32,000 bases of DNA from an archaeon GW2011_AR10 (GTDB lineage: Archaea > Iainarchaeota > Iainarchaeia > Iainarchaeales > GW2011-AR10). Within the stretch, counting starts at the first letter, position 1. Each line of letters begins with the position of its first letter. Where the stretch lies: positions 1,200,001 to 1,232,000 of the forward strand of contig CP010424.1 of the NCBI GenBank assembly GCA_000830275.1, written 5' to 3'. The position numbers and the translations under genes were made by a program. Positions 1-32,000 of this stretch are shown here, in pieces. The notes beneath the pieces are model-generated. The model was not told the DNA's origin. It saw nothing but the letters and a program-made list of their open reading frames with translations, and ran no database searches.

Positions 1-110
1 ATTATTCCTTAAAATTAACGGTTTTTTGCAGAGAGCAACGTTCACCTAATCCAAGTAAAATTTATAATCTGGTAGCGCCTTTTATTCTTAAAATGAAAGG
101 AGGTGAAATT

Positions 111-356
111 ATGGCTGGGTTTTCGCAGATTAGTGCCAAGGCGGCTGCAATTACTGGTGCGGTTCTGGGTTTTCTGTGCGGTATTTTTTCAATCGGAATG
201 GTTGGAATGATGGGGCTGAATTATGCAGGCTTTACCATGATGGGCGGCGCATATTCTTATCTGGGCTGGTTTACCGCAATTTATGGCCTTGTGATTGGCG
301 CGATTGTAGGCGGATTAATTGCAATAGTATACAACTGGGCACTTTCACTCAAGTAA
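111..356 (+). CDS. small glycine-rich membrane protein (hypothetical)
   Basis: ORF track 93..356. The in-frame ATG at 111 lies 4 nt after GGAGGTGA (99-106), the same SD-like word seen before the starts at 9226 and 19442. The product is Gly/Ala/Ile-rich with 2-3 hydrophobic spans. No family recognised. Confidence 0.55.
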   Translation: MAGFSQISAKAAAITGAVLGFLCGIFSIGMVGMMGLNYAGFTMMGGAYSYLGWFTAIYGLVIGAIVGGLIAIVYNWALSLK

Positions 357-447
357 AGAACATTGCAGAATTATGCTGTGTGCTTGATAAGCTGTTTTTG
401 CTAGGCTGGGCTTAACCAAAGTGAGAATTCTGTCTGATTCAATCAGT

Positions 448-1557
448 TTATGTTGAGTGCCCGAACTTCATTTGTATTTGTCCTGGAGCACTTGTTACAG
501 GCGGTTCTGCCCTGTAAATAATCCAAACAAAATCAACGCCGTTTGCAGACTGGTCCAGCGGGCCATCAGCAGAGCTGCCATTCCAACCATTAAGCACAAT
601 TTTGTATTTTGGCCCATATTCTGTTACGCCCCAATTTTGCCAGTCGGAATCCTGTATCTGCTCTATTCTCCATGTGCCTGAAGAACTTTCATAACCCCAT
701 GTGAGATCAGGTTCCAAAAAAAGCCTTAGTGTTGTAGGTGTTTCAAGGTAGTTCATGCCCCCGCTGTCATAATACAATACCTCTGAATACACCCTCCATG
801 CCCCTACAAGGTTTTCAATTGAAGGTTCTCCAAAATCCGGTGGCACAATATTTTCAGGCTGAGCCGGAGGCACTTCTTCAATTTCATTGTTTGCTTGTGT
901 AGCTCCATTATACTGCTCCTGTACAGTGCCTTGTTGTTCTACTCCATTATCCTGCTGTTCGGGGTTGTAGCCTTCGGGGACGTAGAACTCTACTGATTCA
1001 ATCATTTTTGCAACTGTGGAAGAGTGCTTGTCAAAGTCCTGCGCATCCGCAGCATAAGTAACCATATATCCCCAGTTGTCAGAATCAATTGTCCAAACCT
1101 GTGTTGCCCTGAGATCAAGATCCCCTGCCTTGCCTGTGTAATTTATCCAGTATGCATCAAGCCCTCCAAGTGTTGTCACTCCCTCCCCCTTAATCTGCAT
1201 GCCTTCAAGATGCTCGGCAAGCGAACTTTTCGAAATTTCAGTGAACTCATCAAGCGTCATTGGTTGTGATGAAAAATCAGTTGCAGTAACAACAACATTT
1301 TCATTAAAGGCACTTGAACCGTTTTCAGGCGCGTTAAAAACCACAACAGAACCTTCAATTTCTTTCATCAGCCAAGTTTTAGGGTACTTCATTCGCATTC
1401 CGTAATCCAAGCTGTCATATTGCAGGAATTCTTCCACCTGAACAGAACTTTGCTCTTGTGGAGAATTGTTGGTGTTAGAGGGGAATAGATTAAGGCAGCC
1501 TGACAGTATCACAATTGATATAATTGAAAAGATGAGCATTGTTTGTTTTAATTTCAT
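448..1557 (-). CDS. secreted or lipid-anchored protein (hypothetical; central domain possibly PsbP/DUF1795-like)
   Basis: 369-aa ORF. The N-terminus MKLKQTMLIFSIISIVILSGC is a signal peptide ending in a lipobox-like Cys. A Gln/Glu/Pro-rich linker and a Trp-rich C-terminal domain follow. The domain resemblance is from memory only. Confidence 0.6.
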   Translation of the reverse strand: MKLKQTMLIFSIISIVILSGCLNLFPSNTNNSPQEQSSVQVEEFLQYDSLDYGMRMKYPKTWLMKEIEGSVVVFNAPENGSSAFNENVVVTATDFSSQPMTLDEFTEISKSSLAEHLEGMQIKGEGVTTLGGLDAYWINYTGKAGDLDLRATQVWTIDSDNWGYMVTYAADAQDFDKHSSTVAKMIESVEFYVPEGYNPEQQDNGVEQQGTVQEQYNGATQANNEIEEVPPAQPENIVPPDFGEPSIENLVGAWRVYSEVLYYDSGGMNYLETPTTLRLFLEPDLTWGYESSSGTWRIEQIQDSDWQNWGVTEYGPKYKIVLNGWNGSSADGPLDQSANGVDFVWIIYRAEPPVTSAPGQIQMKFGHST

Positions 1558-1675
1558 CAGAATTCATACGAATTCATTATATATAAATTTGCCCCCATCA
1601 AGGCTTTGCGGATTTTTTAGCCAAAAGAGGTTTTAGGTAAATTTTTGCCGTAAAAAAAGCTCATTCAATGCCCTG

Positions 1676-2503
1676 TCAGAAACCAATTAATTTTGAAAGG
1701 AAAAAAGCTGCAATCATTAAAGCGGTCTGTGGAGGCAAAGCTGGCAAAGCCTTGCCAATCCTTTTTGAGAGGTAACTGATTGTTAGAATCAGGCCTGTAA
1801 GGGAGGCAAGCAGGATCAATGTCGGGGGAACAAGGTACTGTGGGAAAGGGTACAGTGGTTTTGTTGATGCGAGAACGCTTGTAGCGAAAACAAGCGGCAT
1901 TACAAGGTCACCGGTTCCCAACTCGAACTGGTGCTCTTTGGTTGGCAAAGCGTAAGTGAAGGAAAGATTTTTTTTAGTCACGCTTTTTGCAAGCGTAACC
2001 ATGTGCTTTGTCTTGAAGACTGCAACGTAATCGTAAACTGAAAGCAGCACCAACAGCAATAGAACAGGCATAACTCCCAAGCTCACCCCGATAAGCGCTC
2101 CAGCTCCAACTGTTGCAATAATGCTTGTAAAGTTTCGCAGCAAAACATGATTTGGGAAAATGTTCCTCAAGACAACTATCAATGCTGCAAGCGGCACCAC
2201 AACCAATGATTCAATGAATGAGCCGAAAACCAGGATGCTTGTGCCGAAAATTGCAATGCCCTCAATTGCCTTAAGCAGCAGGTAAAGCAACTGTTCTTTG
2301 AGGAATTTAACCGCGATTAACAGTATTACCGTGAAAACAAGGATATAGGCAATCAAACCAACAGTATTAAGCGGGTCATCCGGGTTATCTGTTATAATTG
2401 GCGCTGAAACGTCTGCCTCAATAAGTTTCAGCGCAACAAAAAGGCCAAGCGACTGCGTAACCAGAAACAATACCACAAGCTGCGCCAAAAGCTTTTTGTC
2501 CAT
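1676..2503 (-). CDS. presenilin / signal-peptide-peptidase-like intramembrane aspartyl protease (A22 family)
   Basis: ORF track 1676..2605, trimmed to ATG 2503 (MDKKLL). The protein is polytopic. It has the YD motif (LSVYDYVAVF), the GxGD motif (LGTGDLVMP) and a C-terminal PAL motif (KALPALPP), which together are the A22 signature triad. Confidence 0.75.
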   Translation of the reverse strand: MDKKLLAQLVVLFLVTQSLGLFVALKLIEADVSAPIITDNPDDPLNTVGLIAYILVFTVILLIAVKFLKEQLLYLLLKAIEGIAIFGTSILVFGSFIESLVVVPLAALIVVLRNIFPNHVLLRNFTSIIATVGAGALIGVSLGVMPVLLLLVLLSVYDYVAVFKTKHMVTLAKSVTKKNLSFTYALPTKEHQFELGTGDLVMPLVFATSVLASTKPLYPFPQYLVPPTLILLASLTGLILTISYLSKRIGKALPALPPQTALMIAAFFLSKLIGF

Positions 2504-2529
2504 TGCACTATTTACGCAGGAAAGAGAAT

Positions 2530-2712
2530 TTAAAGCTTGAAGTAAAAGCTGTAAACAAAACCCAGAACAAAAATTACAAGAAAACCGGTTTGAGTGAAAG
2601 CCCAATGGCCAAAGCCAACGCCCAAAAATGTGAGAGAAATTATTCCAGTGTATCCGATTACTGTCATTATTGCGGCTTCAGCCAAGTTTTTTGCCAACCC
2701 CATTTTTATCAC
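2530..2712 (-). CDS. 60-aa two-TM membrane protein (hypothetical)
   Basis: ORF track. Two hydrophobic helices. It lies 27 nt upstream of the presenilin-like gene on the same strand and overlaps the preceding ORF by 4 nt (ATGA). Confidence 0.5.
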   Translation of the reverse strand: MIKMGLAKNLAEAAIMTVIGYTGIISLTFLGVGFGHWAFTQTGFLVIFVLGFVYSFYFKL

Positions 2713-3068
2713 CTGAAGAACAGAATTGATACTATGAATGCCCCATAAAATTGCAGCTCATTGATAAAAATCAAGTATTTCCTCAAATACCTGTTGTTTT
2801 CAGCGATTGCAAGCACTATGAGCTTTGAAATGTAATAAATCAAGAGAAAGCTTCCGACAAAGAAAGGAATGCCTAGCACTTTCTCAAAATCTAGGAAAGC
2901 AAACAATGTTGCAAATATCACGATGCTCCCTCTGATGATGTTCTGTCCCTCCATAAAAATAAAAATGACTGAGAAGAACATGAAAGTCATCATTGGGTTC
3001 CTTAAAGGCCAGGCTAAAACCCATGCCCCATCCAATGTTGCTAAGTGCGCCAGTATTTCCAAAAGCAT
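2709..3068 (-). CDS. 119-aa polytopic membrane protein (hypothetical)
   Basis: ORF track. 3-4 hydrophobic spans. It is the first gene of a three-gene minus-strand unit, with an AT-rich promoter region directly upstream (3069-3185). Confidence 0.5.
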   Translation of the reverse strand: MLLEILAHLATLDGAWVLAWPLRNPMMTFMFFSVIFIFMEGQNIIRGSIVIFATLFAFLDFEKVLGIPFFVGSFLLIYYISKLIVLAIAENNRYLRKYLIFINELQFYGAFIVSILFFR

Positions 3069-3136
3069 TGCTGATCACTGAAAGGATAACTGAAATAATA
3101 GTGTATTTTCTATTATTTAAAATATTTTAATGATTT

Positions 3137-3170
3137 TTTTATAAAAACGATATATTTTTATATTTATTTT
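3137..3170 (+). promoter_or_regulatory. AT-rich TATA-like promoter region for the Lrp-like gene (possibly bidirectional)
   Basis: TTTATATTTA at 3157-3166 is centred about 25 nt before ATG 3186, a spacing typical of a leaderless archaeal mRNA. The whole spacer is AT-rich, so the exact box is ambiguous. Confidence 0.3.
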
Positions 3171-3185
3171 TACTTTTGATAAAAT

Positions 3186-4163
3186 ATGGCTGATTTAAAG
3201 GTTGATTTGCGGGACAGGAAGATCCTTTATTATCTGGATATAAATGCCAGGCAGCCTCTTTCGAAGATCGCCAAAAAGACTGGTTTAAGCAAGGAAGTTG
3301 TCAATTACCGCATCAACCGCATGCTGGATGAAGGCATTATCAGAAGCTTTTATGCCCGCATTGACACCTCAAAATTGGGTTTAACACTTTTCAGAACATT
3401 TATCAGAATGCAGAACCTCACCCCGCAAAAGGAAAAAGAGTTCATTGGTTACATTGCAAAGAACCCAAAAATCGGTTTTTTCACAAGAGTTGAAGGAAAT
3501 TTTGATTTTAACTTTATTTACTGGACCAAATCCGTTTCAGATTATTTTTATTTCTGGAAAGAGCTTAACATTAAGTTCGGAAAATTTATTGCAAAAAAGG
3601 AACTTCACATTCTCGAGTACTATGCAAATTTCCAGAAAGGTTTTTTGGTTGGAAAAAAAGACCTGTCAATTCCTTTCTTTGAATGCGGGTTAAAAGAAGA
3701 AATTGAGGTTGACAAAATTGATTATGATATGCTTAACATTCTCGCTGCCAATGGGAGGAAACCCCTGATTGAAATTGCGAAACAGTTGGGCATTTCCGAC
3801 AAGGTTGTTTCTTACAGATTAAAAAAACTTGAAAAAGCAGGAGTAATTCATTCGTACGGGGTGCAGCTGGCCCTTGATAAAGTAGGGCTTCATTATTACA
3901 AACTTCACCTGTTCCTGAAAAATTTTTCTGCGGAAAGATTTAATGCATTGAAAAACTTTGCAATTACAAATCCGGATGTGGTTTTCATTGATGAAGCTTT
4001 AGGCGGCCCAGACTTTGAAATCGAGCTTTACCTTAAAACAAAACAGGAGTATTATGCTTTTCTTTCGAAATTAAGGTACAAATTCTCTGATTTAATCCGC
4101 GACTTTGAAACCCTGTATTATCCAGAGGAATTCAAGCTGGTGCTTTTCCCGTGGAAAGGCTAA
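3186..4163 (+). CDS. tandem (two-module) Lrp/AsnC-family transcriptional regulator
   Basis: There are two AsnC-type winged-helix modules: DRKILYYLDINARQPLSKIAKKTGLSKEVVNYRINRMLDEGIIRSF and DYDMLNILAANGRKPLIEIAKQLGISDKVVSYRLKKLEKAGVIHSY. Each is followed by an alpha/beta-like region. Confidence 0.75.
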   Translation: MADLKVDLRDRKILYYLDINARQPLSKIAKKTGLSKEVVNYRINRMLDEGIIRSFYARIDTSKLGLTLFRTFIRMQNLTPQKEKEFIGYIAKNPKIGFFTRVEGNFDFNFIYWTKSVSDYFYFWKELNIKFGKFIAKKELHILEYYANFQKGFLVGKKDLSIPFFECGLKEEIEVDKIDYDMLNILAANGRKPLIEIAKQLGISDKVVSYRLKKLEKAGVIHSYGVQLALDKVGLHYYKLHLFLKNFSAERFNALKNFAITNPDVVFIDEALGGPDFEIELYLKTKQEYYAFLSKLRYKFSDLIRDFETLYYPEEFKLVLFPWKG

Positions 4164-4177
4164 TATCAATAAGAAAA

Positions 4178-4834
4178 TCATTCGGTAATTGCTTTCCCAA
4201 TCCTCACAATAGTTGCCCCTTCCTCTATTGCGACCTCAAAGTCATTGCTCATTCCCATGCTTAATTCCGGCAGCCTGAATTCCTCCGCCAGGTCAGCGAG
4301 CTTCTTGAAATAGAGCCTTGAGTCCTCTTTATTCTCGCTGAAAGGCGCCATTGTCATCAGGCCAACAATTCTCACGTTCCCGAAAGGAAGCTGCTTGTAC
4401 GTATCAAGAAATGAGGCAAGTTCCCCAGGTTTCAAGCCGTTTTTGCTTGCTTCACCTGAAACATTAACCTGCAAAAAAACTTTCTGTTGCTTGTCAAGTC
4501 CGTGCGCCGCCAACTGGATTTTCCTCAAAAGCTTGTGCGAGTCAACAGAGTGAATAACCTCGCATGATTGCACTGCTTCCATTGCCTTGTTTGACTGCAA
4601 GTGACCAATCAAATGCCATTCTGCTCCCTTAACTTTTTCTGCTTTTTTTACAAGCTCCTGCACTTTGTTCTCTCCAAAAACCTTCTGGCCAAAGGAAACA
4701 AGCTGGTTTGCCTGCTCCGCTGTCAAATACTTTGAAGCAATCAGCAGCTTCACATTGCTTGGCTTTCTGCCGCTTCTTTCGGCGGCACCTGCAATTTTTT
4801 CCCTTATTTTTTTCAGGTTATCTACTATATCCAT
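4178..4834 (-). CDS. yggS: YggS/PLPBP-family pyridoxal-phosphate homeostasis protein
   Basis: 218 aa. It has LIASKY (the PLP-binding Lys region), GENKVQE and WHLIGHLQSNK motifs and a C-terminal VRIG, all typical of the YggS family. Confidence 0.85.
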   Translation of the reverse strand: MDIVDNLKKIREKIAGAAERSGRKPSNVKLLIASKYLTAEQANQLVSFGQKVFGENKVQELVKKAEKVKGAEWHLIGHLQSNKAMEAVQSCEVIHSVDSHKLLRKIQLAAHGLDKQQKVFLQVNVSGEASKNGLKPGELASFLDTYKQLPFGNVRIVGLMTMAPFSENKEDSRLYFKKLADLAEEFRLPELSMGMSNDFEVAIEEGATIVRIGKAITE

Positions 4835-4859
4835 AAGAAAAAGTAAAGCAAAAAAATTG

Positions 4860-6962
4860 TTATTTCTTTTGCGTTGGCTTCACAAACCCGTGCCTTGGCC
4901 TGTAAATATCGCCTGCTTTCTCGAGCTTTGAAACGATTTCGTTGGTTTTTTCCTCGTCAATTCCAAGTGTTTTTGCTTCCTCTCTTACTTCTTCCAGTGG
5001 CACCATGTCAAGTTCAGATGCTTTTCCCTTGATTATGTTCAGCACTTTTCTCAGGTTTTCAACAACCACGTGGCTCTGCCCAGTAGTAATGAGGTCAAAG
5101 TCAATTTTGCCTGTCTCCTGGTCGGTTACAAGCTGCTCTAATGATGTCCGGAAAATCCTTATTGCCCTGTCAGTGTCCTGCAATTCAACCTCGTTGCTCA
5201 GTCTGACTCTGGCAGAAGCTTCGCTCATCCTAACCAAAGCCTCAAGCTGCCTGTGGGTTGCAGTGTAAGTTCCTTCCTTTCTTCCCTGCTCACGAAGGTT
5301 AACATAAAACTCTGTTATTGCATCAATTGTTTCCCCGCTCATAACAGGAAAACAGTTCTGCCTTGCGTAAGAAATAACCTTTTTCAGCATTTCAGCGTCA
5401 ATTAACGGCGTAATCCGTTTTTTCATTTCCTCGATTTCAGCAGAAGAAGATTTGGTGCCCTGCTTTTTCTGCTGGCGCATCATTTCACCTACTTGGTGGG
5501 TGCGCAGAATATGTGAAGCAATCTCTTCATCCTTTTTCTTGTCAAGAACATCCCTTATCAAGAAGAACACATCGAACCTGCTGAGAAGACTGGCAGGCAA
5601 ATTAATCTGCTCAATAAAGTTTTGGTATGGGTCGAACCTTGAATACTTTGGGTTTGCTGCAGCAAGAATGCTGGTTTCACTCTTAAACCTTGCTACAATT
5701 CCTGCCTTTGCAACGCTTACGGATTCCTGCTCTGCTGCTTCATGCAATGCACTTCTGTCCTCTGGATCCATTTTGTCGAGCTCATCAACCATGCAGATTC
5801 CCCCGGAAGCAAGCACTAACGCGCCAGCCTTCAGTGTCCAGCCGCCTTCCCCGAACTCGTCCTTAACAGCAGTGGCAGAAATTCCTGCACCGGTTGCAGT
5901 TTTTCCAGCAATGTAAATTCCTTTCGGCGCAATCTTGTTGACTGCCAGTAGAATTGCACTTTTTGCCAAGCCTGGCTCTCCAACAAGCAGGACATGAATG
6001 TTGCCCCTGATTTTGTTTTCCCCCGGCAGAATCTTTTTCACTCCGCCGAAAAGCTGCAATGCAATAGCTTCTTTTACGGCTTCATGGCCGTAAATGTTTG
6101 GCGCAATGCTCTGAATCAGCATCTGGTAAATGTTCTTGTTCGCTGCAAGCTTCTTTATTTCCTCTTCCTCTTCTTTTGAAATCTCAAGTTCATCGAATTC
6201 CCTAGCGGTTTCCTCCAAGTGAATTGCCTCAATGAACCTTCCGTAAACAGCGTTCTTTTCCTTCGGCGGCCTAAGCCTCAGCATCCCAGTAATAACTGTT
6301 CTGGCTCCAGGATAAACCTTGTTTACCATGTCCTCGCTGGCATAAACCTCCATGTTGGTTGCCTGCTCGCTTCCCTTCAATAACTCTAAAGGCTCCTGAA
6401 CCAGAATCTTCTGGTAATCAACGAACTCGGAGTCATCTGCTTTCAATGAAAAGTCACGGTGCTTGCACTCGCAGATGCTCGGCTCAGCTGTCTTCTGCGT
6501 TGACTGCAGCAATCTATAGGTGTTACCGCAGCGCCTGCACTCCCACACAGCCATTCTCAGTTTTGGCAGAACATCAGTTATCTGCCTTACAACGCCTTCA
6601 ACGCTAATCAATTTGCTTAAATGCTTTGAGCCAATGTCCCTCAAAATAACCAAGCTGTCCTTCGGCAGGTTAAAAACTCGAATGTATGGCTTGAATTCAT
6701 CAAGCTCCAGTGTTGGGACATCAATGCCCTGCATTGCTTCCTCTGCTGCAGCCAAAACCGCGTCAGGGTTTCTCAGCAGCTCATCCGCCAACTCAAAGTC
6801 AAAGTGCTCCAATTCAGTGAAATCAATGAAAAGGCTTTTTTTATCCGGATAGTGTTCCACGAGCTTCTCAATCTGCTTTTTGCACTGGCTTTCCAGAAAT
6901 GACTGGAATTTGCCGACAAAAGGGTTCTCGTGCACTGCCTCCAAAGCTTTCTGTTCAGCCAT
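4860..6962 (-). CDS. mcm: MCM replicative helicase
   Basis: ORF track 4860..7007 begins at a GTG; trimmed to ATG 6962 (MAEQKALEAV). It has a C4 zinc motif (CRRCGN...CECKH), Walker A (GEPGLAKS), Walker B (VDELDKM), the arginine-finger SRFD and a C-terminal winged-helix-like tail. No intein. Confidence 0.95.
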   Translation of the reverse strand: MAEQKALEAVHENPFVGKFQSFLESQCKKQIEKLVEHYPDKKSLFIDFTELEHFDFELADELLRNPDAVLAAAEEAMQGIDVPTLELDEFKPYIRVFNLPKDSLVILRDIGSKHLSKLISVEGVVRQITDVLPKLRMAVWECRRCGNTYRLLQSTQKTAEPSICECKHRDFSLKADDSEFVDYQKILVQEPLELLKGSEQATNMEVYASEDMVNKVYPGARTVITGMLRLRPPKEKNAVYGRFIEAIHLEETAREFDELEISKEEEEEIKKLAANKNIYQMLIQSIAPNIYGHEAVKEAIALQLFGGVKKILPGENKIRGNIHVLLVGEPGLAKSAILLAVNKIAPKGIYIAGKTATGAGISATAVKDEFGEGGWTLKAGALVLASGGICMVDELDKMDPEDRSALHEAAEQESVSVAKAGIVARFKSETSILAAANPKYSRFDPYQNFIEQINLPASLLSRFDVFFLIRDVLDKKKDEEIASHILRTHQVGEMMRQQKKQGTKSSSAEIEEMKKRITPLIDAEMLKKVISYARQNCFPVMSGETIDAITEFYVNLREQGRKEGTYTATHRQLEALVRMSEASARVRLSNEVELQDTDRAIRIFRTSLEQLVTDQETGKIDFDLITTGQSHVVVENLRKVLNIIKGKASELDMVPLEEVREEAKTLGIDEEKTNEIVSKLEKAGDIYRPRHGFVKPTQKK

Positions 6963-6995
6963 GCGTTTTACCCCAAAAAACCATTGTTTTGCTTC

Positions 6996-7003
6996 ATTTA
7001 AAA
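6996..7003 (-). promoter_or_regulatory. TATA-like box upstream of mcm
   Basis: The minus strand reads TTTTAAAT, centred about 38 nt upstream of ATG 6962. Confidence 0.3.
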
Positions 7004-7226
7004 GCACTTTGGGAGTACACTTCCGGTGTAAGCCCAGCTACCTGCATTGGGAGAATTAGTAAAGGGAGTTCAATTAAATTTATTCAGTTTATACTATAGC
7101 GAATGACATTAATAATTGAACATTTATTGCTCATTTTTTATTGCTCACTTGCTATATGTAAAAGACAATATGTTGTCCAAATAATTATGCCTTTTACTAT
7201 ATTAGGTCACCGAATTTATTAATGCT

Positions 7227-7242
7227 GATTAGTTAACTAATC
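7227..7242. promoter_or_regulatory. perfect 16-bp palindrome GATTAGTTAACTAATC
   Basis: Read directly from the sequence. It lies in the non-coding spacer between the methyltransferase unit and mcm. Candidate dimeric protein-binding site. Confidence 0.4.
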
Positions 7243-7451
7243 CAACCTCTTCCGCCAAAAAAATTAAGGAATCAAACAGTTCGCAGTTTTGCATGCACTG
7301 TGCAAGCTGCTGAATGCCTTATTATTTTTTCCAAACAATGTGCCCATTCACGTCGTTTTTTTCGTAAACCTCAAGTTTAAAGTACTCCATTAAAAGGTCA
7401 AGCTGACTTTGGTCCTCTTTTGATTTTTTGTTTTTAGCCACAGAATTACCC

Positions 7452-8258
7452 TTAATGAGCACTCTTTGTGTTCTCTAAAACAAGTTTCTGCTGTTCTATT
7501 GCTTCATTTTTCAATCGCTTTTTTGCAAGTTCACAATAAGTTTTATCTATCTCAATTCCAATACCTTTGCGCTTATTCAAGTAAGCAGCAATGAGGGTTG
7601 AACCACTGCCTAAAAAGGGGTCAAGCACTACATCATCCACAAAGCTAAACAATTTGATGCATCTCTGGGGCAATTCTAATGGGAAAGGCGTAGGGTGGCC
7701 AATTTTCTTTTTGCTTTCACCAGAAAAAGTCCAAACCCCATTTGTCCATCCCATAAACTCATCTTTCTTAATGTCTGAAATCCCACTGCCTGTTGTTTTT
7801 CTCCACTCATTTTTGTATAAAATAACAATTAATTCAACAGGGGCTATTACATATGGTGCTCTGGCACTCATCCAAGACCCCCACGCTGTCCGTCTTGATA
7901 TATTGCCCTCATTCCATATAATCGTTGAGTGATACTTGAAACCAACGCTTTTTGCTATGTTTGTTAAGTCTGCTCCAACGCTTTGCTGGCCATCTTTGTT
8001 TTTGTCTAAAGGTATGTTCAAACAAAAACGTCCATCATCTTTTAACCAATTAAAGCAACGGCTAAGCCACTTCTTACTAAAATCAAGGTAATCAGAATAA
8101 GATATTTTGTCATTGTGGCTATTGTACTTTATATCTACATTATAAGGCGGTGAAGTGATTATTAGGTCAATACTTTTGTTTTCTATGGCATCTGTAGAAA
8201 TAGCGTCATCATTAATTATTCTGATGTTATCGTGTGAAAAATAATTTTTATTCATCAA
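7452..8258 (-). CDS. beta-class N4-cytosine/N6-adenine DNA methyltransferase (SPPY motif favours m4C); no partner endonuclease seen
   Basis: Motif IV is ITSPPYNV near the N-terminus and motif I is VLDPFLGSGSTLIAA near the C-terminus (IV-before-I order = beta class). The gene is AT-rich: a spot count of line 7501-7560 gives 18/60 G+C. Confidence 0.85.
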   Translation of the reverse strand: MMNKNYFSHDNIRIINDDAISTDAIENKSIDLIITSPPYNVDIKYNSHNDKISYSDYLDFSKKWLSRCFNWLKDDGRFCLNIPLDKNKDGQQSVGADLTNIAKSVGFKYHSTIIWNEGNISRRTAWGSWMSARAPYVIAPVELIVILYKNEWRKTTGSGISDIKKDEFMGWTNGVWTFSGESKKKIGHPTPFPLELPQRCIKLFSFVDDVVLDPFLGSGSTLIAAYLNKRKGIGIEIDKTYCELAKKRLKNEAIEQQKLVLENTKSAH

Positions 8259-8429
8259 GAAGTTATAAGGCTAAAAAGGTTAAATAAGCTTACGGGGGAG
8301 TAGATTTCCACTGAACATTATTGGGTTTGCTCTTTTTTTACCTTTTTTTGTATATGTTCAACAAGCTTGTTGACATGGCACATGAAAGAATGTCGAAGAA
8401 TTAATATGAAGAACAGCAGGTAATATGTC

Positions 8430-8834
8430 ATGCGCAGGCAGCTTCCAATTAAAAAGCGAAGGGTTCCACGCGTCCTTATAGTAAAAGCCGGTGCATCAGA
8501 AGCAATTATAAGAAAGCGCACTGTTGGGCGCTCTAAGTTGAGCAGGCAGGCAGAAGAAAAGCTCTCCCAGCTTAAAAGCAGTGATGATGCAAAACGCTAC
8601 CTTGCAGTAAGAGAGCTTGCTGGCCTTAAAGAAAGAGCCGCAGCCCCTTTTGTTGCAAGAGTGCTCCAAGAAGACTACTCTGCTGGAGTAAGAATGGGCG
8701 CTGCAATGGCTTTAGGGGAGCTGGGCAATAACTCGAGGGAATTAATTGGGCTGCTGCAAAAGGCCTGGATTAATGAAAAAAGCGAACCAGTAAAGGTTGC
8801 AATACATAATGCGCTGAAAAAATTGGGGGTGTGA
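8430..8834 (+). CDS. HEAT / PBS-lyase-like repeat protein
   Basis: Repeated helical units (RYLAVRELAGLKERAAAPFVARVL, GVRMGAAMALGELGNNSRELIGLLQKA, VKVAIHNALKKLG) follow a basic N-terminus. Confidence 0.6.
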   Translation: MRRQLPIKKRRVPRVLIVKAGASEAIIRKRTVGRSKLSRQAEEKLSQLKSSDDAKRYLAVRELAGLKERAAAPFVARVLQEDYSAGVRMGAAMALGELGNNSRELIGLLQKAWINEKSEPVKVAIHNALKKLGV

Positions 8835-8838
8835 ATGC

Positions 8839-9157
8839 CTAAAAAGAAGCAATCATTAAAAGATTTTTTTTATCCCGAATTTTTCCATTAAAATCTTGCT
8901 TGCTTTTTCCATTGTTGGAACTCTAAAGATGTTTTTGAGAGTGCCGTCAGCTCCCGTTACCCTAACCAAATACTTGTAAGGCCTGCCGGTTGTTTCAAAA
9001 ACAGCAATAGTTTTGCCCCTTTCTTGAAGTACCCTAATTCGCGTTTAATTGAAATATCAACTGGTACGGCGCGCCTCTTCTTTAGCTCTTCAGGCAAAGA
9101 GTTTTTGCCTACTTCAACTGGCTTCTGTGGAGGCTTTTTCCGTGGCCTTGCAGGCAT
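8839..9157 (-). pseudogene. small basic protein gene interrupted by a -1/+2 frame change (or assembly indel)
   Basis: The frame A ORF 8957..9157 (MPARPRKKPP...YFKKG) stops at 8957. An adjacent frame stays open from about 9036 down to the stop at 8839 (IRVLQERGKTIAVFETTGRPYKYLVRVTGADGTLKNIFRVPTMEKASKILMEKFG) but has no usable start. The frames can be joined at the AAAGGGG run near 9003-9009. Confidence 0.4.
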
Positions 9158-9225
9158 TAGAAGAATATAATTAAGAAGATATTTAAGTCTTTAGATTTCA
9201 TGGTGGAACAGGAGGTGAAGCGGCT

Positions 9226-11356
9226 ATGAGAAAGTTCTATATTACAACGGCAATTGACTATCCAAACTCTAAGCCCCATCTTCGGCCACGCTTACGAGAA
9301 AACTGTTGCTGACAGCATTGCGCGCTGGCACAGGCTGAAAGGCGAGGAAGTTTTTTTCCTAACCGGAACTGATGAGCACGGCAAAAAAATACAGAACGCA
9401 GCAGAACAAGCAGGAATGAAGCCGAAAGCATTTGTTGACATGCAGGTTAAAAGCTTCAAGGAATTAGTGGAAAATTGGAGCATTTCAAATGACAACTTCA
9501 TCCGCACCACTGACCCAATGCATGAAAAGATGTGCCAAGAGTTGTTTCAAAGAGTGCTGGACAAGGGAGACATCTATTTGGGAGAGTATGAAGGATTGTA
9601 CTGCACCAACTGCGAGGCTTTCTACCTTGAAAAAGATTTACTGAATGGCCTGTGTCCTGTCCACAAAAAACCGCTGGAGAAAATCAAGGAGGAAAGCTAC
9701 TTTTTCAGAATGTCAAAGTACCAGGAGCAGTGGCTGGAGTTCATTGAAAGAAACCCTGAGTTCATTCTTCCTGTGAGAAGAAAGCAGGAAATAGTGAACA
9801 GGGTAAAAGAGGGGCTGCGCGACCTAAGTGTTTCCCGTACAACGTTCAAGTGGGGCATACCGCTCAAAAACAACTCGCGGCACGTTATTTATGTCTGGTT
9901 TGACGCGCTGCTGAACTATTTTTCAGGAATTGATTTTCCTTCAAAAAAATTTGAAAAATTCTGGCCCGCAGACATTCACGTGATAGGCAAAGATATTCTC
10001 TGGTTTCATGCGGTTATTTGGCCGGCAATGCTTTTCTCTCTCGGCATTCAGGCCCCGAAAAAAATTTTTGTGCACGGCTTTATCAACACTTCAACTGGAG
10101 AAAAACTGTCCAAGAGCTCCGGCAACGTGATTGACCCGATTAAGTTGGCTGAAGACTACGGCGTTGACTCAGTGCGATATTACCTCCTTAGGGAAATCCC
10201 GTTAAGCGAAGACGGTGAGTTCTCGGAGAAAGGCTTGATTACAAGGCACAACACCGAGCTGGCAAACGAGCTTGGCAACCTTCTGCATAGAACTTTAACT
10301 TTGATTGAAAAAAATTTTCAGGGAAAAATCCCTGCAGGAAAAACTGATGAGAACCTAGCCAAAAAACTCAAGCTTCAGAAAATAGGGCAGCACTTTGACG
10401 GGCTTGAGGTTCACTTGGCCTTGTCAGAAATTTTTTCTTTTGTAGGCGCGTGCAACAAGTACTTGAACGAAAAAGAGCCGTGGAAATTAAGCGGAAAAGA
10501 ACTCGAGAATGTTCTTTACAGTGTTTCCGATTCACTGCGTGTTATTTCAATCCTTCTTTCCCCAGTGATGCCTTCAGCAAGCGATAGAATGAACAGGCAG
10601 CTTGGGGTTAAAGCAGGAACGCTTAAAGAATGCAGTTTCAACCTGCTGAAGGCAGGGGCAAAAATCGGCAAAAAAGAAATTCTGTTCAAGAAATTCGAGT
10701 TAAAGGAAGAGAGTGGCTTCAGGGCTGAAAGAGTGGAAGTGAAAATTGCACCGCGGCTTGAAAAGCTTGGCCTGAAAGCGATTGGTGCAAAGATTTTCAA
10801 TATTTGTGTAAAGAAAAAGCATGAAGGGCTGGAAAAAGAAAAAAGGAAGGCAGTGGAGGAAGCTGACCTTGACAGCAGGGAAGAGCAGAAAGTAATCCAA
10901 GGGTACCTGGATTTGTATGATGCCCTTGGAGTGAAGCGGGACAAGCACGCCGTGAAAAACTTGATAGAGATTGCCAGAAAGTCCGGAAAGCTCCCTACAA
11001 TCAACACAGTCGTGGATTCATACAATCTTGTGTCATTGAAGAAAGGGCTGGTTGTTGGAGCGCATGACTTGGATAATATTTCAGGAAAGGTCAGGGTTGA
11101 AACCGCGGAAGGAAACGAGCTCTACGTTCCTTTAGGGGAAAACAAAAAAGCAAAAGTGGATGCGGGAGAATATATTTTCAGGGATGACAAGGTTGTGTTG
11201 TGTAGGCTTGACGTAAAGCAGGGCGAGCACACAAAAATCACCAAGGAAACGAAAAACGTTTTTTTGTACGTTCAAGGAAACAAGAGCACTCCGCAGAAAT
11301 ATTTGGAAGATGCGATGGAAGAAATCCTTGGAAAAATCGAGAAGTACTGCAGCTGA
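9226..11356 (+). CDS. metG: methionine--tRNA ligase with an apparent +1 frameshift at about 9283 and a C-terminal B3/4-type domain
   Basis: GGAGGTGA (9211-9218) lies 7 nt before ATG 9226, which encodes MRKFYITTAIDYPNSKPHL. The ORF-track frame (9254..11356) continues GHAYEKTVADSIARWHRLKGEEVFFLTGTDEHGKKIQ. Together these give the class I HIGH motif (PHLGHAY). A KLSKS motif, a CxxC...C.H knuckle and an anticodon-binding region are also present. Confidence 0.9.
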
Positions 11357-11358
11357 AA

Positions 11359-11721
11359 TTAATGAGACCGCTGCCTGATCTGCATTCGCACTTGCTTTAA
11401 AAATATTTTTAACTCTCTTGTAGAAGTTGCGCCTGCAACTATTTCTTTTACAAAGGCAGGCGTAAGCTCTGTTCTTTTGCTGTCGCTTCCAAAGCTCACT
11501 AAAACGTTTTTACCGGAAATTTTGGCTGATGAAACAGCGTCTGCGAATGCTTCAATCTCTTTTCTTGGAACCCTGATGTCAGAGACATTTGCAAGGAGCC
11601 CGTTGCCGATTTCCCTCAAATAATTTCCTTTAACCCGTTCAAAAATCAGCCAGTATGCCTTGCTCGCGTCCATTCTAATAGGGATTTTATTTTTTGGTTT
11701 TTTTCCGGGTTTTGGCATCAC
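11359..11721 (-). CDS. hypothetical protein with a basic N-terminus
   Basis: 120-aa ORF, convergent with metG. No family recognised. Confidence 0.45.
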   Translation of the reverse strand: MMPKPGKKPKNKIPIRMDASKAYWLIFERVKGNYLREIGNGLLANVSDIRVPRKEIEAFADAVSSAKISGKNVLVSFGSDSKRTELTPAFVKEIVAGATSTRELKIFLKQVRMQIRQRSH

Positions 11722-11765
11722 GTAAATTTAAGTGCAATTGCCTTAATATTTGTTTCCAGAAAAAG

Positions 11766-12161
11766 CTATTTTTTCCTGACTACCCTTATGTAATTGCCCC
11801 ACTTGTGGTACTCAACTTCTACCCCGCCTTGCAGGCCAACGATTTCCTTTGGTTTTGGAATATCAAAGGTTTCATAGCTTTCCACGTTCATTAGTTGGAT
11901 TGTTTCACCCATTACCGCTACAACTTGTGCGGATTTTTTCTCAATTATTGGCACTTCAACGTCTGCATCAGCCGGCTTCAAGAGGTTTCTTTTCTGGTTG
12001 TCGAATACGCCCATTGCAACAACCCTTACTTTGGCTGCCCCATGCTTTCCCGGCTTTGATTTCTCAGTGCTTTTAACCTGGCATGGAAAACTATCAATCA
12101 GAACATAACTGCCGGGCTTCAAGTGGCCGGCCTGAGCAAACCGCTTTTCGCCTTCATCCAT
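11766..12161 (-). CDS. eif5a: translation initiation factor 5A (aIF5A)
   Basis: GHLKPGSYVLID...KSKPGKHGAAKVRVVAMG contains the hypusine-site loop (PGKHG). The 131-aa length and C-terminal OB region fit the family. Confidence 0.93.
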   Translation of the reverse strand: MDEGEKRFAQAGHLKPGSYVLIDSFPCQVKSTEKSKPGKHGAAKVRVVAMGVFDNQKRNLLKPADADVEVPIIEKKSAQVVAVMGETIQLMNVESYETFDIPKPKEIVGLQGGVEVEYHKWGNYIRVVRKK

Positions 12162-12333
12162 CCAAAATCATAAGAGTTAAGTGTAATAGGTTTAAATACC
12201 TTTTTTTCGTCCGCCAAAAAATCTGCTTAATTGCATTCGCTTTAAATCATTTCCGTATTTATTTTCAGTTATATATGGAATATGTGGGTGGTTTTGTTGG
12301 TTGGCTGGTTTTCACGTGCTGCGGGTGATTTGA

Positions 12334-12798
12334 GTGTTTGAGAAGTTCAAGGGCAAGCTTGAAAGCATTGTGAAGAACAGAAAAGACGCAAACCTTGCGG
12401 TGTTCGTTGACGGCCCCAACATTCTGAGGAAAGAATTAAATGTTGACTTGGCTGAAATAAAGAGATTGCTTTCAAAGTACGGGAAAATCAAGATTGGAAA
12501 AGTTTTCCTCAACCAGTATGCCAACAACAAGCTCATTGAAGCGGTTGTCAACCAGGGCTTTGAGTCAGTGGTAACAGTCGGAGACATCGATGTATCAATG
12601 GCTGCTGATGCAGTGGAAGCAGTCTATAACCCGGCAGTGCAGGCAATCGCTTTTGTAACTCGCGATTCTGATTTTCTTCCGGCAATAGTGAAAGCCAAAA
12701 GAAACGGCAAGGAAACAATTGTTGTTTTAGTGGAAGAATCAAGTGCTGCTGCGCTCAAAAACAATGCTGACCACGTGATTGTGCTTAAAAAGAGCTGA
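12334..12798 (+). CDS. NYN/LabA-like (PIN-fold) nuclease-domain protein
   Basis: GTG start. AVFVDGPNI near the N-terminus and TRDSDFLPAIVKAKRNGKETIVV are typical of NYN/DUF88 proteins. Confidence 0.7.
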   Translation: MFEKFKGKLESIVKNRKDANLAVFVDGPNILRKELNVDLAEIKRLLSKYGKIKIGKVFLNQYANNKLIEAVVNQGFESVVTVGDIDVSMAADAVEAVYNPAVQAIAFVTRDSDFLPAIVKAKRNGKETIVVLVEESSAAALKNNADHVIVLKKS

Positions 12799-12802
12799 TG
12801 AA

Positions 12803-13294
12803 ATGAACCTTCCGGTTGGAGACATAATCAAGCAGGGAATTAAACTGAAGGAATTTGATTCAAGAATAATTGAGTCATTTTATGATAAGGAGTTTTCAGG
12901 CTACTTGGTTGCATCAATTGAAGGATATGCAGGCATAGAGGAAGGCGCGCTCTTGTTCAAGAAAGGATTGCTTATAGGGGCCTTTTACGAGTACCTCAAT
13001 TATGGCATAACTGTGCATGGAAACCAGGCAGTGCAGCAGGTTTTTAATTCTTTGGCAGCAGAATATGGCGTAATAGATGTAATATCTTTGACCAACCAGC
13101 AGGCGGATTTGATTACGGCTTTCAATGATAAAATAAAGCTGACCGTGAATGTTGGAAAAAAGGATGTCCGCAAGCTCTCGAGGAGTTTTTACTCAAATGA
13201 GTTCGCGGAAAAAGTTCTTTCCAAAGTGCTTGAAAAGCACGAGTCAAGAAAAAACGTCTTCAAAAAGCTCGGGTTAACCGATTTAGGTGGTTAA
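12803..13294 (+). CDS. hypothetical protein (resembles archaeal DUF2226-type proteins; unverified)
   Basis: ORF track 12779..13294, trimmed to ATG 12803, 4 nt after the NYN stop. FSGYLVASIEG...GALLFKKGLLIGAFYE...GNQAVQQVF...GVIDVISL resembles DUF2226 from memory only. Confidence 0.5.
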   Translation: MNLPVGDIIKQGIKLKEFDSRIIESFYDKEFSGYLVASIEGYAGIEEGALLFKKGLLIGAFYEYLNYGITVHGNQAVQQVFNSLAAEYGVIDVISLTNQQADLITAFNDKIKLTVNVGKKDVRKLSRSFYSNEFAEKVLSKVLEKHESRKNVFKKLGLTDLGG

Positions 13295-13759
13295 GTGTCG
13301 ATTCTGACAAGCGCGAAATCAGCAATTAAGGGCCTAGCCGAAAAAATCCTTTACGTGGACGATACCAGTGTTGCAAGAGACCAGTTAAGGGTTCTAGAGG
13401 ACTACTACTCCAAATTCTACTTTGACACAAACACCGATGACCTGCAGGAGCTGGCCGGAATTTTAAAGAAAAAGCATTTCGTTGACTCAATCTGTGTTTC
13501 CCAAAACAATGGTTCAATGATTGTCAGCACCAACGGCCAAGACCTAAACGAAGCAGTTATTGGAACGGCTTTATTCAATTACATCCAGTCAGAGATTCCA
13601 AAAAGCGAAGCAGTTATGATAAAGTCAAAGGACTGGTTCATGCTTTACCCTTACGAGCACAAAATCTACATTGTAAAAGCCCCAGCCAGCCTTTCAGTTG
13701 TTGAGTTGAGGGCCATAGCCAAGGACATGGAGTGCTTTTTCTCCAAGAGAAAAAAGTAG
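13295..13759 (+). CDS. hypothetical protein, possible roadblock/LC7-like fold
   Basis: The GTG start immediately follows the preceding stop. VDSICVSQNNGSMIVSTNGQDLNEAVIGTALFNYIQ looks like a roadblock-type alpha/beta core. This is a weak call. Confidence 0.45.
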   Translation: MSILTSAKSAIKGLAEKILYVDDTSVARDQLRVLEDYYSKFYFDTNTDDLQELAGILKKKHFVDSICVSQNNGSMIVSTNGQDLNEAVIGTALFNYIQSEIPKSEAVMIKSKDWFMLYPYEHKIYIVKAPASLSVVELRAIAKDMECFFSKRKK

Positions 13760-13783
13760 CTGTTCAAGCGTTCCTGAGATCGA

Positions 13784-13896
13784 ATAATTCCACCAAACAA
13801 CCATTTAAAAATGGCGGAATTATAACTCTCAAAAACCACCGATTGAAGCAGGCAGGATGCCTATATTGCTTCCATTAGAATCAAGTGGTTTTTGAG
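13784..13896 (+). repeat. twin-hairpin element, copy X
   Basis: Hairpin 1 is ATAATTCCAC (13784-13793) paired with GCGGAATTAT (13814-13823), with one mismatch. Hairpin 2 is CTCAAAAACCAC (13828-13839) paired with GTGGTTTTTGAG (13885-13896), perfect over 12 bp. It shares architecture and stem words with 20975-21142. Confidence 0.6.
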
Positions 13897-13974
13897 AAGC
13901 TTTTTAAAAGAATTAACACATCATTCTATAGCAAAATGCTTATGTATTTGAACAAAAAATTGCATTTTGCAACT

Positions 13975-14018
13975 AGCAAACAGCAAATGAAATGTTCAAA
14001 AAATTAATGCTGTTTGCT
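13975..14018. promoter_or_regulatory. 11-bp perfect inverted repeat spanning the minD promoter region
   Basis: AGCAAACAGCA (13975-13985) pairs with TGCTGTTTGCT (14008-14018). The loop holds AAAAAATTAAT and the repeat ends 22 nt before ATG 14041. Confidence 0.35.
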
Positions 14019-14040
14019 ATAATTGCATGGAGCGGTTTTG

Positions 14041-14877
14041 ATGGGCAGAGTAATAGCCTTAGTGTCAGGGAAAGGCGGGGTTGGAAAAACCACGATTGCA
14101 GCCGAATTAGGGATTGCTCTAGCGAAAAGAAACCTCAAGGTGTGCTTGATTGATGCGGATGTTGCAATGGCCAACTTGAGTCTGCTGCTTAACATGCAGA
14201 GTTCTCCTTTAACACTCCATGATGTCCTGCTTGGGGAATCAGCAATAAATGATGCCATATATGATGGCCCGGAAGGAGTGAAACTTATTCCAAGTGGTTT
14301 AAGCCTTGAGAATTACAGGAGAGTTGACGCTGAACGCCTGCAGTCAGTGGTTGAATCAATTTCCGGGCAGTTTGACTTCATTATCCTTGACTGCCCTGCA
14401 GGAATAGAGAAAGGAGTCATGGCTGCAATTGCCGCAGCAAATGAAGTGCTTCTCATAACAATGCCGAACTCTCCTTCAATTGCGGATGTATTGAAGGCAA
14501 AGATTACTGCGCAGAGGCTTGGCACAAGAGTTATTGGTGTAGTTGTAAATTTCATTCGCGGAGAAAAAGGTGAAATAAACCAGGACGACATAATGAAGCT
14601 ACTGGAGCTGCCTGTTTACGGCATGATTCCATATGACCCAGAGGTAAGGAAGTCCTTCATGCAGGAAAAGGTTGCACCTCTTATGGTTAGAAAGCCTACA
14701 AGTCCTGCAGCAGTTGCAGTGCAGAGAACTGCTGCAAAAATTGCCGGAATTCCTGTTTCATTCGCTGAGCCAGCGAGAAAAAGAGGTTTTCTTGCAAACT
14801 TTTTTAATAAGTTGCTGGGCATATTTAGAAAGAAGAAGGTTACAAACCACATCAAAGAGGAAACTGAGAAGAAATGA
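14041..14877 (+). CDS. minD: MinD/ParA-family ATPase with a C-terminal amphipathic membrane-targeting helix
   Basis: ORF track 14023..14877, trimmed to ATG 14041. It has the deviant Walker A SGKGGVGKTT, then LIDAD and ILDCPAG. The C-terminal GFLANFFNKLLGIFRKKK is amphipathic. Confidence 0.88.
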   Translation: MGRVIALVSGKGGVGKTTIAAELGIALAKRNLKVCLIDADVAMANLSLLLNMQSSPLTLHDVLLGESAINDAIYDGPEGVKLIPSGLSLENYRRVDAERLQSVVESISGQFDFIILDCPAGIEKGVMAAIAAANEVLLITMPNSPSIADVLKAKITAQRLGTRVIGVVVNFIRGEKGEINQDDIMKLLELPVYGMIPYDPEVRKSFMQEKVAPLMVRKPTSPAAVAVQRTAAKIAGIPVSFAEPARKRGFLANFFNKLLGIFRKKKVTNHIKEETEKK

Positions 14878-15092
14878 GCAGCAGGCCATTTGACCTTTTG
14901 AACGAAAGCATTGGAAAAAACGTTCTAGTGGTACTCAAGGACAACATTAGCATCAGAGGAAAACTCAAAGCGTTTGACATCCACATGAATATTGTTTTAG
15001 AAGATGCGGAAAAACTTGAAGACGGCGAAGTCAAAACAAAATACGGAAAACTAATGGTTCGCGGCGACAACGTTCTAATGATTAGCCCTTAA
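14874..15092 (+). CDS. Sm-like archaeal protein (SmAP/LSm)
   Basis: Sm1 is GKNVLVVLKDNISIRGKLKAFDIHMNIVLEDAE and Sm2 is KLMVRGDNVLMISP. 72 aa. Its start overlaps the minD stop (ATGA). Confidence 0.9.
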   Translation: MSSRPFDLLNESIGKNVLVVLKDNISIRGKLKAFDIHMNIVLEDAEKLEDGEVKTKYGKLMVRGDNVLMISP

Positions 15093-15095
15093 ATT

Positions 15096-15674
15096 TTATC
15101 TTCTTCTGATTGACCAGTTGCTGTTCAACCTTTTTGCTGCCTGCGAGTTTTTTTTTCTGTTGATTTTAAGCGGCCAGTTCCGTGGAAGCAATGGTTTAAT
15201 TGCACTGCGAAAAGAAATTAGGGGGCTCTTGAACATTTCACTAAGCGACTGGTTCTCTTTCAGCGAAAAAGGTTTTTTGCTTGACCTGATTCCGGGCCTT
15301 CTTTCAACCCAATCAACAGTCCTATCAACCAAAACATTTCCTCCGTCCCTGAAATCAATCGTGAAGTTTCCATTGCGTGTAACCACTTCAAGCACAAAAT
15401 GGTATTTTCTCTTGCTTTTATCCCGCCTGTAAACCCTCACATAAGATGGAAATCCTTTCTTTTGGAACCTGCTGGCTCCAACAACAACCTGCTCAGGGCA
15501 AAATCCTTTAACCGGAAAAATTTTGCTTTTCTCAATTTCCTCAATTGTTCTTCCAAGAAGAGAAGTTTTCAGTTCAGGAGCAAAGCGGAAATCCCTGCGC
15601 ATTCCTCCAACAACCTCTCTTATTTCTTCCGGAATGTCTTTCTGCTGCATACCAAAACAAACGCTGTTCTGCAT
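15096..15674 (-). CDS. hypothetical basic protein
   Basis: ORF track 15096..15797, trimmed to ATG 15674 (or 15650) because the upstream extension runs antisense through tRNA-Ala. No family recognised. Confidence 0.45.
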   Translation of the reverse strand: MQNSVCFGMQQKDIPEEIREVVGGMRRDFRFAPELKTSLLGRTIEEIEKSKIFPVKGFCPEQVVVGASRFQKKGFPSYVRVYRRDKSKRKYHFVLEVVTRNGNFTIDFRDGGNVLVDRTVDWVERRPGIRSSKKPFSLKENQSLSEMFKSPLISFRSAIKPLLPRNWPLKINRKKNSQAAKRLNSNWSIRRR

Positions 15675-15701
15675 TAAAAAAGTGCTGTTTACATCCAATC
15701 C

Positions 15702-15709
15702 TTTAATTA
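15702..15709 (+). promoter_or_regulatory. TATA-like box for tRNA-Ala
   Basis: TTTAATTA is centred about 30 nt upstream of tRNA position 1 (15736). Confidence 0.35.
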
Positions 15710-15735
15710 CTTTTCTGAGGAAATAATTGTTGGAA

Positions 15736-15837
15736 AGGGCTCGTGGTCTAGTGGCATGACGGATCCTTGGCGATGAATGCAAAATTAATGCTTTCACTTG
15801 AATGGATCAAATTGGGGGTTCGATTCCCCCCGAGTCC
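15736..15837 (+). tRNA. tRNA-Ala(GGC) with an intron of about 30 nt at or next to the canonical 37/38 site
   Basis: Folded by eye. The acceptor is GGGCTCG/CGAGTCC with the G3:U70 alanine identity pair. D arm GTCT-AGTGGCA-TGAC; anticodon stem GATCC/GGATC; loop TTGGCG giving anticodon GGC. The insert is about 15772-15801 with an internal helix TGAAxGC/GCxTTCA. Variable loop AAATT; T arm GGGGG-TTCGATT-CCCCC; discriminator A. CCA is not encoded. Confidence 0.85.
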
Positions 15838-15838
15838 A

Positions 15839-15892
15839 TCGGCTGAAACCTCAGCCGGCAAGGTGTGGAATACTCGTTTCACTCGTATTCCA
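15839..15892 (+). other. two hairpins in the tRNA-Ala trailer
   Basis: CGGCTGA-AACC-TCAGCCG (15839-15856) and GTGGAATAC-11 nt-GTATTCCAC (15864-15892). The second reuses the ATTCCAC/GTGGAAT word of the twin-hairpin elements. Confidence 0.5.
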
Positions 15893-15918
15893 CTGGCTCG
15901 CTCCGCTCGCAAAATGAG

Positions 15919-15926
15919 GTTTTTTT
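15919..15926 (+). terminator. T8 tract, likely archaeal terminator for the tRNA-Ala transcript
   Basis: Eight consecutive T residues lie 82 nt after the tRNA 3' end. Oligo-T is the known archaeal termination signal. Confidence 0.4.
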
Positions 15927-15932
15927 TGTTTC

Positions 15933-17144
15933 CTAATTTTCTTTTTGTGGGTTTCTTTTTGGCCTGAAAGCAAACAACCCAATGTTTGTTGTGATTATGG
16001 ACAGCAGTATAACTGATAAAACAATCTGGACAATTGCTTCGCCGCCAGGCACGTTTGATGAGAACGCGTACATTCCGAGGACTGCTGCGGAGAGGCCGCG
16101 CGGCACCATAACGCACGCCAGCCTCTTCTCTTGCTTGGTGAATGAAACCAGGTGAAGTGCAGAAAAAATCTGCAAATAAACTGCTCTGCCGATTACAATT
16201 AGCAGCACTATTATGAGGCCAATTATGATGTATTGCGAGTCCGGCAGCCCGACTATTAGCCCTAAAAACACGAAGAAAAAAACCCTTATGAGGAAAGCCA
16301 TTAGCGAGTGTGTTTTGCTGATGTCTTCATCAAGTTGCTGGAACTCGTTTTCCGGGAAAAGCGATTTAAAAATTATGTGTGCGTTTGCAAGCATTATGCC
16401 TGCAAAAAAAATTGCTATTGCCCCGTTAGAGCCAATTAATTCAGCGAAAGCAAAGAGAAGGATGAAAACACTTAATGTTGCGGTGTAGGAGAAGTCGTAT
16501 TTCTTTAGCTTGTTAATAATCGGCGCCCAAAAAAAACCAAAAAGCAGTCCAACAGATATTCCTGCGAAAAGCTGTAGGAGGGTTCCCTTAAGCAATTCTT
16601 CTGGGTTTAATGCCGGGAGTGCCTGCTGTGAGGAAAGAAAAGCAATCATAACCAATGCTATTACTATTGAAAAATTGTCTGAAATGGATTCAATGAAAAT
16701 GGTTGTCTTAAGCCTTTCAGAAACCTCTTTCATGGGCGAAATTATTGGCATGATTACTGCGGCGCTTGTGCCAGCCAATATTACTGCTATAAGAGTTGAT
16801 GTTTGAATTGAGAGGCCAAAAGCAAGCAGCACAATTATTGCTGTAGCAACAGAGAAGAGCAAGCCTGACAGCATGAGGAGTATTCCAAGCCAGCCGTTTG
16901 AAACAACTTTTTTCAAATCCATGTGCAGTCCACCATCAGAAAGTATCCCTATGATTGCTATTGCTCCAATTAGGCTGGCTGAGCCAAGAATAAAGCTCGC
17001 ATCTATTAGCCCGGTTTCCCCAAGAACCATGCCGAATAAAACAAGCCAGATGGTGTTAGGAATGGATGTTTTCTGGAACAACACGTTCCCAATGAAGCCC
17101 AACAGGATGGTCAAGCCAATTATGGTAATGACGAGTTCAGTCAC
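15933..17144 (-). CDS. cation/proton antiporter (Na+/H+ exchanger family)
   Basis: 403 aa with about 11-12 TM spans. The overall composition and the SDGGLHMD-type segment are typical of CPA-family exchangers. Family-level call only. Confidence 0.6.
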   Translation of the reverse strand: MTELVITIIGLTILLGFIGNVLFQKTSIPNTIWLVLFGMVLGETGLIDASFILGSASLIGAIAIIGILSDGGLHMDLKKVVSNGWLGILLMLSGLLFSVATAIIVLLAFGLSIQTSTLIAVILAGTSAAVIMPIISPMKEVSERLKTTIFIESISDNFSIVIALVMIAFLSSQQALPALNPEELLKGTLLQLFAGISVGLLFGFFWAPIINKLKKYDFSYTATLSVFILLFAFAELIGSNGAIAIFFAGIMLANAHIIFKSLFPENEFQQLDEDISKTHSLMAFLIRVFFFVFLGLIVGLPDSQYIIIGLIIVLLIVIGRAVYLQIFSALHLVSFTKQEKRLACVMVPRGLSAAVLGMYAFSSNVPGGEAIVQIVLSVILLSIITTNIGLFAFRPKRNPQKEN

Positions 17145-17269
17145 TATAACATAACAGTTTTGAGTTTTTTAAAGGTTACAGTTTGGCTTTTGCAGAAAAC
17201 CGCCAGCTGCTTGTTTTCTTTTTTTGGCCAGATAACTTATTTGTTTTGCCTGTTTTTTGTCCGCATACA

Positions 17270-17277
17270 TTTTTATA
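17270..17277 (+). promoter_or_regulatory. TATA-like box for the coiled-coil gene
   Basis: TTTTTATA is centred about 30 nt before ATG 17304. Confidence 0.35.
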
Positions 17278-17303
17278 CTCTTTAACCTACTTTATTTTCG
17301 AAA

Positions 17304-18794
17304 ATGGACAGAAACAAGTTTTTGAAGGATTCAATCAAGAAACTGCTTTATTTGAGTGTTTCGGACGAGGAAATAGTAAAGAACCTAAGCGAAGTAGGGG
17401 TTGAAAGGCAGCTAGCGGAACAGCTCTTGGCTGAATCAAAAAAAGAAATAGCTGTGGGAGAGGAAAAAGAACCGAAGCCCAAGAGAAAAGAGGACAAGAA
17501 GGCAATTGGAAGCGAGTTAAGCGAGGCAATTCCTTCGCCTGCTGCATCAACTTCAGTTGACTTAACCGACCTTTGGAGGAAAGGAGTCCTTGTAACGGTT
17601 GACGCAAAGCTCGCTGAAATGCAGAAACTGAAGGAAAAAGTTGAGGAAAAAATAAGTTCATCGGTGAAAAAGGAGCTTGAAAAGGAGATGAAAAAGTTTG
17701 GAGTAGTTGTGGAATCACAGCGTGTCCTTGTGAGGGAAAAAATTTCTTCAGATGTTAATGCAAAAATAAATGAATTCAATTCGGTTATTGAGGCAAAGGT
17801 TTCTGACCTGAAGGATGAAAGCAACGTAATCCAGCAGCAGCTTGCAAAAGTTGAGGCGCTGAGGAAAAAAAACGAGGGGCTCGTTGAAGAGTTCAACAAC
17901 GCGAAATCCGAGTTAGAGCAGCTGAAGTCAAGGCTCATAAGCCAAGTGAGCTCTTCACTCATCCAGCAGCGCAGCGAAACAGAGAAATTCCTCCAGGAAA
18001 GCGAGCAGAAAAGAAAGGACGTTGATGCGAGAATCAACCGGACACTGGAACTGGAGTCAAAGATTGCTGAGGGGCTGATAAAGGATGTTAACAGGAAAGT
18101 TGAAGAGATTTCCTTGAAGGAGGACAAAAAACTTGAAGGAGAGCTCAAGGCAAGAATAGCTGAACTGGACAGCCTAATCCAGCAGTCCCACCCTGAAACG
18201 CTGAAGGAAATAATTGGTTTGATGACAAAAAAAATCGAACTGATTGACCAAAAACTAGTGGAACTGGACCAGAAGCCTTTGCTCGTGAAAGACGAAATAA
18301 AAAAAATCCAGTTGCTTGAACTGCAAAAATTCAAGGCATTCGAGAAATCACTGCAGGAGCAAATGGAAAAGCAGGTAAACTATTACTTGGATGAAAAATA
18401 CGTTGAGTGGAGCAAGAACTTCAACCAAAAGCTTGCGGAAATGGACCAATCCCAGGCAGAGCTTACAAAAAAAGCCCAAAAGCAGGTTGACGACATCAAT
18501 AAGTTAAAGAAGCAGGTTGACCTTGACACAATCAAGGCAACAATGGAGGGCCTCGACTTGTTCAAGCAGCAGTTCATTAACACTGTTCAGAAAAACGTTC
18601 AAGAATTCAACAAGGCAAAAACCGAACTGGCCGAGCTGATACAGAAAAGAGAGGCAATGGTGGACGAGCACATTAAAGCCGTTGACATGAAATTAGAGGA
18701 ACTAGACAAATTCGAAAAAAGGTTTGCAGAGGAAATGGGTTTATCCATTGACACGCTAACTGAAAAGAGGTCAGCGAAAAAAGCCAAGAAATAA
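17304..18794 (+). CDS. large coiled-coil protein (hypothetical)
   Basis: 496 aa. A small N-terminal domain of about 45 aa is followed by more than 400 aa of Lys/Glu/Leu-rich heptad-like sequence. The antisense 328-aa ORF is a mirror artefact. Confidence 0.6.
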   Translation: MDRNKFLKDSIKKLLYLSVSDEEIVKNLSEVGVERQLAEQLLAESKKEIAVGEEKEPKPKRKEDKKAIGSELSEAIPSPAASTSVDLTDLWRKGVLVTVDAKLAEMQKLKEKVEEKISSSVKKELEKEMKKFGVVVESQRVLVREKISSDVNAKINEFNSVIEAKVSDLKDESNVIQQQLAKVEALRKKNEGLVEEFNNAKSELEQLKSRLISQVSSSLIQQRSETEKFLQESEQKRKDVDARINRTLELESKIAEGLIKDVNRKVEEISLKEDKKLEGELKARIAELDSLIQQSHPETLKEIIGLMTKKIELIDQKLVELDQKPLLVKDEIKKIQLLELQKFKAFEKSLQEQMEKQVNYYLDEKYVEWSKNFNQKLAEMDQSQAELTKKAQKQVDDINKLKKQVDLDTIKATMEGLDLFKQQFINTVQKNVQEFNKAKTELAELIQKREAMVDEHIKAVDMKLEELDKFEKRFAEEMGLSIDTLTEKRSAKKAKK

Positions 18795-18890
18795 CGGCAG
18801 CAGTGCTTTTAATGTAGAAAACCCCATAAATAGGCTTAAAAACAGGAATTAAATTAATTATAACAGGCTCACTTTTTTGGAGGATTAATA

Positions 18891-19067
18891 ATGGTTAGAC
18901 AGGAGACTAAACTAAAGTGTATTAGATGCGGCTACTTCATTGTATTGGACAGCCCGAGAGCCAAAGAAGTCAGTTGCCCGAAGTGCTCGCAGCAGTGGAA
19001 ACTAATCAAAGAAGAAGACGAACTCTTTCTAGAACCGATTGAAACAATAACAGAAAAATCACCCTAA
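18891..19067 (+). CDS. 58-aa zinc-ribbon protein (hypothetical)
   Basis: Below the ORF-track cutoff. GGAGG lies 7 nt before ATG 18891. The product MVRQETKLKCIRCGYFIVLDSPRAKEVSCPKCSQQWKL has CxxC...CxxC. Confidence 0.5.
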   Translation: MVRQETKLKCIRCGYFIVLDSPRAKEVSCPKCSQQWKLIKEEDELFLEPIETITEKSP

Positions 19068-19118
19068 TTTCCTAAAAGTTGCTTTAAAATTTTTTCCCAC
19101 CAAGAAATCATTCAACCC

Positions 19119-19236
19119 AAAAGATACCTCGGCTTTTAAGTCGCGGTTATTGGCCTCGGTATCTTTTCCGTTGACGGGTTCATGACGTCCATTAAATGTT
19201 GGGATACCCCTGCCTTTAGGCATGGGAGGACGTCAT
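19119..19236 (+). other. two long perfect hairpins (structured RNA or leader of unknown function)
   Basis: AAAAGATACC (19119-19128) pairs with GGTATCTTTT (19158-19167). ATGACGTCC (19182-19190) pairs with GGACGTCAT (19228-19236), enclosing CCCTGCC-TTTA-GGCATGGG. A further 9-bp hairpin is CCTTTGCAC/GTGCAAAGG at 19339-19375. Confidence 0.4.
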
Positions 19237-19245
19237 TTGCTTGAA

Positions 19246-19265
19246 GGGCCTATGGTCTACCGGTA
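19246..19265 (+). pseudogene. orphan tRNA 5' fragment (acceptor 5' strand plus D-arm start)
   Basis: GGGCCTATGGTCTACCGGTA compared with the tRNA-Val 5' end GGGCCTGTGGTCTAGTGGTTA. GGGCCTA is the perfect complement of TAGGCCC at 21168-21174. No anticodon arm or T arm follows. Confidence 0.55.
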
Positions 19266-19441
19266 TGATTCATTCTAATTTTTTCAGACACCTCCAATTT
19301 AGAATTTTTTCTTAGGACTCTGATTTTCTCGGCTTAAACCTTTGCACGTCTGAATCTCTAATTTTTGTGCAAAGGATTTAATGCCTCCAAAATCAACAGA
19401 GACGTCCACGAAAAAATTCATCATTCATTGGAGGTGATTCG

Positions 19442-19576
19442 ATGAAAAATTTTAATTTTCAAATTCCCTCAAAGGGAGAACTCAGAAGAGCTCTAGGATT
19501 AGCTCACTCAAATCCAGAAGAACTAACTGACAGGGAGCTTTGGATTCTAGAAGAGTTTGGAGGAGATTTTCAGTGA
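19442..19576 (+). CDS. 44-aa hypothetical protein, first gene of the three-ORF cassette
   Basis: GGAGGTGA (19430-19437) lies 4 nt before the ATG. The product is MKNFNFQIPSKGELRRALGLAHSNPEELTDRELWILEEFGGDFQ. Its stop overlaps the next start (GTGA). Confidence 0.4.
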   Translation: MKNFNFQIPSKGELRRALGLAHSNPEELTDRELWILEEFGGDFQ

Positions 19577-19725
19577 GCTTTATTCTTCTATTTCTTTTTA
19601 GCTTGATTTTCTTTCCTCTGCTCTTTATTCTTGATGCATTTGGATTTAATGAAGAAGCATATGAGATAGCGAAATATCTAGTAGCTTTTTTCTTAGGAAT
19701 GCTTGTTTGGGAGTTGGTGTTATGA
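19573..19725 (+). CDS. 50-aa hydrophobic (two-TM) protein (hypothetical)
   Basis: Same frame as ORF track 19540..19725. The GTG at 19573 overlaps the upstream stop, and its own stop overlaps the next ATG (ATGA at 19722). Confidence 0.4.
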   Translation: MSFILLFLFSLIFFPLLFILDAFGFNEEAYEIAKYLVAFFLGMLVWELVL

Positions 19726-20867
19726 ATCCCGCACCGGAAATGAACCCTCAAATTCGATATAAATCTAAAAAACTAATTTCTTTTATGAAAAGCCTTTCTG
19801 GTTATACAATAGAAGAAAAAAGAGTATTGCTTGAAGATCCAAAACTATTTTTTAGAGCAATTAAAGAATCTCCAAAATACCTTTCTTGGAATTCTCTTGT
19901 CGAAGATGTTAGTTGTGCAAATACAACTTTGAAAAAGTATAGGCGAGGAGAGTTAACTATCCGAGGAGATATTTTCCTTAAACTTTTGAGTTATTTAAGT
20001 AAAAATCAAAAGCAAAGACTAATTTCCAAGATAAATTTAGTGAATTCTAATTGGGGTGCAATTAAGGGCGGTAAGCGAGGTTTTGCAGTAATAAAAGAAA
20101 AGTATGGTGAAAACTATTTGGAGATGCTAAGAGTCAAAGGTCAGCGAGCAAGTTTGAATAGCCCATTGTTCATTACCAAACCAATGGAAATTACTATCCC
20201 TTCAAGCATTACTATGGAAATTGCAGAGCTATTTGGAGCCTATCTTGGGGATGGAACTTTAACAAAATATTTTATGAGAATTGCAGGGGATAAGCGACTG
20301 GATAAGTATTATTTCATCTATCTTTCAGGATTAATCAAAAAGAATTTTGGATTGAGTTCAACCATAAAAGAGATAAGCCTTTCTACAAATCAACTTTGCT
20401 TGGAAATAAGATCAAAAAGATTTGTGGATTATTTCAGACATGTTTTTCAACTGAAAATAGGGAATAAAATTAGAAATTCATCAAAAATTCCTGAATTTAT
20501 TATAGAAGACAAGGAATTAGCAAAAGCGTGTTTGAGAGGGTTGATGGATACTGACGGATCTTTTTCAAGGAGGTCAACATATATGTGTTTAGCTTTTACG
20601 TCCCATAGCCCTATACTGCTAGGCCAAGTTCATAATCTTGGTTTAAAATTTGGGTATTTTTCCTATAAATTTAAAGATCAAGTAGGTTCTAATTCTTCTG
20701 GCAGAATAAAGAAGTATTTCTCAGAAGTTGGCAGTTCAAATTTGAGGCATATAGTCCGTTACCATGAACATCTTAAAAATAACCGTTTTTTGTATTCTGA
20801 GGAAACATTAAAATATTTTCCTGAATATCAAAATCTTATGCTGCCATATTATGGGCCTGTGGTCTAG
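19722..20867 (+). CDS. double-motif LAGLIDADG homing-endonuclease-like protein with an N-terminal helical (HTH-like) extension
   Basis: ORF track 19707..20867, trimmed to ATG 19722. The two LAGLIDADG motifs are ELFGAYLGDGTL and CLRGLMDTDGSF, about 100 aa apart. The gene is AT-rich (spot counts 16/60 and 20/60 G+C). Its last 5 codons and stop lie inside tRNA-Val. Confidence 0.8.
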   Translation: MNPAPEMNPQIRYKSKKLISFMKSLSGYTIEEKRVLLEDPKLFFRAIKESPKYLSWNSLVEDVSCANTTLKKYRRGELTIRGDIFLKLLSYLSKNQKQRLISKINLVNSNWGAIKGGKRGFAVIKEKYGENYLEMLRVKGQRASLNSPLFITKPMEITIPSSITMEIAELFGAYLGDGTLTKYFMRIAGDKRLDKYYFIYLSGLIKKNFGLSSTIKEISLSTNQLCLEIRSKRFVDYFRHVFQLKIGNKIRNSSKIPEFIIEDKELAKACLRGLMDTDGSFSRRSTYMCLAFTSHSPILLGQVHNLGLKFGYFSYKFKDQVGSNSSGRIKKYFSEVGSSNLRHIVRYHEHLKNNRFLYSEETLKYFPEYQNLMLPYYGPVV

Positions 20868-20963
20868 TGGTTAGAGAGCTTAGGAAAAATTAATCTTGGC
20901 TCTCCCGCAAATGACGTTACCTTGACATGGTAAAGATCGGCAGTTCGATTCTGCCCAGGCCCA
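20853..20963 (+). tRNA. tRNA-Val(GAC) with a non-canonical intron of about 38 nt in the D arm
   Basis: Folded by eye. Acceptor GGGCCTG/CAGGCCC; D arm GTCT-AGTGGTTA-G[insert about 20875-20912]GAC; position 26 is G. The anticodon arm TTACC-TTGACAT-GGTAA gives anticodon GAC at 20924-20926. Variable loop AGATC; T arm GGCAG-TTCGATT-CTGCC; discriminator A. The insert contains the helix GAGAGC/GCTCTC. Removing it leaves a 73-nt cloverleaf. Confidence 0.8.
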
Positions 20964-20974
20964 CTTTAAATCAG

Positions 20975-21142
20975 GTAATTCCACCGTTTTCAAACGGTAG
21001 TCAGGTAAAACTTTGACAAATCAAGTGATTGCTCCATATTTCATTTTGTCAAAGTTTTAGTGGAATTACTACTGTCAAGAACCACTTGCTTGTTTTGGAA
21101 TTTTATAAACATGCCACTGACTTTAGTCGGTGGTTCTTGACA
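20975..21142 (+). repeat. twin-hairpin element, copy Y
   Basis: Hairpin 1 is GTAATTCCAC (20975-20984) paired with GTGGAATTAC (21060-21069). It encloses CCGTTT/AAACGG and a perfect 15-bp hairpin TAAAACTTTGACAAA/TTTGTCAAAGTTTTA. Hairpin 2 is TGTCAAGAACCAC (21073-21085) paired with GTGGTTCTTGACA (21130-21142). Confidence 0.6.
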
Positions 21143-21150
21143 ACAATTTA

Positions 21151-21175
21151 GGCGGTTCGACTCCGCCTAGGCCCA
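21151..21175 (+). pseudogene. orphan tRNA 3' fragment (T arm plus acceptor 3' strand plus discriminator)
   Basis: GGCGG-TTCGACT-CCGCC-TAGGCCC-A compared with the tRNA-Val 3' end GGCAG-TTCGATT-CTGCC-CAGGCCC-A. The trailers are also similar. No matching anticodon arm lies immediately upstream. Confidence 0.6.
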
Positions 21176-21238
21176 CTAATTTAGCTAGGAAAACAGTATG
21201 GCCTGCATTTAAAGTTTTTTTTGTAAGCTATTTATTTT

Positions 21239-21460
21239 ATGGGCAAATCCTATAAAATCGTTGTTGAAAAAGGATTTGACGGCTATTTAGTTGCAGAGGT
21301 GCCAGAGTTCCCAGGCTGTTATACTCAAGCGAAAACCATGAAAGAACTCATGTACAATGCCAAAGAAGCGATTGAACTGTATCTTGAGTCGGAAAAAGAA
21401 TTGAAAAGAAGGCCCCAGAAAAGGTTTTTAGGCATAAAAGAAGTTGTCATAAATGCCTAA
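21239..21460 (+). CDS. hicB: HicB-family (UPF0150) antitoxin-like protein
   Basis: KIVVEKGFDGYLVAEVPEFPGCYTQAKTMKELMYNAKEAIELYLE is the typical HicB N-terminal domain. 73 aa. Confidence 0.8.
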   Translation: MGKSYKIVVEKGFDGYLVAEVPEFPGCYTQAKTMKELMYNAKEAIELYLESEKELKRRPQKRFLGIKEVVINA

Positions 21461-21509
21461 ACTAAAACCGGTTTCTTCAAAAATTAATACTTTGTTGTTG
21501 CACAAGTAA
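21453..21509 (+). pseudogene. hicA: truncated hicA remnant (18 codons)
   Basis: The ATG overlaps the hicB stop. MPKLKPVSSK matches the usual HicA N-terminus, but the frame stops after 18 codons and runs into the 3' end of the convergent gene at 21484. Confidence 0.5.
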
Positions 21510-22473
21510 GGGTTTTTTCTTTCTGCTTTTTTGCAACTTTTTTTTCTAAAATTAGCTGGTCAAGCTTTAAGCAGACAGTGCAAGTGGAAGTCGTTGTTGC
21601 ATTACCGCACCTCTCACAATACCTTGCTTTTCCATGCTCCGCGGTTTTCTCGAGCAGCGGCTTCAATTGCTCGAAAGAACGGAGCACTGAAAACTTTGTT
21701 CCAGGCAAATTTGCTTCCATTTTGTTCAGCATTTCACGAAAATAATTTCGCTTTGCTTGGCTGGAGAAAGGGCAGCACTCATCCGAGTAATGAGGCAGCT
21801 CTTTTAATGCCGCGAAAGCAATCACTTCTTTTTCAGGGCTTTCATACAATGGTTTAATTCTTGGCACCAATCCCTTGATTCCGTTGCTGCCAACAACTGC
21901 TCCCAGTCTTGCCATTCTGCTGAAATCGTTGTCAAAAAAGTTCATGCAGATGCTCTGCACTTCGTCATCCAAGTTGTGGCCTGTTGCAATTCTGTCAGCT
22001 CCAACATCAACTGCTCCCTTGTTGAGGAGATGGCGCCTGAAAACGCCGCAAAAAGAGCACGTGCTTCCCAAGCCGGAATTCAAATCAATTTTTTCCTTTA
22101 CTTCCTCCATGGAAACTGCAAGCTCTTTCTTGTAAGAGTAAACAGTGAAAGCAATGCACAGTTCCTTGCACAGAGCTTTTCCTTCCGCAAGTGCTTTATC
22201 CCTGTAGCCCGGGATTCCTTCATCAATCATTACTGCTTCAATTTCGTTGACACGAGAAAACATTTTATGTAGAAGATAAAGGGTTGTCGCTGAATCCTTG
22301 CCGCCTGAAACCCCGACAGCAATTTTTTCCCCTGCCTTAACCATTCCATGTTTTCTGGTGGTTCTCCGCACGCGGTTCTCGAAAAAGTATAGGAAGTGCT
22401 CCTCGCAGAAGTTGTGTGGGCCGTAAGGCAAAAGCATTTTTGCTTCCTTGCTGCAGCGCTCGCATGAAACCAT
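21484..22473 (-). CDS. PP-loop tRNA 2-thiolation enzyme (Ncs6/NcsA/TtuA family)
   Basis: It has an N-terminal CxxC...C zinc motif, the PP-loop VGVSGGKDSATT, then GHNLDDE and a C-terminal CERCG...CTVC zinc ribbon. Confidence 0.8.
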   Translation of the reverse strand: MVSCERCSKEAKMLLPYGPHNFCEEHFLYFFENRVRRTTRKHGMVKAGEKIAVGVSGGKDSATTLYLLHKMFSRVNEIEAVMIDEGIPGYRDKALAEGKALCKELCIAFTVYSYKKELAVSMEEVKEKIDLNSGLGSTCSFCGVFRRHLLNKGAVDVGADRIATGHNLDDEVQSICMNFFDNDFSRMARLGAVVGSNGIKGLVPRIKPLYESPEKEVIAFAALKELPHYSDECCPFSSQAKRNYFREMLNKMEANLPGTKFSVLRSFEQLKPLLEKTAEHGKARYCERCGNATTTSTCTVCLKLDQLILEKKVAKKQKEKTLTCATTKY

Positions 22474-22721
22474 ACACTATTATTTTCCTCGCGAAAAGTA
22501 TTTATTCTGAAAACGCACCATTCCTATAATGGCTTCAAGGAAAGACGTTATTGAGAGAAATGAAATCGAGTCAAAGCAGCGAATGGGAATGCAGCGGAAC
22601 AGAAAGGCTTCAAGGCGCTCGCAGAAGAGCTTTCGTTGATTCCTGAAAGAAAGCTTTAAATTACTTCTCCAGAGCATATTGCTTATTGGAAAGCGTTTTT
22701 TTGGCTTTTTAAGTGGTTTTT

Positions 22722-23324
22722 ATGAGTTTTTCGCAGTTAGTGAAGGAATCCTTTCAGGCTGAGTTCAAGGGCGTGAAGAGCCCTGACTACAACTATCAGA
22801 GGCTTTACCGAGAGCGCATGATTGAGTTCAGGAAGCCAACAGAAACAATTGTGAGGGTTGAAAAACCCCTTAATATTCCGCGCGCAAGAGAGCTCGGCTA
22901 CAAGGCAAAAAAAGGGTTTGTTGTTGCAAGGGTAAGGGTTAGAAAAGGAAGCGGCGCACACAAGCGCGTCAACAAGGGAAGAAGGCCAAAAAGGACAGGA
23001 GTAACAAAGCTAACGAGGAGAATTTCAATTCAGGGCATTGCAGAGAAAAGAACCGGAAAAAAGTTTCCAAACTGCGAGGTGCTTAACTCTTATTTCGTTG
23101 GAGAAGACGGAAAAAACAAGTACTTTGAAGTAATACTTGTTGACACTTCCGCCCCAGAAATAATTGCTGACAGGGAAATCAACTGGATAACTGGAAAAAA
23201 GCAGGGCAGAAGGGCTGAGAGGGGAAAGACTTCAGCGCAGCGAAAAAGCAGGGGCTTAAAGAGAGGCGAAGGCCACGAAAAGAATTTCCCAAGCCAGCGC
23301 TCTCACCAGCGAAAAGCAAAGTAA
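22722..23324 (+). CDS. rpl15e: 50S ribosomal protein L15e (eL15)
   Basis: ORF track 22713, trimmed to ATG 22722. YRERMIEFRK...VEKPLNIPRARELGYKAKKGFVVARVRVRKGSG is diagnostic of the family. Confidence 0.9.
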   Translation: MSFSQLVKESFQAEFKGVKSPDYNYQRLYRERMIEFRKPTETIVRVEKPLNIPRARELGYKAKKGFVVARVRVRKGSGAHKRVNKGRRPKRTGVTKLTRRISIQGIAEKRTGKKFPNCEVLNSYFVGEDGKNKYFEVILVDTSAPEIIADREINWITGKKQGRRAERGKTSAQRKSRGLKRGEGHEKNFPSQRSHQRKAK

Positions 23325-23326
23325 TT

Positions 23327-23397
23327 CAGCCTTTTAGGAAAAGGCTGGCGAAAAAAAGCCTACGGCAACAGCCTTTTAAAAAAAGGCTGGCGAAAAA
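23327..23397 (+). repeat. two tandem copies of a 29-nt hairpin unit (terminator- or processing-site-like)
   Basis: CAGCCTTTTAGGAAAAGGCTGGCGAAAAA (23327-23355) and CAGCCTTTTAAAAAAAGGCTGGCGAAAAA (23369-23397). Each folds as AGCCTTTT/AAAAGGCT. Confidence 0.6.
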
Positions 23398-23444
23398 CGA
23401 TTGAATATTTAATTTCTTTCAATCTCTTTTTTTAGTTGAATTAA

Positions 23445-24002
23445 ATGGATTTATTGCAGTTCACTGATTTTGGAAAAATAGCAGCAATAGCAAATGATTT
23501 GGGTATTAATGAAATTGTTATTGCAAAGGATTTCTCCGAAAAAGAATTAGAGGAATTGAAAAAAGAGATTCCAAAACAGAAGTTAAAGTTTTTTACTTGC
23601 AAGGTTTTGGAGAAAACTGATGCAAAAGCGCTGAAAAGATTCAGGGGAAAAGCGGATTTTGTTGCGGTAAAAGGAAGCACGGTTCAGCTCAACAAGTTTG
23701 CTGTTGCATCAAAAGTTGATTTTCTCCTCCAGCCCATTGATTCAGGAAAGCTGCGCTTTGACACCGCAATTGCAAGGGTTGCAATGCAGAACAATGTGCG
23801 GGTCTGCTTTTTGTTCAGCGAGTTTCTTGAAGCGAAGCCGTTCCAGAGAGCGCTGATGCTGAAAAACGCTTTCATGGTTTCAAAGCTTGCGAGAAAATTC
23901 GGCTGCTCTCTGCAGGTTTTTTCAGGCGCAACAAGCGAGTGGGAAATGCGCCATGAAAGGGGGTTGCAGAATTTTCTCAAGAGTCTGGAGGAAAAGAAAT
24001 GA
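23445..24002 (+). CDS. rnp3: RNase P protein component 3 (Rpp30 homologue)
   Basis: 185 aa. It has VDFLLQP and DTAIARVAMQNNVRVCFLFSEFL segments, and its position before Pop5 in the conserved superoperon fits. Confidence 0.65.
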   Translation: MDLLQFTDFGKIAAIANDLGINEIVIAKDFSEKELEELKKEIPKQKLKFFTCKVLEKTDAKALKRFRGKADFVAVKGSTVQLNKFAVASKVDFLLQPIDSGKLRFDTAIARVAMQNNVRVCFLFSEFLEAKPFQRALMLKNAFMVSKLARKFGCSLQVFSGATSEWEMRHERGLQNFLKSLEEKK

Positions 24003-24532
24003 AACTGCCGAGCCGCGGGAAAGCAATCGGGATGCTGAAGGAACTTGGAATGCCTGACAACATTTTCAGGCACACAATGCAGGTGAACAAGATAGCTGTT
24101 TTCATTGCGGAAAAAATGAGGGGCGACGGGGTTAAGGTAAACGTTGACTTGGTTGACCGGGCATCGCTTTTGCATGACATTGACAAGCACTTGACTCTAT
24201 CAAACGGAAGGCACGGCACTGAAGGCAAAAAAATGCTGGAAGAAAAAGGGTTACCTGAATTAGCGGAGTTCTGCGTAACGCACCTTTACACCCGCATACT
24301 CTCCTCCAGTTTTCCTTCACTTGAGCACGAAATAGTTTACTATGCTGACAAGCGCGTGAACCACGACAAAATAGTTTCGCTTGACGAGCGCTTCAAGTAC
24401 CTCAGGGAAAGGTACGGGAAAAAACCGGAAATACTGCGATGGTTCGATGAATGCGAGCCTGCCTGCAGGAAACTGGAGCGAAAACTTTTTGAAAAAGCAG
24501 GCATTTCTCCTTCATTGGAGGAATTAAAGTGA
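23999..24532 (+). CDS. HD-domain metal-dependent phosphohydrolase
   Basis: The His (HTMQV) and HD (LLHDIDK) motifs are present. It has an ATGA overlap with rnp3 and a GTGA overlap with the Pop5 gene. Confidence 0.7.
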   Translation: MKLPSRGKAIGMLKELGMPDNIFRHTMQVNKIAVFIAEKMRGDGVKVNVDLVDRASLLHDIDKHLTLSNGRHGTEGKKMLEEKGLPELAEFCVTHLYTRILSSSFPSLEHEIVYYADKRVNHDKIVSLDERFKYLRERYGKKPEILRWFDECEPACRKLERKLFEKAGISPSLEELK

Positions 24533-24924
24533 AGGAAAAAAATTCTTTAAAGCCAGTGCCGCCAACCGCGAGAGGAAAAAAACGCTACATACAGTTCCGC
24601 TTAATCAGTGAAAAAAAGCTGGACGAGAAAATTGTTTCCTCTGCGTTGAACAGGCTTTTCCTGGAGTTTTTCGGCGAGCTTGGAGTGGCTGAGAGAAGGC
24701 TTTGGTTCATTGGTTTTTCACCTGCTTCATGCAAAGGCACTGTCAGGTGCTCCCACACAGCAGTTGAAAGCGTTGAGGCAGCGCTAATGTTTTTGAAGGA
24801 AGTAAAGGAAAACAAGGTTATTCCAGTAATTTTGAGGGTTTCAGGCAGCATCAAAAAACTGAAGCCTCAGTTGACAAGGCGTGCCATTTTCAATGCCACT
24901 GGCTCGTTTCACTCGCAAAACTGA
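24529..24924 (+). CDS. rnp2: RNase P protein component 2 (Pop5 homologue)
   Basis: GTG start. RYIQFRLISEKKLDEKIVSSALNRLFLEFFGELG...GTVRCSHTAVESVEAAL...VILRVSGSIKK matches the Pop5 pattern. Confidence 0.7.
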   Translation: MKEKNSLKPVPPTARGKKRYIQFRLISEKKLDEKIVSSALNRLFLEFFGELGVAERRLWFIGFSPASCKGTVRCSHTAVESVEAALMFLKEVKENKVIPVILRVSGSIKKLKPQLTRRAIFNATGSFHSQN

Positions 24925-24950
24925 AATAACTGGTAAGGTTTCCGAGAAGG

Positions 24951-24960
24951 TTTATATAAT
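24951..24960 (+). promoter_or_regulatory. internal TATA-like box upstream of psmA
   Basis: TTTATATAAT lies about 50 nt before ATG 25009, and GGAG (24998-25001) lies 7 nt before that ATG. Confidence 0.4.
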
Positions 24961-25008
24961 TAACTATGATAAAATAATAGTAGTTGAGACAAGAAAAGGA
25001 GTTATTTA

Positions 25009-25731
25009 ATGTACCCGGTTTCTCAGACAGCAGGCTACGATCGTGTAGCAACTATGTTCAGCCCTGATGGCAGGCTCTATCAGGTTGAGTACGCTAGCAA
25101 AATAGTCGGCCAAGGCACTCTTGGCATTGGCTTAAAGTATGCTGACGGCGTGATTTTTGGCGCTGACAAAAAGGTTCCAAGCAGGCTGATTTTGCCGGAA
25201 AGCATTGAGAAACTTTTTTTGATTGACACTCACATTGCGGCTGTTTCAGCTGGTTTGGTTGGGGATGCAAGGAGGCTTGTGCAAATTGCGAGGCAGAAAG
25301 CGCAGGAAAACATACAGTACTATGATGAGTCAATTGGCGTTGAAACCTTGGTGAAAGAAATAGGCAGCATAAAGCAGGCCTTCACTCAGTACGGCGGCAT
25401 GAGGCCTTTTGGAATTGCGTTTATTATTGGCGGAGTTGACTCTTCTGGCACTAGGCTGTTTGAAACAGAGCCTTCAGGTGCTTTAGCTGAATACCAGGCT
25501 GTTGCGATTGGCCAGAACAAGAACAAGGCAATGGAGTTGTTTGAAAAGCAGTACAGGGAGGGAATGTCATTAGATGGGGCTGTGGCTTTGGGCCTTAAAG
25601 CAATAAAGGCTGGCCTTGAAGGAAAACAGAGGCTCGACCCAAAAAGTATTGAGTTCGCTTACATTGACTCTTCTAGAAAGTTCAAGAGGGTTCCGGGCGA
25701 TAAAATAAAGTCGTTCCTGAGCAGTATTTGA
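25009..25731 (+). CDS. psmA: proteasome subunit alpha
   Basis: GYDRVATMFSPDGRLYQVEYA is the diagnostic N-terminal motif. 240 aa. Confidence 0.95.
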   Translation: MYPVSQTAGYDRVATMFSPDGRLYQVEYASKIVGQGTLGIGLKYADGVIFGADKKVPSRLILPESIEKLFLIDTHIAAVSAGLVGDARRLVQIARQKAQENIQYYDESIGVETLVKEIGSIKQAFTQYGGMRPFGIAFIIGGVDSSGTRLFETEPSGALAEYQAVAIGQNKNKAMELFEKQYREGMSLDGAVALGLKAIKAGLEGKQRLDPKSIEFAYIDSSRKFKRVPGDKIKSFLSSI

Positions 25732-25762
25732 TGCTTTTGATGGCTGTTTTAGAGGCATTTGA

Positions 25763-26464
25763 ATGGTTAAATTAGAGGACGCGGTTATAGCGCGCTTTGA
25801 AAAGCAGGGAGAAAAGTTTGAAATGCTCGTTGACCCATACTTGGCCATGGACTTGAAGAACGGAAAGGAAGTTAACTTTGACGAGCTGCTTGCAGTTGAC
25901 ACGGTTTTCAAGGACGCAAAGAAAGGCGAAGAGAAAAAAGAGGAACAGGTTAAAGCAGCATTCGGTTCAACCGATGTAAAAACTGTGGCAAGAAAGATTA
26001 TTGGGCAAGGTGAAGTGCAGCTTACAACGCAGCAGCGCAGAGAAATTGCGGAGAAAAAAAGGAGGGAGCTGATAAACTTCATTGCAAGGAATGCAATCAA
26101 CCCGCAAACTAATGGCCCTCACCCTGTTAGCAGGATAGAGAATGCAATTGAGGAAGCCAAGGTAAGCATTGACTTGAACAGGGGAATTGCGGAGCAGGCC
26201 CCGATTGTTTTAAAGGCAATAAAGAGGCTTATCCCGATTTCAATGGATAAGCTCAGGCTTGCAGTAAAAGTGCCGGCTGCTTATGCTGCGAGGGCTTCAG
26301 GGATACTGCACAAGTACGAGCTGATGAAGGAAGAGTGGCAGACTGATGGAAGCATTGTTGCAGTGCTGGAAGTGCCTGCAGGAATCAAGCAGGAGTTGTT
26401 CAGTGAATTGAATTCTTTAACGCACGGAAACTTTGAGTCAAAGATTTTGGAGGAGACCAAGTAA
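25763..26464 (+). CDS. SBDS/Sdo1-family ribosome maturation protein
   Basis: ARFEKQGEKFEMLVDP...VFKDAKKGE is the FYSH-domain start. The 233-aa length and canonical superoperon position fit. Confidence 0.88.
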   Translation: MVKLEDAVIARFEKQGEKFEMLVDPYLAMDLKNGKEVNFDELLAVDTVFKDAKKGEEKKEEQVKAAFGSTDVKTVARKIIGQGEVQLTTQQRREIAEKKRRELINFIARNAINPQTNGPHPVSRIENAIEEAKVSIDLNRGIAEQAPIVLKAIKRLIPISMDKLRLAVKVPAAYAARASGILHKYELMKEEWQTDGSIVAVLEVPAGIKQELFSELNSLTHGNFESKILEETK

Positions 26465-27084
26465 TGCGAAAAATAGTTGTTCCAGGAGAGCTTGTAACTG
26501 AGGAAAGAAAGAGGCTTGGGAGAAACGTTTACCTTCGTGATGGCAAAATTTTCTCTGAGGTAATTGGATTAGCAGTTGAAGATGAAACGACTGCTTCGGT
26601 TGTGGCGCTTGAAGGGCGCTACATGCCTGAAAAAGGTGACATTGTAGTGGGAATTGTTGTAGGCGAAAAGTTTGCCGGCTACGACATTGACTTGAAATAC
26701 TTTTACAAGGCTTTTGTTTCAAAAAAGGAGTTCATGGATTCCCTGAAAAACCATTCCGTTGTTTCAGCGAGGGTTGATAAAGTGAACGAAGTAAACGAAA
26801 TTGAGTTAAGCAATGTAAGGGTTTTTTATGGCGGCATTGTTATTGGGGTTTCGCCTGTTAAAGTGCCGAGGATAATCGGGAAGGACAGCTCAATGCTGGA
26901 AGTCCTAAAGAAGGGCACGAATTCAACTCTTGTGGTGGGAAAGAATGGGTTGATTTGGGCTAAAACGGATAACTTGGCGCTGCTCGAGAAGGCGCTTGAA
27001 AAAATCCAGAGGGAATCCCACCTTGAAAACTTAACCAACAGAATATCTGAGTTTTTGGATAAAAACAAGAAAGAGGCGAAGTGA
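26464..27084 (+). CDS. rrp4: exosome RNA-binding subunit Rrp4 (S1 + KH)
   Basis: VVPGELV start, an S1 region (GDIVVGIVVGE), and a KH region with VPRIIGKDSSMLEVLKKGTNSTLVVGKNGLIWA. TAATG overlap with the preceding gene. Confidence 0.85.
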   Translation: MRKIVVPGELVTEERKRLGRNVYLRDGKIFSEVIGLAVEDETTASVVALEGRYMPEKGDIVVGIVVGEKFAGYDIDLKYFYKAFVSKKEFMDSLKNHSVVSARVDKVNEVNEIELSNVRVFYGGIVIGVSPVKVPRIIGKDSSMLEVLKKGTNSTLVVGKNGLIWAKTDNLALLEKALEKIQRESHLENLTNRISEFLDKNKKEAK

Positions 27085-27831
27085 ATGGCTAAAAGCGAGA
27101 AAAAAGTTGTGTACGTGGATTCTAAAGGGAAAAGGCTTGACGGGAGAAAGGTTGACGAAATGAGGCCAATCAAGATAACCACTGGGGTTTTGGACAGGGC
27201 AGATGGTTCCGCATTAATTGAGTGGGGCCAGAACAAGGTTTTTGCGGCAGTGTACGGCCCAAAGGAGGCTCTTCCAAGGCATATTGCTAACCCTTACAAG
27301 GCAGTGATTAGGTACAATTACAGGATGGCAACATTTTCTGTTCCGGACAGAAAGAACCCGAAGCCGGGAAGAAGGGAAATTGAGATAAGCAAGGTTTCAG
27401 CTGAAGCGCTTGAAGCGGTTGTGCTTACCGAGAGGTATCCTAATACTGCAATAGATGTTGACGTTGAAGTAGTTGACTCTAATGCCGGCACAAGGGTTGC
27501 TGCTTTGACTGCTGCAGCAGTTGCAGTAGCTGATGCAGGGATCGCATTAAAGGATTTGATTGCTGGCGTAAGCATTGGCAAAGCAGGAGGAAACCTGCTC
27601 GTTGACCTTAACAAGGATGAAGAGGACGCAGAGGACGCTGTTGACATTCCTATCGCAATCATGCCGGGGTCAGAGCAAATAGTGTTGCTGCAGCTTGACG
27701 GCTTGCTCTCCAAAAAGGAGTGGAGTGACGCGCTTAAAATGGGTCTTGAGGCCTGCAAGAAAGTCAACGAACTCCAGAGAGCGGCATTGAAGGAAAAATT
27801 TGGGAGAAAAGAGGAGAAGGTGAGCGAATGA
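27085..27831 (+). CDS. rrp41: exosome RNase PH subunit Rrp41
   Basis: DGRKVDEMRPIKITTGVLDRADGSALIEWGQNKVFAAVYGPKE is diagnostic. Confidence 0.93.
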   Translation: MAKSEKKVVYVDSKGKRLDGRKVDEMRPIKITTGVLDRADGSALIEWGQNKVFAAVYGPKEALPRHIANPYKAVIRYNYRMATFSVPDRKNPKPGRREIEISKVSAEALEAVVLTERYPNTAIDVDVEVVDSNAGTRVAALTAAAVAVADAGIALKDLIAGVSIGKAGGNLLVDLNKDEEDAEDAVDIPIAIMPGSEQIVLLQLDGLLSKKEWSDALKMGLEACKKVNELQRAALKEKFGRKEEKVSE

Positions 27832-28607
27832 GTGAACTGTTAAGAGTGCTGAGAAGCGAGAAGCTTTTCGCTGAATTGAAGGAAGGCAAAAGGTCTGACG
27901 GAAGAAAACTTGACGAGTACAGGGCAGTTGAGATAACAAAGGACATAAGCAAGAATGCAAACTCTTCTGTTAGGGTTAGGCTTGGGAAAACTGATGTGCT
28001 GTGCGGTTTCACTTTTATTTTAGGGGAACCATACCCTGACATGCCGAATGAGGGAAGCATTTCTGTTACTGCTGAACTGCTTTCATTGGCTGCACCAAAC
28101 TTTGAGGCAGGCCCTCCAAGGGAAGATGCTGTTGAGCTGGCAAGAGTTGTTGACAGGGGCATTCGTGAAAGCAAGACCCTTAACTTTGAGGAATTCTGCA
28201 TTAAGGGAGGAGAAAAAGTGTTAATTGGTTTCATTGACCTCTATGTCTTAAACTTTGATGGAAACGCTTTTGATGCCTGCGGCATTGGAGCAATTTCTTC
28301 TTTGCTTGGGGCAAAGTTCCCGAAAATTGAGGACGACAAAATAGTGAAAGGAGAGTATGCTGGAAAATTGAAGGTAAGCAGGAAGCCAATCCTTTCTACA
28401 ACCGCTAAGGTCTCAGGCGTTCTGGTTACGGATCCGGCACTAGAAGAAGAGGAATCATCTTCTGCAAGGTTCTCGGTTGCAGTAACAGAAGATGACTACA
28501 TTTGCGCTTTCCAGAAGGGGGGCCTGGGAGCAATGACCACTAAGGAAGTTGACGAGTGCATTGACAGGGCTTTCAAGAATTCAAAGCAATTGAGAAAGCT
28601 GCTTTAA
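27828..28607 (+). CDS. rrp42: exosome RNase PH-like subunit Rrp42
   Basis: RSDGRKLDEYRAVEITKDISKNANSSVRVRLGKTDVLCG is diagnostic. ATGA overlap with rrp41. Confidence 0.92.
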   Translation: MSELLRVLRSEKLFAELKEGKRSDGRKLDEYRAVEITKDISKNANSSVRVRLGKTDVLCGFTFILGEPYPDMPNEGSISVTAELLSLAAPNFEAGPPREDAVELARVVDRGIRESKTLNFEEFCIKGGEKVLIGFIDLYVLNFDGNAFDACGIGAISSLLGAKFPKIEDDKIVKGEYAGKLKVSRKPILSTTAKVSGVLVTDPALEEEESSSARFSVAVTEDDYICAFQKGGLGAMTTKEVDECIDRAFKNSKQLRKLL

Positions 28608-28619
28608 GGTGAATTGCTA

Positions 28620-29045
28620 ATGGGCAAAACAGAGAAAATATACAACACTGGCGGCTTTGGAACAAGGTACGGTGTTGGCATCAGGAAGATGTTCCTGAAA
28701 GTTGAGCAAAAGCAGAGGCAAAAACAGGAGTGCCCCAGTTGCGGCTTTAATACTGCCAAGAGGGAAAGCAAGGGCATCTTTTGCTGCAAGAAATGCGGTG
28801 CAAGGTTTGCTGGTGGCGCGTACCTTGCTGAAACGCTCAGTGGCGGCATTATAAAAAAAATGGTTGGCCAGAAAAAATTCGCTTCTTATTTGAGTGAACT
28901 CGTTGAGTCAAAGGAAAAGAAAGAGGAAGCAGAGAAAAAGCCTGCAGAAGAAGAAACGAGGACGGCTGAAAAAAAAGAGCCTTCCCGGGAAGCTGACAAA
29001 AAGGAAACCAAGCAAAAGAAGACTAGCAGGAAGGAGGAAAAATAA
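28620..29045 (+). CDS. rpl37ae: 50S ribosomal protein L37Ae (eL43) with a Lys/Glu-rich C-terminal extension of about 60 aa
   Basis: ORF track 28614, trimmed to ATG 28620. GTRYGVGIRK...CPSCG...CCKKCGARFAGGAY is the eL43 zinc ribbon. The tail is KEKKEEAEKKPAEEETRTAEKKEPSREADKKETKQKKTSRKEEK. Confidence 0.88.
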   Translation: MGKTEKIYNTGGFGTRYGVGIRKMFLKVEQKQRQKQECPSCGFNTAKRESKGIFCCKKCGARFAGGAYLAETLSGGIIKKMVGQKKFASYLSELVESKEKKEEAEKKPAEEETRTAEKKEPSREADKKETKQKKTSRKEEK

Positions 29046-29177
29046 ATGTACAAGTGCACTAAGTGCGGGCACCAGTTTGACAAATTAATGGAGGGCGTCA
29101 TAAGGTGCCAGAGCTGCGCCCACAAAATACTGACAAGGATAAGGGACCCAATCACAAAGGAAGTGAAGGCAAGATAA
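29046..29177 (+). CDS. rpoP: DNA-directed RNA polymerase subunit P (RpoP/Rpb12)
   Basis: Below the ORF-track cutoff. The product MYKCTKCGHQFDKLMEGVIRCQSCAHKILTRIRDPITKEVKAR (43 aa) has CxxC...CxxC. The ATG directly follows the rpl37ae stop, which is the canonical position. Confidence 0.8.
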   Translation: MYKCTKCGHQFDKLMEGVIRCQSCAHKILTRIRDPITKEVKAR

Positions 29178-29431
29178 TGCCAGAGTACTCTGCTGAAATC
29201 AGGATATTTTTTTCAAGCGAAGAGGAAGCAGAAATTGCTTTGAAAGCGGTTTCACTTGAGCTTGGCCAAGAATTTGAAAGAAACTCTAAGAGTTCAGCAG
29301 GAGTTGAAGGCAGCAGTGTTTTGCTTAAAGTGGTTGCCGAAAACGCCACTGCATTGAAGGCTTCAGTTAACTCTTACCTTAAACTGATAGGCTTGACCTA
29401 TGACATTTTGGGAGGAAACAGTTATGGCTAA
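29177..29431 (+). CDS. pcc1: KEOPS subunit Pcc1
   Basis: ORF track 29105..29431, trimmed to ATG 29177 (TAATG overlap with rpoP). ATALKASVNSYLKLIGL matches the conserved Pcc1 C-terminal helix (SALRGTVNSYLRWI type). Confidence 0.75.
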   Translation: MPEYSAEIRIFFSSEEEAEIALKAVSLELGQEFERNSKSSAGVEGSSVLLKVVAENATALKASVNSYLKLIGLTYDILGGNSYG

Positions 29432-29792
29432 TATTCAGGAATCAATAATGGAGTTTGAGAAAGCAAGAAACCAGCTTCTCAGCATTTCAGCTCAAAAACA
29501 GCAGCTTCAGCTGCAGTCAGAGGCCTTGGGGCAAGCATTGGATGAGCTGAAGGATTCAAAAGAAGAAAAAGTGTTCAAGGCAGTCGGCAACATCCTTATC
29601 CTGAAGGATGCAAAGGAAGTTAAGAAGGAAGTGGATGAGCAAAAGGAAACCGTTGATTTGAGGTTTAAGACAGTTCAAAAACAGGAAGACGCGCTCATTG
29701 ACAAAATGAACAAACTGAAAAACGAGATAGAGAAAGCGCAGAAGAGCGCTAGTGCATCAGCTGGCTCAGGCAAGCAATCCAAGTCATCTTAA
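29424..29792 (+). CDS. pfdB: prefoldin subunit beta
   Basis: ORF track 29400, trimmed to ATG 29424. Two coiled-coil arms flank KVFKAVGNILILKD (the beta-hairpin region). 122 aa. Confidence 0.8.
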   Translation: MANIQESIMEFEKARNQLLSISAQKQQLQLQSEALGQALDELKDSKEEKVFKAVGNILILKDAKEVKKEVDEQKETVDLRFKTVQKQEDALIDKMNKLKNEIEKAQKSASASAGSGKQSKSS

Positions 29793-29801
29793 AGTGAGTG
29801 A

Positions 29802-30809
29802 ATGAGCTTTCCCTCTTTTTCTTTTCTTGAAAAAAAGAAGGTATTGTTTTTAACCCATGCGGGAGCAGACATTGACAGCCTTGCTTCTGCTGCTGCCTGC
29901 TTTTTTTCGCTGAAGGACAACTCCAAGGCAAAAATCGGCGTGCCTGACCATATCAATGTTTACGCAAAGCATTTTGCCGAACAGCTGAAAATCCCTTACT
30001 TTTTTAACCCGGAAAGTTTGTCTGGTTTTGAAGTAATAGTTTTGCTTGACTTCAACAACTCTGGAATGCTTGGAAGTTTTGAAGAGCAACTTTCCGGTTT
30101 CAGTGGAAAACTGCTGTTGGTTGACCACCACGGAAAGCGTGGAGCAAACCTATTAAAAAAAGCAGGCTGCTTCTGGGATGAGAGCGCTGTTTCCACAACA
30201 GAGCTAGTCTTTAAGTGGCTTAACTCTTCCGGTTACAAACTGAACAAAAAAGCAGCCTCATGCATTGCTGCAGGAGTTCTGGTGGATTCAGCTGGCTTCA
30301 TGGTTGCTGACTCCAAAACGTTCAGGATTATGGCTGAGGCAATGGATAAAAGCGGTTTGAATTACTTGGGGCTTGTCTCACTCGTGGAAAAACAGCCTGA
30401 CATTGGAGAAAAAATTGCAAAGCTCAAGGCTGCAAGGCGGTGCAAAATATTCAAGTGCGACAAATACCTTATTGCTTCAACCGATGTCGGGGCATTTGAA
30501 GCGGTTTCTGCTTCAGCACTTGTGGGGTTGGGAGCAGACATTGCTTTTGCTGGGGATGACAAAAAAAATGAGCTGCTTGTAAGCGGCAGATGCCACAACA
30601 CTTTTGTGAGCGAAACAGGCTTTAACTTGGCACAGCATGTTTTCGCACATTTAGAGAAAAAGTTTGAAGGAAGCAGTGGCGGTCATGCTGGCGCAGCAGC
30701 TTTCAACGGCAAAGGAAATGCGCAGGAAGCGCTTAAGGAATGCGTTTCGTTAGCGCACAAGTTCATTCAGAAAAACCTTAAAAAGCTGGTTCCGTTAAAA
30801 GAGTACTAG
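29802..30809 (+). CDS. DHH/DHHA1-family phosphoesterase (NrnA/RecJ-like)
   Basis: Motifs THAGADIDSLASA, VLLDFNN and LVDHHG (DHH) are present, with a C-terminal GGHAGAAAF (the DHHA1 GGGH-type motif). Confidence 0.8.
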   Translation: MSFPSFSFLEKKKVLFLTHAGADIDSLASAAACFFSLKDNSKAKIGVPDHINVYAKHFAEQLKIPYFFNPESLSGFEVIVLLDFNNSGMLGSFEEQLSGFSGKLLLVDHHGKRGANLLKKAGCFWDESAVSTTELVFKWLNSSGYKLNKKAASCIAAGVLVDSAGFMVADSKTFRIMAEAMDKSGLNYLGLVSLVEKQPDIGEKIAKLKAARRCKIFKCDKYLIASTDVGAFEAVSASALVGLGADIAFAGDDKKNELLVSGRCHNTFVSETGFNLAQHVFAHLEKKFEGSSGGHAGAAAFNGKGNAQEALKECVSLAHKFIQKNLKKLVPLKEY

Positions 30810-31090
30810 TGTTTTTTCTTTTTGCCGGTTTTCCGTTTTCTTGCCTTTGAGGCCTTGGTTTTCTTGAAATGGGGCTTTCTTTTTGGCCTAAAACCTTTTG
30901 ATGGTTTTTTCTTCTGCTTTGCTGGCTCTTTTTTTTCAGGCACTGGTTCAGCTGGCTTGAAGGGCCTAGCATAGCGCCGGTACTTGCTTTTAGCCCAGTG
31001 CTCTGGCTGCTTTTTTCTGAGCTTGAGTTCTTCCGCTAAAAGTTTTTTTCTCAGCTCCTCGCTGGGGGGCATTAAACCAGTAAAAACCAT
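30806..31090 (-). CDS. highly basic Lys-rich protein (hypothetical)
   Basis: 94-aa ORF with a very Lys/Arg/Pro-rich C-terminal half. Its stop overlaps the DHH stop within the palindromic CTAG. Confidence 0.4.
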   Translation of the reverse strand: MVFTGLMPPSEELRKKLLAEELKLRKKQPEHWAKSKYRRYARPFKPAEPVPEKKEPAKQKKKPSKGFRPKRKPHFKKTKASKARKRKTGKKKKH

Positions 31091-31142
31091 GAATTTATAG
31101 TAAGGTTTTCTAGTATTTAAACCAATTGGTGCAATAAGCTTT

Positions 31143-31218
31143 GCTTTTAAATTGCGTTCTGCTCTTAAATTCTGAAAGTTGCTCCTAAATTAGTTAGTAT
31201 CAGTGCTGCACCTAAATT
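31143..31218. repeat. four iteron-like direct repeats GC(T/A)(T/C)(T/C)TAAATT
   Basis: GCTTTTAAATT (31143), GCTCTTAAATT (31161), GCTCCTAAATT (31181) and GCACCTAAATT (31208), spaced 18, 20 and 27 nt apart, upstream of the 30806..31090 gene. Confidence 0.5.
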
Positions 31219-31292
31219 ATTGGTGTTCTAACTTCTCGGTACAGCGGAAAGCTAAAGGAATGGGCGGAACAATGGAAGATTGTTACATAACA

Positions 31293-31799
31293 CTATTTTT
31301 CCTGCCGCCGTTTAATGCTATCCTGTAAGGCCCTGAACGAAGAATGAACCGGATTAACAACAGTAAATACGCCCGGCTCCACCTTAAAAAGAACAGAATA
31401 GGTACTCTCTTTTGGGCCTTTAAAACCAATTATTGCCACGCAACGAAAAGCACCCTCGCTTTCTCTTTTTAATGTGCCACCAGCCCTAGTAAGACTCCCC
31501 CTCTCAATTATATGCCCAGCAATATCAAGCGCCCTTTCTCCAAGTTTAATTGTTGCTGACTCACCCACTACGTATTCTTTATGTACGTTATTCCAGATAA
31601 TATCCGGTTCTTTGCCTTCGTGACTGCTTAAAACTTTAGCACTTACTATTTTTCCTTCCTTAAGAAGTCTGGCAATTGTTTCGGGATTTGGGACTTTCCT
31701 AAACTGAACATGCGTTCTTGGTAGTGGTTTTCCAAAGTTAAAAGTATAGATTGGCGGCCTCTTTTTTTGAGCCCCGCTTGTTACTCTTCTTTTAGGCAT
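31293..31799 (-). CDS. hypothetical protein
   Basis: 168-aa ORF with a basic N-terminus. No family recognised. A tandem TATA-containing repeat lies directly upstream. Confidence 0.5.
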   Translation of the reverse strand: MPKRRVTSGAQKKRPPIYTFNFGKPLPRTHVQFRKVPNPETIARLLKEGKIVSAKVLSSHEGKEPDIIWNNVHKEYVVGESATIKLGERALDIAGHIIERGSLTRAGGTLKRESEGAFRCVAIIGFKGPKESTYSVLFKVEPGVFTVVNPVHSSFRALQDSIKRRQEK

Positions 31800-31820
31800 A
31801 AATAATAAATGATCTCGTAA

Positions 31821-31848
31821 TATATAAAGCTAACTATATAAAGCTAAC
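31821..31848 (-). promoter_or_regulatory. exact tandem duplication of a 14-nt TATA-containing unit
   Basis: TATATAAAGCTAAC occurs twice (31821-31834 and 31835-31848). The minus strand reads GTTAGCTTTATATA, with the proximal TATA about 25-30 nt upstream of ATG 31799. Confidence 0.45.
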
Positions 31849-32000
31849 ACAGTTCGCTCCGTTCAACGAAAAGAAGGCGACAGAAACCTGCACCCAAATT
31901 AACCAACATGCGCCTTTATTCACCAAAAATCAATGATTTAATTGCAAACCCGGTGCAATACTATTCCAAGTGCTTGAGCTTTAAAAAGCAGTTCTCGCAA

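Follow-up and report, generated by a model that had tools for sequence, protein, structure and literature searches.

The window, that is the whole 32,000-nt stretch of DNA analysed here (contig CP010424.1 of the archaeon GW2011_AR10, positions 1,200,001 to 1,232,000), contains between 19246 and 21175 two orphan pieces of a tRNA-Val gene, and between these a LAGLIDADG endonuclease gene that runs into a complete tRNA-Val(GAC) gene (Table 1).

Table 1. Features of the tRNA-Val locus; positions are those of the window.
Feature	Position	Strand	Basis and remarks
5' orphan	19246..19270	+	tRNA-Val positions 1 to ~25; sequence read, tRNA-Val profile, 14-nt pattern
Conserved cassette leader	19291..19441	+	Fold z = -6; 86% identical to L012; in L002, L005
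Small upstream ORF 1, 44 aa	19442..19576	+	ORF list; start directly after ribosome-binding site
Small ORF 2, 50 aa, hydrophobic	19573..19725	+	ORF list; overlaps ORF 1 (GTGA) and next ORF (ATGA)
LAGLIDADG endonuclease gene	19722..20867	+	Pfam PF14528; N-terminal helical domain of ~165 aa and two-motif core
Complete tRNA-Val(GAC), replacement copy (putative), G7:C66	20853..20963	+	Rfam tRNA, 55.4 bits; fold z = -4.2
Non-canonical D-loop intron, 38-40 nt	~20874-20911	+	Between tRNA positions 21 and 22
Twin-hairpin spacer	20974..21142	+	Fold z = -7.95; between complete tRNA and 3' orphan
3' orphan	21151..21175	+	T arm, acceptor 3' strand TAGGCCC, discriminator A, U66; sequence read

The two orphans had been described in a first-pass annotation from the letters alone, and both their positions and their letters are borne out, the 5' piece reading GGGCCTATGGTCTACCGGTA at 19246-19265 and the 3' piece GGCGGTTCGACTCCGCCTAGGCCCA. 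The TGAT that follows GGGCCTATGGTCTACCGGTA, up to 19269, is the 3' strand of the D stem, and the 5' orphan includes GGGCCTA as the 5' strand of the acceptor stem, its D arm being complete; on sequence grounds its source is an intron-less allele with A7. The acceptor strands of the two orphans pair perfectly with each other, and since the compensatory pair A7:U66 is common to both, they are traced to one source allele. They lie in the right order and orientation and tile one tRNA with little overlap. With a tRNA-Val profile (nhmmer), the match to 19246-19272 covers positions 1-28, and that to 21137-21175 covers positions 32-72 (E = 0.012). That these resemblances exceed chance is shown by pattern searches, in which a 25-nt degenerate 3'-end pattern and a 14-nt 5'-end pattern each matched the complete gene and the orphan only, the shuffles giving an expectation of 0.00 and 0.02, respectively. 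The 3' orphan may have a decayed extension to 21137 with CTTGACA as an anticodon-loop remnant; the stretch upstream of its T arm has two incompatible alignments, as an anticodon-loop or as a D-stem remnant, and 21151-21175 alone was taken as the firm part.

In an Rfam search the complete tRNA was found to have the anticodon GAC and a D loop enlarged by an insertion of 40 nt. ARAGORN, which the first-pass annotation had proposed as a check, reports no tRNA in the window at default settings because of this D-loop intron; with relaxed intron settings it gives dozens of spurious calls, and Rfam and a custom tRNA-Val profile were therefore used, of which the former confirms the tRNA-Val gene. A low-threshold Rfam scan of 18800-21500 revealed no further RNA family. 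The intron has the same position in the relatives L037, L084, L087 and L088. A canonical bulge-helix-bulge could not be drawn for its 38-nt form, and the only element that recurs in relatives is a helix of GUGG with CCGC beside the 3' junction. That such short introns might be what a deleted cassette left behind was considered and dropped, since the intron ends have no similarity to the left end of the cassette.

Perfect acceptor pairing and intact D and T arms might also be expected if the orphans belonged to a second functional tRNA, either as exons spliced over a distance of 1.9 kb or as halves that join in trans, with the complete tRNA nested inside, and DPANN archaea are known for split and multi-intron tRNAs (PMC3218864, PMC4033280). 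However, among 1456 junction combinations ARAGORN made calls in 452, with inconsistent identities, and the calls inspected suffer from mismatches in the anticodon stem, from anticodons of 4 nt or from an unpaired arm of 25 nt. The flanks of the pieces do not pair either: their cofolding gains -11.0 kcal/mol compared with a mean of -12.2 for shuffled flanks (132 of 200 shuffles do as well), and the pairs formed between the pieces are five acceptor-stem pairs plus a weak stretch of eight. Furthermore, the remnant anticodon GAC would duplicate that of the nested gene, and most related loci have one kind of fragment only and therefore cannot make a tRNA from it. With no credible tRNA among the junction calls inspected, this alternative, which had been listed alongside the cassette from the start, must be regarded as very improbable.

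The ORF that overlaps the complete tRNA had been recognised as a two-motif LAGLIDADG endonuclease, in agreement with its match to Pfam LAGLIDADG_3 (39.1 bits, cut-off 22.5) and with the presence of both motifs, LFGAYLGDGT and LRGLMDTDGS; in the GDG and DTDGS parts of these, residues G176, D177, G178, D278 and G279 are invariant (28 homologues). Translation may start at the ATG at 19785 instead of at 19722, as in an identical database protein. The reported overlap with tRNA-Val is real, although it comprises four codons and the stop (GPVV*) and not five codons. The stop TAG is tRNA D-loop sequence, and many homologues end in GPVV* through in-frame translation of tRNA sequence. The AlphaFold2 model (pLDDT 86.5) predicts a pseudo-dimeric alpha-beta-beta-alpha-beta-beta-alpha fold as in active monomeric homing endonucleases, and Foldseek matched the model to the TliVMA intein endonuclease (E = 2e-9), I-Tsp061I and I-DmoI; WhiA and the bI3 maturase were also among the matches.

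Upstream of the endonuclease gene, the features that had been taken to indicate translational coupling, i.e. GGAGGTGA (19430-19437) and the two overlaps, GTGA at 19573 and ATGA at 19722, all read as stated. In the leader, CACCTCCAAT (19291-19300) is able to pair with ATTGGAGGTG (19428-19437), which includes the ribosome-binding site, and a covarying hairpin (19339-19375) lies between the TATA-like boxes GGCTTAAACC and GGATTTAATGCC. The 86% identity of the leader with that of L012 contrasts with just 41% for the proteins, and in L002 and L005, where the leader is also present, the changes in the stems are compensatory. Small ORFs similar to ORF 1 (FxYQ..S..G) are found at the same position in L002 and L005, and the region of ORF 2 has 69% identity to L088; a hydrophobic ORF comparable to ORF 2 is present in L005. 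Judged by the start of homology to L012, the left edge of the cassette lies at most 20 nt past the end of the 5' orphan. The noted AT-richness of the cassette was likewise reproduced, G + C being 33-37% over 19200-21000 compared with 40-47% in the flanks. The spacer downstream of the tRNA consists of hairpins at 20974-21070 and 21073-21141, and amongst all fetched sequences its sole copy is in L089, where a block 99.7% identical to 19754-21550 lies in an unrelated context on a contig that could be an assembly chimera.

The endonuclease belongs to a large family (about 525 sequence clusters at E <= 1e-30), whose hosts are DPANN archaea and bacteria such as CPR and Omnitrophota. Some 80 related loci were compared, and in about 64 of the 76 over which adjacency was counted a tRNA starts between -37 and +31 nt from the stop of the ORF. 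The close archaeal group has a Val(GAC/CAC) tRNA at this place; in a second group of archaea it is Gln(CUG), and in the bacteria Ser. Moreover, many of the archaeal (DPANN) loci contain 5' and/or 3' tRNA fragments, and an endonuclease ORF accompanied by both an orphan and a complete tRNA is seen again at 20 or more related loci of archaea. The 5' pieces lie 20-130 nt ahead of the ORF (L009, L017, L025, L029, L032 and most loci of the Gln group), and the 3' pieces directly after the complete tRNA (L004, L017, L031, L033, L036, L040, L041); the close relatives L001, L002 and L012 have no 5' orphan. The acceptors of some 3' pieces are unlike those of the adjoining tRNA and therefore represent a different allele, and in L033, L036 and L040 orphan and complete tRNA differ strongly, with foreign acceptor sequences. 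The ends of the 5' orphans track the intron position, being at 14/15 in L009, L011, L024 and L025 and at 21/22 in the Gln group and L032. Many relatives seem to carry a tRNA segment only and not a whole tRNA. Most copies of the endonuclease are full length, and degenerate truncated copies are present in L006, L027, L056, L061 and L067.

Two independent integration scars had been offered as another explanation, according to which integrase-type elements at the 5' and 3' parts of tRNA-Val would each have left a partial copy and since been largely deleted. In Caldiarchaeum a 5' tRNA fragment and a complete tRNA are indeed separated by a 1.8-kb element (PMC3293823), and integrase-mediated elements of the SSV or pNOB8 type (PMC9897764, PMC3293823) resemble the locus in that their target is a tRNA, the carried segment restores the tRNA and a partial copy remains at the far end. 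However, no integrase or recombinase was found between or beside the pieces; between them the LAGLIDADG gene is the one long ORF and the one Pfam match. The enzyme is thus a LAGLIDADG nuclease, and the element, at ~1.6-1.9 kb, is tiny. In addition, the fragments are different halves of one gene and not a direct repeat: the compensatory A7:U66 pair points to one allele, the pieces tile one tRNA as they would after a single insertion, and the pattern recurs only beside this LAGLIDADG endonuclease family. Two scars are also less economical than a single cassette insertion, and we consider them improbable.

A metagenome scan with the TtuA-like protein encoded at the locus yielded three loci, two of which were used as empty sites. 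In L084, which shares the synteny of coiled-coil gene, zinc-ribbon gene, tRNA-Val and TtuA-like gene, the tRNA-Val is plain and no endonuclease is present; L086 is an empty site as well. By their host proteins (62-69% identity) these two are the closest relatives of the window, and neither has the endonuclease, while farther relatives (about 51% TtuA identity) bear endonucleases 60-63% identical to that of the window. An uninterrupted tRNA gene at this site, which was to be looked for in related genomes as an A7:U66 gene, is thus present in L084 as a tRNA-Val. This gene is nearest to the complete tRNA of the window and not to the orphan allele: its intron sits at the position found in the complete tRNA, and the anticodon arms of the two are identical. 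The D loop of the orphan, in turn, resembles that of the tRNA linked to the L002 endonuclease.

Within the archaeal class, the divergence of the endonuclease roughly tracks that of host proteins and synteny is kept. By such sequence comparisons, the endonuclease at the tRNA-Val locus looks long-resident rather than newly arrived in this class, and divergence and synteny would be as compatible with domestication or a long residence by vertical descent as with repeated homing. The gene might accordingly be a domesticated LAGLIDADG gene inherited vertically beside tRNA-Val, possibly with a host role like that of a transcription factor or maturase, and the orphans might stem from local duplication, allele recombination or decay and not from cutting by the enzyme. 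Such a history would be in line with the order of endonuclease, tRNA-Val, TtuA-like gene and L15e kept across the class, with an endonuclease identity (41-68%) similar to that of host proteins, with the majority of copies being full length, with the very strong conservation of the leader and with the Foldseek matches to WhiA and to the bI3 maturase, two LAGLIDADG proteins whose roles are other than that of a nuclease. On the other hand, neither catalytic aspartate varies, in contrast to WhiA, and the gene is absent from the two closest relatives. Orphans with foreign acceptors, subfamilies on different tRNA species, degenerate truncated copies and the low G + C content of the cassette are likewise at odds with simple residence, which we therefore hold to be rather unlikely, albeit deserving of attention.

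The tRNA adjacency across the family, the recurrent orphans and the empty site in L084 rather favour the reading preferred in the first-pass annotation, namely that 19246-21175 is probably a tRNA-Val(GAC) gene broken by the insertion of a free-standing LAGLIDADG homing-endonuclease cassette that supplies a replacement tRNA-Val. The cassette would extend from ~19273 to at least 20963, perhaps to ~21142, and would comprise a regulated leader, two small ORFs, the endonuclease gene and a complete tRNA-Val fused to the 3' end of the latter, the orphans being the ends of a displaced, presumably resident gene without intron that was split near positions 25-31. The enzyme would cut cassette-free tRNA genes in the region from the D arm to the anticodon stem, and repair would copy the cassette from a donor. 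Missing homology upstream of the cassette would explain why the broken ends were kept as fragments, and these flanking fragments could then act as homology arms in further homing. The carried tRNA would keep the cell viable; by carrying a replacement tRNA or tRNA segment the enzyme appears to avoid harm to an essential gene. The D-loop intron may interrupt the recognition site of the enzyme and so protect the carried tRNA. However, the tRNAs at many endonuclease-bearing loci are intron-less, and intron-based immunity can therefore not be general.

No published description of this arrangement was found in open-access papers and preprints. If confirmed, it would explain the stray tRNA fragments that confuse the annotation of such genomes, show the horizontal replacement of tRNA alleles, connect mobile endonucleases with non-canonical tRNA introns in a testable way, and yield new meganucleases that are naturally specific for tRNA genes. 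Only tentatively, as a possibility that we would not at present bet on, the endonuclease clade might disrupt tRNA genes quite generally in ultra-small archaea, cutting them between D arm and anticodon stem and being inserted during repair, thereby creating fragments and selecting or creating non-canonical introns at the cut site. Such introns would confer immunity, which would amount to collaborative homing with an archaeal intron spliced by proteins; if true, this would offer a mechanism for the debated origin of non-canonical tRNA introns and of fragmented and split tRNA genes in archaea.

Homing endonucleases are known from rRNA introns, inteins, phages and organelles, and tRNA genes are known targets of integrase-bearing elements; to these the present locus adds a large endonuclease family whose members adjoin tRNA genes, at their 5' edge, in DPANN archaea as well as in bacteria. 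With I-DmoI, I-Tsp061I and the intein endonucleases the protein shares fold, catalytic motifs and an archaeal host. In contrast to them, its gene lies outside any rRNA intron or intein; it stands free, fused to a tRNA gene at the 5' edge of the latter, and encodes the additional N-terminal domain.

The mobile ORFs (mORFs) of fungal mitochondria bring along a substitute gene end, and the native end stays behind as an orphan (PMC3630166, PMC7487136), examples being atp6 in Allomyces macrogynus and atp6, atp9, cox2 and nad3 in Glomus (PMC3630166). As proposed for the present locus, a free-standing endonuclease ORF (LAGLIDADG or GIY-YIG) sits in a host gene together with a copy of the displaced segment, so that the gene stays functional. 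In the mORFs the native segment persists nearby as an unexpressed orphan, and the carried segment can be foreign. In line with the Allomyces atp6 type, the window has 5' orphan, ORF, complete tRNA and 3' orphan in succession. It differs from the mORFs in that the host gene is a tRNA gene of archaea or bacteria instead of a mitochondrial protein gene, that the cassette carries a 5' end or a whole tRNA and not a C-terminal coding end, that both ends of the old gene survive, and that the ORF stops inside the tRNA and is associated with a non-canonical tRNA intron.

Phage systems offer a further parallel, since there, too, the endonuclease gene lies beside and not inside its target gene. In collaborative homing, a free-standing endonuclease cooperates with an ORF-less intron, as in psbA of cyanophages, and the donor allele, having an intron where the enzyme cuts, is protected. 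Unlike in that system, the intron of the window is an archaeal tRNA intron, presumably of the protein-spliced kind, and not a group I intron; unlike with phage endonucleases in general, the hosts are cellular genomes (DPANN archaea and CPR-type bacteria), and fragments of the target gene are left behind at the window locus. SegB of the T4 tRNA cluster is named as a free-standing phage homing endonuclease in a passage of PMC13096335. Bacterial members of the present family sit between tRNA-Ser genes, and the 'repeats' around the ORF in the bacterial loci L055 and L080, considered as candidate orphans, proved to be two complete tRNA-Ser isoacceptor genes.

Two tRNA genes, tRNA-Ala(GGC) and tRNA-Val(GAC), were found in the 32-kb window with Rfam, neither of which was detected there by ARAGORN in default mode (see table). 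Further genes nearby code for ribosomal protein L15e, a TtuA-like PP-loop enzyme and a HicB-like protein; taken with the closest genomes, they assign the window to a DPANN archaeon of the Iainarchaeum (Diapherotrites) group. The ORF at 19722-20867 matches Pfam LAGLIDADG_3, and its end lies within tRNA-Val, positions 1-15 of which double as its last four codons and stop (GPVV*). The features described in the first-pass annotation could be read in the window, including this overlap, which however comprises four codons plus the stop and not five; the cassette is also AT-rich as described, with a G+C content of 33-37% versus 40-47% outside, and its left edge lies at most about 20 nt past the end of the 5' orphan.

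Coordinates of the main features in the window and of the leader at other loci
Feature	Position	Remarks
tRNA-Ala(GGC)	15737-15838	Rfam; canonical anticodon-loop intron, about 30 nt
Hairpin	19120-19166	AAAGATACC/GGTATCTTT
Hairpin	19182-19236	ATGACGTCC/GGACGTCAT
5' orphan	19246 to about 19270	full acceptor 5' strand and complete D arm (GGGCCTA TG GTCT ACCGGTA TGAT)
Leader	19291-19441; L012 2810-2960; L002 5760-5895; L005 3580-3715	recognisable in all four
tRNA-Val(GAC)	20853-20963	Rfam, 55.4 bits; 40-nt insertion in the D loop
3' orphan	21151-21175	complete T arm, acceptor 3' strand and discriminator base

The encoded protein is one of a large family, found in DPANN archaea and in bacteria such as CPR and Omnitrophota, whose members are 300-380 aa long; a word-indexed search gave 234 matches and an exhaustive search 525 (E <= 1e-30) or 2174 (1e-10) representative clusters. 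In a comparison set (L numbers) of 80 reference-genome loci and several metagenomic ones, a tRNA starts between -37 and +31 nt of the ORF end at about 64 of the 76 loci with a usable ORF. The adjoining gene is tRNA-Val (GAC, sometimes CAC) in the close archaeal group, tRNA-Gln(CUG) in a second archaeal group with proteins of about 300 aa, and tRNA-Ser in the bacterial group, often with Ser isoacceptor genes on both sides. Since the C-termini of many family members (GPVV, GPMV, PVV or WSSG) are tRNA 5' ends read in frame, the tRNA junction is conserved family-wide and not a local accident. The homologues in bacteria (L043, L055, L080 and others) come from bins of CPR, Omnitrophota and Planctomycetota and lie immediately upstream of tRNA-Ser, often between Ser(UGA) and Ser(CGA) of a Ser cluster.

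With respect to the orphans, end-specific patterns match at the complete gene and the orphan only, with 0.00 (3' end) and 0.02 (5' end) matches expected in shuffles. Alignment to a profile built from 22 tRNA-Val genes places 19246-19272 at positions 1-28 and 21137-21175 at positions 32-72, the latter being ambiguous upstream of the T arm. By this placement the orphans tile one intron-less tRNA-Val gene, split around positions 25-31 and with its middle decayed. As the differences of the orphan allele from the complete gene are paired (A7:U66 versus G7:C66, plus one T-stem pair), it was a working allele before breakage. The earlier proposal that the two pieces are the ends of one gene is supported. 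The complete tRNA resembles the tRNA-Val gene of L084, an empty site, and the orphan D loop resembles that of L002, so that either allele may have been the native one.

A giant intron or split tRNA, which would unite the orphans in one RNA, had been named as an alternative. When they were joined at 1456 junction combinations, ARAGORN called 452 of the products, these calls being driven by good acceptor, D and T arms; however, those inspected were inconsistent, comprising a Val with a 25-nt unpaired extra arm, a Lys(CUU) with two mismatched stem pairs, and four-base anticodons. When the stretch following the 5' piece was cofolded with that preceding the 3' piece, no pairing beyond the acceptor stem resulted, and shuffled flanks did as well as or better than the real ones in 132 of 200 controls. 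On these grounds such a tRNA was rejected.

The locus probably results from the insertion of a putative homing cassette with a replacement tRNA-Val, leaving the ends of the displaced gene behind. Recurrent fragments, the family-wide junction and empty sites speak for this reading, which the first-pass annotation had also preferred and which is kept as the best explanation. A putative free-standing LAGLIDADG homing cassette would have entered a resident tRNA-Val(GAC) gene that had no intron and supplied a complete tRNA-Val in its place, while both ends of the old gene would have persisted as orphans, which may now act as homology arms. The closest precedent is a fungal mitochondrial mobile ORF that supplies a substitute gene end, the native end being left behind (PMC3630166; see also PMC7487136). 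Integrase elements leave superficially similar tRNA fragments (PMC9897764, PMC3293823), but the locus in the window is without an integrase. LAGLIDADG genes are known from rRNA introns of DPANN and CPR organisms (PMC6125680, PMC8172020); no open-access paper or preprint was found that connects such genes in these organisms with tRNA genes or fragments of them.

Comparable fragments recur at other loci. In the Val group, 5' fragments stand ahead of the ORF in L009, L017, L025, L029 and L032 and, decayed, in L011 and L024. Fragments of the 3' end, beginning at tRNA positions 24-30 or at the T arm, directly follow the complete tRNA in L031, L033, L036, L040, L041, L017 and L004, so that L017 has both kinds, as does the window. 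The acceptor of several 3' fragments is unlike that of the adjacent tRNA, and two different alleles therefore lie side by side. A mirror order, complete tRNA-Val(CAC), ORF and 3' fragment, is seen in L010, L014 and L020. At the Gln loci, the ORF is preceded by a 5' fragment (AGCCCCATAGTCTAGTGGTCAA, positions 1-21) some 40 nt ahead of the start codon, with a conserved TATA-like box (ATAGTAAAATATATAAA) after the fragment, and a complete tRNA-Gln stands after the ORF.

This Gln subfamily spans L047-L079 (in L049, for example, 3880-3901 and 4832-4905); its ORF terminates with the D-loop TAG of the complete tRNA-Gln, and introns at 21/22 occur in several of these tRNAs. In L040 (3393-5008; Nanoarchaeota), the complete tRNA-Val is followed by three tRNA-Val-like pieces (positions 24-68, 11-72 and 28-72), which from their sequence look like a stack of successive events.

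Two empty sites have a tRNA-Val but no LAGLIDADG gene. L084, located on a 742-kb contig by a scan with the TtuA-like protein, has the gene order of the window (coiled-coil protein, small zinc-ribbon protein, 70 nt, tRNA-Val(GAC), TtuA-like gene), and its tRNA-Val(GAC) is interrupted by a 41-nt intron, placed in the D loop as in the window; at L086 an intron-less tRNA-Val adjoins the TtuA-like gene. By host proteins these two are the closest relatives of the window (TtuA 62-68%, L15e 69%), whereas more distant relatives (TtuA about 51%) have endonucleases 60-63% identical to that of the window; the endonuclease thus has a patchy distribution. Over the class as a whole, however, its divergence roughly follows that of the hosts, with synteny preserved, and long residence with occasional loss would fit these sequence data as well as repeated homing does.

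The point where the 5' fragment breaks off tracks the site of the short non-canonical intron of the neighbouring complete tRNA, at 14/15 for L009, L011, L024 and L025 and at 21/22 for L032 and the Gln group; the values for the window are 25-28 for the fragment end and 21/22 for the intron. In a small sample of 18 loci scanned with Rfam, the introns that ARAGORN placed in tRNAs away from the ORF lay in the anticodon loop. The pattern of fragment ends fits an intron that interrupts the putative target of the enzyme and so protects the carried tRNA; as many endonuclease-bearing loci have intron-less tRNAs, such protection is not the whole story. A canonical bulge-helix-bulge could not be drawn for the D-loop intron of the window.

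Both catalytic aspartates of the endonuclease are invariant. Its core matches I-DmoI, I-Tsp061I and VMA-intein endonucleases, and its helical N-terminal domain is without a match. WhiA and bI3 maturase are also among the structural matches, which keeps a non-nuclease role for the LAGLIDADG protein on the table. The two small ORFs of the cassette have counterparts in L002, L005 and L088. The 150-nt leader, from 19291, shares 86% nucleotide identity with that of L012, whereas the proteins share 41% amino-acid identity. Its central hairpin, flanked by two inverted TATA-like boxes, shows compensatory changes (CCTTTG/CAAAGG in the window versus CCTAAC/GTTAGG in L005), and CACCTCCAAT, with which the leader begins, could base-pair with ATTGGAGGTG at the ribosome-binding site. 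The leader may be a regulatory RNA or operator, and we infer, by analogy with phage homing endonucleases, a translational control in which the ribosome-binding site would be masked in read-through transcripts but not in those from the internal promoter. The TATA-like TTAAAATAT (20808-20816), about 45 nt upstream of tRNA position 1, encodes the conserved C-terminal motif LKY(F/Y), and this part of the endonuclease coding sequence may contain the promoter of the carried tRNA.

Between the complete tRNA-Val and the 3' orphan lie very stable twin nested hairpins (20974-21142; z = -7.95), the 3' strand of the second overlapping a possible anticodon-loop remnant of the orphan. Their sole other copy among all fetched loci is in L089, a 4.4-kb JGI metagenome contig, 745-2543 of which is 99.7% identical to window 19754-21550; it includes the endonuclease from Met22 onwards, tRNA-Val, the twin hairpins and the 3' orphan, as well as HicB and the final 67 nt of the TtuA-like gene. 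On either side of this block the sequence is unrelated to the window and lower in G+C (29-39%), and the TtuA tail is fused to another ORF; the block is either a recent transfer or an assembly chimera. Two further strong hairpins (19120-19236) separate the zinc-ribbon gene from the 5' orphan, where the empty site L084 has only the 70-nt spacer. The 10-mer TTTAGCTAGG occurs just downstream of the 3' orphan (21181-21190) and just upstream of the tRNA-Val of L084 (7690-7699, minus strand), which may be due to chance.

Follow-up and report, generated by a model that had tools for sequence, protein, structure and literature searches.

Copies of a twin-hairpin element

Two intergenic loci of the DPANN archaeon GW2011_AR10 carry a pair of adjacent long hairpins, and the question that they raise is whether such an element is a structured RNA, a guide RNA, a remnant of integration at a tRNA or a piece of mobile DNA. 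The AR10 genome is a single contig of 1.24 Mb with 43% GC, and the window analysed here is a stretch of 32,000 nucleotides corresponding to its positions 1,200,001–1,232,000. The two loci within it (copies X and Y) are very probably copies of non-autonomous, hairpin-ended mobile DNA derived from an insertion sequence (IS) of the IS200 group, IS200/IS605 family.

Copy Y (20971–21142, plus strand) is a full non-autonomous element that runs from TCAGG to TTGACA and contains one nested foreign insert. It is matched by covariance model R1 (see below) at genome positions 1220965–1221143 with an E-value of 2e-18, and its boundaries were assigned by analogy with an exact filled/empty pair. Hairpin 1 (20975–21069, plus strand) has an outer stem of GTAATTCCAC (20975–20984) and GTGGAATTAC (21060–21069), which encloses the left-end (LE) hairpin CCACCGTTTTCAAACGGTAG (20981–21000, plus strand) and a repeat termed module C. 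The LE hairpin forms the core of hairpin 1 and was recognized by its match to the LE upstream of tnpA. Module C (21006–21059, plus strand) is a separate palindromic repeat of 52–54 nt, and the extra 15-bp hairpin that had been noticed in loop 1 of Y corresponds to its palindrome, TAAAACTTTGACAAA/TTTGTCAAAGTTTTA. The linker TAC (between 21069 and 21073, plus strand), read directly from the sequence, leads to hairpin 2 (21073–21142, plus strand), whose outer stem pairs TGTCAAGAACCAC (from 21073) with GTGGTTCTTGACA (21130–21142). The 3′ arm of this stem is the right-end terminus, and the right-end (RE) block CATGCCACTGACTTTAGTCGGTGGTTCTTGACA (21110–21142, plus strand) corresponds to the block of family copy c1104 that matches the RE downstream of tnpA in relative G006.

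Copy X (13780–13897, plus strand) was delineated with the module HMMs and the covariance model, and belongs to the CTC-arm subfamily in rearranged form. Its arms and linker follow the canonical order, ATAATTCCAC (13784–13793)...GCGGAATTAT, AACT, CTCAAAAACCAC...GTGGTTTTTGAG (13885–13896), but both hairpin interiors are inverted. Both module HMMs match the minus strand of X, and on the plus strand its linker, GGAATTATAACTCTCAAAAACCAC, matches copies c674 and c652; the covariance model gives E-values of 5.7e-6 on the minus strand and 2.2e-4 on the plus strand. The loops of X and Y had been considered unrelated; X instead has the canonical interiors in reverse-complemented form.

The perfect 10–13-bp stems of the twin hairpins read as originally described in both copies, and the folding is far beyond chance. 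Folded as single-stranded DNA, copy X gives z-scores of −7.0 and −7.3, compared with −7.5 for hairpin 1 and −6.3 for hairpin 2 of Y; the z-scores of all folded pieces are between −5.1 and −7.5, with none of 200 dinucleotide shuffles equally stable. The arms of the two copies can be written as AATTCCAC/GTGGAATT for hairpin 1 and CAA(A/G)AACCAC/GTGGTT(T/C)TTG for hairpin 2, in which the paired difference reported earlier (A to G in the 5′ arm, T to C in the 3′ arm) is present. Neither copy contains an ORF of at least 50 residues on the sense strand; on the minus strand, a mechanical ORF of 57 residues (window 13666–13839) overlaps part of X.

A family of about 25 loci

The AR10 genome was searched by regular expression, by nhmmer and with covariance model R1, which was built from an alignment of 12 copies (A1). 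R1 produced 27 matches, and nhmmer produced 27, 20 and 36 strand-hits for hairpin 1, hairpin 2 and module C respectively. From the nhmmer and covariance-model results, hairpin 1 is present at about 24 loci, hairpin 2 at about 17 and the full unit at about 12. The total is about 25 loci, rather than the two of the initial annotation, and all of them are intergenic according to a crude gene map.

The canonical unit is ~125 nt long (100–180 nt across copies), with the general form 5′-TCAGG-yAATTCCAC...GTGGAATTr-TAC-TGTCAAAAACCAC...CATGCCACCGACTTCAGTCGGTGGTTTTTGACA-3′ and, in full, TCAGG-yAATTCCAC-NGTTTTNAAACN-GTGG-TTNN-GTGGAATTr-TAC-TGTCAAAAACCAC-TTGCTTC..GAAGC..AAACATG-CCACCGACTTCAGTCGGTGG-TTTTTGACA. 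The interior of hairpin 2 (..TTGCTTC..GAAGC..AAACATGCCACCGACTTCAGTCGGTGG) is conserved throughout the family. Both the LE hairpin (CCAC-N12-GTGG) and the RE hairpin (CCACCGACTTCAGTCGGTGG) are subterminal. The termini, TCAGG... and ...TTGACA, show no inverted match to each other, so the element is without terminal inverted repeats (TIRs). A classical TIR-bounded MITE was considered and ruled out on the basis of these non-complementary termini and of insertion without duplication (see below). A hairpin in the trailer of tRNA-Ala (15864–15892), previously linked to the twin hairpins by its stem word, does have a 9-bp stem, GTGGAATAC/GTATTCCAC, but neither the HMM nor the covariance model recovers it as a member of the family.

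The copies fall into arm subfamilies (GTA/TAC, TGA/TCA and GCA/TGC; also CTC../..GAG versus TGTC../..GACA), and 6 of 22 consensus pairs show double changes. These strong stems with compensatory differences are what a new structured non-coding or cis-regulatory RNA family, with hairpins selected as RNA, would be expected to display, and the paired arm changes had been taken as the signature of a functional structure. The changes are real, yet not diagnostic of RNA function here; they fit subfamily differences and homogenisation of the arms of DNA palindromes. Rfam contains no match at or near threshold for the element; permissive scans of both loci returned chance-level matches, such as HEARO (IscB omega-RNA) with 21.4 bits against a gathering threshold of 83.

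An H/ACA-like guide RNA was suggested by the two hairpins and by the ACA that follows hairpin 2 of Y (21143–21145). This trinucleotide is part of the flank, past the ...TTGACA terminus of the element, and is not kept at other copies, whose right flanks differ. Furthermore, the perfect 10–13-bp helices have no pseudouridylation pocket, and Rfam reports no H/ACA match to Y and one near X, outside the element, with 21.5 bits against a gathering threshold of 50. The guide RNA reading is therefore almost certainly incorrect.

Other hairpin families in the AR10 genome include the CTATAG/TAGCAAA doublets, module C and a family designated D.

The hairpins match the ends of an IS200-type insertion sequence

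A Pfam search found neither Y1_Tnp (PF01797) nor TnpB (PF07282) in the AR10 genome, and a tblastn search of it with the TnpA of relative G006 detected no tnpA remnant (best match E = 0.058). Y1_Tnp is present in 18 of 60 relatives, comprising 6 of the 10 genomes that contain the element and 12 of the 50 that do not.

The parent is most directly seen in relative G006, where an R1 match (E = 5e-6) is located directly upstream of a Y1_Tnp gene. The order at this locus (L051) is TTTAAA/GCTTGTGAATTCCACTGCTTTTAAGCAGTGG (slashes mark element boundaries), an ORF of 158 residues, then TTCATGCCACCGACTTCAGTCGGTGGTAATTGACAT. The ORF carries HUH (HCHMV) and Tyr (SYYLDG) motifs and scores 97 bits with Pfam Y1_Tnp and 90 bits with NCBIfam transpos_IS200 (cut-off 55). 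The RE downstream of this tnpA is 94% identical over 34 nt to AR10 copy c1104 in a BLAST comparison. A second copy in G006 and one in G115 have the same LE upstream of tnpA, and partial IS copies occur beyond the complete ones. A single-protein search of genome contigs with the G006 TnpA found no relative. An alignment-based metagenome search returned seven contigs (L068–L074), all of which match TATAAA/TAACTATTTCCACCGTTTTTAAACGGTGG upstream of tnpA; five of them contain a complete tnpA followed by the RE CATGCCACCGACTTCAGTCGGTGGTAGTTGACA (four the same and one a variant, ..TTTACA), and their flanks mostly differ. The LE motif of Y is thus shared by G006, G115 and L068–L074, and a stretch of 20 nt, TTCCACCGTTTTCAAACGGT, is identical between hairpin 1 of Y and the LE that precedes tnpA on metagenome contig L073.

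These sequence matches place the LE hairpin of an IS200-type IS of ~600 bp within hairpin 1, and the RE of that IS in the final ~33 nt of hairpin 2. The autonomous IS lacks the long outer stems, which repeat the LE start and the RE end in inverted form; the middle of the unit resembles the reverse complement of an RE-LE junction. The MITE-like mobile element put forward in the initial annotation was essentially right, with an IS of the IS200/IS605 family as parent. That the same ends bracket a transposase gene argues against a family of RNAs.

The enzyme also bears on whether the copies are REP/REPIN-like elements served by a domesticated tyrosine transposase of the RAYT type. Like IS200 TnpA, to which they are related, RAYTs are Y1/HUH enzymes, and the AR10 family resembles REP elements in forming hairpin doublets that are intergenic and present in many copies. 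However, no Y1 or RAYT gene is present in the AR10 genome, and the G006 enzyme, well above the cut-off as transpos_IS200, reaches 23.8 bits with the RAYT model REP_Tyr_transpos, for which the cut-off is 80. Moreover, the transposase lies between LE and RE, as in an IS, rather than being a single-copy gene flanked by REPs. A RAYT-served element is therefore very unlikely.

A BLAST comparison of the AR10 genome with the DNA flanking 20 further Y1_Tnp loci in relatives gave no link to the other hairpin families of AR10.

Insertion site and target motif

Three copies of the family (c613, c784 and c897) are located in the loop of another repeat, the CTATAG-bounded hairpin, which allows filled and empty sites to be compared. 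The seven uninterrupted copies of this hairpin (two with one-base variants) read ...TTAATTTTTGAA^CATTTATTGTCGCCTGATAG, also written CTATAGCAGGCGACATTAATTTTTGAA^CATTTATTGTCGCCTGATAG, where the caret denotes the insertion point, and the three filled copies read ...TTTTTGAA/TCAGGCAATTCCAC...GGTGGTTCTTAACA/CATTTATTG.... The element is exactly TCAGG...ACA, placed 3′ of TTTGAA without target duplication (with a 1-nt ambiguity of the boundary). Insertion is thus precise, 3′ of TTT(A/G)AA and without target-site duplication, which is a hallmark of the IS200/IS605 family.

In nearly all copies of AR10 and its relatives, the element is preceded on its left by the hexamer TTTAAA or by a form of it with one base changed (TT(T/G/C/A)AAA in AR10), and TTTAAA or TATAAA also flanks the autonomous IS copies. 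The conservation of this left flank, together with the filled/empty comparison, indicates that TTTAAA is the target and not part of the element. At Y, the motif (20965–20970, plus strand) is directly 5′ of the left end and one base past tRNA-Val, as assigned from flank conservation and empty sites.

TTTAAA is palindromic and resembles the archaeal TATA box. The LE side of the element faces a gene start 3–110 nt away at 18 of the 25 loci (binomial p = 0.043, with a crude gene map). This bias would also suit cis-regulatory RNAs, but is accounted for by targeting of TATA-like TTTAAA words; it is read here as such targeting, followed by survival of those insertions that keep the TATA-to-start spacing. 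Orientation on either side of the GC-skew extremes is not significantly biased, with counts of 6+/10− versus 7+/2− (Fisher p = 0.10), a comparison confounded with gene orientation. A search for IS608-style pairing between guide and cleavage sequences, with AATT and CATG (4 nt 5′ of the hairpin feet) set against TAAA and GACA, gave no consistent rule.

The tRNA neighbours of copy Y

Copy Y lies between tRNA-Val(GAC) (20853–20963, plus strand; Rfam RF00005, 55.4 bits), which has an insert of ~40 nt in its D-loop and is outside the element, and an orphan tRNA T-arm and acceptor 3′ end (21151–21175, plus strand), identified by comparison with the 3′ end of tRNA-Val. The position between the two is as first reported, and raised the possibility that Y belongs to a tRNA-targeting integrative element, or its remnant, that duplicated its target or carried a tRNA 3′ end as an att-like copy. 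Between the two 3′ ends there are differences at 4 of 25 positions, among them a compensated T-stem pair, which indicates that the orphan derives from a different tRNA and is not a duplicated copy. Its acceptor, TAGGCCC, is the complement of GGGCCTA, an orphan 5′ piece located at 19246, 1.9 kb upstream; a LAGLIDADG ORF and tRNA-Val lie between the two pieces. Removal of Y in silico restores ...CCCAC-TTTAAA^ACAATTT-AGGCGG..., with the orphan 3′ end still in place 21 nt past tRNA-Val, so the fragment predates Y. The orphan 3′ end therefore appears to reflect an event separate from the insertion of Y, by which it was not made.

Across the family, one of about 25 loci, that of Y, abuts a tRNA, and the conserved left flank is TTTAAA, so that tRNA 3′ ends are not the target; the family also makes no target-site duplication. 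An element that targets tRNAs is accordingly even less credible than one served by a RAYT. Within the window, Rfam identifies tRNA-Val and tRNA-Ala (15737–15838) and nothing else. A candidate tRNA-Pro(AGG) with a 246-nt intron, predicted by ARAGORN, was rejected as an artefact in which the 5′ part of tRNA-Val is joined to the orphan 3′ end, and for which no anticodon stem can be drawn.

Nesting, interruption and inversion of copies

Module C (AAAACTTTGRCAAA..TTTGYCAAAGTTTT) is found at about 19 loci genome-wide, seven of which have identical HMM scores. It is placed at differing positions of other copies of the family and of other repeat families, with empty sites available for comparison. Its loop is flipped between otherwise colinear composites (c784 versus c613 and c897). 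At c1163 and c899, the TTTTAAAA loop of hairpin 1 is interrupted by other repeats. In copy c674 hairpin 2 alone is flipped, whereas in X both interiors are. Such nesting, interruption and in-situ inversion point to the behaviour of DNA rather than of a conserved RNA: copies are split by, and nested in, other repeats, and the loops of an RNA with a reverse-complemented interior would become their complements.

Distribution in relatives and strains

A BLAST search with Y against 40 relatives gave no match outside the AR10 genome, and the covariance model was needed to see the copies of relatives. With the model, 10 of 60 relatives from the same order proved to have full-length copies, in several families and with E-values down to 1e-15.

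Around X, synteny of up2, up and minD is kept in 11 relatives, whose corresponding spacers are 15–156 nt long and lack the element. The up–minD spacer of AR10 is 281 nt long and consists of X, a retained TATA-like CTTTTTAAAAG and a member of another hairpin-doublet family. The presence of X is lineage-specific, and the distribution of the family is patchy. At Y, no insertion polymorphism was found among 10 contigs (nine metagenome contigs and one NCBI assembly, with identical HicB); their Y regions match except for a single base in one of them.

One locus is shared: the element is upstream of an orthologous FKBP-type gene in both AR10 (848633–848758) and relative G040, and this is consistent with repeated or ancient targeting of the promoter region. 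The orientations are opposite, sense in G040 and antisense in AR10, which argues against a sense-strand cis-RNA role. Conservation of the motifs across several families of the order would be in keeping with an RNA, as would the compensatory pairs. Nevertheless, the lack of an Rfam match, the occurrence of both orientations, the flipped interiors and the nested copies leave a new structured RNA family unsupported, and about as improbable as a RAYT-served element.

Proposed mechanism

Mobile DNA of the IS200/IS605 family has a well-described route of transposition. In IS608 and ISDra2, TnpA binds a single strand at its LE and RE hairpins, and the element is excised as circular ssDNA with an RE-LE junction, which goes in 3′ of a specific short word kept at the LE flank (TTAC for IS608), without duplication (PMC5027513). 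The sequence-level hallmarks of this route are all present in the AR10 family, and the enzymology would then follow by analogy.

On this model, the copies would have moved by single-strand "peel-and-paste", in which TnpA supplied in trans binds both end hairpins on one strand, excises the circular ssDNA with its RE-LE junction, and inserts this circle into exposed ssDNA, 3′ of TTTAAA. Copies would pile up just upstream of promoters, after tRNA-Val (as Y) and inside other repeats, because TTTAAA is a TATA-like word that also occurs in AT-rich hairpin loops. The AR10 genome may have lost tnpA or may never have had one. Its copies are thus orphans in a genome without tnpA, which bears on their current activity and not on their origin. 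Orphan copies would decay and be interrupted, and their interiors could flip by recombination or template switching between the inverted arms. The "compensatory" arm differences would then stem from descent within subfamilies and from homogenisation between the arms of DNA palindromes, and not from selection on RNA.

A further idea, improbable yet slightly less so than the RNA or RAYT readings, is that the long palindromic ends of the orphans have taken on a role as promoter-proximal modulators or insulators, or that the orphans are still mobilised by TnpA from outside (host cell, virus or co-resident DPANN). With co-option, insertions directly upstream of the TATA-like TTTAAA would replace the BRE side of promoters. 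If an outside TnpA were indeed responsible, this would constitute trans-cellular mobilisation of non-autonomous elements in a transposase-less episymbiont.

Comparison with known elements

Selfish DNA derived from IS200/IS605 very probably accounts for X and Y, and the closest counterparts are the PATEs (palindrome-associated transposable elements), first named in Haloquadratum (PMC3119063). PATEs are gene-less derivatives of IS200/IS605-family elements and are also found in Geobacillus (PMC10055086). The AR10 family shares with PATEs the lack of an ORF, the LE/RE hairpin ends of an IS200/IS605 IS, the multi-copy and intergenic distribution, the absence of target-site duplications, and presumed mobilisation in trans by TnpA. 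It differs in that its parent is a tnpA-only IS200-type element without tnpB or omega-RNA, in that its ends are extended to long perfect palindromes by an inverted copy of the terminus, and in its host, a DPANN archaeon with a genome without tnpA. The elements are PATE/MITE-like selfish DNA; the family itself is new, and the kind is already known.

Subterminal hairpin ends and precise insertion 3′ of a short LE-flank word without duplication are common to the AR10 family and IS608/ISDra2 (PMC5027513). In contrast to those elements, the AR10 element is ~125 nt long and non-coding. The target word is TTAC for IS608 and TTTAAA/TATAAA for the AR10 family and its IS, a 6-nt palindrome equal to the archaeal TATA-box consensus.

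Bacterial REP/BIME sequences and REPINs are likewise hairpin-forming intergenic repeats, often inverted doublets, with a Y1/HUH enzyme behind them. In the AR10 family, however, the enzyme is of the IS200 type and is carried inside the element in relatives, with no RAYT, and the two hairpins differ, being LE- and RE-derived rather than inverted copies of one REP. Classical MITEs (Correia and archaeal SM-type elements) are similarly small, non-coding and multi-copy, and can nest and affect promoters, but the AR10 family is without matching TIRs (TCAGG... versus ...TGACA) and target-site duplication, and uses another transposition chemistry.

Implications

An apparently covarying RNA has been turned into a concrete and testable identity, that of IS200-derived mini-elements. 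The result also provides a caution, since long inverted repeats in mobile DNA can show paired compensatory changes that look like RNA covariation. In the annotation of Iainarchaeota-like genomes, the family accounts for intergenic spacers that are inflated, for breaks in assemblies and for hairpins next to promoters. Among the many hairpin-repeat families of AR10, this one now has a transposase family, a target (TTTAAA) and defined ends (TCAGG...TTGACA), and it offers a template for asking if the remaining, more abundant hairpin families arose in a similar way.

Module C and its empty site

Module C, the separate 52-54-nt palindromic repeat that is nested in hairpin 1 of Y, was found with its loop in both orientations. 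The loop of the copy at genome positions 784103-784154 is the reverse complement of those of the copies at 613514-613565 and 897901-897952, with the surrounding composite repeats otherwise colinear; the flipped loop is an in-situ inversion between the 14-bp inverted arms. Another repeat family has an "empty" member on the minus strand of the window at 19120-19210, reading GGGTATCCCAACATTTAATGGACGTCATGAACCCGTCAACGG^AAAAGATACC...; a module C insert occupies the ^ position in eight other genomic copies, and the inserts are identical except for one.

Other element copies and partial likenesses

An orthologous FKBP-type gene is preceded by the two-hairpin mini-element in hosts from two different families of the order (genome 848633-848758 in AR10; locus L035, 1501-1629, in its relative G040), with the two copies oppositely oriented. 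In the spacer between X, the rearranged copy, and minD (window 13898-14040), a TATA-like CTTTTTAAAAG is retained and is followed by a doublet of about 100 nt from a different hairpin family (TAGCAAA...TTTGCTA), which apparently lies within the minD 5' leader. The tRNA-Ala trailer hairpin GTGGAATAC/GTATTCCAC (window 15864-15892) has one word in common with the element family and was not detected as a member of it; a T-run lies about 40 nt downstream. HEARO, the IscB-associated omega-RNA, belongs to the same IS superfamily; its weak Rfam match to the minus strand at window 21000-21141 (21.4 bits; the gathering score is 83) was treated as chance.

Possibly disrupted tRNA genes

An orphan tRNA 5' piece (GGGCCTATGGTCTACCGGTATGAT, window 19246) and an orphan 3' piece (window 21151-21175) have perfectly complementary acceptor strands, and enclose a LAGLIDADG ORF (window 19707-20867), the intact tRNA-Val(GAC) and Y, the family copy. 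In the region from 19246 to 21175, a homing-endonuclease cassette thus appears to have disrupted a tRNA gene or taken its place. As in tRNA-Val(GAC), a D-loop insert is present in tRNA-Val(TAC) (genome 1051309-1051414). Across the whole genome, ARAGORN predicted long or non-canonical introns in many tRNAs, including inserts of 112-170 nt in tRNAs Pro, Tyr, Gly and Ser, and three calls with "introns" of 756-1621 nt, which may represent further split or invaded tRNA genes.
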